NCBI RefSeq assembly: GCF_964204645.1
Contig: NC_134035.1
Location: forward strand, 9,146,451 to 9,210,450
DNA: 64,000 bases
Source: Tubulanus polymorphus
Taxonomy: Eukaryota; Animalia; Nemertea
Reading direction: 5' to 3'
In this document: positions 1 through 64,000 of the stretch, in pieces
Layout: the number at the start of each line of letters is the position of its first letter
Position numbering within the stretch: the first letter of the stretch is position 1
Notes under the pieces: generated by a model
Told to the model about the DNA's origin: nothing
The model's input: the letters and a program-made list of their open reading frames with translations, nothing else
Databases searched by the model: none
Position numbers and translations under genes: made by a program

Positions 1-3000
1 TTCGCGTTCCTTTTTCTCGTCGGGAAACCTGGGAGTGCACGCGAACCTGTCTCGCGGTGGATACCGAACATGTCCGAGCCGTTCGATCGTTTTCTCCTGT
101 TTGATGAGAATATTCTTATGAAATATCTGCACCCGGCGTCGGTTGATGTTCTCGGCGAGATTTTTCTTCGTCCATTCCAACGTTTCCGATTTGTCTTTCA
201 ACGCCTCTTCGCCTTTCGCTTCAAGTTCGGCCAATTCTTTTCGTTCTTCTTTCACCTTCCTTCTCAGTATCATAATTTCGTATCTAGAAAATTGCAACAA
301 TTAAATTGAATGCTTTTTTCTCGAACACAATTTACAGCATAATGTACACGGATGCAAAATACAAAATACAGTAAATTAGACTTGAACAGGCATGTAGAAA
401 CTAGGAAATAGTTTTATTTTGTCATTAACGTTACTACAAAAAATTATTAATGTCTATAATTCAGTTTGATTAGGGGATACATACATTAAGTAAACATTCG
501 ATAAGCTAAAGTAGTTTTTTTGTGATTCCTCAAATTTAATTGTCACTAATGTTATTCCACAGGTCCAGATATCTTTACTGAAACTTACCTCCTTCGAACA
601 ATATTAATCACTTTCAATGAAGAATGAAGTTACGTACTTCGCTGGTTAATGATTTAACCACTCACCTCCAGATATGTTTCTGTCGTCTCACTCGTACATA
701 ATCGTCATGTTTAACCGAATATTCTTCAGCTAAAACGACCAGCGAATCTCGCTCGCGGATGTTCTTCACCGCTAAGATCCACAAATCGTAACACGTCTGA
801 AAATCATCGTTCGAAATGGGAGTTAGCAGTTAAATTTTAGTTTTACATCTGGGCATGGGCGTATAAACCAAGGGTGGATCCAGGGTAACCTCATTTTCTT
901 AAAATTCTATAAAGAAATATGAATTATTCCCTCATGACAGCCATCAAATAGCATAGGAGAAAACCTAAATGTCACAATATTTTCGGCTCCTCCCACGTTT
1001 GGGTGCCCTTCGTGATTACTTTTGTGCCCTTCAGTACCCTGGTCCCCACCTTCCCCAAAATCCTGGCTCCGGCCTTGTTAACTTTGGTTCTTAGTACAAT
1101 GATCCGAGCAACCTCCAGTCATCAAGAATCTATGCACACACGCTTTACGTGGTTCATATATGTACGTACTTGCCTCCGAATGTACGACCGATACCCTCCC
1201 CCTCCTCTGAATCTCCCGATAGCCACTAAAGACACTGATACCAGTTGCCCCGATTCTTACCTCTGCACATTCCGGAAGTCTTCCTTCAACGAACACCTGT
1301 TCCATCAATACACGAACCAGTGGACCTTGATATAAATCCAAGCCTAACTCGCCCATCGATTTGATCCATCTGGCTATTCTGTAGTGGTGAAATTCGTTGC
1401 TACAAAATAATTATCAACGAGATCAGTATCAGGTATCCACGATGTTTTGTTCGCATATTGGACCTAATTCAATTGGTACATTAGAAACGCTTTTTCGTAG
1501 ATGAATTATTTTTCGAATAACAGTCGGAAAATTAATTAGTCCATTTACTCGTTAATCAAGGTCATTCGCTCTTTGAAATACGGTTTGAATTCAATTTCGC
1601 CGGTTTCCTTATCGACCAGTTCCAAACCATAAAACTCATAAAACATCAACATGATTTTGAAAGCTCGTTCGTACACTTCAGGTATCTTTCTGAGCGCCTG
1701 GAAGTAACGCATATATTGAATAAGTCGAGATGACTCGCTATATCCGTGTGTAAGAATATACGAGAGAAATCCCACAATAATTCAGTCAAAGATGAAAAGT
1801 TCTCGAGGGATAAATTATTGTGGGATTTCTTTCGTAAAACGTATTGAATGCCCCTTCTGCGTCGAGCTCGTTTTACGATGCGAAACTTACTTTGATTTCA
1901 TGACGTTGAAGAACGTGCAAGTATTCGTTTGGTCCTCTGTCAGCTGTAGGTGTAACCCTGTTATTGGAATCGTGTACATACATTCGGTAACGGTTTTAGA
2001 TATAGCCGACGTAAAAACTAAAATCTCAATGCAAATGTATCCGACTGGACCAAATTCGGTTTTCGTATCTAGTCGACTAGTGGTCGTAACCAATAACCGA
2101 ACGCGCTTGATTTTCGAACTATTTCCGGAATATAGTTCCGACTACCTGACATTCGGTTTCATTTAGTTCGACTATAGTCGACTAACTCAGATAACCGAAG
2201 GTGGCCCTGGAGAAAGTGAGCTGGTCAGATACAACTATTGGAGGTTGGGGCCATGGACTTCATCGAACTTTGTATGCACTAGGGAACTGACGCGTCAGAA
2301 GATAAACGCAGTAAAGCTGCGCAATAAATCGCGAGTGACGAGTAAAATTTAAATCCCACAATCACGAGATCGAAAAAGTTTTTAAAATATCGAACTATTA
2401 AAATTTATTAAGAACCCGAATTTTCGGCTTTACACTAAAAACCTTTTTCAAGTAATTTTTCGATCTCGTGATTGTGGGATTTATATTTCACGCATTTCAC
2501 CAATCGAAACTGCCTTAATACAGAGTGGACAAAAGAAAGAGCTAGATAGATTTGAGAGGAAGGGAAGAAATGTGATTATCAGACTTAATCTGGATTCTTA
2601 CCAATCGAAGTAAAACGTGTAACGATTTATTTTTGAGAAATCACCCACATATTCCTCCAAAATATCGTCAATGAATTCACCTATAATAATCGGAAGAGAA
2701 TTTATATTGAAATCAATGAGTTGGAAAGCTTCATATGAAATGCATTCGGGCACTACGTGAATGACTGAAAATGTATATACCATCTGGTTGATACGGCAGT
2801 TGATTCGTCCAGAACAGATAGTTATCTATCAATGACTTATCGTCTTTCCATTTCTACAAAACGAAGTCGTCATGCAACTATGGAAAATCTAAATCTTAAA
2901 CCACGCAATTTGCAAATCTGAGACCAGGCCTACTAGAGGTACAGACTCCATCTTAAATACTACACCAGACTCTAGACTCAAACCACACAGAAATATACCA

Positions 3001-3805
3001 CTCTAGCTAGCTACACGAGAAGACTGCGCCCAGCAACAATTACGACGCTGAATGTTACGCGCAGGCTAAAATCTGTTATCGAAGACGGATTTCAGATTAT
3101 TTTCCGTTAATTATTTCTGTTATATATTTCCTTAGGTATTTTTTCCGTTTATCTAAGCGCGCAAGGAGATTTAGCATCAAGCAATATCCATGAAGCCGAA
3201 TTTAAAATACACACCAGAGACTCTAGGCTTAAACTAAAAGCATGGGCGGATTCAAAGGAGGGTGCAGGTGTGCGCACCCCCAAAACGTGCCAAGTTTCCC
3301 TGCAATGTTATGAGAAAATGAAAAATATTAAACTGATTCCTAAAAAGTTTAAATTCATAAGCTTGCTCTGTGTATTTCCGAAAATGAGTTAATGCCCTAT
3401 TTTGGGGGTGCACTTATCCCTTACTCAGACCCTAGATCCGCCCCTAAAAAGAAGCATACGACTGTATATTGTATTTACCGGGTATCCCTGTCTGTAAGCC
3501 CTCATATCCTCTCCGATATAGAAATTATACCAGTGCACATTATTACGAATTACCAGCTGCAATTTAAAGAATAAAAATATCGCATTTTATTCAAAAATTC
3601 AAGGCGCCGAGGCAATGATTCACAAATATATCGGAATACCTGTTTTCCATCGTATCCTAAATCCGTGAACCATTTACTCATAGTTTGTCTAAACCCGTCC
3701 ATCCTGTGACATAGATCGAATGAAGTTTTGCCAGGACCACGAGCTGGTGGGTTTTTGCCGTTGTAATTATCTTCCCGGTACTTCCCCGTTGAATAATGCG
3801 ATCCA
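1..3805 (-). CDS. Opioid growth factor receptor (OGFr_N domain)-like protein, multi-exon, 3' end outside window, 5' end unresolved. Exons: ~3805-3640, 3556-3479, 2853-2781, 2680-2602, 1957-1891, 1697-1549, 1399-1261, 796-666, 283-<1
   Basis: The exons from 3640 downward have GT-AG boundaries and consistent phases. Spliced protein includes EDMRAYRQGYP / DNYLFWTNQLPYQPDG / EFIDDILEEYVGDFSKINRYTFYFDW / VTPTADRGPN / IMLMFYEFYGLELVDKETG / HHYRIARWIKSMGELGLDLYQGPLVR / CYDLWILAV. These blocks are collinear with OGFR/OGFRL1 conserved blocks (DMxRYRHNYP, NLSFY, IQWLFP, MLxFYGI, NNLRITRILKSLGELG). Confidence 0.88.
1764..1830. repeat. Internally deleted copy of the 35965 fold-back element
   Basis: gagaaatcccacaataattcagtcaaagatgaaaa matches 35965-36000 and closes with aattattgtgggatttct. 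Confidence 0.65.
2351..2481. repeat. Inverted-repeat element with AAATCCCACAAT termini
   Basis: aaatcccacaatcacgagatcgaaaaa ... tttttcgatctcgtgattgtgggattt. Confidence 0.7.
3241..3445. mobile_element. MITE with CAGGGGCGGATC-type termini; related copy at ~41009-41232
   Basis: catgggcggattc ... gatccgcccct. Shares aattcataagcttg and atgccctattt..gggg..tgcac with 41100-41232. Confidence 0.55.
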
Positions 3806-4727
3806 CTCAATCAAAATAATCAGATATAACGAATCAAAAGAATAATACGGGCATCGGCATCATTTTCATATGTTTTGGTTTATTTCGAGTAAAGTATGGA
3901 ATTGTGAAACATCGATAGTTTTGAAATGCCTCGAAAAATCGATAGTGCTTCACACTCTATCGGGGTTGTCAAATACATCGGGTTCGTCAAGAACCTACGC
4001 ACTAGATCTCTTCAGTGAGTCAAATGCAGCTGGTACTACTGGGCGCAGCTGGTACTACGCGAAATGCACGCCATAACCGCGATCACCGAGCATTGTTGGT
4101 CCAAAAACTGTGCACATGGCTTCCAAATTTGGCCCGACCAAATTCTTGCTTGGGTCAAATAAATTGCGTGTGAATTGGAACTGGTGCCGGGAGTGATTCG
4201 CTTCGCTTCGTTAAAGCATTGTTTAGTATGAACTATCTTTTTATAATTTGTTATACATCCTTTTTCCACATTCCGTTTCCGAAGTCCACGGTAGACTGCC
4301 ATCTGTTAAAATTTTTTTTGTAAAATTATATTTCCCATCAGACCAGTTTGAACAACTGTGATAAAGTAATGAATATATACTATATATACTATAGTATCGG
4401 GTCAGTGGATTATGTGTGAACGCGCTCTCTAATAAGGCACGGGCCTAATTTGACTGAGGCCCTGGTGCCGTGTACCTTTTCTTCACCTCTGTCCGTCAAA
4501 CAAACAATGACGTCATGACCTCTCCAGAGCGCAGCTTTTGGACTACCCATGATAAACCCATATCTGCGAGTGACTCATTTGATTTCTTTAGAAATGACAT
4601 ATAGGGCACAACTCCCCAAACTTCACTACCATACAGCGCATGAGGCAAAATTTTGAATTAATAAATATGAAAATTATTGCGCAATTTATCATTTAAAACA
4701 AAGGCTGTTTATTTTTAATGAATGAAC

Positions 4728-5876
4728 TCATTGGCCGAGTTGTTTTCGAGATTTGGCTGGTGATAGCACACACATATCTTGAACAGCTCTTTTAAACGTG
4801 TTGTTCGTCAGGAAGTATATGAAAAAATTGCCGCAAGAATCGAATACGGTTAAACCGATCGCTATTTTTCTCAAGACCATCGTCGACTCGTATTGACTGA
4901 GACTTTTGAAGAAGCGCACTCGTATATAGCCTTTGTAATAAAGCCGATCGAAGAACGTGAACGACTCGCATGCGATGTAGTTCAGAACTATGGCGAAGGC
5001 CATTTGCAGCGCTCGTTGTTCCTTCGCGGTGGTGGGAGTCGATTTGGAAACTATGAAACGGCGCTTCAAACGACTGACGATCATTGCCGTGATTAAAACC
5101 ACGTTAATGACGATCAATTTAAACATCGGTACTATCGCCGTCAAGTAACTGGAACCTGTATTGTCGGAAAACCTCCACCAAGCTGACACAATCGGGTTGA
5201 CGGATCCCTCTTTATGTTTAACAAACGTAGCCAAACCCGCCGTACACGACACCGGTCGAAGGCTCCAGGCTGGTATGAAATTCGGCATGTAAACGAGAAG
5301 TGAGAAAACGTTTAGAATGAATAGTATCGCGTTGACGGTTTTTCGTGTCCAAAATAGACGATGTTTCAACGGGAAAAGTACGACGACTAAACGCTCGAAA
5401 CTGATAAGCACAACGGTCCAATTCCTGATCAGTAAAAACACGCGATAGAACCCGATAAACGGATAAATGAATTCCCAGCCGTAGTACCAATCATCGCGCC
5501 GAATTATGATATCACCGAGTGCGTTGAATATGTGAATCGTTCTCAACGGAAACATGAAAAATACGGAAACCGAGTATAGTATATCATAAGCGGCGAGAAC
5601 TTTGATCAGGTAATAAACCGCATTATTCATTCGACGGAGAATTATCAAAGTGAATACGTTTAGGACGATTCCAGAAAACGAAGTCGGTCCGTACAATCCC
5701 AGATACAAATAGACGCTGAATTCGTATTCCCATTTGACGGTTCGAGCGCGCCATTCATCGCATTCGAGACGAGTCGTCAGATTTATCATCTTCGATGGGT
5801 ATATCACGCATAACGTGTAACTATATCGTTTCTCTTTTGTAGGTATCGCGATAATATTGGATTCAGCCGAATACAT
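4728..5876 (-). CDS. Intronless class A (rhodopsin-like) GPCR, FMRFamide-receptor-like/Srw-type orphan receptor; start at ATG 5876 or ATG 5789
   Basis: Seven hydrophobic segments. TM1 GIVLN, TM2 LAAYD, TM3 WTVVLISFERLVVVLFPL (ERL for DRY), TM7 DSCGNFFIYFL followed by an FKRA helix 8. The ORF-track start at 5885 is TTG. Confidence 0.9.
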   Translation of the reverse strand: MYSAESNIIAIPTKEKRYSYTLCVIYPSKMINLTTRLECDEWRARTVKWEYEFSVYLYLGLYGPTSFSGIVLNVFTLIILRRMNNAVYYLIKVLAAYDILYSVSVFFMFPLRTIHIFNALGDIIIRRDDWYYGWEFIYPFIGFYRVFLLIRNWTVVLISFERLVVVLFPLKHRLFWTRKTVNAILFILNVFSLLVYMPNFIPAWSLRPVSCTAGLATFVKHKEGSVNPIVSAWWRFSDNTGSSYLTAIVPMFKLIVINVVLITAMIVSRLKRRFIVSKSTPTTAKEQRALQMAFAIVLNYIACESFTFFDRLYYKGYIRVRFFKSLSQYESTMVLRKIAIGLTVFDSCGNFFIYFLTNNTFKRAVQDMCVLSPAKSRKQLGQ

Positions 5877-6046
5877 GACACGCAAACTTGCGTGAAAAAC
5901 ATGGAAACATTTCTATCAACATATCTACTATCTTATTACGCCTGATTCGTGTTGGAGATATAGAATTGCCATTTGAAATATTTATTTGAATTAGGTTCAT
6001 AAATTTTAGATTTTAAAAACTACCGTCAACATTATTTTGCATTCTA

Positions 6047-6213
6047 CATTGAAACCATAACGAACTCGGATACAACGATTCATCGGATATAACAAATATT
6101 CGTCCCAAGTAAGTAAGTAAATTTGATTGATTTCATACTGGATATAACGAACTATCGGTAAAAACAAACATATTTTCTGGTCCCGTGAAGTTCGCTGTAC
6201 CAAAGTTCCACTG
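6047..6213. mobile_element. Diverged, oppositely oriented copy of the 17090 MITE
   Basis: ataacgaactcggatacaacgattcat, tcccaagtaag and gtgaagttcgctgta..gttccactg|TA are reverse complements of segments in 17090-17268. Confidence 0.6.
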
Positions 6214-6493
6214 TACCAAGCGTATGAAAAATTGAAGTATTAGCTTTTCGCCCCCAGCCCTTCTTCGTGATCGTCTCGATTTCAATATGTCTTGGCTGGC
6301 CTGGGCACCTAGCAATTACTAGCATTGTTCTACGACGTGTTAACCCAGAGTACTGGCATATCATATATCCATTTATTTCGTAAAATGGATAGAACCAGTA
6401 TTAACGGTATTCAATGACTTTGCGTTCTGATTGTCGCGTTAGGACAATACGGTTTAAAGACCCTGCTGGTTCGGTCGGTAAAACAACCCGTAT

Positions 6494-6541
6494 GTAAACA
6501 TACGGTTGACAGTGTAGCTTGTAGTCGCGTTGCCACGCTAC
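6494..6541 (+). promoter_or_regulatory. Candidate Forkhead site (GTAAACA) plus imperfect RFX X-box (GTTGCCACGCTAC) upstream of the 101-aa gene
   Basis: GTAAACA at 6494-6500. GTTGCCACGCTAC at 6529-6541 has a strong GTTGCC half-site and a degenerate second half. Both lie 170-215 bp upstream of the ATG. Confidence 0.35.
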
Positions 6542-6707
6542 CCGACGGCTAACTGTTTCAGTAAACCAGTACTCAGTGTATGCACACGGGAACTGATAGT
6601 TAGATATTAATCGGTGGACGTTACTAACGGTTTTCGTAGAGACGATTCGTATCACAGAAATACCGTCCGAAATACGTAGTCAGAATTACGTATAATCAAC
6701 CACCGAA

Positions 6708-7972
6708 ATGGCCGAAAAGAAAGTAGAATTGAACACGACGAGTACACAAACTGAAAAACAGCCCAAGTAAGTCATTGATGTCGTAATGTTGTTCATCATC
6801 ACAGGTGCTTGGCTATCTAGTTGGATTGCAATGCACATGTAGTTAAGATTTGAATTTTTCTGATGCTTTTATTAGTTCAAAATCAAAGGTTTTATGCACC
6901 ATGCTGTAAATTATATTTGAAAAATAAAGCGTTCATTCATTCATTCATAGCAGTCTAGAAATGTCGGTTTTTGGTTACCGGTATTTGTTTCGCATTGACT
7001 CTTATTCATTCGACGTATACTGACTTAATGATTTTTCAAACATTACATACGTAATTGGTAGCAATGCTTAAACGTATATACGATATGCGCGTATGATTCC
7101 GTCCTATGGGAAGAATCTGGCGCGATGATTTTTCCTAAAAGAGAAAGTTCTGATCATGTTTTTTCTTGTTTCTTTTATTTCCAGCTACCAAAGTGATTAT
7201 TGTAGTTACACTTGTACGAACAGCATGTTTAACGTAAGTACATGAAGAAAACTGGGTTTACAATTACCAGAAACATGGAAACATTTCATATGGCTACCTG
7301 CTTGAAGACTGGATATTAAAAACAAGAAAACTGACAGTTTATTGAAAAATATCACACATATATTTCGAAATATTGTCCACAATAAATTCAATCATTCATT
7401 GATATATATGATATGACGGACCAATAAGGTTATTTAGAATTTGAATTTATCGATAATTGAATTGAATTGACCGGCAACCAGTCTCGCCCCGATATATCGA
7501 TAACGCAGAGCACGTCCTCTCAAAAATAATCATTAAGATTTAACAAAAATACAATAAGATTTATTGAATATATCTATTTACAAAATAAACGCAACAATAT
7601 TCACAATAGTAATTTTTATTTTGATACGCCAATATTGATGACGTAGAGCGCATCGACTCGCACAGAACCAATCAAATAGCAAATACTACGTATCAAAGAC
7701 AATCTGTAACGGTTTTTACGGCGTTAAAAATATTGCATAAAATTTCTCAATGTGTCATGATTCAATATTTCTAGCCGACTGTAACAAAGAAACGACCGTA
7801 CACGATATATCCGGATTGGAAGTCTGAGACTCTATCGCAGCCCTATCGTCGCCAGCCGTGGGTGTGGGAGGATGCGAATACGCCGCTAGGGGCCGGAGTG
7901 GCGAACTGGATGCCGTTAACAGGAGTAGCTGAAAAACCGCCCTATCATCCGTATTCACCGCAGAAACGATAG
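6708..7972 (+). CDS. Uncharacterised 101-aa protein, 3 exons (6708-6766, 7185-7233, 7775-7972)
   Basis: ATG context GAAATGG. Donors AA|gtaagt and AAC|gtaagt; acceptors tttcttttatttccag and aatatttctag. Phases 2 and 0 join into one open frame: MAEKKVELNTTSTQTEKQPNYQSDYCSYTCTNSMFNPTVTKKRPYTIYPDWKSETLSQPYRRQPWVWEDANTPLGAGVANWMPLTGVAEKPPYHPYSPQKR*. Confidence 0.8.
7455..7730 (-). repeat. Interspersed repeat with (TTCAA)n tail; inverted copy at 47098-47347
   Basis: aattgaattgaattgaccggcaaccagtc and tgtaacggtttttacggcg are reverse complements of gactggttgccggtcaattcaattcaatt and cgccgtaaaaaccgttaca at 47 kb. Confidence 0.7.
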
Positions 7973-8928
7973 CCATGTTAAAAAGCTTTAATGATAAAAG
8001 ACACTGACTGAATACTGAATAAGATCTATTAATTTAGAATGATAATTCCCGATTTATAAAATCCCCAGTTTATAGAAATTTAGAAAGGAACCAAAAACAG
8101 AGATTTTTATTATTTTTCATGAATTCTGTATTTTCCACTTTCCAATTCTATAAGGCCTAATGGGTTTTTATAAGTCCGCCACGTTCCAACGTGGTACCTG
8201 ACGATTTTCAAAATATTTGTGTCGATATTTGTTTGTCTATTGATTGTTTGTTTGAATGTTTCTTTTTTTGTATATTTGTTTATTGATGATCTCATAGTAT
8301 CAATATGTTAGAAAATAAAACACGGAAAAATATCGAATATAATGAGACACACGTGATTTTTGTATTATGAATCGGATCTTTTCGAGTGCTTCCTCATTTG
8401 CTATTCATACTCATTTTACAGTTCGTTGTTCATGGTGTTGTTGTTTCAAATTGCCGTTACAGTACAAAAAAAACCATTTTACAGTTGCTAGCCGCCATTT
8501 TGTTCAGGGTACTTATGTCCTGCGTTGTTGGGTCATTTCCTCCCTTATTGGAAACTATTCGTGATTCGTGTTTTATTATATTTCACCGGTTTTAATGGAT
8601 TTTGACAATTTCGGCAACATTCAAACCTGTGTGTGAATCTCGAGTTTTCGGTAGATTCATCTGTCAATTTTTAATTTGCAACAATGCGACATGAAAACGA
8701 TATAAAAAACACACGCGTATGAATTCAGGGATACTGAACTTTAAAGTTCGTTATTTTTAGAATCAATATTCCCAAAAATCTATCAATTTCAGGAACTTTG
8801 TGCACTTTCAGGCGAAATTTGAAATTTAAAGATATCTTGCCTAGTTTTCATTGTATAGCTTTTCAACTGTATCTATCGTCATTTCGGGCTTCGGCGCTGT
8901 TTTCAATGCGTGTATTTCAGAATATTGA

Positions 8929-11085
8929 CTACAGGTCTTCGTCGTCATCGCCATCGCCCTGTTCTAGATACGAATCGGTCATCATGAGTAACCGTCCTTC
9001 GGTAACTTCGTCTTTCAATATACTAGACACCGGTTTGCTGAATTTGCGTCGGAAACAGACGAATAACGCGGTATAGACGATAAGCATCACGATGGATACA
9101 AGCGCCGCGTGCAGACCAAACGCGGCGACGGCGAATCTGACGTTCGCGGGATCGGAACGATTGTAAACTGGGTTCACATCAGTACCTACAATATTCAACC
9201 GGATCGAACATATGAAAAACTATTGTAGAATTTGGCAACAAATTGGTGGAAATTGATTGATTGTTTGTTTTCAAGCTTATATCTGCTGCTATCTCTAATT
9301 TTGTTGACAAAACGTACTCATGAACATAAACACAAGTTAAATTAACCTAATCATAGAAAAAAATATCAAAATATACAAATGACAATAGTTACACTGTTAA
9401 GTCTCCCCGATTCTAATGATTAATGTATACACAGAATATTGTTATAAGTTTTTAGAAAGTTTTCTGATGAAAAGAGGTTTACATATATTCACCTGGAAAT
9501 CCATTCGGTTTATACAAAACGAATGCGACATGCATGAACCAACTGCCGGTCAGTATGATCAGGAAGGTGCGCCCGACAGCGGGTAGAATACCGTTCCGAT
9601 ATACGTTCTCTACCAGGAGGCAAAACGCCGCCCCGATCAGAACGGGTGCTGGTAGGAGTTGAACGACCGCTTGTAACGTCTCGACGCTACCGGTCGGAGT
9701 GTAGGCGTGATGGAGCGACCCGAGACCGAGCCATAGGAAAGCTAGAACTAGCGTAAGGTAATCGATTCCGTCGGGATACGCGACCCATTCTGACGTGGTC
9801 AACAGATCGACGAAGCCATGTACGACGAATAGGCTGAATACTGATGTAGCCTGCAGTTGATCGAGGCTAGTATAATTGCCGTTTTTCACGAAAGTCCATT
9901 TTGCACTAGAGCAACTCGCAAGCAATCCTGAAGATAAATGTTTAATACAGGCATTACACGAAAACCGTATATAATACATACATCCATTCACATAGACCAT
10001 AATACAATGAGTTTTTCAAAACGTCATTTCACCTCGTTTGATATTAATGGTTTTTCAACTATACATTTCGCATTAGATGAACATTAAATTTTTAAGACGT
10101 TTGTATTCATTCGAGTACATAACATAAGACTTACAGGAAATACATATATATTTTCAATTTCGAATACCGGGACCTCTAACGATATACGTACCGATAAATG
10201 GAAATGCTATTTTCAGAGTTTGTTCGATTGGTAACTGTCGTTTCTTGATGTTACTCGGAAAACTGAGTCGATTCGTGTAAGGATTTGTGCAATAGATCGA
10301 CTGCAAAAACAACAATATACGGAGAAATGTCCGGACACCACTTAACGCGAGATGCTGCTTATGAAAAACTGTTAGCTTCCATTGGGGGAAAAGATAACGC
10401 CCGGTAATGAACAAGTCAAAGTTGAACATTTTAGATCCTTATTTCTTACATTTTAGATAATAAGAACCCACTATTAATATTAACAGATTAAAAGTATTAA
10501 AACCGATAATTTATTGAATAAAAAAAAATATATTAAATGACACGACGTTTCGATCTCAACCTAGAGATCTTCTAGAAAATATTGTTGACATGTGTCGGCT
10601 GTAGCCCATGTTGCCTTCATCAGAACAAAATTAGAACTAAGTCAAAGACCATATGAGTAACTGACGTAGAATTGAGATGAGAAGAATTTGACAGAATAAT
10701 TGAACAAGGTATGATAAAGCGTTTAGAAAATTGACAAGGCATTTGAAGATCCACTATTAGTAAGCTGTTTGTTCAGGGAAGGATTGTTTGATTTTAGGAA
10801 TATAGTGCTTCATAATTGTTCTGATGAAAGCAACAAGGATTACAGCCGAAACATGTCAACATGGTTCACAGCCGAAACATGTCAACACTATTATTGCATG
10901 TATATGCAAATATAGCAAAAAAAGCATCTAAAATGTTCGCCTTGGCGTTTTGTTTACAAAAGATAACTTCATCGCTTTATGACGTAACTTACTTCGAAAT
11001 ATCGCTTTAATATGTTAAGAAACCACCACAGTCCAACGAGAATAAAATATACACTTAGATTGATATAGCCGTGAAATGAATCCAT
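8929..11085 (-). CDS. TMEM45: Transmembrane protein 45 (DUF716)-like, 4 exons (11085-10993, 10300-10192, 9927-9493, 9185-8929), ~297 aa
   Basis: Spliced ORF of 894 nt with GT-AG introns. MDSFHGY..FILVGLWW, GFVDLL, GIDYL, RTFLIILTGSWFMHVAFVLY and ANVRF..FGLH are collinear with TMEM45A/B motifs ([38 protein letters not shown]..CWH). Confidence 0.88.
10583..10627 (-). ncRNA. Inverted partner hammerhead motif (core GAAA mutated to GACA)
   Basis: Minus strand UGUU CUGAUGA A GGC..GCC GACAC AUGUC AACA, an inverted repeat of 10817-10861. Confidence 0.55.
10817..10861 (+). ncRNA. Minimal hammerhead ribozyme motif in TMEM45 intron 1
   Basis: UGUU CUGAUGA A AGC..loop..GCC GAA ACAUGU C AACA: stem I UGUU/AACA, palindromic stem III, one mismatch in stem II. 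Confidence 0.65.
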
Positions 11086-12112
11086 ATTTATGTCTGTTTT
11101 CAGAAACTACTCCATAGCCATGTCGTAGGTGTCTCCGTATTTATCGTACGACGTACTTACGATTCAAACATATGTGGCATAAGATACGTCAAACTGCGAT
11201 AGCATTAATCCTATTTGCGATTGATAATGCGATTATTTAATTTTTATTGCGGTATTTTTTTGAAAATACAATATCGTATCGTTGTACGGCAACACTGAGC
11301 TAATTAGTAAGTATTGGAATATCATGATTTAACAACAAAAAACTAGTTTGAAAATCGACACGGCGTGTTTGAACATATTGTATTTTATTGTGTTATCGTT
11401 TACGAAAAAATATTATATATCTATCTCATATGTATCATTATTATCATTATCATCTTTATTCTGGAGTCGAAGTTAGAATTTTCAGTGCCTTCGGAATGCG
11501 AAAGGTCTCTCAAGATATATCAGATGAGGCATTTTGCTGACAAGTATTTGTTTCGATATCGACGTCAGAACGCCTGATTATTTCGTTTTCACATCTTCAA
11601 TTTTGATCCCCAGAAAACATCGGCGACTTTCGAGATCTTCGATATCGTCGCTTTTATGAGCATATTACGGTCGGGATTACCCGAAGAGACCTTGAACATT
11701 TGAGACATTACGAACAGAAATTTAGAGAAAATATTTTAACCACACTCTTCCCACATATTGCTGATTTTATCGACAAAATCACTCTATATGCATATGATCT
11801 CGGATCGCCCGGGATTTTTAACCGAAATTAGATCGCAGACGAGATCCGCACGCGCGCGCGCGACCCCAGAGTCACTTAGAGGAGAAATAAACCTTTTATT
11901 GCAGTTAAATCCTCTAAGATTTATTCAGATTGAGCGGTATAATTAAACGATGTGTATCGCGCTGAGGTCTCCGGGCGTGTTTACCGAGAACTTGCCAACT
12001 CAATATAATTTCCGACAAACAAAAACCCAATTGACGCCACCAACATCGGAAGTCATCATTATTGTATTATCTTAATATATAAGTATATATATAGTTAGCA
12101 AAGTGATGCGTA

Positions 12113-12460
12113 TGACGTCATCGCGAGAATATAATGGCAGCCGACGAGGATTTCTACCCACTTAGAGTAGAGACAGGGTCCGCACGCCGCATACTCGAGA
12201 AAAGAGCGCGTATTGCAAACTTAGTCAAGACGTCGAGTGATCATCATTTCAGTTTAATCAATATAGCCGCCAATCGGTCAACTTTCCGCGAAAGAGGTAC
12301 TTAATTACAGACTAGCGAAACAATATTGACTTTCCGCTTGCGACTCAAGTAGATTAAACCAACGATTTGATAGAAATTCGCTGTGTATAAAGGTTCGGAC
12401 GAGGGTGTGAGGATACGCAGGTGTGGTTAAAACATCAGTCCACATTCCGTTCATTCAAAG
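12113..12460 (+). promoter_or_regulatory. Putative promoter and non-coding first exon of the calcitonin-like gene (CRE + TATA-like box + strong donor)
   Basis: Palindromic TGACGTCA at 12113-12120, TATAAT at 12130-12135, donor AAAG|gtaaga at 12460/12461. The ATG-containing exon at 23625 begins with an acceptor, so an upstream UTR exon is expected. Linking the two is inference. Confidence 0.4.
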
Positions 12461-14779
12461 GTAAGAACATTATTTACGCTTTAACATTTAAATGTTTGCA
12501 TTTCATAAGTACTATATTCCTTCTTAAAATCATTCAGGATCTCGTCTTTTTAATTGCCTGACGTTTCGTGTAGTCTTTTTGATAATGAATCTTTTGTTCT
12601 TGAAAATACATCGCCCGATGTTCATAACTCTTAACGAATATTTCGAATATATGCGAATGTTTTCGTACTGATAACTTTATCACTGTATAAACATCGTTCA
12701 AAGACATCTCGAAATGCATATCCAATATCAAGTAATTCTATCTCGCATCATACAGTGCTTTTGCAATTTGTGATGCACAAAACTAGCGACGTATATGAGA
12801 CTTTATCCCAAATAAAATCTACCGTCGAAAAAAAAACGAATATTTCTAACGAATTGCACAAGAGACAATGAAAATCATTTTTTCTCGGTTTCGATGGGAG
12901 ATGTAGAAATATTCAGTATACTCGTTCCAAAGTTATGATTTCAATAAGACAGAACAAAACGGACTGGTTAAGATGACTGATAAAGAGACAAAACCGGCCG
13001 CAAATTGAGCTAGAAAAAAAAACTCGTAGATAGACAGAGTTCAAACTCACATGATTTGATACATATTATTATGATGATGTTACAAAACTCACAAAACTTG
13101 AGATACGTAATGAAATTGGAGATGTTCATTTCTTTATATTTATAAAAAAGCAGTACAGTCTTAAAATCATTGCGTATATATGTACAATCATCTTGAGTAT
13201 TTCTAAACAAAAGCGACACAGTCATGATAATCATAGCTTAATCATTATGAATTACCGAGATTTAGTAACATTGAAAAGCACTGGCAGTGGAATCAAACTA
13301 TAGATCTTTTAAACGCACGGTATAAGAATGTTTTAAAGCTTTTTATGTGAAGCGGCGCTTTCAAAATCCCAGCCGGTTTAATGTATCATCATCGTATATA
13401 AATTCCCCAGTTTCCACAAAGTGCATTGAACTACACACATTCTGGTGGATGCAAGGAAAAACAACCGGTGACATTAACCGCTTCTGTTCCCAGCGACGCG
13501 GCATTCATTGTTTTCGAAATAACTCGTGTAAACGTCGGAAGGATGTAAGATCATCGTCGTCGAAATTCCAACGCGTTAACCTGTTGCTATCTACGAATGA
13601 TTAGGAAAATAGATTGATGGAAAAAATGAATAATGAAAAAGGGGGAATTATACGTTACTACATGTACAGTTGAAAAAGTATGGTGTCTGGCTTTAGTTCA
13701 GTGCCACGATTCGCTTTCAACGGAACGACGTTGAATGACCGCATACATACTTCTTTCGTCAGAAGAGGCTAAAAGCTCGTTTAGGGACAATGTTATTGGC
13801 ATTTATCAGTCAAGCATCGGCGCGAACGTTATCTTTTTATTGGTAAATAGATGTATCAAGTAATGGACTTTCGTCAATTATTGTCTAATTAGGACCACTG
13901 TATTCAGGCTTACTGACGGATAGCCATCACGTGTTGTTCTTCACACGGCTTTCCATCCGTTTTTATTTTGATCGATCGCTTGTTCCATCGATGTTATAGG
14001 TTTTGTCGGGAAAAAATTTTTTTGGAGAAACACCCAATCGATTCGTCTCGTAATGCACAATGCTTGTATAATTACGCGTAGACGGGAAATTAGGAGAAAT
14101 AACGAGAAATGACGAGGATGTAATAATTTGTAACAAGACAAAGATAGAAATGTTCGAAGTTGAAGAAACATTGTAAATCTGTCAAAAATGACGACGTGTC
14201 GAATAAAACTTAGAAATTTGATTGAATCGCATTAAAAGTTGTAAGAGAAATAGGCCAACCAGATTGCCTTGCTTTCAGGTCAAGTGACAAAGTGGCTTGT
14301 TATGATTCAACGATTTTATCCAGCTCTATAGAGAATATCCAAGACTCAGCTTCTGTGTTTTATGAATATTTAACTCACATCTGTTTCCAGTTGATAACCG
14401 AGTGTAACTACAATTTCAATTTGAATTTGAATATCAACACGCTAGTTACCTAGTGCAAACGCTGTTATTGGGCCGTTCTATGAATATTTTTTTTCTTCGT
14501 GCCTGGCGAAGGTCTCTAGGACAGGCAACTGAGGTCATCAAGGCGAAAGGAAATGACAGAATACATCCGTGTCTTCTAAGACAAACCATCACAAAGAATA
14601 AGAAAAATGTTTTTACAGTAAAGAAGCCACTAGTGTTGTTGAAACTGCTGTGTTTTATCTTCACCAGCTGGCAGTGTTTTCGGCCTTTTCTGCTTGACTT
14701 GGAGTTTAAGTAGATACAATCTTTAGGCCATAGTAGAAGAGCCCGGTACACTCTGACGTGGGGAATAGATAATTAGTTT

Positions 14780-14891
14780 GATGAAACCCCCTATATACAG
14801 AATTTAGAAGATTTAAAAGCCAATTTCATTAATGAAAAATTAATATCAGAAGACACGACGTTGCGAACTCTCGCTAGAGACCATCGTCAGG
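14780..14891 (-). repeat. Degenerate copy of the 27541 hammerhead element (another truncated copy at ~10456-10570, and a + strand core at 62641-62676)
   Basis: gacacgacgttgcgaactctcgctagagaccatcgtcagg aligns with acacgacgtttcgatctcatcctagagatcatcgtcagg. Confidence 0.6.
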
Positions 14892-16339
14892 GGAAGGAGC
14901 AAATTTTCGAAAGAAAATAATGAGACTTAGTTGATAGAAGGCATTTATTAAAAACTAAGAAGGTCAATAAAACAATAGAAATTGGATACATTTGAAAAAT
15001 CAATGCTGATGTTTGAGAGGGTCATTTAGTTAGTTTGCAGAAAATCTTTGAAAGCTTTCTATTTCATCATATCGTATATAAATGTTTAGCATCATCTGAA
15101 AGTTGTGGTTAAACTGGATACGCGATGTCGATGGTGTCCTGGGCTGATATACAATCCTGAAAGCGATTAGTAATTAGAAAGTTTCGTGTATCGGATGGTA
15201 AATCAGCCTTTATACTGTCTGCGCTTAATCCACTGAGATTGCGATAATGTGTGTAATCTATGTGCGACTCGAACCATTTGGTGAGCGATCATCTGGCTCG
15301 GTCAGTTGTCGATTTAATAATTGCGATATCATATAGAATCTCCATTGATTACACTGAAACAACCGACTCGTCTTGTGTGTGATCGATGTCTCAATATACG
15401 CGATACCGGACTTGTCTAATTGAAATATCCGAACGAACGACATCCGACGTACGAAGCAAATCTAATTCTATTGACACAAACGGTGTTAATTCATAATTAA
15501 GTTCACGATTCGATTTGCGATTTAACAGATCGGATTGAGTTGTAACGATACTTCGTGTGCGTTCGCGTTGGCGGTGTCCGTTCGTAAACAATCGCACGCG
15601 CCCGTCTATGAATTCAGCGGTTCTGCGACAACACGTATAAAGTCATGATTGTTTCAATAATTAATTCCTCCTTGCGTTCGATTCCGCCAAATTTCAACTA
15701 CTCCGAACGCGCATTCGATTAAACAAAAGAATAAGAAATGTTTCGGATCGTTTAGGAATGATTTCTGATATATTTGCGGCGGGGGACGTATTGAATTATT
15801 TACATTGAGACGTGTTTCCTTCCTTGACAGATATATTACAGTAGAAGCGGTGTGAAGAAGTGTGAAAACTTGTCAAATATTCAACAACAACAAGTTTTAT
15901 AAAGTGCGATCGACTACGTGAATATCACGTCTTCGAGAGTCTCTCTTGTCTTCGTGTAAATCTATTAAACTATTTTTTACCGCTCGTATCGTATTTTAGT
16001 TGAAAGTGATTGACGAGCTCTGAGAGCAAACAACGTACACTGGACTAGCGTCGTGTTTCAGCGAACAGCTGAGACGACTAGGTAAAGGAATACGCTGGGT
16101 GTTGTCGTACGTGGCAGAATGCATTTTTGTATTACGTGACCATAGTCCAGTGACCGTAGTCCGGTACATATTGAAATAAATACGATGCGGAAAATAAAAA
16201 AAAAAAACTATGATCGTAGAATTAAAGAAAAAATATCAATGAATTAAACACATTTTCAGATTTTCATTTGCCACACTCCGACTCTTAACTCTTACTGTTC
16301 TTTCTATTCACTTCTTTTCGCAGTAATTTCGGTTGTAAG

Positions 16340-16580
16340 ATAATAATAATAGTGATAATGATAATGATTATACTAATGATAATGATAAAGAATATTATCT
16401 ATATTGCGCCTTCCCATGTTGCCACGCCCAAAGCGCTGTTTCTCCAAAGTGTTTGTGGAACAACCATGTTTTGAGCTGTGATTTGAAACTATTGATTCAG
16501 TCCAGTATCCCAAGCCCGCGGGGAGGGAATTTCAAAGTTTGGGTCCAGTAGCCGAAAAAGCACGATCACCAAAGTTTGAT
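16340..16580 (-). mobile_element. Degenerate 3' end of an L2/CR1-type LINE with (ATT/ATC)n tail; a more decayed copy at ~57590-57780
   Basis: Minus strand translates NFGDRAFSATGPKL*NSLP...FKSQLKTWLF, resembling the L2 ORF2 C-terminal motif GDRAFSxxAPxLWNSLP..FKxxLKTxLF, followed by a trinucleotide tail. Confidence 0.7.
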
Positions 16581-17089
16581 TTTCTACGTATGGGATTAGA
16601 TGTCTCATAAGACTTATGATATTTCGAATATTTCAATCTGGCGACTTGAGAGCGAAGTCTTGTATATGCTCTCCATGGGAGTCCAACGTACTACTTGTAG
16701 TAACAACTAATGAATTATTTACGACGGATGCTGAAGAAGCCTCGGTGAATTTAATTAGATTTATTTTCAAACCGTCACGTATAGTAATAGGGAATGACAA
16801 TTGACGATCATCATTTTTAATATTACGGTACGTCATTTCCTGAGCAAACGACGCGAGTTGATGTGTTTGGTGTAGAAATTACATAAAGTTCACAGTTTCA
16901 CGATGTAGTCTATCACTGATATTTAAATGTTATATAAAGGTTACATATTGATGTGTAATTCAAATATCAAGTTTTGAAATACAGTGTCGTATTCAACATT
17001 ATGATATAACATATATACATCATGTTGTAGAGATGACACCTGACTCAAGCAACTGTAACAAGATAGTTACTCGAGTTCCTGACTAACTA

Positions 17090-17268
17090 CAGCCGAACCT
17101 CGTTACAGCGAACTTCACGCGATCAGAAAATCTGTACATTATAACCGAGAGTTCGTTATATCCAGTACAGTATGAAATGAATTACATTTTCTTACTTGGG
17201 ATCAAATTCTATGTTCATCATATCAAATGAATCGTCGTATCCGAGTTCGTTATAACGAGGTTCCTCTG
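17090..17268. mobile_element. Tigger/pogo-like MITE with TA target duplication
   Basis: TA|cagccgaacctcgttacagcgaac ... gttcgttataacgaggttcctctg|TA. Confidence 0.7.
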
Positions 17269-17344
17269 TATATTGTATCTTGACAGAATGTTGTATTCCA
17301 ATTTTTTAAGGCTAAGGGTACTATCATTGAAATTACAGAAATAT

Positions 17345-17612
17345 AAGGGGCGATCACACGAGTATTTTTGGCACGGGCCATGTTTGGCCCGCACCAAAAA
17401 CGTTGGACCAGGCCCGAGCCGAATTTGATGGCTATTGCATGTGAATTGCAACTGGTCCCGGAAGTGACTCACTTCACTTTGTTTAAGAATTGTTTGGTAT
17501 CGAACGCGTGGTTTGCGTGTGAAGACGCTCTCCGATAAGGCACGGACCAAATTTGACTCAGGCCTGATCCGTGCCAAATAACCGGGCCAAATCATCTCCG
17601 TGTGGTCGCGGT
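17345..17612. mobile_element. MITE-like repeat rich in TTTGGCCCG/CGGGCCAAA units; fragments also at ~4076-4470 and ~22590-22646
   Basis: Termini gcgatcacacg / cgtgtggtcgc. taaggcacggaccaaatttgactcaggcc is shared with 4433-4461. Confidence 0.5.
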
Positions 17613-19164
17613 TTAATTCACGTCGCCGCTGCTGTAGTTGTATTCGCGTTTCAACCTGTTGTATGTACTGCAGACGATGTTTGTATAATTTGGCCAATTA
17701 GTCTTACGAGTGACCGTCAATAGTTTGTTCTTGTCACGGAAGTCGCCGATTGTAGCCTGGTATCGATTGGTTGAGCAAATGTTGCCTTTAACGAGCCGGC
17801 TACAGTACAGACGAATCTGTGGCGGCCATTGTTTCCGGGACAGATCCCATTCAAACGCTTTTCCTACGCTGGCGAGTAATTAGTAAACCGCTCGGAGGCG
17901 TACGCCGCCAATTTCCGCCCGGAACCGCCAAAACCACAAATTAACTAATTATATAGATCATAATTCTAAAGTAATTCTGGCGATGCAGTAGGTTTTAATT
18001 GAAATTATAGAAAGCCGAAAGCATCTCATTCTAGCGTCCCAATCGAAGAACAACTCTTCCTGATTGTAAGGCAGATATACATAATGGATTAAACTGCGAA
18101 CTAAAGTTCAGATACAGGTTAAATGATATACATTTCTGGTATATAGCTTTGTAAAGATTTTACCAGTGCACCATAGCTTCAGTCAGATACACGATGAAAT
18201 TATAAAAAGCTTACTGAAATATAAAACGTAAATGGAGATAGAAAAATGGCGATATGGGCAGCAGGCAGTTCAAACGTTTGCTGAAAATCGACTTCGTACA
18301 AAGAATGCATTTTTAGAGACTATTCAAAGCATTCATTTACGATCCTTAATGGTGAACGGCAAATAATCTCCATCCCAACGGCCACAAGCAAGAGATGACT
18401 CGATAAACAAAGTTTGGGTTCTTTTGAGCGTGGGACCCCCGTTGTTCAGTCATGAAGGTTTGACCGAGTCATGTCTTAAACTAAAATGTAACACGATAGT
18501 CTGAAATTAAGCAAAACTCATACGTTTTAGTATTCTATCTATTCAAATATTGATTACTTCCGCAATATTCGGCAATTAAACATCTAAATTTGTCAGAGGA
18601 TGCTAATTGTATTTCTGTGTTGCAGAAATCACATGAATTAATATTCCACGTTCTTGCGCAAGATCTTTTACCATAGATAACCCGTTCAAAATCTTCAGTT
18701 TTCTCAGAAAGCGAAAAAAGATACGATGAACGCGAACGCGTTAAACTAATTCTTGTAAAAGGGGCGCACGACTGCGAGAAGCCTTTTAACCGACCACGGC
18801 ATCTATATCTTAGCTCTCATCGTCTAAACACGAACCGATGAAGACGTTGATTTTAAGCCGAGATATGAAAAATTCGCGGTATTTAATTAGCCCCGGGTAT
18901 AGTGGAGATATTGTACTCAAATATTCCTAAAAGCTCTCGCAGATTCTCTCCATGTGTAGGCGCCTGCATCGCGATAAATTCTAACGAGAAATTTGCGTCA
19001 AATTACACATTCTAAGTCCCTTGGTATGAATTTTCATTCACAAGGTCAAAAGCGTTCGTTTACGTCAAATCTCTTCACCTATAATGCTTAGTACTCGAAT
19101 TTCAGCTGAATTTGAAATTCTTTATAGTACTCGAAAACATCGCAATAACCGTAAAGGTAAAGGA

Positions 19165-19340
19165 GAATCCGACAATGATAACGAAAAATTAAGTCCGAAT
19201 ATGTTTCCTTGAGCTGGTAGTTTATTCAACACTTTGACTTTATGGTAATAGTCATCTTCATAGTCGAAACGTTGAATAAACTATAACCAGCTCGAGGAAA
19301 CCTTTTTCGGACTTTATTTTTCGTTATCTTTGTAGGATTC
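19165..19340. mobile_element. Fold-back element with degenerate hammerhead remnant; related copy at ~49430-49579
   Basis: Long imperfect inverted arms (gataacgaaaaattaagtccgaa..ttccttgagctggt / accagctcgaggaaa..ttcggactttatttttcgttatc), with central gtcatcttca and gtcgaaacgttg. Confidence 0.6.
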
Positions 19341-21320
19341 GCTATACATTAAAGCTTCATTACATATGTATCATTTATTATTTATCATTATAATATATAT
19401 TGATGGTAAATTCAGAAATTTGTTTTACATGTTCTAATGTTTCGTGTTACTTTGATGCGTTTGATTTTTACACGCGTTTTTGTACGAATATATTTTACGA
19501 CCAGCCACGAACAATGTTGCTCGGTATCGCGGCGGCGCGTTCGGTCGTGTTATTCCTGCCCGACTAATCAACCTCAATAATTACCGACATTAATCATAGA
19601 AAACGGCACCGCCAGCCGCACGTACAGGTTCGTCGCGCAGAACCGATGGGGTTTGTAAAAACTATACCGCAGGACAAATTGCCAACACTACCGGGGGCAC
19701 CAACGGAAACTTGTCAAAAACTACTACGTAACCAACGGGGGCTTGTGAAATCGCGATGGCCAGCTCTTCACAAGATGTGGTCCACGGCGTGGTTCACGTA
19801 TCAATTATTTCAGCCGACAGATTTCAATATTAGCTGTGACAACGAACAGCACTTGACTCGCGTACTTGTCGCCCTATTGCTACTTATTAGGTTTATTTGG
19901 TTACCACTTATGACTGGCTATTTATCTTCAGGTGCGCGCGCCACTGTTTTATTGCAGAGACAAACGTCGTTTCGTGTTACGTCTAATGAGTCAAGACGAT
20001 AGGGAGAAAAAAAACGAGGATCGTACGCGCATGTGCCACGGCGATATATAACCGGCGGTCATCATCAGACCACGAGTCATCCGTACTCGGAAATATTGAA
20101 GTGGCTTAGTAATATAGTTGACTACCCCGATACTTTATTATTTACGTGTCAGGAGCTAACATCAGAATCTATTTCATTAGATGCCGCCCTCCCTGATTGT
20201 CCGTGGTCATTTTTTGCCAGAAGACAATATGCAATAATTATGCGTCCGTAGACTTTTCAAAATCAAAATCACCCAAGTTCAACTAAAGGATATTTAATGA
20301 GGATTGACGTAGAAGTTCTATGAAGATAAGTCGAGATTTCAAAGTATCGCAGCGTGCGACAACTTGGTCCTATAAAGACCGCAGTGGCAAACAAAAGCCC
20401 CTATAACCCGGTGGATAAAAGTCTGTACCAGGGTTTATAAGTAAAAGCAAATTTCAATTGATATTGCATTAATTTCCTATGCACCATTTTCCCCTCAAAA
20501 AATCACATAAAAAATCGTCAATCAGGTTTTGATAAGTACTTGCTAATACGCCTACGACAACAACTGTGTCGTTTGTCTTAACACGGATATTACCAGACAC
20601 TTTAAACTAGATGGATTTGAATTTGCCGTAAAATGTACATCGAAAACCACAATTTCCATTAACAAATATCCGGTTCAAACACGCTTTGTTTCCAAAAATC
20701 GAACCGTTTTACTGGCGACGGAGTGGAATATTTGAATCCCCCTCTTCCGTCATAAAGCGATCGGATGTTCTTAAAGGTTAATCAGCTTTTCGTGAAGGTC
20801 CTACGAAAGGATTTTCAGAAAATAACATCCAGGGTACATTTCTATCAACCATGGTATTGACCGTAAAAAATTCGTCAGGTCAGGTCAAGGTTGAAACCGG
20901 TGTCGGTTATTCATGTGACGTTACAGGGCAAGTATTGTTATCGCCAGGTGCAGGCGGCTTACTGTAGTAGGTCGAATCTGAATGACGTCATGGACTAGAG
21001 TCTAATCAGTGAACCGTAATCGTACCCTGTACCCAATCAAAGACCGGTCCAAAAGTTTCAAATATTTTCGAAGTTTTATAGTAACCGGACTGCGAAATCT
21101 TGAAGTGCCATCAAGTTAAATTAGAATTAAAATCTTGTCGTGAAGATTCGATGAAAATCATAGATCAACAGCTACAATTCAAGATACCGTGTACAGAACT
21201 TCCTATCTTATCAGTTACGAATTAATTTAAATTCATTTCACCGGGACCCGATGCATGTAACACCGGAGGGCTGGACAAACATTACGGCTTACGACCTTAT
21301 TATAGCTGGTTCATCCTTAA

Positions 21321-22314
21321 CTCTATGCATGCTGGGGGTGACCGGAAGTAACGGTCGTCAAACCTTTGAAATGTGCGTGACGTTACATCACATAACGGGT
21401 AGTGTTGCTATGGCCCTATAGATGGAATATACATCGAGCTTTGTACTTCATGTTATGTCTGTTATCACGCGGAGGCCTTGGCAACACACTGAAGCTGTTC
21501 CTATATCCATACAAGCACCAGCCGTGTATACAGCACATAGGCCTATGACAGAGCGTTTAGACACGGCGCATACCTGACATAGATAGATTTTCACAGTAGC
21601 ACTACATACACTGTATCATTCTAACTCTTATCAGTGTTTATTTTTGGCCGGCGTAGTCGCATCAGTGAAGTATGTCATTCAAATTACACTGACTTTTTGT
21701 AGATTTTCTGTCATTTTGACCCCTCTGGGAATTTAGGGTGACCCCTCTGGGAATTTAGGGGGTCACAAAGACCCCCTAATATTCGGAGACACCTCGAGGA
21801 ATACTTTATTTCAGCTCATGAGAGGATACTCAGCAATAGAGGATACTAGAGAAGACATATTGACTGAAATTAAAAAATAATTTTTTAAAATTTGATTTTT
21901 TGACCTTTCGTTGACCTTGAGATATTGACCATCATAATGACCCAAGGACCCCAAAACTTTTCCCAGTGATCAACAACGGCCCTAGCTTGGATAAAATGGA
22001 GAATTATAATCAGTTTCTCTCTGATCTCTTTTTTTCCTTGGCTAATTACTGTAAAAAAAACAGGCTTATTTAGTACAACCACACCCTGGGTGGGGCCTTC
22101 TGGGGTCCCTCATCTTACCCCAGACAGCAAAATTTTTGAAAAGTATAGATTTTTAGATAGAATAGGTTGTTCTGAAACAGAAAATATATAGTTTTACTAT
22201 GTCCCTGTTAGTATAAAGCCCTCATAATTGCTTTATTATCATGTACTGAAAGTAGTTAAGAACAAATCAGAGAATTCTGAGATCTGAAAATTTAACAAAG
22301 TTGCATGCAAAGAG
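21321..22314. mobile_element. Non-autonomous TTAA-flanked (piggyBac-like) DNA element, ~1 kb
   Basis: TTAA|ctctatgcatgc ... gcatgcaaagag|TTAA (TIR 11/12 identical). Internal tandem tgacccctctgggaatttaggg x2 at ~21717-21760. No transposase ORF. Confidence 0.7.
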
Positions 22315-23646
22315 TTAAGCTCTCAGACTATGAAACAAATCGATGTCATAAAGACACGACTATTTCTGTCACCGACAAATATATTAGTCGCAATCTTTAC
22401 ATCTATTGTATTGTAAATCGTGAATATTGCTAAAAACTGCTGCCTGGAAAACAAATGAAAATAATTTTTATGTTATAAAGGTTATTATCAAAATGACGGA
22501 TAGCCGGCGTCGTCCATATGGCTTTATCAATCCTAGACAAACAATATATAATCATAAGCAATGTACACAATTCGAGACAGATAGTTTAAGTCGCGATCAC
22601 ACTTTTTGGCCCGGGCCAAATTGGCCCAGAACAGCTGTTCACACGGCTATATATTTAAGCATAGGATTTGAAAACGAGATTTTTGTGCAATGGTATCGAA
22701 TAAAAACAGATAGACAATGAAATTTCTATAAAACAACGGCACCGATACTATTCTCATCTACGTAGATCGGCGCATGAATCGAGACGCAGTTTATGCACCC
22801 CACCCGTGTGAACCTATACACCGCGTTACTTGGTATTCGGCGCTTGTAACGTGAGAGCGCGCGCGCGCAGTTTTTTAACTTCATTTTCAATCGCAATATG
22901 AATCATTAGACGGCGAAGTCGTAATTGGCCGGTGAAATGAAATTTCCATACATCAAGCTATTTGTAACAACGGCAAGGCACTTCGACAACAAACACAATA
23001 TTCACCTAATCCAATTGCAATATCATTATTCCCATTCGCAACGGCGAAAATTCGATGTACCGTAAATTCAATATTATTGTTCTATCGCAAAGAAAGCAGT
23101 TGAAAAATGAGGTGTGGATAGAACGGAATTAATTATATATGAAAGACTGGCGAGGTGTTTACGCATTGGTTACATCGTATATCAAGTGTCTGTGTCGAAG
23201 AGATCAAATGTGCTTTGTGGTGGTGAGTGCGGCGAAGATAGGGTTACTTGAATTTCTATTTTTTTTGGAAAATGTTCAAAGTCAGAAAACAACTACCCAA
23301 GAATCAAGTTTGTTATACGCGATGAATAGCGTCGTTATTGATATGTTTGTATCTATCCGATAGTAAGTCGCGAAATTGTAAATACCGATAAAACCCATTA
23401 AAAAGAAAATAGATTCAGTCGCAATCAGGACAATCCAACTTACAATAACCACGGTATAATCCAACAATACAGAAAACACACTGTATATTGTCGGATTTTA
23501 ACGTCGTTTCAACAATCCAACTTATGTTTTCTTAACGGCATCTTCTTTATCAAGCCTAATACCATGATTTATTCAACACTTAGCTATATTTTGGTTAATC
23601 TTGTTGTTCACGTGTATTCTTTAGAGACTGTCGTGGTTTATATATA

Positions 23647-26600
23647 ATGGGATACAACGTCACCATGATCCGCGTGGTAAGTTTCATTCTGACCGCTATT
23701 GTCTGCGTGACGTCATCTTCGCAGTTCGACGGCGACTTTTCGGAAGGACAGCGGTAAGTGAAAAGGTTCATCCTCCGTAACTGTGATATGTGATATACAA
23801 TGAGATGCAAACGCACTTTCAACAAATTGAAAAAAATAAAAAACGAAATTTATCAATCAAGACAATGGTCTCTAGAGAGGGTCTGAAACGTTGTGTGTTT
23901 TAAATTCCATCTTAATTTTTGGTAAATAGATTTAGTTTCTAATCTTTTATATTTGTTTAAATTAGGTTCTAATCTTGCAATCCCTTCTCCAAGCCTGAAT
24001 GTGGCCATTCTACTATATAAAACACCAGGGTGGATCCAGTGACAACTGGTGAGGGTAGTACGACTAAAAAAGGGCATAATCCGCATAATTTTCGCGACGG
24101 TAGCACGTTCCTACCGTCTGAATCACATACGTACCGCCTGCACATCCGTAGTTAACATCTAAAACAAAATTTCCATCCTGTCAATAGTCGAGTGTCAGTT
24201 TATTCGTCACACGAGTATCCACTTTATGCACGTCTTTTGCAGGGAACACAAACGTTTATCGTTGAAAAGACAAGACTTGACAGCGTTGAAAAAAATCGTC
24301 GATGACATCGACTCGGATTTCGCTACTGTTCAGTAAGTTATGACTCTGTTCGATTGATATTCCGTGAGACCAATAAATCATGTGCTGTTTGAGTGATTCA
24401 CTCTGTCTTCTATACATCATATCTTATTTCTTGCGTTGCAGAAAATGATTTTCATTTCGTTTATTTTATATGCAGTTAGAAAAAAATGAAAGCGTATGTT
24501 TCGATTTCATTTCGTTTGCCTGCAAAATGCGAATCAATGCGATCATGCGAATAAATTTTGCTCGTGTAAAATCTGAAATCTTTTAGAAATTGAATGTTTG
24601 AATCGATCTATAGGACAAAAGCATGCCTGCTTAACGGCTTAGACGTGTCCGAATGTCCCAGCGCCTCTCTGGCTGAAAACCAGAGCCTGGCGAAAGCTAA
24701 CGGCGAAAAACTACGTGATGATGATTCTAGGTATACACAACATGATCGGTAGTTGTCTGTGAAATACCTCTTGAACCCTAGTTCTGCTACCCCCCTTCTT
24801 AGACAAGTAGATTCGAATTACTGCTTCGGCTGTTTTTAACCGAAAACAGCGACCAAATCCTGCTTGCAATAAGTCGCTTTCACTACACTTGCCGACCGCG
24901 TCCACTGCGAACTACGAGTAGAATAGTTTTATTCACTGAACTTTCCCCATCCCTCACGCTCTATATAAATATGTAAAACAGATCCAGCCCTTCAACGCCC
25001 TCCCTCGGCAAGTTTTCAAACCTGGTGGAATCGGTACAGTATCCCATCTGAGGGAGGATGGCGCTTTAAACAAAGATTTCCACTATGCGAATTTTGTTTC
25101 GACGATTATCATCAAAACCTCGCAAAGTTTTATTAGGACATGATATGTAAATAGATTTGAAGGGCTGGTTCTTACTATGCACAAAGCACCACCACAAATT
25201 TGCACTCATATTATACGCGCTTAGTTGATCGGCTTAGAAAGTCGCGTCGCCAGCTGCGCGCGCATGCTTGATATCGTCACTTCCGGTCAGCCTATATATG
25301 AGGAATAAACGACCGTTTTCGGTAGCGTTTTGTTTTTTTGTATGGGCGCTAACGTTAACAGGCTTTTCTAGCTTTGCTAAGCCTGTGTAAATTGTATCTA
25401 TTTCTATACAAACAAGTTTTTATTTGAATTTGAATTGACCGCAATTTTCGGTCGCAGCATTATCAATTTGATACACTGACGAAATGTGATGAACTGTGAA
25501 ATATCTGCACCGATGAAAAGTGTCTAATATTATGACAGAATAAAAACGATGTAAGAAACCGGAAGTGACGATTGCGCATTTTGACGCTTCGTGCGATGTG
25601 AATTATGCACAGATTTTTGATGTCGTTGTCGTTTGTTGTTGTGTTGCGTATAGGAAGAAATGGGACCCGTCGTGTTCAATAGGAGCCGGGATGCCGGGTT
25701 ATGACTGTCGTCTCGATCAGATCAACGGTAATCAGGATATCGTCGATTGGTTAGGCAACGACGACTTGAGCCCCGGAAAACGTAGCGCATCGGCCACGAT
25801 AGGAACGATACCCGAGCAAACATTTTCACCAAAGTCAAACTCCCTCCAGTAAGTAGAGAGACAACGCTTAAACCGATTCGAATGTTTACATATGAAAAGC
25901 TAGGTAAGTTCTCACATCTCGGACTGGCGGTATCATTTCTGCGAGATGATATCTTTGTATACTTGTATAATATATGAATTTAGGCAAAAGAAACACGAAG
26001 GACCAAAATGAAAACCGAAGCGTATAAAATCCCACTATAGTTGAATAAATTCATTTTAGACTGAAGAAGAGTGGTAGAAACCACCCGAAATATCATTGAT
26101 ATTTTAAAGCTCATTTGGTGTTATACTCCATGAAATAACCGGCCGCGGTTTTTGCTGATCACATCATTTCTCACTGAGCAGTTGGCTCAAAAATGGGAAG
26201 TTTGATCATAACCATTGAATATATAGAATCGTGTCCGTCAAAAACACATCTTCCATTTTTGTTCTTATGACACGAGAAACGGGACGATATTCGGATTATC
26301 TGATTTGTTTTGTCGAGTCTTTTGTGAATTTTCTTTTCTTTCCTAAATCTTTCGAAATCGCAACTGTCTCACCGTCAGGGGATTGCAGAGCGATCTCCGA
26401 CCAACGTGGAAGCGAACTCGATACGTCGTGTTATGTAGTGATCGGCTCCTAGGAGAGGTAAACACTCAACTACCAGCTTTGAGAAATATCGTTTCCTCGC
26501 TGAAATCCTGACTCTGGCGAATTCGAAGAATTTAAACCTATCGTTAGGCAGTAATATAAGCCGATAATAGCGAAGTAATAGCCAAGTGTTTTGTGCGCTT

Positions 26601-28079
26601 CTGAACGTTTTGTGTTTGAAACTCGTTCAGTAGTTTTTGGTCCCAGCGGTGTTGCGATCAAGATATTCTACTGGAAGATCTTCGGTCGTAAATGGAAACG
26701 TGTTTTATTCTGTGCTGGAGTGATTAATAATTTAAATGTTCCACGCTGATTTCTAAATGAATATGATGTAAAGACTGCAATCTTTCCGCACTGACCATAG
26801 CGTGGACGCTTCGCTTGAAGCAAGCTCCATAACTGGGGAATTTGACACGCAATCTCTCGGAAATTGCATATTGGAACTCGATTATGTAGCCAATGACGCT
26901 CTTGCTCTATCTGAAATATGCCTTGGTCTTTTCTCCCGGACCGCTGCCTTCCAATTCTCCTAGATCCGCCCTGCAATAACATATCAGTTCACTTTTCTAG
27001 CGGTTTTGAAACATTCCAAGAATTACTTCACTTGATCGTGCCAAATATATACACACATTATACAGCCAAAGTTTCAAAGTTTCAAAGTTTTCAAAGCTGT
27101 TTTTTGATTGATATACATTAGTCAGTCGCTTTGGTAGATTTGGGGGTTTGTACAGTAGTTAGTTTCAGCAATGTTGTAACAGATCATAATAGTAAACGTA
27201 TGTCTACCTCTGCGTTGTATTATGCACATCCAAGCACTTTGCACTTAGAAAAAACTTCGTTCCGGCGAAGCTGATGTATTTCGACATTCTTTTCGAAAAA
27301 TCACGTCGAAATCGATTACGTAAATCGAATCAACCTAATTCTCGGCAATCTGCCATTCAATTTCATTACAAATTTGAACATTTGTACGTCGTGACGGATA
27401 CTAACATACGAGCAAAACAATTTTCTTCCAGAGCCATTCAGGACTTAACCAGAAAAAGAGTCGGACTCCAATTCTTGAAAAAATTGATTGAAGAACAAGA
27501 CAGGCAACTCCATGTCGCGCAGTAAGTTTAGCACATAAGCAGATAAAAACCCACGTATCTACAGATTGAAAGAATTTAAAAACAAGAATTTATTGATTCA
27601 ATCTAAGATATATAGAATACACGACGTTTCGATCTCATCCTAGAGATCATCGTCAGGTGTGAAACGTCGAAACGTCGAAACGTCGTGTATTCTATATATT
27701 CTAGATTAAATAAATAAATTCTTGTTTTTAAATTCTTTCAATCTGTAGATAGTGGGTTTTTATCTTATTATCCGTTCACCACGTTTGAGTGTGGTTATCG
27801 TTCCATTAGCACATAGGCATTAAGTCTTGTTACGTCATTAATTAATCGTCTAATTTCTATTTTCTACTATGAAAAAAGTCTAAATTGTTTTGTTTCATTC
27901 GCAGAAAGAGAAATTGTTACGTGAACCTCGGAGGCCATTGCCAGGCAGAAACGGCGTACGCAATGGCCAATCAAATACGATATTTGAACAGTGCCGATAG
28001 TCCTGGACGCAAGAGAAGATCTCTGTCAGCTTTCATCGCTAAACGACTGTCATCAGCTTTAGCCAATGAACAGTCATGA
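23647..28079 (+). CDS. Calcitonin-type neuropeptide precursor (188 aa if all exons are used), exons 23647-23753, 24243-24332, 25654-25848, 27905-28079, encoding two calcitonin-like peptides
   Basis: Signal-peptide-like N-terminus MGYNVTMIRVVSFILTAIVCVTSS. All three introns are gtaagt..ag and phase 2. Peptides: KK-WDPSCSIGAGMPGYDCRLDQINGNQDIVDWLGNDDLSP-GKR and KR-NCYVNLGGHCQAETAYAMANQIRYLNSADSP-GRKRR. An N-terminal Cys pair plus C-terminal Pro-amide is the calcitonin family signature. Confidence 0.92.
27541..27765. mobile_element. Fold-back element with ~90-bp inverted arms around the hammerhead (inverted Penelope-like pLTR remnant)
   Basis: Left arm agataaaaacccac...cacgacgtttcga (27541-27632) is the near-perfect reverse complement of tcgaaacgtcgtg...gtgggtttttatct (~27675-27765). 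A tandem (GAAACGTC)x3 sits at the junction. Confidence 0.75.
27619..27660 (-). ncRNA. Minimal type I hammerhead ribozyme (Penelope-like-element type), apparently intact
   Basis: Minus strand reads ACAC CUGACGA U GAUCUC uaggau GAGAUC GAA ACGU C GUGU. Core boxes CUGANGA and GAAA are present, with a 6-bp stem II, 4-bp stem I, palindromic ACGU stem III and GUC cleavage triplet. Confidence 0.8.
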
Positions 28080-29133
28080 GTGTAAGTAGTCTGTGCTAAA
28101 CGTAACCTATATTTGCACCGGAGACCATTGACCCCCGAGACCAGGACCCGGTTTTACGGTGGTTTTGAGTTGGTTACTAATTGAAATCAGTAGCCATTTC
28201 AAAACTGAGGCCTCAAATCATCACAACCCGCGACCATGGAAAAACGATAATATCAAGCTCGATTACAATAGTCTCACAATATATAGTACGAAAAAGTCCA
28301 AGAACCCACTTATTCCGATTTTATTAGCCACAGTCAGCTGGAATGAGGAAACATACACATAAACCTAGTTCATAAACAAAGGATCTGTTAATCTTTAATA
28401 TTCTCTCAACAAGCTCGATACCACAAAGCCAAAACCGATTTACTAATATCAATTCGTTTCATTTAGATTCTATGGACCTACCTACTTTTTCATTATTTGA
28501 AATGTTTGATAGTACTAACAGATTCACGTTACGCACCTATTTTGCAGGGCTGTTTCACGACCGCAGTGGAGAAGAGACTGTCTGAATTTAACCAACCGAT
28601 ACGATACAGTCATTTGTAGGATCACGCGAATTTTTAACTAATATCTCGTCGACCCGTCCTCATTTTACAATAACTGATGAATCTTTCTAAAACGTTCGCT
28701 TTTAACGATATAAGATTGACGATTTATGTAGATTTACCCCCAATAAACTGGAATCGAAGAAAAATATTGCCCTTCCCTCAAATTTATCAACCTAAAATTC
28801 GTGCAGTTATTTTTGAGAAGTCCGACGAGTATCCGAAACGTTTCACCGTGTAATTTAGTGACAGATGGTTTTCATTAACAAATAAAGATAAAGTTGAATA
28901 ATTAAAAGACGTGTTTGTGTTCTTGTCCGTGTCGATTTTTTTATCTCGAATCTCACCTCGACTTCACTCGTGACCACATGAATATAAAAAAACAACATGA
29001 AATATTGGAGTAAAAATGGAGTGGTCATTTATTGCCGTATAAAATGTGTATAAAACCTTGTAAAATAGTAAAACCGTCGAATAAAATCTGAATTATGAAT
29101 ATTCGGTAGCACGTCTAAATATCTGAATGTTTA

Positions 29134-32100
29134 TCACGCGTCGGACGCGTCGTGATGGATCGTACGAACTGATTTACCGGGTGACGTCACTGTTACTTGT
29201 ATAGCCACTCCCGCATTCGATGACGTATCGTCTGATTGTGTCTGATTATTATTGTCCTGTTGTTCTGACGACATTAAGTTATGGGCCGTCTCTTTTCGTA
29301 TGACAGATTCCGCAGTTTCTGGCTTTAAATCAAATTGTAACTCGTCACCGGTTTCTTTGAGGTTACCTAGTCCGGCTTGCTCGAGAAGCGATTTGATGTA
29401 TTTAATTTGGCAAGCTTTCCTCACCTTGTGAGTGCCGGAGCCCCCCTACAATCCGAATGAAATGCGGATAAGCTTAATACATTCAAAACGAAAACTTAGT
29501 CACAAATACGAATCAAATCCGAACTTACGATTTCACAAAGCTCGATGTCCTCCGTTAGTAAATTTGCCCGTTTCTTTTTGACCCCGAGACATCCTTTTAC
29601 TAGTTTTACTAAGTCGTCTGCGGTAGGGATGACGTTCAGCGGTGAAGGTAGCATCCCGGCTTCTTGCGAGTAATATTTCCACAGCTCACTGCGGGCGAAC
29701 TTCCATTCCACGTCCGCATCTTCCTGTAAAAAAATCACAATCAACAAAACTATGTATAGATAAAATGGAAATACAAACTCGTGGTCAAAGCGGGCTCAGT
29801 AGCTCAGTAGGATAAGGCGTGATGCTGTTGCGATCACCAACAGTGACAAGCGGGTTCGAGTCCTGCTGATTAATTACAGTATGTGGGTTAATGGACAATC
29901 CAATAGGATTAGTCTTTGGGAGACCAACATTTGAACGACGTAGATAACAAAAACAGACAAAAAATACCCCAGACAAAAGGTACTCCACCTGAGTTTTATC
30001 ATACGATTTGGACATCATAGCGATTAACATATTCAACAATACGATCACCATGATGCCGTTGAAGAGACCAAACAAAACCGTTCCAACTTTTTCCGGCACT
30101 AGAAACGCGTCGGGATTTATCATCTCTGCAAAATAGAGAGGACTGTGCATAATGTTTATACTTAACATTCTACAAATTTTTCAGCGAAATGTTTTCACGA
30201 TTTGTAGAAGTCATTATTTTAATGATATAAGTAGTCAATCAGAATTGGTAAATTTGGGGAAGTATATCCAATCGGGATTTGATTATATTTAATTTTATGC
30301 TTGACTTATATTGTACAGTACGCTATGTCCTATGCACTCTTTCTTATAAACATTTTTGTAATCCTAGTATTGTATATATGTATTATATTGTTTTCTTCTA
30401 ATTCGCTGTTCATTGACGATCATGTCTTTTGATTATGATGAATAAACAAACTTGAAACTTGAAACTTACCGGAATTACTGTCGCGATAGACGTCGGATAC
30501 TTCCAGATCTGGAGCAGAAGATTCAGCCATACCGAATAATGACCAAAACAATGTACCCATCGAACTGACCTGCCTATACCACGAAAGAATAGAAAATTAA
30601 AATCGTACATGAAATATGATAGTCTTAAGCCCAACGCACACGACACAGGGAAACAGAAAACAGAAACACGTTTTCTAGTAGTTCCCTGTTAGTATTGTGT
30701 GCAATTTTGAGAAACGAGAGAAACATGGTGTTTCCGTGTTTTTTTCCTGTGTCGTGTGCGTCGGGTCCAGGAAAGAATAGGAACTGGTAAATGAAACGTG
30801 ATATTGATGCGTACGATGGGAAAGATTGCGTCATCTGAGATGTCGTCATACGACCAGTCGATTTGTCAAAACTCTCCACGTAGAAACTATAGAATGTGTA
30901 GAGATTGCGGATACCACTGAGAAACGCCACGAAAAACTGAAATTAGAAATACGATCCAAAGGAAATCTCATTTTTCACCTTTAATGGAATCTATACTCGG
31001 AATTTATTTAACACTGATAAAGGCTTTTTGTGAAGTTCTCTATTGTAAAAAAAAAGTAATTTACTTTCAATCAAGACATACCATAAGAAACATCGTCAGA
31101 AACCTAGCGATATCACCAACCATCCGGGAAGCAGATATCTGCAGAGGACCTAAACTCTCCGAGGCTGGTAGAATGTAAACGGACAAACGGGTGAATGATA
31201 AAACATTCGCGATAGCGAAACAGGCCTCTGATATAATCATCGGGTCATACGTGTCCCAAAGCGCTCGACCTAAAGAAAAAGACGTAGATTTGATGATATA
31301 ATCGGGCATTGGTAATGCGTCATTAGGATAAGGACAGGATTGACCGACACAACAACGACGATTTAACCGAGTTTTCGGGCTTTTATGGAAATTGCTGATA
31401 CACATCCAGCATATTGAGAACTTTTTAGCTTCTACGTACTAGAATAGAACAAAACGTTGGAGTGGTTTCACGTCGACTAATCTAAGGTAAGAATAAATCT
31501 CACTTACTTCCTCGGATATAATATGAATCAGGTTGTGAGAACAAGTGTGTTTCTAACGCATGAAGGGTTCTCGTCCCATTTTCCGAATTCATCAACTCGC
31601 GGTTATACATTATATCACGAATTTGCTGTAGCGGAACCGCGTATTTATCGGCGACTGCAGCGACCTCTTGCTGCACCAGAATTCGCAATGAAGCCCATAC
31701 CAAATACAGAGCAGCTGTCAACATGTCGACTAAGTTATAGCCAGAACGGAAATACTCGAGAACGTTCGTCTTAGACATCAGAATCAGTTGCAGACATTCT
31801 GTCCTTAAAAAACCTAGAAATCAAAACGGAAGTAATAAATCTTGGAGTAATCAAGAAATATCAAAACAAACAAACTAACAACACTTAGGTATAGAGAGTC
31901 CAACACTAATATAGCAAAAAGTCTCATTTAAGCTGATAGTTTATCGATTCGACGTTTCAACTAGAATGAATCAATTATTTAGGTACAATCGAAACATCGA
32001 ATCAACAAATTATCAGCTTAAGGAAACATTTCTGATATCTTTCTCGTTATAACAGTGCGGTATTCTCTATATATCGTCACAACACGTTCATTAGTGTTTC

Positions 32101-34575
32101 ATCAATGGTTAAAACAACATCAATAAAGTGATGTAGTCAAATGCCGATACTCGCCTAATACAAATGCAAATACTATCCAATGAGAAATAGTCATGTAATT
32201 GTAACTTGCTGTTCTGAATTTCATCCGATAAACATGGCCGATAACTTCATGCCACGATTCACCGGACTGTACGTCCTCTGTATTGAATGACATTACACCC
32301 AGCAATACGAGGAATACCGCATTGAAGAATGTGTGATTCAGAAATTTAATCACCGGTGACCTCAGAAAATCGATCAGACACATCTCTTTAGCCTAAAACA
32401 GGTAAAACGTAAAACTTCTTTTTAAAACTTTCAACAAGAAGATCACTAACAACGCAACGCATCTCTGCAAATACGATTCGAATGTGGAGAAAATTAAATT
32501 GTTCACTAGATTACTTAAAGCATTTGTACTTACGTCATTAAAAAAGTATCCTTGAAGTTGCATCAAACCTTTGACCATCTTTTTACGTGCAAATGTTTTG
32601 ACAATTCTCATAAACAGTAAACTAATCACGGAGAACAAGAGAACCGGAACCCAGGCGTAAATAACGCGTATAGACCCGTAAAACGACGAACTAAGGTAAT
32701 TCTGACAAATTGGATGAGCTATAAACTGAAAAACAATAAGAGATAACAAGGTCCTATGATAACTCAGAGCTACTGTACACTTTCACCCAGTCCTGAGAAT
32801 TGCCAGTTCCTGGAGCTCCGTATACTGCCTATACTAAAGAGCTCGCGTGAACCATATACCACTGACACTAAGCGATATACCACTGACACTAAGGTTCTCA
32901 GTGAACTGTACACTGAGCTGGACCAAGAGCTTCAAATTTGTGAGGAATAAGTGAAATCGATATCCATACTTACAGACTTCGCATTTTCGGCGAAGGCTCT
33001 GTTGACGACTGCTGGATATCTGGCATCATCTTCGTGGACATTCGCCGCTTTATCTGCATCGGAATGAAGGATATCTTCAACTTCTTTCAGGCTGCTGCAG
33101 TGGTCGAGCATACTACATGCAAATTCTTCGCATTGATTTACCAGTTCCAGAAACTCCGACTGAAAAATGGTACGTACATAAATATGAGTTTCAAAAATGT
33201 TCACATTCGTGTATTCATGGAAACGCGTTCACCTTGAATTCTTTTCGTTCTTCGACATATCGCAGAATCTTAGAGCGAATATCCAATGCAGTACCTATCG
33301 GATCTCTTTGTGTAAGACTCAGATACGCCGGACTTGCCTGCGCTCGCATCAATTCTAAGTAGTGTTTTTGTTTCTTTAATACATCGCTCATAGGCAATTG
33401 CTCGAGTAGTTGAAAGCGTTTAGCGTCGTCTCCTTCGATATTATAGACGAGTTGGACCATTAACAAGTTGTTTTCGCGAGCTGCTATTGTCATTGCTGTG
33501 CGCTGTATTTCAGACTTATCCATCGACTTGTACTTAGGATGAGTTAGAATGAATTTTACCACAATTGCATTATTGCTTTGGATGGCAAACTCGATGCAGT
33601 CTAGTATATGATTCACGCTTAGATAGCGGCCTTCCAGCACTCTTTCTAATATGTCAATGGCGCCGTGTTCGATAGCGTAAAATAGCGCTGGTTTTGCAAA
33701 GATTGTTCCCTGGCTGTACATGAAACATTTTATTATTCCCTCATACGCCATCTCTCTCAGGTCGTCTTGAACGAGAAAATCGAAAAGTTTCAGATTGTAC
33801 TTAAATGCATCAATATCTATATTGAAGATCGCTCGTCTTAATGCTTCACATAGTTTGCTGATACAAGTTCTGTCAGACGGGTCGATGCAGTCATCAGGCA
33901 CGTCGAAAACGACCTGAAAAAAAAACAAAGGACACGTCTGTCATCATCGCTGAAACCAATAGCCGCTCATCATTGCTTGGAGAGTTTCTGGGGGCTAAAT
34001 CAGCCCCGCCACTGTTATTGGAGCGGTCTGGAAATAAAACGATTCAGATATTTCTAAATGAGCTGGAAAACTTAAAACAGCAAGGCTGGAATTCACCGAA
34101 GCATTTTTGCCATCGTTCAAGACAGTGATGTTCGCATACATGTGCTTACTATCAGAACATGGCATCATCTTGCGTGCGGACGACAAGCGTTTTTACGAAC
34201 AAAAGAAAACTTAATCGGCGGTGAGGGCATGTTTATCTCCGTGACTAAAGCATTGATCATGTAGGATACTTTGGCCATTTCGAAGAAAGTCAGTGATGGT
34301 CGGGATAGTTGCTTTCGTCCGCGGACAACGTTAGTCTATCCAGCGTTTATGAGATAATCGGTATGCCTTGGTGAATTCCTGCCAAACCCATTACTCACGT
34401 CATCACCAGAGAGCCCTTCGTCGCCTACATAACTAAATAAGTTCTGATAAGATGTTGAGCTACGGAGGGTCTCGCACGTTCGCTCCACGTCCATATCACA
34501 ACTGGCTACATTCTGAGAAGATGTTGATGATCTACGGACAACTAGAGACTCGTACGTCCGTTCTACGTCGTCCAT
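29134..34575 (-). CDS. TRPC-family (TRP/TRPL/TRP-gamma-like) cation channel, ~945 aa, 12 exons: 34575-34399, 33913-33233, 33159-32974, 32725-32534, 32392-32155, 31813-31508, 31269-31082, 30936-30815, 30573-30470, 30125-29989, 29723-29529, 29445-29134
   Basis: Ankyrin-like repeats (ALFYAIEHG, TAMTIAARENN), ASPAYLSL, FIAHPICQ, SPVIKF, LGPLQISASRM, pore TLFWSLFG, S6 VIVLLNMLIAMM and TRP box EWKFAR. Exon lengths sum to 2838 nt in frame. Exon 1 is the least certain. Confidence 0.93.
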
Positions 34576-35964
34576 ATCCGAATAATGCACCTGATCGTGA
34601 GGTGAGCGCGTTTTAAGCCGCGTGATTTAACACGAGTTGCTGCTCAAACTGAATTGAAGTATTGAAGTGTTTAACTAGTTGCAATCCATGTAACGAGTTG
34701 TATTCATATTACGGCCAGTGGTGGTATGCAGGTCCTCACGCCGATAGTGTACGGAATATTGAATACAGCCTTGTTGGCTTGCGCTTTATCCCTCCTCATA
34801 ACCATCCATATCATGTAATGAAGGATAATGGTTATTCGTTGTATTGTATGTATTGTGTTATGGTTAACGAAATAAATATCGTATTACTGATTTCCTCTAC
34901 TACACCGAGCTTGTTGACTTCAAAAACCCACATTTTATACTATTCATGTCGTATTTTATTGCTTGTGTATCTCCTATTATGTATATACTTGATTTTACTG
35001 AAACTGTATCAGTTGCATACAATGTTTTTTTTTAAAATATTTATGCTGAATAAAGTTTGAATTGAATTGAATTATCAGATTAGGGAAAAACGTTTTAGAA
35101 ACGACTGTAATACGTTTTCTATCTTTGACTGTGAATTATACTCCGTATATGCAATCAAATGAATCCATTTTACGGTAAGTGTTTTTTCCGAAATATTGAA
35201 TGGAAAATAAAACCTTAAGAAATGTTGCTGCCTCGGACAAAACTGTCTCCAGGAAGCGACGTAATGATATACTTCGAATATTTTGTCGGCTTCGAGTAGA
35301 ATTAAAAAAAAAACGAAAAAAAGTGTTCACATTTCATATTCAAGCGGCGGGAATTTGAATTGCGCAATGTGCTGCAATTCTAGATGGATATATGATTGAA
35401 AGGTCGCTGAATACCTGGGAACAAAACCCGGCAACGACATCAAAATGTCACCAAATAAAATGTTGCTGATGGTTGCTCGCTTGATCGCTTTTATTTGATC
35501 ATTTTTATGATAATAAATAAAAAGTTTTTTGGTAGATGAAGTTCTATAGAGTAGGTTTCGTTGAGTTTATGGAATTTCCCAGATTGATTTTGTTCTGCAA
35601 GTGCCCTTCGAATCTCTTACTCCGTATCAATGCAGCATTCATTTGGATTAGACCTCAGCGGGAAGAACGAGTCTGCAGATAGTCGTAGGAGGTAGCATGC
35701 GATGAAATTTGACACAATATGGATTGACAATAGATTTTCTAGGAACCCAGACATGCATGCCTTGAGAAGTGTGCAATGTGATACCATCAAGATCGGGCAA
35801 AGGCGTTGATTATGCGGTGTTATTTGTCGTCGTCTATGATACGTTCGTTAATTGTACTCATATTGCATTCGTAAGACCTTCGTATTGTCTTTAGAAAACC
35901 TCGAAGTTTACTTTCAAACTTTGAGGCGAGAAGATAAACAATATACGTGTAAGGTGGATGGCGA

Positions 35965-36095
35965 GAGAAATCCCACAATGATTCAGTCAAAGATGAAAAA
36001 TTCCGAATTGAAGAGATTTATTTCGAGCAACGTTTCGGCTAAACACTATTTGCCATCATCAGGCGTACTTGGACTGAATCATTGCGGGATTTCTC
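35965..36095 (-). mobile_element. Fold-back element with central hammerhead motif (36028-36065)
   Basis: Arms gagaaatcccacaatgattcagtc and gactgaatcattgcgggatttctc. The core on the minus strand reads CUGAUGA U GGC..GCC GAA ACGU U. Confidence 0.65.
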
Positions 36096-39000
36096 CCGTC
36101 ATACTTGAAAGTTGTTTTTTGAAACAGCGGGGATTGAGATAACCCAGCCACTCGTTGCTCGGCGGCGAACGCTCTCACTCTCGTCAATAACTCCTTATTT
36201 ACAAGTCGCCGATGGCGGGAATTATCGCAGGAAATGCGTTTATCATTTTATTTGGCGGAGAATTGAACCGTAGATTTCCAGCGACTGCGACCTGTTCTCT
36301 ATCGCTGACGATATCTACAATCCTGCTTCCTATGCGCGCCGTAACTCTCTCTTTCGAAATTGTATTTACTGTTTTCTACATTTCGCGTATTACTGGCCTT
36401 ATATAAACGTCAATTGGGCTGATGACTTATTCGAAAAATATATTACGTATCCTTATACACATATCGGTAAATATGGTAGCGGAATTATTTTTGATTAAGC
36501 CGTTTTATCGCGCTAGGAATCGCGGGATCTTAACCCACGCGCTGTACTATACAGTTCGGTTGACAATATCGCCGTGTCTAAAAACAGATCCCATTTTCAA
36601 ATATTTATTTAACGAAATTAATGACCATCATTTTGAGTTCGAAATAAACTACGCCGGAGATTGCGATGCTTTTCGCGTCGATTTAGTCATGCGCCTCATC
36701 CGGAGAAATGACATGATGATGCTTTAATACGTAGCCGAGGGCTATCGACGGTGTAAACACAAATTGCCAACATCCTAGTCGAACTAACCGAGGTTTAATG
36801 TCACTGTTCGTTGATGTGAAGAAATATAAAAGGAACCACGCTTTGCATTGAGCCGAAATAAAGAACATCCACGAGTTGCACCGCGAGACACGTGGTAGTT
36901 TTTCGTAGTATATATAATCATTTACGAAAATAGGTCTCGACGAATGAAACGAAGCGCCGCGCGGAAACAGATTAAAATTGCTGAAATTGAGGTATTAGGC
37001 GTTCGTCGTTATGGCTGATAATCTGTAAATAGCGAGTAGATGACTTTCTGAAGTTATTACGCGTCTCGTAATCACCCGTCAACGAGTACCGTGCGCCTAT
37101 ACGAAGCATTTCATTATACTCCAGCATTGCAGGACGGATCCAGAGGCGCAGACTGTGACAGGAGCACAAAGGAATGCATAGGGCATATATACTGAAAAAG
37201 TGCAAGTTAAGTTTCTATGCAGCCAATAAAAGGGTATCTGGAACAATTTTGAGATTTCACTGCATTTTCATGCAATTTCTAGCGTTTGAGGAACATTTGA
37301 TAGTATATGAGCTAGATCTTGCGCTGCAGACTGTTGTCTTATTAGTTGCGGGAAAAAAGTCCCCTGAAAAATATTGTCAATGTATATTGATAAATGCCGG
37401 CCTTGTTAATAGAATTCAGCTCGTCCAAAAACCGTGCTGCTGGAATAGTAACCCTTACTCGGTAAAGAAAACGCATTAAACCACTGTTGGCTTCCCGTCA
37501 CTAGCTCCGTGTACAATCGCGAATCGAATATAGAATTATTCTTGTGTTTAAGTGTCTAAACCTGGCGCCTTGTTATATACAAGATTTGATAGTTCCACAT
37601 GTACCAGCACGTCCACTCTGATTCAGCGCTGGCAATGTTATGTCCCCGCATCTTTCTTGCTTCCGATCCTATTGCCTCATTTGGAATCAGAAATTTGGGA
37701 AATCGATGATCAAAGCACATCTAAACACAGTTTGAGGCATCCTGCTTTTCTGTCAAGGGTATGGACTCAGCTTTCACTAATCTTAAAGCGCTCGTGAACA
37801 TTTTCTAAATGAAACAATTGCTATATAAATTTTTAGATTATCATCATTATTATCATTAAACAAGGGCACAGGAACGGAACGCGTGCTCTTGTGCTCCCGT
37901 CTCGATCCAACTTTACTTTCTACCGGATAATGTTCGGCTGAAAATAATGTAATGTATTCGATAGAAAATTATTTCAGTAATAATAACAGCAAAAGCTATG
38001 AAAAGTTCGAGGGTATTTTATAATAGATGAAAGTAAGGACTCCCTTTCAGAAAGCATCTTCATATTTTGCCTAATAATGTTGAGTTGTTTGATGTGAAGT
38101 TAGAATTCTTTTAACCTCGAGTCAGATGTTCCTTTGAAAACTATTATCATAAGATTTCTTGATTGAGTTTTTGCAGAAATTCTGCCATTTTTTTCTTGTT
38201 CGATTAACGTCAGAAATAATCATTTCGTCGACGTGTCGTGTGAGTTAGAACATATCAGTTGTTGTGTCTCGCCCGGCGCTGAACTGGAAAATAATTGATT
38301 TGAAGTTAGTTGTACCGGTAACCCCGCGGTTTATCACCTATTAAACGGATGATCGCTCATGGGAAGCCCATATAATGTAGAAACAATAAAAACGACAGGG
38401 TTTCATACCAGATATAGCAATAATAAAATAATAATCAGAAATCGGTGCCGGGTGAAACCAGTGTAAAGAAGAAGCAGGGGTTGACGCCCGCTTTCTGCAT
38501 CTTCGCTTGCCAGAGTTTGATTTCCTCCCGCTGAAGCTCATGCCAACACAAACCCTGGCCGCAAACCCTTCGTTTGTCTATTACATTCCAAGAAATATTG
38601 GACGGACGGGTTGCGGCTAAGCGGCCACCAGTTTATATATCTAGCCAATCAGATGCGTTGTTTCAGATTCGCTACCATGGTAATCAAACCCTGGCAAGCG
38701 AGGATGGCTTTCTGAAGCGAAACGATACAAGTATAGCACGTGTCATCAGCAATGTAGAGAACACTGAGAAATTACACGCTGAAATTAACGACACTACGAT
38801 TTAATTTTCGGCATTTAAGAATAATTTCTCATCATAAAAAAAAAATTTCAGGCGTATAAAATAACGAAGAACCACCATCGAAAATACCGATGTGATTTCG
38901 GGCAATTCTTTGGAAACAAATCGCAATATCTATAAATCAAAAAGCCATTAGCTCCCCAGTCTTTGAGTAATGCCTCTGTGAGATCAAATTAATATATGGC

Positions 39001-39946
39001 TTTAAGTACTATAATATATTTATCACTTTTATTAGAACTGTGTGTCGCGGCGCTAATATTTTACATGATATTCACAACTTTTAAATCATTCAATATTACA
39101 ACCGATACACATGTTAATATAATGCGTTTTGCAACCATATTCCATCCGATCCATCGAGCCCGTGTGTTCTTAAAACTGTGTTGTTTTTTGCCTTGAACGA
39201 GCGAAATGGGCGCGCATTGAAAATGGAACCGTTTATACGATTTAGTTTATCATATATACGGCGGGTTTTGAACAGCTCGACAATAAGCCGGTGGTGATCG
39301 TTGATTTACACACGCGAGCAAAACACGAGTTCCTATGCGTACGTGTCTGTAATTAGGCGTCCATGCATCATAATCACAACAACTTTACTTTAGTTACTTC
39401 GACACTTTCTAAATTTTCCGTAGACGCGTGGAATCGATTTTGAGAAATATTTGCCGCTACGAAAAATTACAAAGCACAAAGTACAATGATATGTAATATT
39501 ACCATACTCGTTTTACTATATAAACATATATTCGATTTATCTCATGTGGTTTAACAATATTCTAACAGACAGAAAATATCATATTTTACATCTTGAAGCT
39601 GTTGAATTATGTTTTTTTTTGTCGCCATATTTTTGCCAATGTGAGAGAATATATTATGTACCCGCGCCTTCGCCATCGATACAGAACAGTCGTATATGAC
39701 GGAGAGTTAACGGTCACGGTTGGGATATCATTACCGCTCGACAACATTTCGAAAGGGGATATAAGTGTTTGTGAATCAATACATGGTCTATATTTCATAT
39801 ATTGCTGGTTTCTATATATAGTCTTGCTCGTGATGCCGGTTGTTTTTACGTCCGATTTTCGTTTTTACGATACACAGTCCTAGCCGAGGCAAGGTGTTAC
39901 TGAACGATCTCTATAACGACAGTTCGCCCTGAAATCTCAGCTCTGA

Positions 39947-40915
39947 TCAACCGATGCGCATGAACGACGCTCTTTTATCGTTTTCTACGCGTCGTTCGTC
40001 GTCGTCGTCGTCGGCCAAACGTTTGCCGATTCGCATAAACGACCCGCGTTTGCCGTCGGCGTCGGCAAAATTCTTTTTGCCTATGCGCATAAAACTGCCG
40101 CGTTTGCCGCTGTCTTCCGAAGTCAAGTCGTCGATGTCGGGAAGTTGCTCGTGTTGTTTCTTACCAATTCGCATGAACATCGCTTTCTTCTCCTGGCTCT
40201 CTTCTTCGTCGTCGGCGGCCGACGATTTTTTGCCGATGCGCATGAACGAGCTCGACCCGCGCTTATCGCCATTCTCGTCGTTACGACCGATTCTCATGAA
40301 ACTCGCGCGCTTGTCGGCGCCGCTTTTACCGATGCGCATGAAACTTGGCCTTTTTGGTAATTCTTCGTCGAAATCTTTCCTGCCAATGCGCATGAAGCTG
40401 GCTCGCTTATCATTCATCAGGTTTGATTTCTTGCCAATTCGCATAAAACTTGCCCGCTTATCGTCGTCGAAATCTTTCTTGCCGATTCGCATGAAACTGG
40501 CTCGCTTCAGCGCTGCCGGGTAAATCGGCCGTTTTCCTATACGCATGAACGACGGTCGCTTGTACGAAATTCGTTTCCCTATACGCATAAATGAAGCTCG
40601 ACCAATGCGCATAAACGCCGGCCTAGCTGTCCTTAGATAACTCGGAACGCTATAAGAGTCATCGTCTTCTTCCTCGTCACCAGTTTGTGAACGTCCGATG
40701 CGCATGAAACTGCTCGGTCTGCCAATCCGCATAAAGGACCCGCGTTTTTTCTCGTCCAAACTCTCACAAATGTCCACGCAACGCTCTAATTCGATTTGCA
40801 AGTTTGTATTTTCGCACTCTTCCCGGCAGTCTAATTGTTGTGATTGAGCGCACTTATTGATGACGATTAACACGAAAATCACGCTCCAATGGAAAACGAT
40901 ACCGCGAATCTTCAT
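39947..40915 (-). CDS. FxRIamide-family neuropeptide precursor (15 xFMRIamide copies), 322 aa, single coding exon preceded by an acceptor at 40942/40943
   Basis: Signal peptide MKIRGIVFHWSVIFVLIVINKCAQS. Fifteen FMRIG motifs are flanked by KR/KK/R sites and acidic spacers, with Gly as amide donor. The true start is ATG 40915; the ORF-track extension to 41092 runs into the intron. Confidence 0.96.
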   Translation of the reverse strand: MKIRGIVFHWSVIFVLIVINKCAQSQQLDCREECENTNLQIELERCVDICESLDEKKRGSFMRIGRPSSFMRIGRSQTGDEEEDDDSYSVPSYLRTARPAFMRIGRASFMRIGKRISYKRPSFMRIGKRPIYPAALKRASFMRIGKKDFDDDKRASFMRIGKKSNLMNDKRASFMRIGRKDFDEELPKRPSFMRIGKSGADKRASFMRIGRNDENGDKRGSSSFMRIGKKSSAADDEEESQEKKAMFMRIGKKQHEQLPDIDDLTSEDSGKRGSFMRIGKKNFADADGKRGSFMRIGKRLADDDDDERRVENDKRASFMRIG

Positions 40916-43368
40916 TTTCGTGACTAATTTGATTTTTGAGATCTGGAAAATATAAGAAATAGATAGATATAGCATAAATTCTAATGCGGAGTCAGCATTT
41001 GCAGTCATACAGGGGAGAGTGTCTAATCCCCGCTGAATTGTCAAGTTACCCTGGCATTTAACGGAATAAAGAAAAATGCTAAACTGATACATAAAAAAGT
41101 TTAATTCATAAGCTTGTTCTCTTAATTTCTATGAACCTTATGAGGAGCTTTCTTTCGGGGGGTGCCCTTTCATATGATATGCCCTATTTGGGGATTGCAC
41201 CCTTCTCTGAATCAAACCCTCGATCCGCCCCTGTTTTACAAATCAACTTCCTTGAAGTATGTGTACGAATGTAACCGTTTATTTTTGTTCTGTTTGTCGT
41301 TTTAATCTTTATCGTTTTATCTTTATTGCGTTCCTCACTGGAAAGTAATTTTTAGCATTATCGGTCAATAAAGTTTGATTTGATTTGATTCAGCCTATCC
41401 AAGTATCATAATTTTTGATCGTGACTTCGAAACCGCACCCATCGTGACGTTTCACCTACATAATGTTAGATCACCCTTGAGTTACAGAGACGCCCAATAA
41501 CTGCAGAATGATCTCAGCTGACCTTTGCATCAAATTCAAAGCGTAACTTCGTTTATGTGTAGGTTCAAATGAGACTAAAATTAAAGGTGAATGTCAACAC
41601 AATACACACTGTCCACTTCCCACGCCGTCATCTTAGGTTTCCTGGTCGGCTTTCTGTAAGCAGATCAAACTGGTGACAAAGCCGTTTGCCCAGTTACGAA
41701 ATAAAGAGATATCCTTGACAAAAGAACTCTATTTCTTGGAAAAATCTGTTTTTCACATAAGACATAAGATTTAGACATGATTTAATTAAATCATTGACGT
41801 ATCTGCGATGTCATAGCTATGTGCGAACACGTGAACAAACCGGCGTATTCGAAGCTGAATCACTTACACAGTATACAAGTGATAATTTTGGAAAAAAAAT
41901 TTTGAATTTGTCAACATCGACAACATTGACATTGAGAATGGAACTTGGGAATTAGTCATCAGAAACCAGTATTTGCAATAAGCGAAAAAGCGTCACTTCG
42001 ACTCGATAGATCCCATCATTAGTTCTTCGTTCTGTCACAAGTTATTATGGACAGTCATTTAACTTCAATATATAAGATGTTTTGAAGTGCAATAAAAACA
42101 CGACTGAACTGAATCGGAAAACGACGATAAATCACGAAATATTGCAATAAACTATTTATAATCGGCGTTTATGTGAAGTTATGCGTGCATGTTACAGTGT
42201 TGGGCCACATTCGCCATGACGGGACAGAACGGATGACAGATTTCATGAGCTATTTATCTTTCCCATCGGAATTTGATGATGTATGACGAGTGTCCGTGGG
42301 ATGGACGTGCGAAACAAGACCCGCTGCAGCTCGCTGTATGTATCTCCGTGTAAGAAGACGCTATCGAAATTATCTTTTATCTCGGCCTCTCTGCGGGACT
42401 GTGAGGGCCATCGAGTTGTATATTTTTTTTATAATTTCTGTTTATTTTACCCATTCGTATCAATTAACGTTGAACTTGGCGCTGCCGCTCCGTTGACACG
42501 ATTCCAGGGTAAAAATACTTCTGTACGGCTTTCCAGTTGTCGGTATGTTTTGCCCGCAAAGCTGTATGTTCAGTGACATAGATTCAAAACCATAATGCTG
42601 GTATCAAAGTCTTTGCAAATTTATAACTGCATCTTGAGATATCATATTTATACTACCGCTGAAAGATATACTAAGTTTTATTCGTTCATTCTATCTTATC
42701 GTGCATTTTGTATTGCGCTGTAATGAGCGAAAATTATCCCAACAATCCCGCCCAAAATGGCGCCTAGAAACTGGAAACTGCTTTACTAATGATGTCTCGA
42801 TGCTAGTCTCGATCCAGAACACAGGGTTGAGAAATAGACAGTACAATTGTATTTTTAAATGAATATATAATTTTTCATTATCCAGATATTTGAATGAGTA
42901 TAGCTATTTATTTCAATAAAGATGTTGCGATTATATTGGACGTTCTTATAAAGATATGGTACACGGAAGGAAATATAACAAGATATATGGACTGGGCCAG
43001 TTTACCTAAGTCTATATATCTTTCCTTATCCAATCTCCATCCATTTGGCTAAAAACTCGTGAACAATAATAAGAAAATCCAGAAGTGTAACAGCCCTGAC
43101 CAAAAAATTAAAAAAAGAAATCTTCACACGTTATCAGGTATCCCCCCCCCCAAGCAGTATTAACCTAACCATCAATTAGTCTAGTATTTCCATTTCTATC
43201 TCCATCCCTGTATAGATGAATGCAATTGCAGCATGTAGCGCCTTCATTGAGTATGCGCGGAGATATTGTTACCACTATTTCTCTTCTTCATTATTTCTTT
43301 TCCCTTTCCTTCTTTACTTTTGTTTTACTTCTTTTTTCTCTTTTTATACTTGGCCGCAAAGTGTTCAA

Positions 43369-43504
43369 CCATTAGCTTGTCGGGGTCATTCATTGTGTAA
43401 AGATTGATAGAATATTCTATGATATTTATATCATTGATGATATAGATATCATAAAATGTTCTCTATAGATTTTGACACAACGAATGACCCCGACAAATCA
43501 ATGG
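43369..43504. repeat. ~135-bp imperfect palindrome
   Basis: ttgtcggggtcattc..atgatatttatatcat | tgatatagatatcat..gaatgaccccgacaa. Confidence 0.7.
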
Positions 43505-46500
43505 CTGTGCACTGAAACGATACGATGAAAATAAATTCATTTATTCATTCATATCTAGTCGATAAGTCTCTCCAATGATTTAGCTGAAATAAGTTCTATT
43601 TCTGAAATGTGTTTACGAAGATTCCTCATAACAGACGATCACGTCATAACAGACGGTCACGTGGTTGTTCTTTTTTGTCGGGAGAATATAAACAAACAAT
43701 GTTGATCGATCGAACCGAAGCGACGCGTCGAATCGCAGCAAACTGATCTATCTTTCGAGTTCATTGGTCATGTATATATTTCATATACAAATCATTACCT
43801 ATGGACGTAAATTAAGCGTGTAAGATAATAGAAATTCGTCATCGTTATGAGCGATTGGGTTATATCATATAGACTAACGATATCTCAGTCGGTGGCGGCC
43901 AGCCAGTCGCCTGGCGATAATCATGATTTCCCAAACGGCGAATAAACGCATACCGATACAAGCGATATACCTCGTGTTGATATCATTTTGCCCTCTATAA
44001 TCGGCCCTCGACGGCCGCCCGACTAATGATAGTTAAATACGGTTACATTGGCGCAATCATCTACTCAAAATAATGCGATACTTGTCCGATACGTGACACA
44101 ATTGACACTCTTGTTATTATTACTGATATTATGACGACGATGATTTCTATACTCTCAGCGATAAACGAAAACGAATAAACTGCGCATGCAGACGAGTCCG
44201 AGAAATAGCGTCGCTGTAATTCCGACCACGCTCGAATGATGGCGAATTTTCGCTACATTTGCCATATGAGGTACGCCTAATGGTCGACATAGTAGATGTG
44301 CCCGTATTCCCGTACAGCCCATACTAGCCGGCCAGGCCAAGCGGGAAATTGAACGTCGAAATACCGAAGAGCAACTTAATTGCGATGCACAAAGCAATTC
44401 AGTTATCTTGATAAATAACTCTTGATGCGTAATAACCTTGTGCTTATTGAGTTGCCGTGTGACGTCAGCTGATTTTCCATCCGCTAATTATCTAATGCGG
44501 AAATATTATTTATTGTTTTTTTATTAGTTCTGAAGGCACGTCGAGACGGATGGCAATAATTGTTTTTGAACGATAGACCGACGCCAGGGCCGGAGTATCG
44601 TCCGTCGAAATTTTTTAGAATTTGATGTAGTACGTATTTAGCTATGCTATTCGTTAACAGGATTTGGAATGATTTGTTCTGTAGAAGATTTGTTGACAAA
44701 GTACGCGGTTTCGAGTGGCCAGATTCTAGTTGCGAGTTGAGGTCTGACTTAATGAAAATAAAAGATCGAAAATCAACTTTATCATATCTTAACTTTTCTT
44801 TGTTCAATGTGGTTTTAATGCAAAGTACGCAGCAAATTTCATCGAAATGATGAGTATGATACGTTTTGGGTCCCATTTTCTATGGATTCGCTGATGAAAT
44901 ATGAATGTATCACCCGTAGCCTTGCGAATAGAGGTTTCTTCTTGCTCAAAGACGACAAAAGATGACGAAACTAAATTTAGAAATGCGCACAATAAAGTTC
45001 ACGTGTCACGTATACAATAAAAAATTAACCGAGAAAGATTCAATTTTTATCATTGCGTAGAGAAGATTACAGAGTCACTGAGATTCATAGAAGGCGGGTC
45101 CGCTGTTCTTGCATCACAGTTTTTTCCGTATTTACTCGAACGAAAAAAATCATTAAAATACGATAGCCTTAATCTTCTTGATATCGAGAAAATAACGAGC
45201 GATAAGAAATCTTCATAAGCTAGCAAAAACTGTACTAAAAACGAACGTATTTCCATTCGGGAGATTGCCAGGCTAAAAGGTCAAGGCTGGTGGTATAGAA
45301 AGCATCCACCAGTACACAAAATGAATGCAGTTATAGTAATTTGAAATGAATCAGCTTCAACTCGCCCAGAATTAAATCCAACTCGCTGAACTGGAGAAAT
45401 TCTAAAATTTGTTTGGCTAAGATTTTGAATTAGTTAATTCACAATATTTTGATACAAACAACAAAGCACAAAACTATGGAACTTGGGCCTGTGTATTCTA
45501 TTTCGGTAGGAATATTATATATTTCAAACGAAGGCAAGGTGGTTACCGCAGTACTAAGAAGCCGTGCGCCCGTATAGAAATTACATTGATACATTTTGTT
45601 TGAATAGTGTTACTTTCGTTGGCTCGGAATAGTCGAATCCTGGGAGAACATTTTAGCGACGTGTTTACACCGGAAAGATTGGATTCATGCGGACGAAAAA
45701 GCCGCACTGAACTGCACGGTTTAGCCGCAGTTCTAGCGGCATGAACTCAATCCGTATTATTGAATTTCGGTCAGTGACTGGAAATTACACACGCGCTTTT
45801 TCGAAACAACTGAGTTCTTACGTCTACTGTGTGTATGCGCTGATACGAATCATCGACGGTTTTTGCGTAATTTCTTCTGGATTCACTATAGAAAAGTCTA
45901 TTCAAAACCGACGAAGTTTCATTCGAATTTTCTCATCAAATGAGATGCGCTGTAAAAAGATGAACGCTGTTATTATATCAATGAATTGACAAGTGATCGA
46001 GTCGCGAATTAACGCTAGAAACAGATCAAGCCGTTGAGTGTCTGTTGCTTTCGAAATGTGGAATGAATTAAGATTTTTATAATCAAAAATTAAGCGCCGC
46101 AAACTCGTCTAGTTTAGAAGGGGGGGGGGGCAGGATAAACTTCGTTGGCGGTAAATCAATTTCTGTCATTCGGTAGATACTTGAGGACGATGTCGTACGT
46201 TGATTTGAAGAGCAGAAGACGCCACGTCGCGTAACAAACAGTTGTATTGAATGAATTGCGATTGAGCGCGAATCCTGTCACATGAAAATTCGGTCGTCAA
46301 TTGAGAGTCTGCGTGTGTCTTTTGTTTAATGCGATTTGAAACGGTTAAATGAGGCGTCGAGTATTGTGAAGGCATTACTGGGCGATTCTCGCGTGTTTTT
46401 AGACGCGCACAAAGAGCTGTGTGTGATTAATTGAATCTGTGTCGCAGTTAACACGTATCTACAATCCGTTCCGCTTCATCAGTTGGCTACACACAAATCT

Positions 46501-47097
46501 GCGCCCTCTCTCCATCTTCCCCCGCTGCTGCTGCTGATGATGATCGACGAATTGAAATCTACTTCATTCGCCGCGTGAACGGAGCTGATATTGAAGCAGT
46601 AGTTTGCGTGTGAATCATCACTCTGTCAGTTTGTGCAGGGCTCCTCCGCGTCCTCGTCCGAAACAAACAAACTCAATAACATACAATATTCAACAAACCT
46701 AAACTGAATACAAAGCTTCTAGAAGTCAACGAGAAGTTTTTTGAAAAGCCTTCCGTTAATATTTGCGAGCTTGTAGTGATTTTATTAGTATATATCTTTA
46801 TTTTTCGTCAGACGTTCGCCAAACAGACGGACGAGAGTTTGGGGAGAAGATTTGTTTTTGATATCGTCTGCGATCCCACTCGCAGAAGTTACGACATACA
46901 AGTTACAAGAGTGTTCACAAAATGATAACGAAATTGTAGACTCGAACGTTTCATGGTCTCCAAGGACATATCATGTTTCATTATATTGAGTAAATCATGA
47001 ATTATTATTTGCTAAATCCGCGAAGTTAAAACGCTCCGAATAATCATTGGAATCCGTCAAAATTTCACTGAATGAGTTTGTATCGTAGATTTCCATT

Positions 47098-47347
47098 TTT
47101 GGCGCCGTAAAAACCGTTACAATAATGTTCATATGCATTGATACCTAGTATGTTCACTACGTCATCGAAATTGGCGTTTCAAAATAACAATTACAATATT
47201 GTTAATTTTGGCGGTTATTTCTTAATTAGATATATTTCATAACTCTTATTTAATTTTTATGATGAATTGTGATAATTATTTTTGGATGTGCACTACGTCA
47301 TCAATACATCGCGTCTGGACTGGTTGCCGGTCAATTCAATTCAATTA
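47098..47347 (+). repeat. Interspersed repeat, same family as 7455-7730
   Basis: Shared terminal and internal blocks with 7455-7730 in opposite orientation. Confidence 0.7.
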
Positions 47348-50300
47348 TCCATATTCAAAAGCAAAATTACTTTATTGATCCTAATTCAATATTATATTAT
47401 TCATTGTCGCGACTATATTTAGCATAATGTGTGTTATTTTTCGAGGAGTCAACAAGTTAACAAGTTAGTTTTCTTGTTTTTAATAACGAAAGCTAGCGCT
47501 ATATCATTCATTTGAACGCGATTAGAATTAAAACCGAACGCCACTTTGATTTCGTGACTCGTAGATTCCTAGGGATTAACATTTCTGATTTTTCTAACAG
47601 TTGCCGGGATTTCGTCGATGAGATTCGGCCGAGGTTGGTTTTTTTTTCTTGTCGTTGTAAATTCGGTCTCAAGTCGCGCTATGGTTAGATTGATTACAGT
47701 CGCTACCGCGGGGGTTTAACAGCGTTTTAATACTTGCCGTATTCACGTTTATACTTCTTCGTGTCGAGGGGAAACGTTTCGGGGCGAATGTATCGAATGA
47801 ATCAAATTTCCATCAATCTTTCGGAAAGAAGTTGTAAAAATGTAATCATATTTTCTAATAAATATCGAAAGCGAGTTTTACACGCGTGTCGACGAGACAG
47901 GTGCGATAGAGCGGTGTCAACAGTAACGCTGCTTTTGTAGACTGGCAGTATTCACTTTTTTGACAACATTGCACTTTTTTCGAACGGAATATGATATTCC
48001 ATGATTTTGCGAAAATTTCGGATTCTTATGTTTAGTTATTCTTTCCTGCAGCATCGACCACGTGATCAGTGACGACAACAATGGTGCGGACGGCATCGGA
48101 AGTCGTACCGGACATCTTTTTGATGTTAGAATACGGATTCTCAATAAAACTCAATAAAAAATGAACTCAGTTTGCTTCGGATTAAATCTGATACCAGTCT
48201 ATGAAACCTGTTCCATACTTTTAGTGAATTCCTTTACACCGACCATATACAAATGCGTCATTGATTTTCAAGGATTTCGATTAAAAAAGCAATTTTTCCA
48301 GAGGGCAATAAATCGAAAACATTAGTTAGTTATTGGGGACAATTAGTTCCTTGGGCGATGCACAAGATTCAGTTAAGTCGAAAGTGCGAAGCGGTGAAGC
48401 AGTGATGTATCGACGATGGCAGCGAATTACAAGATATTCTATACCTTCCTCGTTATCGACCTGAGGAATGGGGAACTATACCGCCCTCTTTACCTCAGTT
48501 GATCCAAAATATCGCAACCAACATTTCTCGATTATGTCTGGGTCTAGAGCTAAATTGAGTAAATTTTCAATGAGGATTTTCCTAAAGGTCTAAGACATCC
48601 GAGAACTATAGACATTATGTCCTACTTTGTTGTGTCCTACTTTTGCACGCGTTGCAATATTCATAATTTCATAAACAGGTCAAGTTTGCGAAGATGGTGA
48701 CCATTGAAGAGAGATTCGATTATTGACCGTCACGATCTAAGACGAAATGAGCTTATTTCTTACCGGTCACCAACGCGTCTATAGTCGATCGTAAGATCAA
48801 CCGGACGGGTAATTACAGATGGGTGTTTAAGCATTCAGCAGTTGCGTTTTTCAATCTGATTGCCGTGCCGAGCACAGTCCATCCACTGATTCGCATCTCG
48901 ACGACGACGACGGCGCGGCCATGACGCAAACATAATGATGTCCAGTACGAGCGGGCAAAATGAATTAACTAAAGCCAGGTCACAGTTGTAATCCATTCAT
49001 TACTGTTTCATTATCGGCGACCTGCGCGGGTGTCGACCGGACACGATTTTTCCACCGATAGACGCAGTTGATAATTCCACGTACAGAAACTAAATCAAGA
49101 GCTATTATTTCGTGTTCTAAAACGTAGCGACGCTTGTTACGCGATGTTTACTAATCAATCTCACGTACACGGCTTTCCAAACCCCGGCCGCTCTCTCCCG
49201 CTCTCTGTCTCTCTCCGCGTGTGTTTAAGGGTCAATCGTGTTTACCGTAAAGCTATGAGTGAAAAAATAAGTAAGCAATATACGACTAAAAGATGTATCC
49301 CTCAGAGGAGCGTGACGTAATCAAATTCAAACCTTATTTCAGTTTTTAAATCAGTCTGACCCCTCGAATTTCTAGTTCAATATGGGGTGAATAGCTGACC
49401 ATTGATAAATGTTGTGACGATAATGTGTGACGATAATATAAAGTCCGTAAACGTTTCGTTGAGCTTTAGTAGTTCATTCAATGTTTCGACTATATTCTAA
49501 TAGTGATCTCCAGGAAGATGACTCCTCAAGGAAACATTTTCGGACTTGATATTATTTTTTCGTTATTATTGTGGGATTTCATACGCAATGGCGTGAATAG
49601 CTATTTTCGTGATGTACCACATGATTACTAGAGGGCATTCTACCTACGAGTCGAATAGGTCCGCGTATGTGGTTAAAAAGCACCATTCGTTATGATATGG
49701 ATAGTATACATCTCGGCATCTTAAAAACTGATTTCTTCATTACATGAATTTATAGTTTCAGAGACGGATGTTTGAATAAAAGATAGATAGAGATAAAATG
49801 ACTAAGTGAAATATGGAATAATTAATTTAGCCAAACGAAACATTGTTGCTACACTTATGTACAGGTGATTTACGTCTTACGGAATTGCAGTGGCTACAAA
49901 TTTCCTTTTAGTCGAAAATCGTGGCTGCAACACTCTCTCAAATGGGTGTCATATAAGAAGAAGATATCTATTCTTCATGTAGCAATCAATGCGCCTGAAT
50001 TTATTTATTAGCAAATGATGTGGTTGCAACATGTATGCGCGTTATAGGGATAAGCATATTTTCGATATAGCCATTGGCACCGTCACGCTAAATAAGTGCA
50101 TTTCGTCCGTACGAAGATGCGTGAAGTGTAAGATTTTTATGATGATTCTATTGCAATCAACGTTGCCCGAATCTGCGAACATATTTTTTGTCGATGTGAA
50201 TACGGTATTTTGAACATCTTATACACCGTAGTTAAGGAGGTTTGGTTCTTCTGCGCTACACCCTGTGGTACTATCGTATGTTCAGGCAGTCTGTCATTTT

Positions 50301-53300
50301 TTTTTCTTCTATGTCCACGTCGTCATAAATTGCAGAAAAATACGTTAAACCACGAAGATATCGAATACACTTGTCTTTTAAAAATGGCTTCGTTGGTCCT
50401 CGTCGACTAGACTTTATTAGTAAAATGGCAAAAAAATATCGCGCGGAGTTTTTGTCTGCGTCGTTGATTATATCCTTCCCGAAGAAAAAAATGAAAATGT
50501 AGAATCCTCGCAGGTAAATACGAAACAACCCCGACACATCAGTAATTGGAGATCTCGTGCGAAGACGTCGTGAACATATATCTTTTTCACTGGTTGGATT
50601 CTAAGTCCCTCGACCCGTCTACGCTTACAAACGACCACTTAAAACATTCACCGCTTGCGGATCGGAATTCGAATCGACGCCTGAAATTTTAGTCCATTTT
50701 CAATTATTCGACTCAATTCACAACTGGCTTCTGTAACGCACTGAAACCGGTATGCGAGTCTGATAGAGCGGTTGTAGAATGCCATCTTGACAATTTTGTC
50801 TCTGCATCTCACCGCTGTTATGGAGAAGATTGGTTTCAATTAATCTAGATATCAGAAGATGATTATTTCATGTGTTACAGTTCACTAGAGAACCGACCAT
50901 TTGTGAATTGTTTCGCCGTTTCCAGACATTTACCGGGTCAAAAAATAACAAATAAAAATCTAAATTTACAAATCATAGAAAAAGTGTTTCGGTCTCAATG
51001 GTCTGACCTAAAAGGTCTTCGACACCGTGTCATTTTGGCCATCAAGATAGTGTCAACTGAGTTGACAATATGACGCTTGTAAACAATACTTGCGACGTCT
51101 GTGAATAACGTCTATGACGTCACATTACAGCGCCTCTATAGGCGAAGATGAAAACTATTTTTCAAAATCAATGTCAAATCTTTATGATGAAAACCAGGGG
51201 CAACTTCCTCAATTCAACTGCGAGACAATAATAAGGTCCTTTTCCCGTGGTTTGATCAGGATCTTAAAGATTGTGACTTGAGCCTGGACTAGGAACTCGA
51301 GACCAATTCAACTAATTCCCATGGATTTCGTAATTCTTGAGAACAATTTTCTAATTTCTTAGCGTCCTTTTGGATAAACAGCCTTTATGGCTCTGTTCAG
51401 GCTTTTGTATATGCACTTCATATATATACATATTTGTTTTTTTAATGAATTGAATATTTCCATCAATGTATGAAGAATTTTTACATATTCATGGTGACAT
51501 AATTGGATCAGAATTAACTATAAATCGAGAGGATACACAATATTTTATATATCGAAGTTACTCCCACCACGATAGAGCAACCGATTCGAGGATGAAGAAA
51601 GTTCATTCCCATCTACGCCACGCAGTGCCCTGAATGTAAATGGCGGTAAATTCATGTTTATAAATCAGGTAAACGTCTTTGAACTGGTTTTTTTGTCCTC
51701 TCCGCTACCAGGACGCCATGATCTCAGCGGATCGCTATCATCCTCGTCAGCGAAAATAACAAGACAAAAGGTTTCTAATTTCACTTTGACACGACAATCA
51801 TGAAATGAAATGCGATGCCCTTAGAATCTCATTTCTGCGAAACATTTTCTATCCGGTTTCATGGGTATGAATAGATGTCATACAAGTATTACAATGCGCC
51901 GAAAGTCGCATAACCAAGCTTCAAGTTACGATCATTATATTCGGTTTTTTTTCTCAAATTTCAAAAACGAATTAAACGTAGATGAATGCGAAAAAATGCG
52001 CCGTAACAAGCGATGATCTAAACGGTAACTCGATACGCGTACGTTTACACCTGGTGTCGCAGTCGCATTCTGCTGTAATTAAAAACGCTCGCAGGCCCCG
52101 GTAAAGTGGCTTTTGCGCGCATAACCGTCGGCGTTGATAGAGTGTTTTGTCCATGAAAGGTTTAGCAAAGAAGGCAATTTCAGAATTATGCGGAAAATCC
52201 ATAGCAGAAAGCTATGCGGTAAGATTTTAGATAACTTGTCATCTTGTAAAGTAATCATACTGTCGCGCAGCGAGTTGTAAAATTGCATTAAATCTATTGA
52301 CACCTTTAGGTGAGGTTTATCAATATCCTGGATAACACCGATACGAGTGAAATAGTTGATAAACGGCTGTCCAATACGGCACCATCAATCGGCTGTGTAC
52401 CCTACCATACATTATAGATGGATTTTAACGGTTCGCGGCCAATAAAAACCGAAAATGATTGCTACGAATCAACGGGTCTGTTATTCCACGTAATAGCCTA
52501 GTCGATAGCTTGCAGATTCTAATTTTCACCGTCCGCATTGTTCCTTGTGACAAAATCAATCGTGGAACTAGCGATAGTGATATTATACGCTAAATGATCG
52601 TCATTTCCTATTCGAATAGTCGTTTTCGTTTTGTAATGTCTAACGACCGATGTTTCCAATTTGTAATTTCGTTGTCGGGACGTTGATTTTTATGGTAGAA
52701 AGAAATTGCCGAGAATTGAATATTTGAAAAAATACAGTTGCAAATACCACCCACAACGCGGGATTAGATCCGTACGGATCTTTTTTAGTTATTCTCTTCC
52801 AGAATATCTTAGCTTTCTTTATCGGTATAGTCGGCGTAGCCCTGGAGCTTTTATCCGCGGATTGTTGACTTTGTATCGTGGTGGACATCCCCAAGTGCAC
52901 AAGAAATATTCACTTCTCTGTTTCGAGCTTAGACTTTTGTTTTTATCGACAATCAATTCAAAGTCGCGGCCGATTTAAGTGGGATACCTGGTCTCGATTT
53001 TGTCGGTATCGTTTCGACTCAAACGCTCGCCGACGGAAAACTAGATTTCTAAATTATCGAGGTTTTTTTCGGTAAAAGACTCGTTCGTTACATTTCGCCG
53101 TGAACACGGGCATTTCCTTTGAGGGCACCGGCTACCGATCGCACCGCGCAGAGTGACATTTCAGGTATTTTTTAAACGGTAAATTATCATTTCGTGGAAA
53201 GTTAAACAACAAAGAGACGAATAATGGAAATTCGTCCGTGCGCCTGAGCTCAATAGCTCTTTGAGACTTTCTTTTAGGTCAGAAGATTGTCGTTTTGGCC

Positions 53301-53734
53301 GCTCAAAATCCATTAAACGACCTCTTTGTTGTCAGAGGACGACATTAATTTTTTCCTGAAATTACTAATACATCTTTAAACACAAAACAAGTGATGTCAT
53401 CCTCGTTCGACGACGCATTTCCATACGCGGCGAGAAACTGTCACGTATAATCATAAAGATGTTACTCGAGATTGCCGGCTGAAGAGTATTAAATGAAACA
53501 TGTGTGAATCGTGAACTGGGCAAGTGATACGGAAAAGTATTTACAGTAAGTATGTCGATACTCATCAGACAATCAATAATCATCAATTCACGTGTAAACA
53601 TCGCTTGATTGAAACTGAATTCTTCTTGTCACATTCGCGTATAATAGATGATATTTTGCCGAGCGACGGGAGACGAATCGTCGTTCGGTTTCATTCAAGA
53701 CAACTATTGCTTATCGGGTGAGATATCACAGAGA

Positions 53735-54027
53735 TGCGGGATGAGAGAGACGGGGGGGCGAAGAGGATAAGTGGAAGGGTATATGCAAGATGGTTGAGTG
53801 AGTCGTATGATATGATAAGAATGTGGGGAGAATTGGCGAAGGGAGGGAAAGTGGAAGAACGACCAAAAGCAAAGAAGGGGAATAATGAGAGACAGAGGGA
53901 GGGAGAGAGAGAGTGGGTGAGGGTGGAGAAAATGAGGCCGAGAGTGGGTGATGGTGAAGAAAATGAGGCTGTGAGATGCAGCTAACATGTCTGAAAGAGA
54001 GAATTCGATACATGAAAGGGAGGGAGG
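53735..54027 (+). repeat. Purine-rich (GA/GGA) low-complexity tract
   Basis: Strong G/A skew over ~290 bp, e.g. gagagacagagggagggagagagagagtggg. Confidence 0.7.
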
Positions 54028-57000
54028 TTAAAAAACGAAATTCACACAGACTACACTGGTCTGTCTACTTATACGAGTTAAGCGCAAAATCAGCCTCAAA
54101 CAAACCAACATTTCTAAAGGCATTTTCATTTGCGTCTGAATGTTTTTCTTCTCTGATACGTTTGTTCTCCAGATAATCAGAACTTGTGTCTTTCGTATGT
54201 AAGTTATTATGTCGAGTAATTGGATCTTGTTCAAAAACAAAAACTCACTTAAATTTGGGTTCATTAAGTAATTCAAGTGTGGAATGTATCGTTCAAAAGA
54301 CGACGGGTTTATCTGTCATATTGACCTTTCGCGCGAATTGATGTACACTATATACTGTGACATCCAGGCAGAAATTTGAAATCGCAGAATAGACAACGAA
54401 ACGAAGTCCCAAACAATAGAAGTGGAAGTTAAAAAATTCATCGACGCCAAAACATCTAAGCTTCAATATCATCTGTGATCTTATTTCAAACCACTGAGTT
54501 CTGTTAGTCGAAGCGGTTCTTTTTCATCTTTACAGATGAGTTAGGCCATCAAGAAGGATCTTTGATGATGAAATGCAAGTACGAGCAGGATTCGTACCCA
54601 GTGATACCTACGCTGGAAAATAGCCGACAATTTGACTTACTTCACTGAAAATAACGTTGGCGATGATTCAGAAACTTGTCGACCTGTTTGCAAGCGTGTG
54701 CCGATGAAGGTAGTTCTTTCCCTTTGGAAAGAAACTCTATCAGATGAGAAATAGTGAAGATTCATTCAGTCGCAATCAAAATGAAGAAAGACAATTTCTT
54801 TTTTTTAATAATTTGAACCGATTATGCGGACGAACATTCGAACCCCTTAGCGCGCCCATGGTTTGACCTCGTCCAGCGAAAATAACAGTGTCAAGGCGAT
54901 CGCATTACTGGAATGCGTCTGCCCCCATGAAGAGCGGTATTCGAGGAAAGACGATTCATGGCAACATTTACAGGTGTCTTGGGAGACACTCGCGCACTGC
55001 GTGATCTATCTACTGATAAATTAATTATATCGCGAAGTCTTGAGACATTCGTTAATTCATTATATAAATTCCTTATTGATAGCCATAATGGACCGCTTTA
55101 TTTATGGTATTGTCAGCTGTCTGGGGGCGCTTGTCGAAAAATAAATGCAATTTGTGCCAGAGCTATACTCGTTAATGTACTATGCAAGCCCTCTACGCTC
55201 GACCATCGTCGCCCATCTCCGAATAAGTACTAAGTAAGTCAAGAGTGACCGAAGGGGTCGTTATATGGCCAGGTCAGATAAGGTTCGGTACATTCATATA
55301 AATCTGGAAATTAAAGGTCCATTAGGGTGTCACGTAGGATGGATGTATTGAGGTATATCTGGTTGAATTGTCGGGGATCACCTCGTCGAATAAGATGAAC
55401 TTACAATTGCGATTCAGCAGTCTACAACAAAGCCGCCGATACTCGTTGAAACATCTGAAACCGGACGATCGATCAATTGTGTCACTATTCTGATTCAAAT
55501 CTTCTCCGAGATGTCGAAAAGTGAATACGCGGTTCCGAATAATCGAATAATGAATATAGAGAGAATTGCGTATATAGCATCAAAGAGACGTTTGACCAAG
55601 CAGTTATTACGATCATTATTAATTCGTCTTTAACGGAAGCGCGCGACTACAAACTACCACTAACCACGTCCTTTCATGAGTGCCGAGTAAACTACGCCTC
55701 GGCCTTGGTCCTAATATTAATGACGGGCGCACGTAATATGTGGAAAAATTCATATTACTTCGTATTACTCATACTATCGCCCCGAGAGATCAGAGGCGTT
55801 GCGATGCTCTAATACACGAATTAACAGTTTTCGAAATCATTTTACAAAACCGATATGATATTCAAATAATGCACTAATTTGTCTTTTCATACCAAGATAG
55901 TCACGGAAAAGCAAATTTACATTCGTTGAGTCTTAAACCGCAATGCGTGGGTTGGTCGAGCTCGGTTGTGCAGTTTTCGTGAACAGGGGATTTTACTTTA
56001 AACAGTCACCCGAGTCAATTTCACTGCACCAGAATCCTGATAACTGTCGTTTTTTTACAGGCGATCATCGTGATGATTCCTATGTCAACGAGTCCGGCGA
56101 ATTATCAAGTTAATGTAGTTGGAATTGCGAGAAGCCGTAGTTTATTTCATTTCGCGCACGTCGTCACCGAACGTGTTGCATATACAACGAGAGTTTTTTT
56201 AGAATATTTTCGGCGGCATCTTCGGGAATGAGTCGATATCTTTTTATGCCTTGTTTGTTTCCTAGCTCAGCGTTAAAGTCGTCTGAATGAAGCGGAAAAC
56301 AGAAAATCAACGTGAAGCGTATTTAAAAAATGACGACCAATTTGTCGCAGACGATTCGATCATTTTCTTTCTTCCGGTACACGTTCGGTTTATTCAATTC
56401 GGTAGAAACATAAAAATAGCTTTATACATCATTAAATTTCGGCAACGAACTAAGAGGAAATTACCATTTGCAGATATAATAGAAGTCACTTATTTGGCTA
56501 ATTTCGAGTTTGTATCGAAAGAGACAACAGAAATAGAAACACGTTTTCGAAAGTGGGATTCAGAGAAATTATCGTTAAATACCAGTTTCACAAAAAGATG
56601 AATTTTTGATAGCATCAAATCGTCGATTGCGGAGTTTTCATCGCACCGGACCTCGCCGTGTCTTGTATTTCGAAAATCACGGCTTATAAATCATTAGTTT
56701 GATGGATTAGTTATAGTTATCTAACCATAACAAATAGAGAGACGGAGCAAAGCTTCGGCTTCGTGTGGAGAAGAGTCTCAATTACCAAATACATTAATTA
56801 TGTATAACCGGTTTATACCGGTAGTTGTGGGTTTGTATTTGTGGACCGGCCCCAGTTCTAATATGCAAAGACGACGGTAATAACCGTTCATTATTCGCGT
56901 TTACAGGAAAACCTAAATTAAACAGCGCGCCATGTGGTCTGTGTCTCAACCGTTCGTCGTCGTCACCTGCATATCATTTTACACGGTCAGTTCATCGCGC

Positions 57001-60000
57001 GTATTATATTCGCGTCATGCCCGGATTATTCATAACGATCATAACTTAATTCGCCTGCTAATATTGAAATAAATATCACTCGCGCCGTCGCAATATTGTG
57101 ACAGGTGATAGTTTCCCTACGAGTATCATCTTCTTCTTAAAACCCACGCCGCACGGTTCCCTCCTCTGCTTACATGGCGGTCGATTTAAACACGACAAAT
57201 CATCTTAAAATTCAAATTCATTTTTTTCGCTATTACTTGTGTGCATGATGTGTGAGTGTGATGAATGTGGTGTGGGGTGTGGATGCTTCTGGGTGATACC
57301 CCTTAGATAGACTGTTTCAGTCTCTCCGTGTAGCCCCGTTATCCCGTTACATTTTTCTTCGTTTAACCATACTTATCATATCGTCTAATAATGTAACATT
57401 TTAATGAAAATAAATTTCAATTAACTCATGTAAGTACCGCACTAAATCTACGACGAAGTATAATCACTAATTCCATAGTTCAGAATTGATGCCGATTGAA
57501 TTCGACGCCGTTCAGTTCGGTTGATAAGTCTAGCTTCGAAATATACGGGATGCGTCTTATTTGAATAATGAATAATACAAAGTTTTTCTATATAGCGCTA
57601 TCCCGAAAAACCTTCGCTGTCTCTCCAAACGCTCTACACGGAATAACAATAAGGGGCCATTCATTTATTACCTAGCCCTAAGCTTTTAAATGAGATGATG
57701 TCAACCAATATGTTTTCTGCTGGTTGCTGATTCCAGATGCTTGCACCATCAGAAGACAAAACTAACGGTCACCAAAATTGGGTTCTTGCAAAAGTTGTGA
57801 TGTAAAATACAAGAACGGTTGACTGTATAGGCGTAGAATAAAACTACATTGGAAGTTCTGTTTCAATATTTAAGTATCGTTGGAAACTTAATCAAGGTAC
57901 GTGGTTCTGAAACTGCAGCCATATTCACAAAACCTTGCTAAGTTCTATACCTTAACTAGAGAGTAAGTTAGTAAGCTTTCGTGAATACGGCTGCCGATTT
58001 TTGTAATGGCGACCGAACGACTATCAACAAGCAGGTGCGCGAGTCAGAACGAAATATGAAAAACGTCTGTACGTTAATAATATGGAGACATCAGAAATTG
58101 GAAGTAAGATCTTCGGGGTATTTTCTCTCGGCTGCTCTCAGTTGTGGTATTTACATTTAGAGTGGTCGATTATTTATTCAAATTGTCCACATTCTTTGCA
58201 TTACAATTGATCTCAAAGTTCTGTTTGATATGTAAGTGAGAACCTCCCACATATCCTTAAGTTAAATTGGCCTTTTCGCTAAATAAACTTTATAATTCGT
58301 TTTATTTACTGTTGCCGCGAGTAAATCTTAACCCGAACCAGCCGCTCGCTGTACGTATCTTAAACGCGTTCGATATGGATTTCTAGTTTGGATACTTGAA
58401 CCGGTGTGTCGGATGGGAGAGATGTCTATGGCACTCGTTGTTTACCCGGACATCATCGAAAGCGCCAGGCCAATTTATCATTTATTTTAAATAGATCAGT
58501 CCAAAGGCTGACTTACGAAAAAAGGCTGAAGTGCGGCCGACCTGAGCCGGGATTACGATCGCGTTTGTCCTAAGTTGTGTCGGTATTCGTAGAGCGTCGC
58601 AACCCGACGTAATGATCTAGCCTTAAAAACCTCGAGAATAATTTTGATCTGAACCGCGCGTTTGGATTTATTTTTCCACGCAATAGGAACTGACAAGTCC
58701 TCAGAGAGTGTTTGACTCATGATTGCAGGTATAGGAACTGCAGCTGCAGAATGATAACGCTACGAGACGGGATACTAGAAAACCGAACAGAATGCATCGT
58801 TCATCACGTAAGCAACGAATTGAAACATGATGGATCAGAATATTAATATCAACTTGTTGCTTGTTACGAGCGTGATTGTCAACGGTAGAATGAATTACTA
58901 CTGGCCACCATCCCCCGATACTATTCCTCATCGTTATTCTATCTATGAGGTAATAGTGATATCTGTCGGTGATCTAGCATTAAGACGCGCGCATAGGGTT
59001 CACGACCAATGACAAATTACAATTTGATAAACTTGAAATTGCGACGGAGCCGGCTAATGAAGACTCGGCCCGGTCGCGCTAATCGAACTTCGCATTAGTC
59101 ATCATAATACACAGATATGACGTTATATGCGTTTATGCATTACCTTCTTGACACGTGACCAGGTCGCCGCCTTCGCAGACGTACTTAATCGGTTTTCTAG
59201 GCAATCATTTCGTAATTTTCATTCGCGAAGAAATAATTATACTCGAGAGTTGACGCCGCGTGTACGCCGTCGAGTTCCTTAAAGCTTTATCATAACAAAC
59301 GAAGTTATACGATTCGTAATTGTCAGAAGCGCAATACTTCCCCGCTAGAAAACACGGCCTACAATTCGGTTATCTACACTCGTAGGTTTTACTAATTACG
59401 ATATATTCCTCGGCGACATCAATAACGACGACGCATTAAAGAGGCAAAATTCAACTGCGTTTTTCTCTTATCGCGGATAACACGACGGAGTTCATCTTTC
59501 GAAATACCGACAACGAATAGATATTGAATAACGAGGCTGTCATTCCGTATGCACCAGTGATAGGAATACGATCATACAATAAAACTATTCCCTTTTTATC
59601 ATATTTTCTATGAAAACGGGTAAAAAAAGTTTTATTTTCATGACGCATTACATTTATCTATCCAGGGTTCATCGAAACAAAAAAGGAAACAATTTACTAA
59701 ATGTCAGGAACAGATATTTCCTATTTCAGGGCCTCAAAATCTCCTTCTGCGCTAGAATCGTTTCGAAGTGTTGTTCATGTGTTGTTCCACGCGAAATGAC
59801 AGACCTGGTCACATGGACCAAAACTGAAGTTTCGTATTCCGACACGTGTGGACAATACGGTGAAAACCGGACGTATATACTTATGACGGAAATTGCCGAC
59901 ATAGATTAAGTCATGTGCCGGAGATTTGCGATTTATCTTTGGGCCAAGCACGGCTGTCCATCGATGAATCATCTTCTGAACAAAATGCCAAAATGTTTAA

Positions 60001-63000
60001 GCAAGGGCAACCAATCAAAGCGTTGTAGGTTATTCAAAGGTTAATAAATATCATGATTTTTAGTTTGTCCGTGGAAAAAATATTATTTAGAATAGCCTTA
60101 CGCACGCCATTTTGTCTCTTAACATGTTTTTGTAATGATTTTTTCGTTGGTGAATGTTCTTAATTAAAAATACCTTTTAAAAATATGAATGTTTGCATTA
60201 TCCGTTATAGACTCGTGCCGTTTTAAAGATCAGTATAGATTACACATAATAACCCGTGAATGGCTACTTGCAGTTGAATTCAGTTATCGCGGATGTTAAG
60301 AAAATATCAAATTAGGCAGCCAAGAAAATTCACCCCAACCAGTCGCTTGCCAGTTCAGACTGAATGGAAGATTGTTTGAATGAACCGGAACCGAATTTCC
60401 AATTATGTACTTCGATGTAAACAAAAAAAAGAAATTCTGTTAACTCGACCGCTGATCACACAACTATATCTGTACTTCGATTTCCAATTTCATAATCAAA
60501 CCCCCTGTTTCGCTCTCGGCAGGTGTGGTGGGTCTGTAAGGGACACTCAATCGAAAAATCAAACGACATTTACCAACCAAATAAACAAATAACGGGGACA
60601 ATCCCTATTTTAAGATCGAAAGAAAATATCAGTACCACGGTAAACCGTCACCTAAGATCAATCAATTCACGAAGGCTTTCTAATCATATCTCGCTGCTTA
60701 ATGTCTTCAGGTGCAGAATAGTTCTCTATAGGCTTATAGTACCCCTAAGAGCTCGAACTTTCGACTTCGCAAGTTATTATTAACGTACCAAACGCAAGAT
60801 TAATAATACATATATAAATAATACAGATATTAGGTTTAGCATATAAAGGCGATCTAAGAATAAAGACGATAAGAATATACCTAGTGATAAGTCTCATCTA
60901 TGAAAATTGACCGCGCTGCTTATAAGAGCGCCAAGCGATCACCCAGATGAAAACCTTGGAGAGGGGGCTTTTAGACTAATTACATATAATCCATTGCGTC
61001 GTTCATTACGGTCAAATTACCCGATTGTACGTCAAATTGTGGACAATGGACACGTCTGGATATGATGAACAACTTTCCACAAACTGGCAATTGACCGTAA
61101 TTATTTTAGCCGGTTAATGTATAAATCTATCCGTGTATTTATCGATATTTATGCACCAATCACTCGGTTGTGTTACCGTCCTCGTTATAATGGCTATACA
61201 AAGTACCGGCAGAGGGTGACTCGAGTGACACGAAACTATTATTTTGTATATAACGCCAGGAAGAATATGGAATACGTATTCAAACGATGTATCAATTTCA
61301 ACTCATCTAGAGAGGAAGTGGGTTTAAGTAGGCTTTGAATTCAAGGAGAAAAGGAAGATTCAGTTTGAAAGCTGAGTATTATCTCATTTGCATGAAAATG
61401 AATTAGTTAAAAAAGTATTGGTTTTTTCGTATATTCAATTTGATAAATGTTAATATTCACGAGGGTTCTACGCAACGGGTTGATTCAGCGAGATCGTGAT
61501 CCCGACGGTTGCGGTTGTTGTTGTTGTTTTTTTTTTCGAATATGAGTCAGAGTCTGCTTCGGATGATGCGACGACGACGACGACGAGGAAATAAAGCCAT
61601 TTCAAATAGAATATTCTCAGCACACATTGACAGACGTTTCCTCTGTAAAATTAATGAAATACGTCGTTTTCAGCGGTGTCCTTCGATTCATAATCTCAAA
61701 ACTTGCTGATGACTATATACGTCTTAATCCGGCGGCTTTGGATTCACGATAAATCGCCGCAACGATCGACGACAAAGCGCTAGTGGCGAGAATCGTATTC
61801 CGCGCTCGTTCGCGATCCAAAAACGACATTCCGTTTCGCATATGGGAAATGTAATTTTTCTACGACGCCATTTCCGTGTGTGGTGCTGAAATCATGAATT
61901 TGCCGTGGGGAGATATTTTCTTCTGAAAAATACTTTCCATTTCTAAAAAAATAGTAGTCAAAATTATACCCCTTCGAAATTCCAGTTCGTCGTTTGACTT
62001 TTGATTGATATTTAGAATTACTGGGTCAGTAACACAGTCAAGGCTTAGAATTAAGACCAGTCCAAGCTTATCTTGGTACTACAGCCGATCGAACGGTCAT
62101 GTGAAGTTACGAATGTCGAACTGGGCCTTGCCAGTCAAGAAAGGAAACAAGCGGTAACGTGACCGGAAGTGCACACGAACGAGTCGCTACACCGCCCCCT
62201 CCCCGAGGGATTTCGCAATAACATCAACACTATTAAAGTTTAATACGTGTCTGATATTTTACGCATGGTCACATTGCTACGTTAGTAATTCATCATTGAT
62301 AATTTCCGTGCAGCATCAGTTGGTATATCCCGTTGTCAAATACCGACCTCAACCTCAATTTACTTTCTGTAGCCGAAAAAAATTGTCTTGTCTTGAGAGA
62401 ACTCATTACAGAAAAAAATGTGCTAATTCAAAAATTATTTAGTTCGAAATGAATAGAAAGAGTTAGTAAATTAATCTAAAAAGATTTCAACTGAAGTAGA
62501 ATTTGAAATGCAGATTGAACAAATGACTCGGTTAGTAGATAAATCGTATCTTAGGTTGAATACATTCTGATTTTATGATTCTTTATATAATACATAACTA
62601 TATTACTTTATTCATTTTATAGAATATCAAACTGTAACAACACCTGACGATGGTCTCTTGTGAAAGTACGAAACGCTAAGTCATTTCATCTTTGATTCCA
62701 ACTCGTAATAAAATCTCTGTTTTTTTAAGCCTCATTCTGTGCGTATACAATAGGTACAGTATTATATCATGCTTCATGTTGGAGAAAATCTATTTCAACA
62801 ACGCTGAGCGTGATTCTGTAAAGTGGAGGATTGGAATAGCGTAGTTTGTCGCACCAATTCGGATTAACAGTTGTAAAAAGCCGTGTAAACATTTCTATCC
62901 CGATCCGATGGGAATTTCTGTATGAACTGTGGATTTAGACGCGAAATGCCACCACGACTGGTTTTCGAGATGTTGGATGTAGTTTTTTTCTATGGTAACT

Positions 63001-64000
63001 CACGAATTTCTCACGAAGACCTTTGCAATATAATCGAACGCGGACCTTCTCGCCATTTTTTTCATAGATAAGAAAGGAATGCAATAAATGAAAAGCCAAC
63101 GCAAAGATATTTCGATACTCAATGAAAGCTAGGTCCACTGACATGTATTTCCCAGTCAACCTATCGAATATAATCATCCCACTTAAAAACAAGATACACG
63201 GTCCAGATTGTACGATCAATGATTTTCAACATGTCACCGGATTCTAAATGGCTTTTGATATCTTGTACGGGCATACATCACCGCGTGTACTCAAGTTACG
63301 CGCGGCCTTCAACGAAAAAAGTCTAAACTCCGAAACAATTCTGGGATAGATTTAAAAAAATCTAGCAACGGTAGAAACAGTTCTAAAACCTCTCTCGAAA
63401 CCTCATTAGCAGCTGCCTATCTTCTATGAGTGAATAGCATAATTCATTTCACCATTAGCGGCGTGTAGAGACGGTATTTCAGAAAAAAAGACCGTATCTC
63501 GCTTGACTCTTGAAACACATTTCAGAAATAATTGATGAAGCATCGCTCGGTGAACAGCATTTTCAAAACCGTTTTAAGGGTTTTCTTTTTCCCTCTGTAT
63601 TTTTCGCGTATAGCTACAGGTTGACGTTACGTACTGGCTTCGTCGCAATTTTACCGGGAGTTTTCTTTTTTCAATGACTCAGTCAAAATCATAGCTGCAC
63701 GCAATTTAATGATTTATTCATAGAAAAAAGGTTTCGTTAACAACGATATTCATGCCCGCCAATGATCAACGCGTACTTTCTATATTGCGCTTCCAAATAC
63801 AGTATTATCAGACGATCTTATCTTGGAATATGTTCATCTTTTGTTCGAGTCAAAATTTCTAATTTTTTTAAAATTTGTGATTATGGCATCATATTTCATT
63901 CTTATTAATGCATAAACGTCTTCATATGATTCATTAATAATTACATGTCTTTTCAGGCCCACGCTTTTATCGAGGCGTATCTGCAATCTACTTTTTTCAC

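Follow-up and report, generated by a model that had tools for sequence, protein, structure and literature searches.

Calcitonin in the ribbon worm Tubulanus polymorphus: exon organisation of the precursor gene, predicted peptides and a probable alternative exon

Calcitonin-type precursors with two peptides in molluscs and three in Capitella have been described with a layout that recurs in the palaeonemertean Tubulanus polymorphus (Cardoso 2020, PMC7200681). In bivalves (CALCI and CALCII of Mytilus and Crassostrea; Cardoso et al. 2020, PMC7200681) these precursors combine two peptides, as the original prediction had noted for this group, with a Cys ring, a Pro-amide and a conserved spacer that includes RK[KR], and so does the T. 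polymorphus one; furthermore, Mytilus CALCIIa has in common with peptide A of the ribbon worm a 10-residue ring with GGM/AGM (PMC7200681), and the Crassostrea peptide Cragi-CT is credited to Schwartz et al. 2019, as cited in PMC7200681. Molluscs possess two calcitonin genes, whereas a whole-genome copy count returned one locus for the precursor in T. polymorphus. The annelid precursors (Capitella teleta CapteG222382, Paralvinella palmiformis KAK2144101.1) follow the order spacer 1, peptide, peptide, spacer 2, peptide, with all three peptides in one protein: a 10-residue-ring peptide (with DWL..PGKR) resembles peptide A, another (NLGGHC...YLNS..SPGR[KR]RR) resembles peptide B, and the position of our candidate exon Ey is taken by an amidated calcitonin of canonical type (C-x9-C...SPGKKR), whereas T. 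polymorphus has at this position a non-amidated, unalignable exon outside the main model. The vertebrate CALCA gene is similar to that of T. polymorphus in that related peptides (with a ring and a C-terminal amide) lie on separate exons and are subject to a splicing choice, but the vertebrate choice falls on 3' terminal exons that each have their own poly(A) site, whereas in the ribbon worm gene it would lie between internal phase-2 cassettes, with peptide B always retained. In nemerteans, Thiel et al. 2021 (PMC8557429) reported calcitonin precursors, T. polymorphus included with three isoforms, and listed for this species DH31 as a separate precursor and both calcitonin/DH31-type receptor clusters. 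The gene is thus already known, from the nemertean precursor and splice forms published in 2021 (PMC8557429) as well as from a RefSeq model.

The locus studied here, contained in a 64 kb stretch of T. polymorphus DNA (hereafter the window), is the calcitonin-type neuropeptide precursor gene of this ribbon worm. It corresponds to RefSeq LOC141912827, the product of which (XP_074660343.1, 218 aa, T. polymorphus) bears the name 'uncharacterized protein LOC141912827' and carries no isoform label; the expectation that annotation would leave the gene uncharacterised was therefore correct, whereas its description as hidden was not, given that a complete 218-aa model already exists. Five exons tile this protein residue for residue (Table 1), with split codons for R, Q, Q and Q and a TGA stop codon at 28077-28079. 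The four exons originally predicted are all in place (AG acceptors, GTAAGT donors, translations as described) and their splice holds in frame, all junctions being of phase 2; however, the proposed junction 25848/27905 is broken in the public model by a 90-nt exon at 27432-27521. As every junction is of phase 2, skipping or swapping a peptide exon, whichever it is, leaves the frame intact. We are highly confident of a single-copy calcitonin gene with a five-exon main transcript, two Pro-amide ring peptides and a probable alternative exon at 24614-24730, the proposed exon usage being taken from the public model and from related species. The whole 64 kb window gave no Rfam match at the gathering threshold. 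A neighbouring hairpin (27541-27765), considered as a possible hammerhead ribozyme, was not supported as such (no Rfam hammerhead family at E<=1) and belongs to a dispersed repeat of which there are at least 40 full-length copies.

Table 1. Coding exons and candidate alternative exon of the T. polymorphus calcitonin-type precursor gene (positions in the window; in letter sequences a slash marks the splice site).
Feature	Position	Strand	Residues of XP_074660343.1	Phase and remarks
Coding exon 1: start codon, leader, start of acidic propeptide	23647..23753	+	1-35	ends CG/GTAAGT, phase 2
Coding exon 2, 90 nt, spacer 1 (EHKRLSLKRQDLTALKKIVDDIDSDFATV)	24243..24332	+	37-65	phase 2/2
Candidate alternative exon (Ey), 117 nt	24614..24730	+		phase 2/2; tatag/G ... 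AG/GTATAC; outside public 218-aa model
Coding exon 3: KK, peptide A, GKR, linker	25654..25848	+	67-130	phase 2/2
Coding exon 4, 90 nt, spacer 2 (AIQDLTRKRVGLQFLKKLIEEQDRQLHVA)	27432..27521	+	132-160	phase 2/2
Last coding exon: KR, peptide B, GRKRR, C-terminal tail, stop	27905..28079	+	162-218	

Exons were used as queries one at a time, and comparisons over the full length drew on the public proteins XP_074660343.1 and Lineus longissimus X1 and X2. With the last exon as query, phmmer returned 60 representatives at E<=0.001, and the 59 other than XP_074660343.1 (E 4.8e-14 to 1e-4) include calcitonin-2 of Urechis unicinctus and models from Owenia, Paralvinella, Mya, Liolophura and Lineus. Moreover, HMMs of other-species calcitonins (built without XP_074660343.1) match, among the 2945 six-frame fragments of the 64 kb window, only the exons of peptide A (E 1.6e-8) and peptide B (E 1e-6), the next best value being 0.22; these matches are far beyond chance and, together with the Cys rings and Pro-Gly-basic ends, they bear out the assignment to lophotrochozoan calcitonin-type precursors. 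Alignment with other lophotrochozoan calcitonins, proposed earlier as a check, revealed strong homology with the predicted mature peptides as the best-conserved blocks (invariant: R140, K162, R163, C165, N-L-G 168-170, C173, Y-L-N 187-189 and S-P-G-R 193-196). The precursor of Lineus longissimus (LOC135492019 X1, XP_064634164.1), a heteronemertean with a shorter linker, has equal block order and junction positions and is 45% identical over its whole length, with 23/38 identical residues in peptide A and 21/31 in peptide B against 6/35 in the leader and 4/24 in the linker. A reading of the open reading frames as chance features of non-coding DNA, or as a pseudogene from which no hormone is made, could invoke the lack of any Pfam match (exons at E<=10, XP_074660343.1 at E<=0.01, PF00214 Calc_CGRP_IAPP included). 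The PF00214 profile is centred on vertebrate calcitonin, CGRP and amylin, so that the miss may bear on that family only. This reading is effectively refuted by five intact exons with consensus splice sites, by intact processing sites, by a conservation that, within Palaeonemertea and Heteronemertea and beyond them, peaks in the predicted mature peptides, and by the published transcript of a close relative (PMC8557429).

The published T. polymorphus isoforms (comp32409_c0_seq1-3; PMC8557429) display an identical five-block architecture. Compared by eye, as were all supplementary isoform sequences of PMC8557429 and PMC7200681, they differ from the genome at 2/38 positions in peptide A and 3/31 in peptide B, and are strongly different in leader, propeptide, linker and tail. 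Given these differences, the published transcriptome and the assembly seem to represent different lineages that go by a single name, or else the propeptides evolve very fast.

The predicted leader is composed of MGYNVTMIR (n-region with Arg9), a 12-residue uncharged hydrophobic core (VVSFILTAIVCV; h-region) and TSSS (c-region); it lines up with the N-terminal ends of the relatives' precursors, which are likewise hydrophobic, and, judged by inspection only, would qualify as an N-terminal signal peptide. Annelid and mollusc precursors have a conserved ..TRKGL.ALK..V..IDGDL block, with which spacer 1 aligns. The exon at 27432-27521 is, on our reading of the sequences, a paralogue of exon 2: the ungapped similarity of the two was equalled in 22/100000 shuffles, and the spacer duplication rests on this ungapped permutation test (BLASTP between the two exons returned no alignment). 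The gene is accordingly built from a duplicated module, namely a 90-nt spacer exon followed by a peptide exon. The 30 residues of exon 27432-27521, missing from the four-exon model, are kept in every relative aligned, the spacer-2 block being found in 8/8 precursors (R140 does not vary in either alignment, nor does K139 in the closer set). Besides its place in XP_074660343.1, this exon has a strong acceptor (ttttcttccag) and a strong donor (GTAAGT), and every published Tubulanus isoform that extends to peptide B contains AIQDLTRKR... (PMC8557429). The four-exon transcript (25848 joined to 27905) is thus an improbable main or regular product, even though skipping of 27432-27521 would keep the frame (the split codon being CAA (Q) both ways), the phase-2 exons make cassette skipping mechanically possible, and whole exons are missing in the models of some relatives (e.g. 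one without the peptide-A block).

Within the five-exon precursor, peptide A (25661-25774, 38 aa, WDPSC..C..LSP) is preceded by KK67-68, has 10 residues between the cysteines of its ring (Cys73-Cys84) and is followed by GKR at 25775-25783, while peptide B (27912-28004, 31 aa, NC..C..DSP) is preceded by KR162-163 (K162 and R163 invariant), has 7 residues between its cysteines (Cys165-Cys173) and is followed by GRKRR at 28005-28019. Both peptides have a C-terminal Pro and the corresponding amidation signal (LSP-GKR and DSP-GRKRR, with S193-P194-G195-R196 invariant in the alignment), and their ring sizes agree with those of the corresponding peptides of relatives; peptides A and B did not align with each other in BLASTP. 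An identity as DH31 (no Cys ring, GGP/GP-amide end) is excluded by the Cys pair and SP-amide signals present in both peptides, in keeping with the distinction from Cys-free DH31 that had been drawn at the outset. Convertase cleavage, carboxypeptidase trimming and amidation by peptidylglycine alpha-amidating monooxygenase form the established prohormone pathway. In the ribbon worm, the leader would route the precursor to the secretory pathway, cleavage by prohormone convertases would occur at KK67-68, GKR107-109, KR162-163 and GRKRR195-199, the basic residues would be trimmed by carboxypeptidase, the exposed Gly would be converted by the monooxygenase into a C-terminal amide and an N-terminal disulfide ring would be closed in each peptide, the predicted products being the 38-aa peptide A and the 31-aa peptide B with a Pro-amide at both C-termini. 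Bivalve calcitonin receptors have been tested pharmacologically; we know of no calcitonin receptor assay for nemerteans. The presumed targets are the family-B calcitonin/DH31-type GPCRs of T. polymorphus (found by Thiel et al. 2021, PMC8557429), and we infer processing, amidation and receptor activity alike from the sequence.

The two-peptide precursor of the original prediction stands as far as the presence of peptides A and B is concerned, but an alternative ring-peptide exon at 24614-24730 had been overlooked. This exon encodes TKAC-x9-C..., without a Pro-Gly-basic end and without a dibasic site in front, and its product would be a Cys-ring segment devoid of an amidation signal. It has the position and phase, the xKxC-x9-C start and the split Arg codon of the swap exon of Lineus longissimus X2, the sole difference between Lineus X1 and X2 being that the peptide-A exon is replaced by one that encodes a ring only (SKIC-x9-C, without Pro-Gly); beyond xKxC-x9-C the alternative exons of the two species have little in common (a 9-residue match only, E 0.017 in one comparison). 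The published Tubulanus isoform seq2 (PMC8557429), compared by eye, likewise carries at that position a C-x9-C exon that replaces peptide A and is followed by R-AIQDLTRKR, as the 24730/27432 junction predicts. We consider that exon 24614-24730 probably serves, as in relatives, as an alternative to the peptide-A exon. A substantial chance, somewhat short of even, is nevertheless given to the reading in which it never enters a transcript, as a decayed relic or a chance ORF, the 218-aa two-peptide precursor being the sole product: the exon is missing from the only public model, its donor (GTATAC) is weak, its acceptor tract is interrupted by purines, and it combines the lack of a preceding dibasic site and of a Pro-Gly-basic end with a lack of HMM similarity to calcitonin peptides. 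Such a relic would, however, have to have kept an open frame of phase 2/2 in the correct intron, a defining pattern that occurs once in the 128 kb translated window and in 2/5000 resampled introns, and an xKxC-x9-C start and AG/N Arg junction common to expressed exons (Lineus X2 and the published Tubulanus and Cerebratulus transcripts).

On the preferred reading of 24614-24730 as an alternative exon, we raise tentatively, and with more doubt than conviction, the possibility of an ancient lophotrochozoan exon switch kept in nemerteans, in which mutually exclusive phase-2 cassettes for the middle peptide ('a' with a 9-residue and 'b' with a 10-residue ring) would lie between the duplicated spacers, and in which the signals for cleavage and amidation would have disappeared from the 'a' exon while its ring was kept throughout the history of the phylum. 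In support of such a switch are the exon order, which is that of the annelid three-peptide precursors, the Lineus X1/X2 isoforms and the retention of the exon in the T. polymorphus genome, as well as two Phoronis ijimai sequences that have common flanks but an a-type or a b-type peptide (PMC8557429); against it is the absence of detectable sequence similarity between the alternative exon and a-type peptides. Neither this exon (HMM E 24-54) nor the alternative exon of Lineus is recognisable as an a-type calcitonin.

LOC141912827 can now be named a calcitonin-type neuropeptide precursor. In the literature searched we found no genomic exon map of this gene; the one given here (duplicated 90-nt spacer exons, one phase-2 exon per peptide and a probable alternative ring-only exon) explains the isoforms that were listed without comment in the 2021 neuropeptidome (PMC8557429). 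The current understanding of calcitonin evolution is left unchanged by the T. polymorphus gene and the practical gains from its model are modest; T. polymorphus being one of the few species for which calcitonin and DH31 are reported along with both receptor clusters, an accurate model of the precursor is useful for ligand-receptor pairing. If the exon switch were true, the ring-only exon would encode a calcitonin-gene product that is new and non-amidated, and its use a functional parallel to the CT/CGRP splicing of vertebrates.

The gene proposed here is a real calcitonin-type gene, correctly recognised in the original prediction and unnamed in the annotation. Inspection of positions 23500-28200, with each proposed exon translated separately, recovered all four predicted exons, joined in phase 2 throughout. 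Exon 1 encodes a leader carrying a 12-residue hydrophobic core, exon 3 encodes KK, a 38-aa peptide (peptide A: cysteines at 5 and 16, ending LSP) and GKR, and the last exon encodes KR, a 31-aa peptide (peptide B: cysteines at 2 and 10, ending DSP) and GRKRR. The donors read through into an in-frame stop (xxG/GTAAGT giving ..G TAA) because a consensus GTAAGT donor sits in phase 2; we therefore reject the idea of a special device, the stop being an automatic outcome of that arrangement. At the 5' end (23636-23667), TATATATA adjoins the ATG annotated as the start; 18 nt further downstream follows another ATG in the same frame (Met7), both being candidate initiators.

Features of the calcitonin gene and its surroundings in window coordinates (a slash marks the exon border; exons 1-3 and the last exon by direct reading and translation)
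Feature	Position	Strand	Details
Exon 1	23647-23753	+	ATG to CG/GTAAGT
Exon 2 (spacer 1)	24243-24332	+	cag/G to CA/GTAAGT
Alternative exon candidate	24614-24730	+	117 nt, phase 2/2; absent from original prediction
Exon 3 (peptide A)	25654-25848	+	tag/G to CA/GTAAGT
Spacer-2 exon	27432-27521	+	90 nt, phase 2/2, exon 2's length; absent from original prediction
Last exon (peptide B)	27905-28079	+	cag/A to TGA stop
Hairpin element	27535-27771		last intron of calcitonin gene; 87-nt arms, 91% complementary
FMRI-amide (FxRIamide-type) multi-copy neuropeptide precursor	39947-41092	-	single 381-aa open frame, hydrophobic leader
Possible orphan GPCR gene	4728-5885	-	intronless 385-aa ORF; PF00001 E 5.6e-6, under gathering score
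TRPC-type channel gene, N-terminal part (looks like)	33215-33928	-	ankyrin repeats, then TRP_2, E 7.5e-8
DUF716-matching ORF	9479-10000	-	E 1.4e-9

A phmmer search with the last exon against 1.84 billion representatives returned 60 proteins at E<=0.001, headed by a 100% identical 218-aa protein of the same species, a palaeonemertean ribbon worm (XP_074660343.1, 'uncharacterized protein LOC141912827'). Five unjoined exon translations tile this protein by script (residues 1-35, 37-65, 67-130, 132-160 and 162-218), the four gaps being the split codons CGG, CAG, CAA and CAA, so that the public model comprises five exons. Its fourth block is the spacer-2 exon, which the predicted junction 25848/27905 skips, the reading frame being nevertheless kept. 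A genome search found one locus only for either peptide exon. Contrary to what had been claimed, the gene is thus not hidden, since a public record exists; its having been left uncharacterised is borne out, as that record carries no calcitonin name.

Among the matches, relatives with a name or a placement include calcitonin-2 of Urechis unicinctus and LOC135492019 of Lineus longissimus, together with models of Owenia fusiformis, Paralvinella palmiformis, Mya arenaria and Liolophura sinensis. The alignment has a common block order (leader, spacer 1, ring peptide ending PG[KR], linker, spacer 2, KR, peptide B), in which R140 of spacer 2 is invariant and preceded by a conserved Lys, and the block after KR reads NLGGHC..E.A....YLNS..SPGR.RR. 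HMMs built from other species' peptides (the Tubulanus protein excluded) and run against the full set of 2945 six-frame fragments from the window matched the two peptide exons only (E 1.6e-8 and 1e-6; next best 0.22). In the comparison with Lineus isoform X1, identity is highest in the two predicted mature peptides (peptide A 23/38, peptide B 21/31; leader 6/35, linker 4/24), as would be expected under selection on bioactive peptides. Pfam gave no match for the exons or the protein; its calcitonin profile is vertebrate-centred. The calcitonin-type identity is upheld by the block alignment, the HMM matches and the intact processing motifs.

The exons are intact and bordered by consensus splice sites, the processing motifs are unbroken, the encoded protein is homologous to calcitonin precursors, and conservation peaks in the predicted mature peptides. 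By the established prohormone pathway, the signal peptide would be cleaved off, convertases would cut at KK, GKR, KR and GRKRR, carboxypeptidase would trim the ends, the Gly-extended Pro would be amidated, and the disulfide rings would close. The products would presumably act on family-B calcitonin/DH31-type GPCRs, and, more speculatively, the conserved RKR of spacer 2 may be an extra cleavage site.

Comparable precursors have been described: bivalves possess two-peptide CALCI and CALCII precursors and Capitella a three-peptide one (Cardoso et al. 2020, PMC7200681), the latter matching the Tubulanus gene by eye block for block, spacer 2 included. Calcitonin has been reported in nemerteans, T. 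polymorphus being listed with '1 (3 isoforms)' alongside DH31 and both calcitonin/DH31-type receptor clusters (Thiel et al. 2021, PMC8557429); the gene is therefore already known, and neither hidden nor new. Compared by eye, isoform seq1 of that study has the same five blocks as the genome's precursor and nearly identical mature peptides (2 and 3 differences), whereas leader and propeptide differ strongly, a hint that the transcriptome and genome animals belong to separate lineages sharing one name. The partial isoform seq3 diverges after ...DQING and continues KKEKS (PMC8557429); the genome counterpart of this point (25724-25732, peptide-A exon) reads AAC GGT AAT, with a GT within. No exon of the gene yielded this continuation, so seq3 may stem either from an assembly artefact or from a splice specific to one lineage.

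A candidate exon with xKxC-x9-C at its start and AG/GT at its end sits in the intron that separates spacer 1 from the peptide-A exon. Its structural pattern (AG acceptor, phase 2, xKxC-x9-C, 25-60 open codons, phase-2 GT donor) occurs once across both strands of the window, and 2 of 5000 versions of the intron resampled at first order contained it. Compared with the other exons, the candidate has weaker splice sites, a frequent trait of regulated exons, and it is absent from the only RefSeq model. Joined to the spacer-2 exon, it would yield an Arg codon followed by AIQDL, exactly the junction of the published isoform seq2, in which a short C-x9-C segment without Pro-Gly replaces peptide A and is followed by R-AIQDLTRKR (PMC8557429). 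Likewise, the Lineus isoforms X1 and X2 differ solely where peptide A of X1 gives way to SKIC-x9-C...GNR in X2. The two species' alternative exons are slightly similar (9-residue match, E 0.017 in a single comparison), and HMMs found in neither any resemblance to the canonical amidated calcitonins that hold this position in annelid three-peptide precursors. The uniqueness and rarity of the pattern, the seq2 junction and the Lineus counterpart lead us to rate it a probable, though far from certain, alternative exon.

Exon 2 and the spacer-2 exon, equal in length and phase (90 nt, 2/2), share 8 of 29 residues ungapped (L.KR..L..LKK included), a BLOSUM62 score reached by 22 of 100000 shuffles. 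From this length, phase and similarity, the gene appears to have arisen by tandem duplication of a unit made up of one spacer exon and one peptide exon.

The hairpin in the last intron is repeated across many contigs (full-length copies of 81-91% identity number at least 40; 1381 first-look candidates), and this dispersal makes it MITE-like; Rfam hammerhead families gave no hit at E<=1, and only weak miRNA-hairpin look-alikes appeared. The FMRI-amide precursor (Pfam FARP match, E 0.003), some 12 kb away from the calcitonin gene, carries xSFMRIG or xMFMRIG 16 times; K or R follows almost every copy, and the last copy ends the frame. The possible GPCR has a weak rhodopsin-family 7TM match, and the TRPC-like ORF is long and exon-like.

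Taken together, the four predicted exons and their frame stand, and the predicted model lacked a constitutive exon as well as a likely alternative one. The remaining interest lies in the genomic exon map and in the ring-only alternative exon, which, judging from the sequences compared, appears to be conserved across Nemertea.
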